From positions 1 to 9,476 of the forward strand of contig JBMFJL010000018.1 in NCBI GenBank assembly GCA_049973735.1: DNA of 9,476 bases. Reading direction: 5' to 3'. The notes under the pieces are model-generated. The model did no database searches and was not told where the DNA came from. It worked only from the letters and a program-made list of their open reading frames with translations. The DNA is from Nanopusillaceae archaeon. GTDB lineage: Archaea; Nanobdellota; Nanobdellia; Nanobdellales; Nanobdellaceae. Positions 1-9,476 of the stretch are shown here, one piece after another. The position numbers were made by a program, and so were the translations under genes. How positions within the stretch are numbered: position 1 is the first letter of the stretch; every line of letters starts with the position of its first letter.

Positions 1-1
1 C

Positions 2-370
2 AGAAAAAGCAATAATTTATACTTTATAAATAAAGATAAAAAGAAGTCTCCAATTCCAATAGAAAATACTAGAAATATTTTTATACTAAATAAGATTTCT
101 ATTACATATAATGCCATAAAATTATTATTAGATAGAAATATACTAATCCATATATTTTATGAAAATCAAAAGAAAGGAATATTTTATTATTTGGGATCTA
201 TCTTACCAAGACAGAAGAATCCTGCAGGATTTATTCATATAAAACAGGTAGAAGCATATTCAAATATAGAAAAAAGAACAAAAATATCATTAGAAATTAT
301 AGATGCTATTAGATATAATATGATTAAAGATGAAATAGAAAAAACTACAAGAATGGGAATAACATTATAA
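2..370 (+). CDS. cas1: Cas1 N-terminal fragment. The 5' end lies outside the window and the frame ends at a premature stop at 368-370. Together with 387-1037 it behaves as a split or pseudogenised cas1.
   Basis: The frame of position 2 is open from the window edge. Translation: ...NNLYFINKDKKKSPIPIENTRNIFILNKISITYNAIKLLLDRNILIHIFYENQKKGIFYYLGSILPRQKNPAGFIHIKQVEAYSNIEKRTKISLEIIDAIRYNMIKDEIEKTTRMGITL*. This matches the Cas1 N-terminal beta domain pattern (IPxxxixxIxIxxxxxITxxAxxLLxxxxIxIxF...G...G.L.P) followed by the start of the helical domain. The frame does not continue into 387-1037 unless 67 nt are removed. Confidence 0.75.
   Translation, partial: RKSNNLYFINKDKKKSPIPIENTRNIFILNKISITYNAIKLLLDRNILIHIFYENQKKGIFYYLGSILPRQKNPAGFIHIKQVEAYSNIEKRTKISLEIIDAIRYNMIKDEIEKTTRMGITL
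303..329. repeat. Copy 1 of a perfect 27-bp direct repeat, ATGCTATTAGATATAATATGATTAAAG
   Basis: Identical by direct reading to 370-396. It lies inside the cas1 N-terminal fragment. Confidence 0.95.
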
Positions 371-396
371 TGCTATTAGATATAATATGATTAAAG
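370..396. repeat. Copy 2 of the perfect 27-bp direct repeat, 40 nt downstream of copy 1
   Basis: Identical to 303-329. The intervening 330-369 (ATGAAATAGAAAAAACTACAAGAATGGGAATAACATTATA) carries the premature stop for cas1. Confidence 0.95.
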
Positions 397-1037
397 TCTT
401 AGAGAAATATAATGAAATTAAAGATTATGTTTATCGATTAAGAAGCTTCAATGTACATAAAAAGTTTGAAGAATTAAAAAATGAATATAAAGATCCAATA
501 AATACTGCTAGAGGTATAGAAAGTAATCTATGGAATATTTTTTATGAAGCAACAGATAGAATATTAAAAACATATAAAATAGAACAAAGAACTAGAAGAC
601 CTCCTAAAAATGAAGCAAATACAATAATTAGTTTTTCGAATCAACTTTTATATTCTATCACATTAACAGAAATATATAAAACACATTTAGATCCTACAAT
701 TTCATTTTTACATGAACCTTTTGAAAAAAGATTCTCTCTAGCATTAGATCTTTCAGAGCCATTTAAACCAATAATTACTTTTAGAATTTTAATATGGTTA
801 GTAAATCAGAATATGATAAAACCAGAGCATTTTGTAAAAGGATTAAATGGAATTTTATTAAATGAATATGGTAAAAAATTAGTTATAAAAGAATTTGATA
901 AAAGAATAAATGAAACTATAAAAATAAAAGGAAAAGGTAGAAAAAGTATAAGAACATTTATTAGAGCTCAAGCTTATAGTTTAGAAAAATACTTAATAGA
1001 AGATATAGAATTTAAAGCATTTAGATTAGTTTATTAA
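387..1037 (+). CDS. cas1: Cas1 C-terminal fragment (alpha-helical catalytic domain)
   Basis: 216-aa ORF with Cas1 hallmark motifs: NEANTIISFSNQLLY, DPTISFLHEP (catalytic His) and SLALDLSEPFKPII (acidic metal ligands). The first residues MIK are encoded inside the second copy of the 27-bp repeat, which also encodes ...AIRYNMIK in the upstream fragment. Confidence 0.85.
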   Translation: MIKVLEKYNEIKDYVYRLRSFNVHKKFEELKNEYKDPINTARGIESNLWNIFYEATDRILKTYKIEQRTRRPPKNEANTIISFSNQLLYSITLTEIYKTHLDPTISFLHEPFEKRFSLALDLSEPFKPIITFRILIWLVNQNMIKPEHFVKGLNGILLNEYGKKLVIKEFDKRINETIKIKGKGRKSIRTFIRAQAYSLEKYLIEDIEFKAFRLVY

Positions 1038-3472
1038 TATATATTATCATCATCATAATCTATAAATACTCCATATTTTTCTAATTTAGTTAAATTTACA
1101 AATCCATATTCTTTAAAATATTTATATTTATCCATATCTTCTGGTAGAGATTCCAATATTGGAAAACCAATCCTTTTTATTTCTGAACTATTAGAACTTT
1201 TCATAGCCCTTGCAACAATCCATAAGGGGATTGGCACAAGATACCTCTTAAGTTCTCCAAAGAATTCCCTCCACTCCCTATAGCCTGCATTTTGATCCTT
1301 CAATCTTTGATATTCATTTATTATAGAATTTATCTTCTCTTTCAAATCTTTATCATTTATAATATCTTCGGATAATAATGTCAATATTGATGATTCGCCC
1401 CTAAAATCTAGAAGATTCATAATATTTTTTTCGCTAAGAGTACTAGACAAAAACCATAGGAGATTACCTTCTCTGTCAATATTTTCAAAGGCATCTTCAT
1501 AGATATTTACAAAATCTTTATTCTCTTCTTCTATTAATTTTCTATAAAAGTCATAATTTAGGTTTTCATCTATTTTCTCTATTATTTTTCCTTCGATAAG
1601 ATCTCTAGATGATTGATTTATTTCTTTTAATACCTTAAGAGTTCTTTCTAATTCTTCATATTCATATGGATATTTTTTATCCTCTTTGATTTTTTCTAAT
1701 TCTGCTGGCATATAAACATATACTTTGCTTTTTTCTTTATTTCCATATCTATTTACCCTACCTGATCTTTGAATTATTGATGATAATGGCGCTAATTCCG
1801 TAAATAATATATCATAATCTATATCCAAAGAAACTTCTGCTATTTGTGTTGCAATAAATATACCACCTTTCTTTTCTATTTCTCTTATTCTATCTTCTTT
1901 TTCTTCTCTATCTTTAAAGGTATGCCTAGCATGTAACAATAAAATTTTATCATTAGGTATATTATAAGTCTCTTTCAATTTTTCATATAAAGCTACACTT
2001 TTTTCAACAGTATTTAATATAACCAAAACTTTCTTATTTTTTTCATATTCTTTAGCTATTTGATCTATATCTTCTAAAATATCCTTTTCTATCAATTCAA
2101 TTGATAATCTTACTCTATTGTAATATTTCTCTTCATAAAAACTTTTATCTAGTCTACCATAAATATCTTTTACCTCAAATTTTATATTTAATCCGTCAGT
2201 AATATATTCATATAATCCCTTTGGTAATGTAGCAGACATAAAAAGCAGTTTAAATTTGTATAGATCTGCAAAGTGTTGTAAAATCTTTTTTAATAAAAAT
2301 ATCATCCTGGGAGTAAGTAAATGTATTTCATCCAATATTATAATAGAATTTCTGAAGTTTACTCTCTTTAAGAAGTATCTGCCTGCTTGCAAGAATGATA
2401 AAATTATTTGATCTACTGTCGTAATATTTATTGGTGAATACATATTTTGTATATAAAATAAATTTGCAATTCTCTCATCAACTATATCATTTTCATTTTC
2501 TGAAAGTAAGTGAGCATCATATAAATAAAAATACATGGATACATTATTACAATATATATCTTCTAGTTTCTCATAAAAATCTTTTATCGATGTTATTGTT
2601 GGTAAGGTAAAAAATATCCTATTATAATTTTTATTTTTAGCGAATAACAGAGCAGTTGATGTTTTTCCCCATCCAGTAGGAGCCCTTAAAAATAAGTAAT
2701 TATAATTAGATAATAAACTTTGTTTATTATATCTTTCCAAATCGATATTATTGCCTATAATATTCTTAATATCATCGTCGATAATTTTTATACTTTTAAA
2801 ATAATTTTTATACTCATTAAATTTCCCTTGAGCTGATATAGAATCTGCAAATTTAAATAAACCATATAAATCGGCTAAATTTATCAAATATTTTTTACCT
2901 AACTTCTTTAATATAACCTTTAAAAGTTCTGTATAAGTAAGTTCAAGGCTATCATTCTTATATTTTCTCTTACCCAATATTTTAGCTATTTCGAATTTAT
3001 CTTCTGTTTGTAATAAGTCCTTAAAACGCATAATATCTAAGTCCAACAAATCGTTTAAGATTTCTCTAGAATTTTGAAAATAAACAGTAAAGTTTGAATG
3101 ATGTTTTAATACCAAGTAATATAAAAGAAATCTTTCTTCATAATTAAGCTTAGATAATTCTCTAATTATATCTTTATTTTTTTCACATAATAATCTTCTT
3201 AAACCTTCTAAGGACCATACAGCATGATTTCCTGGTTTGCTAGGTTTTTTACCTTCTTCTATCTCTTTAATATAATTTTGAAATTTCTTTTTACACTTAC
3301 CTATGTCATGATATTTTGCAACTAGATTTATTAAATCTAAAAGTCTATAATCTTCATTTATCAAATATTTTTCTATTATTTCTCTATCATTTATAATTCT
3401 TTGTATTTCCTCTATATGTTCTCTTAATAATTTACCTGGATGAGATCTGCCATTACAGATAATTGAACCCAT
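1034..3472 (-). CDS. cas3: Cas3 with an N-terminal HD nuclease fused to an SF2 DExH helicase
   Basis: 812 aa. HD-domain motifs: REHIEE, KYHDIGK, GNHAVWS, LKHHSNF. Helicase motifs: I APTGWGKT, II LDEIH, III MSATLP, VI QRSGRVNR. ATG start at 3472 overlaps the cas5 end by 20 nt. Confidence 0.9.
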   Translation of the reverse strand: MGSIICNGRSHPGKLLREHIEEIQRIINDREIIEKYLINEDYRLLDLINLVAKYHDIGKCKKKFQNYIKEIEEGKKPSKPGNHAVWSLEGLRRLLCEKNKDIIRELSKLNYEERFLLYYLVLKHHSNFTVYFQNSREILNDLLDLDIMRFKDLLQTEDKFEIAKILGKRKYKNDSLELTYTELLKVILKKLGKKYLINLADLYGLFKFADSISAQGKFNEYKNYFKSIKIIDDDIKNIIGNNIDLERYNKQSLLSNYNYLFLRAPTGWGKTSTALLFAKNKNYNRIFFTLPTITSIKDFYEKLEDIYCNNVSMYFYLYDAHLLSENENDIVDERIANLFYIQNMYSPINITTVDQIILSFLQAGRYFLKRVNFRNSIIILDEIHLLTPRMIFLLKKILQHFADLYKFKLLFMSATLPKGLYEYITDGLNIKFEVKDIYGRLDKSFYEEKYYNRVRLSIELIEKDILEDIDQIAKEYEKNKKVLVILNTVEKSVALYEKLKETYNIPNDKILLLHARHTFKDREEKEDRIREIEKKGGIFIATQIAEVSLDIDYDILFTELAPLSSIIQRSGRVNRYGNKEKSKVYVYMPAELEKIKEDKKYPYEYEELERTLKVLKEINQSSRDLIEGKIIEKIDENLNYDFYRKLIEEENKDFVNIYEDAFENIDREGNLLWFLSSTLSEKNIMNLLDFRGESSILTLLSEDIINDKDLKEKINSIINEYQRLKDQNAGYREWREFFGELKRYLVPIPLWIVARAMKSSNSSEIKRIGFPILESLPEDMDKYKYFKEYGFVNLTKLEKYGVFIDYDDDNIY

Positions 3473-4178
3473 TTATACTATATATTGGTATATCAAATAC
3501 GGTTTTTACGCTATTTTTTAATTCTACTTTTATTTCTTTATTTTTTTGTTCATTTTTATCTTCTTTTATATATTTTATAAAAGCAAAATATTTTAGAGCA
3601 TTATTATACTTTACTGGTAAAATTTGCATCTCGACACTTTTATCTATTTTATTGATTTCTTCAACTAGTATATATCCCCCTTTTATTATTTTCTTTTCTT
3701 CAACATTTATGAGATCTTTTAATATTTTAAAATCCTTTGCAAAATAATCATTTTGTCCTCCATATAGATATCTAGTAAGATTAATATTATACCATTTTCC
3801 ATAATTATCTTCTTCATATATATCTAAAATTTTTATTTTACTTAAAATTTTTTCTTCTAGCATCTTTTCATTACCTGCCACTATAATTAGATGTTCAACA
3901 TCATTATATAATTGATATTTAGTTACGCCTTTAATATTTTTTCCTATCTGTATATAGGTAGCATTTTCCTCTAATATATTTCCTTTAATCATTGCAGATC
4001 CATAATAAAAATCTTTAAGATTTTCAAAAGTATCTCTTCTATCATAACCACAGATATTCCCTATCATACCTAAAATCGTTGTAGGTAATGGAGCAGGATA
4101 AGATAGTTTAAATGCTTTAGTATAATGAACTTTAAATAAAGCTTCAAAAAATGAAAATTTGAAAACTAAAGCCTTCAT
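3453..4178 (-). CDS. cas5: Cas5 (type I, Cas5t/Cas5a-like)
   Basis: 241 aa. The N-terminus MKALVFKFSFFEALFKVHYTKAFKLSYPAPLPTTILGMIGNICG matches the Cas5 signature (F..p......tYP.P.pStixGmxxxixG). It sits between cas7 and cas3. ATGA start/stop overlap with cas7 at 4175-4178. Confidence 0.8.
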   Translation of the reverse strand: MKALVFKFSFFEALFKVHYTKAFKLSYPAPLPTTILGMIGNICGYDRRDTFENLKDFYYGSAMIKGNILEENATYIQIGKNIKGVTKYQLYNDVEHLIIVAGNEKMLEEKILSKIKILDIYEEDNYGKWYNINLTRYLYGGQNDYFAKDFKILKDLINVEEKKIIKGGYILVEEINKIDKSVEMQILPVKYNNALKYFAFIKYIKEDKNEQKNKEIKVELKNSVKTVFDIPIYSINGFNYL

Positions 4179-5158
4179 AATAAATGGTTAGTAATTTCTT
4201 CTATTGCCTTATTAACATCTACTTTTTCTATATCATCTATATTTTCCTTTAACCAATTATCATAGTCTATAACTAATACTCTACTCTCTAATTTTTTACA
4301 TATCTCAACTAATTTCTTTAATTTTTCTGTATCAACTATACCTTGTTCTTTATAATCTAGATACTGATAAACCGGTAATACCCCTTTATTATTTAAAACA
4401 ACTACTGCGATTTTATATTCAGGTACATTTAATGAATTTGTTCTTCTAGGTAATACATATTTTGGTGTTAATAATACTTCTAAGAATTTTTTAATCCTCT
4501 CTTCTCTTTTATTTCGATCTAATTCATAGTAATCTCTATTTTTTTGCAACTGATCTTTTTGATCTTTTTTTAGTTCATCCTCTTTAAATTTTCCTATATA
4601 ATCATATATCAATACATTCAATCTACCAATAAAATCTGCTACTTCTACTTCAAATGGCTGTGGATTATCATCTTTATTTCTTGGAAATCTTCCACCGAAT
4701 TCTGTAACTATAGGTGTATTTTTTAAAGCTTTAAAGTATGATATTGCTACAGGTGCTTGTCTTGACAAAGAACCACCTTCTCCTTTTCTGGAACCCTTTA
4801 TTGTTACCATATATCCAAATAAATCATTATCTATATACTTTATAGGATCACCGCTATCATTTAGATTTTTATTACCCATATTTTTCTTATCATTTTGTTC
4901 CTTATTATCATTTAAATTTTTAGTATCATTAACAAAAGGGTCTATTTCGAATCCTTCGTTTTTTAATGCCTCTCTTATCGCATACTTAATAGCTCTTGCA
5001 GATACAAATGGTAATACTTCTCCTTCTGATGAATAAAACTTCTTAATGGTTGTTCTATTTCCTATTGTTTCATCTGCATTTACATTTCCATATACTCTTG
5101 CTAAAATTGCTATTTGTACAGTTTTATTGGTTTTGTCCTTCTTTTCTGTCATCATCAT
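4175..5158 (-). CDS. cas7: Cas7 backbone subunit, Csa2/Cst2/DevR-type
   Basis: 327 aa. N-terminal ILARVYGNVNADETIGNRTT (the xLNAxGxxGN-like motif of Csa2/DevR Cas7), then SARAIKYAIREAL, then IDNDLFGYM (equivalent of the CDLFG motif). Three consecutive ATGs at 5150-5158. Overlaps the cas8 end by 35 nt. Confidence 0.85.
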   Translation of the reverse strand: MMMTEKKDKTNKTVQIAILARVYGNVNADETIGNRTTIKKFYSSEGEVLPFVSARAIKYAIREALKNEGFEIDPFVNDTKNLNDNKEQNDKKNMGNKNLNDSGDPIKYIDNDLFGYMVTIKGSRKGEGGSLSRQAPVAISYFKALKNTPIVTEFGGRFPRNKDDNPQPFEVEVADFIGRLNVLIYDYIGKFKEDELKKDQKDQLQKNRDYYELDRNKREERIKKFLEVLLTPKYVLPRRTNSLNVPEYKIAVVVLNNKGVLPVYQYLDYKEQGIVDTEKLKKLVEICKKLESRVLVIDYDNWLKENIDDIEKVDVNKAIEEITNHLL

Positions 5159-6455
5159 TTTCTCGAGATTTGTCTATGGATAAAGAATTTATTAGGCCGG
5201 ATAATATAGCTGATTTAACCATATAAAAGCTATCTCCCTTGTATTCTTCACTAAATAGTTTATTATTTATTGATAAATTAAAATCAATTTTTCCAGTTTC
5301 TTTTTTTATCTTTTCTACTACTTCATAGATAGCTGATGAAAGTGATGAAAAAAACCTTCCAGGCATCTCCTCTTTTCTTATCTCTTTTATTATTTCTTCT
5401 ATATACTCTCTTCCATTTTCTTTAGATGCATTTATTATATTTATTCCTATATATAGAGCCCAGTTGTATATTGCATCTACATTCATCATTAAATAGAAAT
5501 CTCCTGCTGAACGTATTGTTAAATACTTTTTACTTTTATCAATATATTCATAGAGTAAGAGTATCATTTTAGACAATATTTCGAAATTGATTTTATTTTT
5601 AAAGACTAAATAATACAAAAATTTATCTAACAAGCCGGCACTTTTATCTTTATAGTCTTTATCTGGTATATAGAAAGAAAATACAAATGATCCTACTGTA
5701 GAACGATTTAAATCAATATAATTAAATTTGCTACTAATCCTCGTGTCCTTTAATGCTATAGACAACTCTCTAATATAATATATTTTTATGAATCTTGTCA
5801 AATCGTTTAAATAATATTTTTTCTTTTTGTTTCTACTTAAGACTGTAAACACGGCATTTATAGGTTTATTTATATCAGAATTTAGTTCGTTTATATCTAA
5901 ACCCAATAATTCCAAAGTTATGTCTTCCTTTTTACTACTTATCAAAGTCATAATAAAATGATTTAACATTAAGAATAAAATTATATGCGAGTAATCAGAA
6001 ACGAAACCCTTATACAATTTATCAGATAATCCTAGATATTCTAAAGCTTTCTTCATATAATTTTCTCTAATTTTTTCGGATTCTAAATTTATATCTCTCA
6101 AAATAACTATACTTTTATAAATTTTTTCCAGTTCTTCATCCTTAATTTTTAATAGATAAACATAACCACCTAGTTTTATATATACCCCCGTAAAATCATC
6201 TATTAATTCTCTTATTTCATCTTCGGATAAAAAAATGTCCTTTTTCTTTAAGAAAAAGTTTTTACCTTCTTTATATGAAGTTGTAGTTGGTAATATAGTT
6301 GATCTAACACCTTCTGACTTTGACTTTTCTATTTCAGATTTTAATATCTCTAACAATTCTGAAGTATCCTTAGCATACTTAGCAGAATTTAGATGACCAA
6401 ATAAAACTTTTAGAAAATCTTTATAATATGGATGATTTAATTTCGATAAATCCAT
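5124..6455 (-). CDS. cas8: Cas8-like large subunit (Cas8a/Cas8b class), assigned mainly by position
   Basis: 443-aa first gene of the cas8-cas7-cas5-cas3 operon. I recognise no conserved motif, which is expected because Cas8 families are very divergent. Size and position fit a type I-A/I-B large subunit. Confidence 0.6.
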   Translation of the reverse strand: MDLSKLNHPYYKDFLKVLFGHLNSAKYAKDTSELLEILKSEIEKSKSEGVRSTILPTTTSYKEGKNFFLKKKDIFLSEDEIRELIDDFTGVYIKLGGYVYLLKIKDEELEKIYKSIVILRDINLESEKIRENYMKKALEYLGLSDKLYKGFVSDYSHIILFLMLNHFIMTLISSKKEDITLELLGLDINELNSDINKPINAVFTVLSRNKKKKYYLNDLTRFIKIYYIRELSIALKDTRISSKFNYIDLNRSTVGSFVFSFYIPDKDYKDKSAGLLDKFLYYLVFKNKINFEILSKMILLLYEYIDKSKKYLTIRSAGDFYLMMNVDAIYNWALYIGINIINASKENGREYIEEIIKEIRKEEMPGRFFSSLSSAIYEVVEKIKKETGKIDFNLSINNKLFSEEYKGDSFYMVKSAILSGLINSLSIDKSRENDDDRKEGQNQ

Positions 6456-6475
6456 TACATACTATTATAACCAAT

Positions 6476-6483
6476 ATTTATAA
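6476..6483 (-). promoter_or_regulatory. TATA-like box (TTATAAAT on the minus strand) about 25 nt upstream of the cas8 ATG
   Basis: The spacing fits an archaeal TATA-to-TSS distance with a leaderless or near-leaderless mRNA, and there is no SD before cas8. AT-rich background makes a chance match likely. Confidence 0.3.
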
Positions 6484-6504
6484 GTCTTACCATGTTATAC
6501 GGAC

Positions 6505-6542
6505 TTTTTACATATTTGAATATTTGCCTGCATATGTAAAAA
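6505..6542. promoter_or_regulatory. Perfect 11-bp inverted repeat (TTTTTACATAT - 16 nt - ATATGTAAAAA), a candidate operator in the divergent cas promoter region
   Basis: Arms at 6505-6515 and 6532-6542 are exact reverse complements. The centre (6523.5) coincides with the midpoint (6524) of the 137-bp intergenic region between the cas8 ATG (6455) and the HEPN-like ATG (6593). Confidence 0.4.
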
Positions 6543-6561
6543 TGCTATATACCAGATTAAA

Positions 6562-6569
6562 ATTATAAG
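6562..6569 (+). promoter_or_regulatory. TATA-like box (ATTATAAG, preceded by A-rich TTAAAA) about 27 nt upstream of the HEPN-like ATG
   Basis: Mirror-image position to the cas8 box relative to the central inverted repeat. No SD upstream of 6593. Confidence 0.3.
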
Positions 6570-6592
6570 CCTTATCAAATATATTATAATAT

Positions 6593-6946
6593 ATGGAAAG
6601 CCTTGAAGAAACTTGGAAAAAATACCTCAATTCTGCAGACAAACTATATAATGAAGGAGATTATGGAAGTAGTGCTGTATTATATATAAAAGCCATTTTC
6701 TTAATAATTGATAATTTCTTGTATTCAAAATTTAATTTAGAAGTTAAAGATCACAAAGAGAGAGAACTATATTTAATATCTAAAAAAGATATGGATCCTA
6801 CATGTAAAAGAATATTAGAAATATACAATATTGTATATAAATCCCATAGAGAAACATATAAAAGAGAATTAAATCAAAGCGAAGTTATGATAATAAAATC
6901 TCTTGCATATGAACTTAAAAAACTTATTAAACTATCTAAAAAGTAA
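6593..6946 (+). CDS. Small all-helical HEPN-like protein, partner of the downstream nucleotidyltransferase
   Basis: 117 aa. The N-terminal EETWKKYLNSADKLYNEGDYGSSAVLYIKAIFLIIDNFLY resembles the HEPN (PF05168-type) opening helices (wl..A...l..a....g.y..a....y.A). A C-terminal SHRETYKRELNQSEV block follows. I find no canonical Rx4-6H RNase motif. Overlaps the NTase gene by 38 nt. Confidence 0.5.
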   Translation: MESLEETWKKYLNSADKLYNEGDYGSSAVLYIKAIFLIIDNFLYSKFNLEVKDHKERELYLISKKDMDPTCKRILEIYNIVYKSHRETYKRELNQSEVMIIKSLAYELKKLIKLSKK

Positions 6947-7508
6947 TATAAATGATAAAGTATTTGATATAATAATTTTTGGTTCTATTACTCGAGGAAA
7001 AGAAAATCCGAACGACATAGATATATTAATAATATTTAAGAAACTTGATATAAACTTAATAAATACCTTATCTTCTAATAAAGATTACAATTTTCATATT
7101 CAATATATGACCATTTATGATTTATATTCATTAAGTAGCTTATTACCTGAAATCTTGGCTGAAGGCATATCTGTAAAATATGGAAAACCTCTTAGAGAAA
7201 TACTAAATTTTAAAGCATATAAATTATATGAAATAAAGGATGTTATTCTATTAAAAGATTCAAATGCTAGTAAAACTTCATTTTATTATTTTTTATTCGG
7301 AATAAAGCATAGAAATAAAATTGGATTGATAAAAGAACTAAATGGAGAAGTAATAAGAAGAAACCCCTATATTATAAAGATACCAATAGAAAATTCTGAA
7401 ACATTCAAAAAAAGATTAGAGATATTTAGCAAGTTAAAAAGAATAAAGATAAAATTAGAAGAAAAAACAATTATTGAAGGAAGAAATATCTACTATGAAT
7501 ATCAATAA
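6909..7508 (+). CDS. Minimal (Pol-beta superfamily, MNT-type) nucleotidyltransferase with a roughly 100-aa C-terminal extension
   Basis: FDIIIFGSITRGKENPNDIDILIIF is the GS-x(n)-DxD NTase signature. ILAEGISVKYGKP matches the usual end of the MNT core. The ORF-track start at 6903 is TTG, so I prefer the ATG at 6909. The 3' end overlaps cas4. Confidence 0.8.
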   Translation: MNLKNLLNYLKSNINDKVFDIIIFGSITRGKENPNDIDILIIFKKLDINLINTLSSNKDYNFHIQYMTIYDLYSLSSLLPEILAEGISVKYGKPLREILNFKAYKLYEIKDVILLKDSNASKTSFYYFLFGIKHRNKIGLIKELNGEVIRRNPYIIKIPIENSETFKKRLEIFSKLKRIKIKLEEKTIIEGRNIYYEYQ

Positions 7509-8007
7509 TATACAAGGGTTAAAGATATTGTATTATTTTATATGCAAAAGGAGATTGTGGTTTCTATCTAGAAAAATTAATATGGAACATGAATCTGAAT
7601 TAGTTGCAATAGGTAAATATATTGAACTATTCTATAAAGAAGAACATAAGTATGAGAAAAAAGTAATAATAAATGATATTTCTCCTGATGTATTAAAAAG
7701 AACGAAAGAATTTGTAATAGTATATGAAATTAAGAAATCTTCAAAATTAGAAGAAGCAGCAATATGGCAATTAAAATATTACTTATACTATTTACAAAAT
7801 CTAGGAATTAAGGCAAAAGGAAAGTTGATAATTCCAGAAGAGAATAAAGCAGAATATATAGAGATATCTGAAGAAGATATTAAGAAAATTAAAGAGGTCA
7901 TCAAAGATATAAAAAATATTATAAACTTAGATAAACCACCTAAACAAATTAAAAAACCATATTGCGAAACTTGTTCATACAAAATGATGTGTTGGAATAC
8001 ATACTAA
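7495..8007 (+). CDS. cas4: Cas4 RecB-like nuclease with a 4-Cys Fe-S cluster
   Basis: N-terminal YYFICKRRLWFL (the CxRxxW motif), ISPDV...VYEIKKS (D...ExK nuclease motifs), WQLKYYLYYL (QxxxY), C-terminal CETCSYKMMC (CxxCx5C). The ORF-track start at 7474 is TTG. The ATG at 7495 gives a typical Cas4 N-terminus, with a purine-rich AAGGAAG about 13 nt upstream. Confidence 0.88.
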   Translation: MNINNIQGLKILYYFICKRRLWFLSRKINMEHESELVAIGKYIELFYKEEHKYEKKVIINDISPDVLKRTKEFVIVYEIKKSSKLEEAAIWQLKYYLYYLQNLGIKAKGKLIIPEENKAEYIEISEEDIKKIKEVIKDIKNIINLDKPPKQIKKPYCETCSYKMMCWNTY

Positions 8008-8044
8008 CCCTTAATAAATTTATTCTAAAAACAAATAGTCTATA

Positions 8045-8941
8045 ATGCGATTATTAATAAAGTTTGTTTCTTTACAGAATGCTAAGAGAGATGTTATAAA
8101 TAATTATGTTATCCAAGGATTTATATATAATAAACTTATTGGAACAGAATTTGAAAATATTCATGAAAATAAAGGGCCAAAATTCTTTAATTTCTCAAAT
8201 ATTTTTCCTGTAAAAGATTTTGAAATAGATAAAGAATATAGGTTAATAATATCTTCTCTAAATAAAAAATTAATTGAAGCTCTTTATAGAAAATTAAAAG
8301 AGGATAGAGAAATAAAGTTAGGTATTTTAGAATTTAAAATCAAAAGAATAAGAAAATTTGATTTAAAGTTAAAATTTCCTTGGGTAACTGCAACCCCAAT
8401 TATATTAAGAAAACATAAAGAGGTATATTTATATAATGGAAATAATGTATTAAAGATTAAATTAAAAAATCTTAATATTTTAAAAGAATTAGGATTTAAA
8501 AAGAAAAAAGAAAAAATAAATATAAAAAATCCACAGGAAATTTCGATAAAAGATTTAAAATATTTAGATAAAAGTTATAAAATAGTGAAAATAAAAGACA
8601 TTTATTATGATTTAGAGTCTAAAGATAATATATGGGATTTTCTGGATGATTTGAAATTAAACGGTTTGTTGAAATATAATTTATATACAGGTTATGAATT
8701 TAATCTAGAAGATTTACTATTTGAAGAAATACAATTTAGAAGATCTTTACCACTTAAGGTAAGATTAAAGAATAGAGGAGATATCATATTCGTAGGAAAT
8801 TTATTCAAAAAATTAAATATTTTTAGAAAATTAGATTCTTCAGAAAGAAAATTCTATAAATTTTTAATGGATGTTGGTTTAGGATCTTTAAATTCTTTGG
8901 GTTTTGGGTTTATAAATCCAGTAAAAGATAAAAATCTATAA
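8045..8941 (+). CDS. cas6: Cas6 crRNA-processing endoribonuclease
   Basis: 298 aa. N-terminal MRLLIKF...YVIQGFIYNKL, then IHENKGPKFFNFSNIFP (the His...F.FS.l motif), then the C-terminal glycine-rich loop GLGSLNSLGFGFINPV. It is longer than typical Cas6 because of Lys-rich central segments. Confidence 0.85.
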   Translation: MRLLIKFVSLQNAKRDVINNYVIQGFIYNKLIGTEFENIHENKGPKFFNFSNIFPVKDFEIDKEYRLIISSLNKKLIEALYRKLKEDREIKLGILEFKIKRIRKFDLKLKFPWVTATPIILRKHKEVYLYNGNNVLKIKLKNLNILKELGFKKKKEKINIKNPQEISIKDLKYLDKSYKIVKIKDIYYDLESKDNIWDFLDDLKLNGLLKYNLYTGYEFNLEDLLFEEIQFRRSLPLKVRLKNRGDIIFVGNLFKKLNIFRKLDSSERKFYKFLMDVGLGSLNSLGFGFINPVKDKNL

Positions 8942-8945
8942 TCCA

Positions 8946-8976
8946 TTTTATTATTTTATTTTCTTATAAAAAGAAA
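8946..8976. terminator. T-rich tract plus a weak hairpin between convergent cas6 and the right-edge ORF
   Basis: TTTTATTATTTTATTTTCTT follows the cas6 stop on the plus strand. The minus strand reads TTTCTTTTT after the other stop. The 6-bp stem TTTCTT/AAGAAA (8960-8965/8971-8976) is very weak. Oligo-T runs are archaeal-type termination signals. Confidence 0.25.
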
Positions 8977-8982
8977 CCATAA

Positions 8983-9476
8983 CTATCCGGTTACATCTAC
9001 CTCATTATATTGGAATACTTCTTCGTATAAATAAGCATCTACTGGAGAATTATTAAAAGCTCTTAGTCCGTTTACATATATTACATTACACTTAGTTTCT
9101 ATATTAAAATTAGCACCTTCACCTAAAGGTATTATATGACAAGCTAAAATAGTAGTATCTGAGGGATTAAACTTATAATATGCATCTACAGCATCAATTA
9201 TAGTTAAATTATTATTTTCATATATTGCAGTTCTTAAATGTTCATTATCAAATATTACAAATATAGTAGCATTTTGAACAGGTATGGATGGACATACTGT
9301 TTGTCCATTCTCATATGTAATACAAGGCAAATATGCATTATAGTTAACCATATCGACAGCCTTCTTAATGTTAGTATATCTGCATAGTACAGGCATTGTG
9401 TCTGATAAATATATACCATCTATTTCTCCTTCTATAAAAGCTTTAGGTAATGGATCTAATCTATTCAATACAAATG
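8983..9476 (-). CDS. Hypothetical protein, probably truncated at its 5' end by the window edge
   Basis: The ORF-track start at 9468 is TTG and the frame stays open to the window edge (codons at 9469-9474 are sense). The protein is poor in Lys/Glu and rich in Asn/Val/Ala/Tyr/Thr, with 5 Cys. This differs from the K/E/I-rich Cas proteins. I recognise no motif. Confidence 0.5.
   Translation of the reverse strand, partial: FVLNRLDPLPKAFIEGEIDGIYLSDTMPVLCRYTNIKKAVDMVNYNAYLPCITYENGQTVCPSIPVQNATIFVIFDNEHLRTAIYENNNLTIIDAVDAYYKFNPSDTTILACHIIPLGEGANFNIETKCNVIYVNGLRAFNNSPVDAYLYEEVFQYNEVDVTG

Follow-up and report, generated by a model that had tools for sequence, protein, structure and literature searches.

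What broke the cas1 gene of a nanoarchaeal type I-B CRISPR-Cas locus, and could the integrase that this gene encodes have done it? The question is posed by a 9,476-nt stretch of DNA (the window), which is the whole of one contig of a Nanopusillaceae (Nanoarchaeota) MAG and carries a cas1 reading frame that is interrupted by 67 nt laid out like a repeat, a spacer and a second repeat. Since the window is the entire contig, the interruption lies only ~300 nt from a contig end.

The interrupted gene

Sequence inspection and a repeat search identify two copies of the 27-mer ATGCTATTAGATATAATATGATTAAAG, at 303-329 and 370-396, which are identical at 27 of 27 positions and are separated by 40 nt (330-369), the unit added being 67 nt. 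Identity ends abruptly on either side (G302 facing A369 on the left, A330 facing T397 on the right). The perfect match and its sharp borders confirm what a reading of the sequence alone, made before this analysis and referred to here as the sequence-only reading, had claimed: cas1 is split by a 67-bp insertion consisting of a 27-bp duplication around 40 bp. The same reading had pointed to a similarity to the left of the two copies that blurs these boundaries, and it was right about that as well: the hexamer ATTATA at 296-301 (plus strand), directly left of the target, where it would be the end of a "pseudo-leader", is found again at 364-369, where it closes the insert. Given the base composition of the window (24% GC, 9.5 kb), the chance expectation of a perfect 27-nt repeat at such spacing is ~1e-7. 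The feature is also rare by direct count: when ~121 kb of nanoarchaeal DNA was scanned with the arrays excluded, no other perfect direct repeat reached 18 nt with its copies within 300 nt of each other. In the 1.24 Mb around 79 Cas1b-related genes, isolated repeats of 20 nt or more in two copies number only seven; most of these are array fragments at contig ends, and only about three are non-CRISPR examples.

The 5' part of cas1 (type I-B; 2-302, plus strand) is recognized by its frame, by its match to TIGR03641 and by alignment with orthologues; its first ~13 codons are lost at the contig end. Its frame reads ...EIIDAIRYNMIK through the first pseudo-repeat (302-329, plus strand; the exact duplicate is 303-329, and G302 completes a 28-mer of the form G...AAAG that is native-repeat-like in the crRNA sense) and continues into the 40-nt insert (330-369, plus strand), the putative ectopic spacer, as 13 out-of-context codons, DEIEKTTRMGITL. 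It then stops at a TAA (368-370) that is made up of T368 and A369 of the insert and A370 of the second copy. The second pseudo-repeat (370-396, plus strand, 27 nt) is in the +1 frame relative to the first and holds, at 387, the ATG with which the residual ORF 387-1037 begins (NCBI protein MGC9079463.1). Beyond it, the 3' part of cas1 (397-1037, plus strand), which encodes the catalytic alpha-helical domain, is intact by its conserved residues and its matches to Cas1 structures in the PDB. Because the frame is shifted and Cas1 ends after 13 foreign codons, the adaptation enzyme has very probably been inactivated, and cas1 in its present state is presumably non-functional.

What surrounds this gene is in good order. 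cas3 (1034-3472, minus strand; HD and helicase, by TIGR01587, TIGR01596 and Pfam) is convergent with cas1, and the effector genes cas5 (3453-4178; Cas5/Cas5b profile match), cas7 (4175-5158; Cas7 (Cst2/DevR) profile match) and cas8b (5124-6455; PADLOC Cas8b, E 3.7e-55) follow on the same strand. After a small ORF and a nucleotidyltransferase gene come, on the plus strand, cas4 (7474-8007; TIGR00372, PF01930), the adaptation partner of cas1, and cas6 (8045-8941; TIGR01877). With cas8b, cas7, cas5, cas3, cas6, cas4 and a cas1 of the Cas1b type (TIGR03641, above cut-off), the locus belongs to type I-B, and the system on the contig is, judging by its genes, otherwise intact apart from cas1. Since the two 27-mers are identical and nothing else in cas1 or in the other cas genes is damaged, what happened here looks like a single event, and probably a recent one. 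cas2, which adjoins cas1 in N. equitans (PMC3491384), was not found on the 9,476-nt contig; a CRISPR array is likewise absent from the contig, and the window holds no further repeats. Nor does the feature itself make up a functional array: there are two copies only, they lie within an ORF, and the repeat core that is referred to below is missing in register.

The repaired protein

Deletion of 67 nt creates an open frame of 322 codons, and excision in any of 28 registers gives back exactly the same Cas1 frame; the intact or reverted allele is ...ATTATAGATGCTATTAGATATAATATGATTAAAG joined directly to TCTTAGAG. Against the Cas1b model TIGR03641, the repaired protein scores 337 bits (E 1e-100; cut-off 304) and covers profile positions 13-322 of 324, and it aligns with 18 orthologues without a gap over the junction, ...DAIRYNMIKVLEKY..., that alignment also showing the C-terminal motif residues FLHE, LALD and EPFKP to be kept. 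All 18 of these orthologues are uninterrupted at the split point. The proposal that removing one repeat together with the 40-mer fuses the two frames into a normal Cas1 with its motifs intact is fully borne out, as much by the comparison with orthologues, which had been put forward as a check, as by the length of the frame and the profile match.

Might the 67 nt nevertheless be tolerated, or be removed at the level of RNA or protein, with cas1 still functional? The conceivable routes are a BHB intron in the mRNA, translational bypass, +1 frameshifting and a split gene with overlapping fragments (both contain ...MIK). Such a rescue would make sense of the restoration of the Cas1 frame by 67-nt excision in 28 registers and of a downstream fragment that has its own ATG at 387 and is annotated as a protein, and split genes and unusual RNA processing are known in Nanoarchaeota (PMC3491384). 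The locus does resemble BHB introns and the split genes of Nanoarchaeota in being an interrupted archaeal gene, in a lineage of fragmented genes, whose frame is restored by removal. Unlike those cases, its fragments are adjacent and overlapping instead of dispersed, and its orthologues are uninterrupted (a split at that site in none of 18). The BHB intron was rejected as a candidate: a scan for an intron of 67 nt with the bulge starting anywhere from 290 to 344 yielded no register with an hBHBh' motif, central helices forming only through AT palindromes and flanking helices being at most 1 bp long; there is no stable fold (-11.6 kcal/mol, z 0.02) and no Rfam match in the window. Bypass and +1 frameshifting failed on inspection of the sequence, which has no stop after the take-off codon within copy 1 and, in TTA-TAA, a site that is not slippery for a +1 shift. 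The split itself falls in the conserved ...LEIIDAIRYNMIKVLEKY... segment, which, by the domain layout of Cas1 structures, should be near the start of the C-terminal part of the protein and not in a domain linker. That cas1 still functions by any of these routes must be considered very improbable indeed, although, as a further possibility, two overlapping Cas1 fragments might still form an active enzyme in this lineage of split genes.

Repeats and spacers of close relatives

The loci of relatives were taken from a scan of species-representative genomes by Cas1 match. Those of Nanobdella aerobiophila (Cas1 74% identical to the repaired protein), Nanoarchaeum equitans (70%) and Nanoclepta minutus (66%) have arrays of 13-44 repeats that end 608-638 nt upstream of the cas1 match in all three. 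The native repeat is exactly 28 nt long in each of the three; in the crRNA sense it reads GTTT...ATTAGAAATATTGAAAG and ends in ATTGAAAG. For N. equitans, the 28-bp repeat and the 5' tag of the crRNA with this same ending have been demonstrated experimentally (PMC3491384). The spacers (n = 80, all three relatives together) have their median and their mode at 40 nt; 41% of them are exactly 40 nt long and 60% fall at 39-41 nt.

The relatives carrying 28 + 40 nt, the feature in cas1 nearly equals the repeat-spacer unit of its own lineage (27 + 40 = 67 nt against 28 + 40 = 68 nt). It is a lineage-specific match, since the other Cas1b-associated type I-B loci that were compared have repeats of 28-32 nt and spacers of 33-39 nt, summarized as 30 nt and 35-37 nt. 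By analogy with these three arrays, which served for the comparison, the MAG's own repeat should also be 28 nt long, and the duplication would be 1 nt shorter than that. The sequence-only reading had argued more broadly that the sizes fit archaeal and type I-A/I-B repeats and spacers, and it had exposed itself to refutation by host repeats that differ clearly from the 27-mer in length and have nothing in common with its ends. It survives the comparison with the relatives' arrays: with 28-nt repeats that end in ATTGAAAG and 40-nt modal spacers, the repeat length is not clearly different and the insert lies at the mode of the 80 spacers. As array and leader are ~600 nt upstream of cas1 in the relatives, the site that was hit is ~1 kb from the one at which integration would normally take place.

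The target and the native repeat

Off-target integration might be expected to favour a target with some likeness to the native repeat, above all at its borders. In an ungapped comparison, with the right border fixed at 329 and the native length of 28 imposed, the segment G302-G329 is identical to the N. equitans repeat, in the crRNA sense, at 17 of 28 positions, which puts it in the top 0.6% of 18,898 windows of the same size taken from both strands. The borders G...AAAG occur in 30 of these windows, and borders combined with that degree of identity in only 3 of 18,898. By this test the target does resemble the native repeat, particularly at its borders; the gapped comparison is weaker, as the 27-mer alone then ranks no higher than the top 5% by likeness to the repeat. 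The left junction, ATTATA|GATGC, is suggestive, but only that, when set beside the native leader|repeat junction of Nanobdella, CTTATA|GTTTA. There is a counterpoint: duplication of the full 28-mer G302-G329 would put a G at 369, where an A is observed.

Where the 40 nt may have come from

The 40-mer has a GC content of 22.5% and consists of A to the extent of 57.5%, being A-richer than 159 of 160 native spacer strands; native spacers have no end-nucleotide preference that is usable for comparison. The search for a source that the sequence-only reading had called for gave chance-level hits only. The exact 40-mer, a 27-base wobble pattern covering both open frames, an 18-base wobble pattern and two exact 20-mers were looked for, and blastn was run against GenBank phages; no protospacer or other source beyond chance turned up in IMG/VR, the JGI metagenomes, the GenBank phages, the window or the related loci. 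Spacers without a match are common in archaea, and the failure to find a protospacer is for that reason a weak negative. One candidate that was considered and dropped is the 3' end of cas3: within the Nanobdella locus the 40-mer scores highest there (21), but 8% of shuffles do as well.

The best match in the window itself is close by, in the 44 nt that immediately precede copy 1: the 40-mer and this upstream segment have ATAGAAAAAA in common at an offset of 69, and the ATTATA hexamer abuts both copies. At first sight the match is striking, beating all 18,674 other positions, but with 58% shared A content taken into account the probability of such a likeness rises to 0.01-0.09, and a straightforward copy of the adjacent cas1 was rejected. 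More fully, the comparison of the 40-mer with the 40 nt upstream of copy 1 has p values of 0.0075-0.089 against coding-sense 40-mers and of 0.0095-0.11 against shuffles; three of four scoring schemes yield p ~0.01-0.02 after control for composition and the remaining one p 0.09-0.11. Proof that nearby sequence had been copied into the 40-mer was the other result that would have told against integration, and the proposal came through that test too, the upstream likeness being weak and largely compositional and the window holding no better copy. The 40-mer is also no closer to the corresponding segment of any orthologue than to the window's own. We regard the likeness to upstream cas1 as a weak signal, and not as a finding; it is nonetheless the main reason that our confidence in integration is not higher. 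Integration does not predict that an insert should resemble what lies upstream of it.

This signal has its natural place in another account, according to which the locus records a CRISPR-independent accident of replication or repair and its CRISPR-like sizes are coincidental. The accident might have been an imperfect tandem duplication of 67-69 nt, or a microhomology-mediated template switch, with the upstream cas1 copied in diverged or error-ridden form before re-annealing at the 27-mer. The A-richness of the 40-mer fits in with this account, being that of the local coding-sense DNA and unlike that of typical spacers, as do the position of its best match and the significance that three of the four schemes retain. 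The scheme that is not significant points the other way, as do the equally good matches that a modest search finds for a shuffled 40-mer, the lack of an exact donor template in the 9.5-kb contig, and the in-frame breakage of R92, I95, L97 and E98 by a 40-mer that is 2 nt off register.

Slippage in its simple form, which had been named as an alternative, is unlikely to account for the locus, even if decay followed. As in a slipped-strand duplication, close direct copies break the frame, and the gene would be repaired if one unit were lost precisely. However, slippage predicts two identical 67-nt units, whereas exact identity extends over only 27 of 67 positions and the other 40 are at most weakly similar; the units are neither identical nor uniformly diverged, as the ~13 differences (plus indels of 2 nt) all fall within 40 of the 67 positions (p ~5e-4). 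An accident of any kind also leaves the match to the lineage's 28/40 geometry and the repeat-like target borders unexplained. We judge it unlikely on balance, while taking it seriously.

A tiny mobile element, the other alternative that had been raised, can be set aside along with MITEs, insertion sequences and casposons. Their insertions, too, are flanked by a direct duplication of the target, but the ends of this insert (ATGAAAT... and ...CATTATA) are not inverted repeats, the insert is too short for a mobile element, and a target-site duplication of 27 bp is beyond the 2-15 bp to be expected. In PMC4872114, Mutator/MuDR transposons are cited with duplications of 9-12 bp and casposons with 14-15 bp; the combination of a 27-bp duplication with a 40-bp insert fits Cas1-Cas2 and none of these transposon and casposon footprints.

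Is the interruption real?

With the feature so close to the end of a complete MAG contig, one must ask whether any cell contains this allele, or whether a chimeric join of strains or a local mis-assembly has produced it. The protein of ORF 387-1037 is a singleton, found only at NCBI; the protein collection holds no second assembly of this population, and two of the window's proteins have no exact record elsewhere. In that collection, of 5.8 billion clusters, no Cas1 is more than 74% identical. Against an artefact, the whole structure spans 94 nt, less than one short read, so that real reads should as a rule lie behind both junctions; joining a graph at a shared k-mer should, moreover, leave one copy of the shared segment and not two. 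There is no signal of a chimera, since across 18 orthologues the similarity profile of the N-terminal part of Cas1 agrees with that of the C-terminal part (Spearman 0.61), and the two parts have the same GC content. A diverged cas1 allele contributed by another strain was also considered for the 40-mer and rejected: it breaks the invariant R92 and I95 and the near-invariant L97 and E98 and is 2 nt out of register, and so is not a functional allele of another strain. Nor would an artefact have reason to mimic the 28/40 geometry of the lineage. An artefact seems quite improbable.

Integration by Cas1-Cas2

There remains the explanation that the sequence-only reading had put forward, that the locus bears the footprint of ectopic integration by Cas1-Cas2. 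The size and shape of the insertion are almost exactly those of one CRISPR unit of this lineage, and for that reason the enzyme itself most likely made it: a natural off-target, full-site spacer integration into the organism's own cas1, inactivating the gene, is what we think probably happened, with a confidence that is real but limited. The proposal has come through its two refutation tests and has gained independent, lineage-specific support from the 28/40 geometry; on the other side, the duplication is of 27 and not 28 nt, and no protospacer was found. In setting down what counts against integration, the unusual A-richness of the insert and a gapped likeness to the repeat that is only in the top 5% belong beside these two items, as does the fact that the evidence is one assembled MAG contig with the feature 300 nt from its end and with neither cas2 nor an array on it.

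The proposed course of events is as follows. A prespacer of roughly 40 bp would have been loaded on Cas1-Cas2, and each of its two 3'-OH ends would have attacked a different strand of cas1, the points of attack being 27 bp apart: on the left between G302 and A303 and on the right after G329 of the original gene. With its borders, G...AAAG, the segment so attacked would have looked like a repeat, and it is in part identical to the native one of 28 nt. A copy of the 27-nt target on either side of the insert would then have arisen by gap filling, leaving a pseudo-repeat, a 40-nt spacer and a pseudo-repeat, 67 nt more than before, with a frameshift that would end Cas1 after 13 foreign codons. If that is what occurred, the integrase has destroyed its own gene, since the insertion lies inside cas1.

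Integration of this kind has precedents. In vitro, Cas1-Cas2 of P. furiosus achieves full-site integration outside CRISPRs as well, the points of attack being one repeat length apart and the native border nucleotides being preferred (PMC6698737). Off-target integration in E. coli in vivo is credited, in the accounts given by PMC6698737, PMC7054753 and PMC9456107, to Nivala, Shipman & Church 2018 (Nat Microbiol 3:310). The nanoarchaeal locus is like these cases in its spacer-sized insert, in the non-CRISPR site that is directly duplicated around it over roughly the length of a repeat, in its repeat-like borders with partial identity to the repeat, and in its two-repeat, one-spacer "seed". It would be unlike them in being a natural event, in an uncultured nanoarchaeon and free of overexpression, at a site within cas1 itself and with a duplication 1 nt shorter than the repeat of its relatives. 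Natural genomic examples, too, were reportedly included in the 2018 work of Nivala et al.

Canonical type I-B adaptation, as known from H. hispanica (PMC4872114) and N. equitans (PMC3491384), offers a second standard. The unit of 27 + 40 nt compares well with the 28 + 40 nt of the N. equitans type, ...AAAG directly precedes the insert just as ATTGAAAG precedes native spacers, and cas1 and cas4 are present. In contrast to the canonical process, there is neither leader nor array here, the target lies in coding sequence and agrees with the repeat at only 17 of 28 positions, and the core ATTAGAAATATTGAAAG is not in register. Moving the internal anchor motifs in the type I-B system of H. hispanica alters the duplication by 1-3 bp, giving 29 or 31-33 bp (PMC4872114); by that analogy, a duplication one nucleotide short of 28 may be tolerable.

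What the locus may mean

The demonstrations of off-target integration come from E. coli with its Cas1-Cas2 overproduced and from in vitro work on archaeal proteins; few clean footprints are known from nature, where its cost has been argued mostly from theory. The mechanism is already known; a natural, archaeal and self-inflicted case of it would be new. The sequence-only reading had imagined a one-way ON switch worked by precise excision, which is speculation. One can speculate further, that a spacer in the organism's own cas1 is a heritable OFF state, a self-inflicted switch that precise excision between the 27-nt repeats could revert, and that the same unit could seed a new CRISPR locus; we consider this a long shot. 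The feature does provide a target sequence on which the specificity of integration by type I-B Cas1-Cas2 of nanoarchaea can be tested, and Nanobdella aerobiophila, a close relative, is cultivated. Should integration by Cas1-Cas2 prove to be the right explanation, the locus would be a direct example of the genomic hazard that an adaptation machinery poses, in a genome-reduced symbiotic archaeon. It would also be a snapshot of the first step in the proposed birth of a "spontaneous CRISPR locus", and it would exhibit a concrete route by which adaptation modules can be lost while the interference genes remain intact.

The cas1 insert and a viral match

The 40-nt insert that splits cas1 (330-369, between the two identical 27-mers) and the 40 nt upstream of the first 27-mer copy both have an A content of ~58%. 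The insert also shares ATAGAAAAAA...ACAA...ATTATA, in near register, with the cas1 segment at 259-302, a likeness that is marginally significant after control for composition (p 0.01-0.09). Spacer integration, as the origin of the insert, does not predict such likeness to the upstream segment. The 20 nt at the center of the insert (AAAACTACAAGAATGGGAAT) are matched exactly in the viral contig IMG/VR UViG 3300005346_000070 (L112 in our set of fetched loci, 8088-8107; GC ~30-36%). The match does not extend into the flanks of these 20 nt, and it was therefore judged to be a chance match.

The contig end and the arrays of relatives

Cas1 is truncated at the left contig end (window 1-40), with its first ~13 codons lying outside the contig. 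In each of the three closest genomes (Nanobdella aerobiophila, Nanoarchaeum equitans and Nanoclepta minutus), the distance from the end of a CRISPR array to the downstream cas1 is ~600 nt, so the contig was probably broken in assembly near the leader or the array. In N. equitans cas2 adjoins cas1; in contrast, cas2 is absent from the 9,476-nt contig.

The Nanobdella array (fetched locus L002, 7594-9393) has a degenerate repeat copy (ATTTAAATATTTC...) at its cas1-distal end, in keeping with a leader on the cas1 side. In both that array and its N. equitans counterpart (L005, 8524-9390), a single interval is double-length (157 and 94 nt, respectively, between repeat starts), suggesting a mutated or missed repeat.

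cas6 and additional ORFs

A clear cas6 is found in this nanoarchaeal locus at 8045-8941 (+) (TIGR01877, E 8e-24); Cas6 has been described as not easily identifiable in the N. equitans genome (PMC3491384). A 161-aa ORF adjoining the right contig end (8983-9468, -) has no match in NCBIfam, Pfam or PADLOC. Between cas8b and cas4 (6593-7508, +), a 117-aa ORF with no family match overlaps the start of a gene encoding a 201-aa nucleotidyltransferase (Pfam Polbeta/NTP_transf_2, with a weak MntA-like match and PADLOC candidate families PDC-S09 and PDC-M63A). The arrangement of the two, inside the cas locus, resembles that of a toxin-antitoxin or accessory pair.
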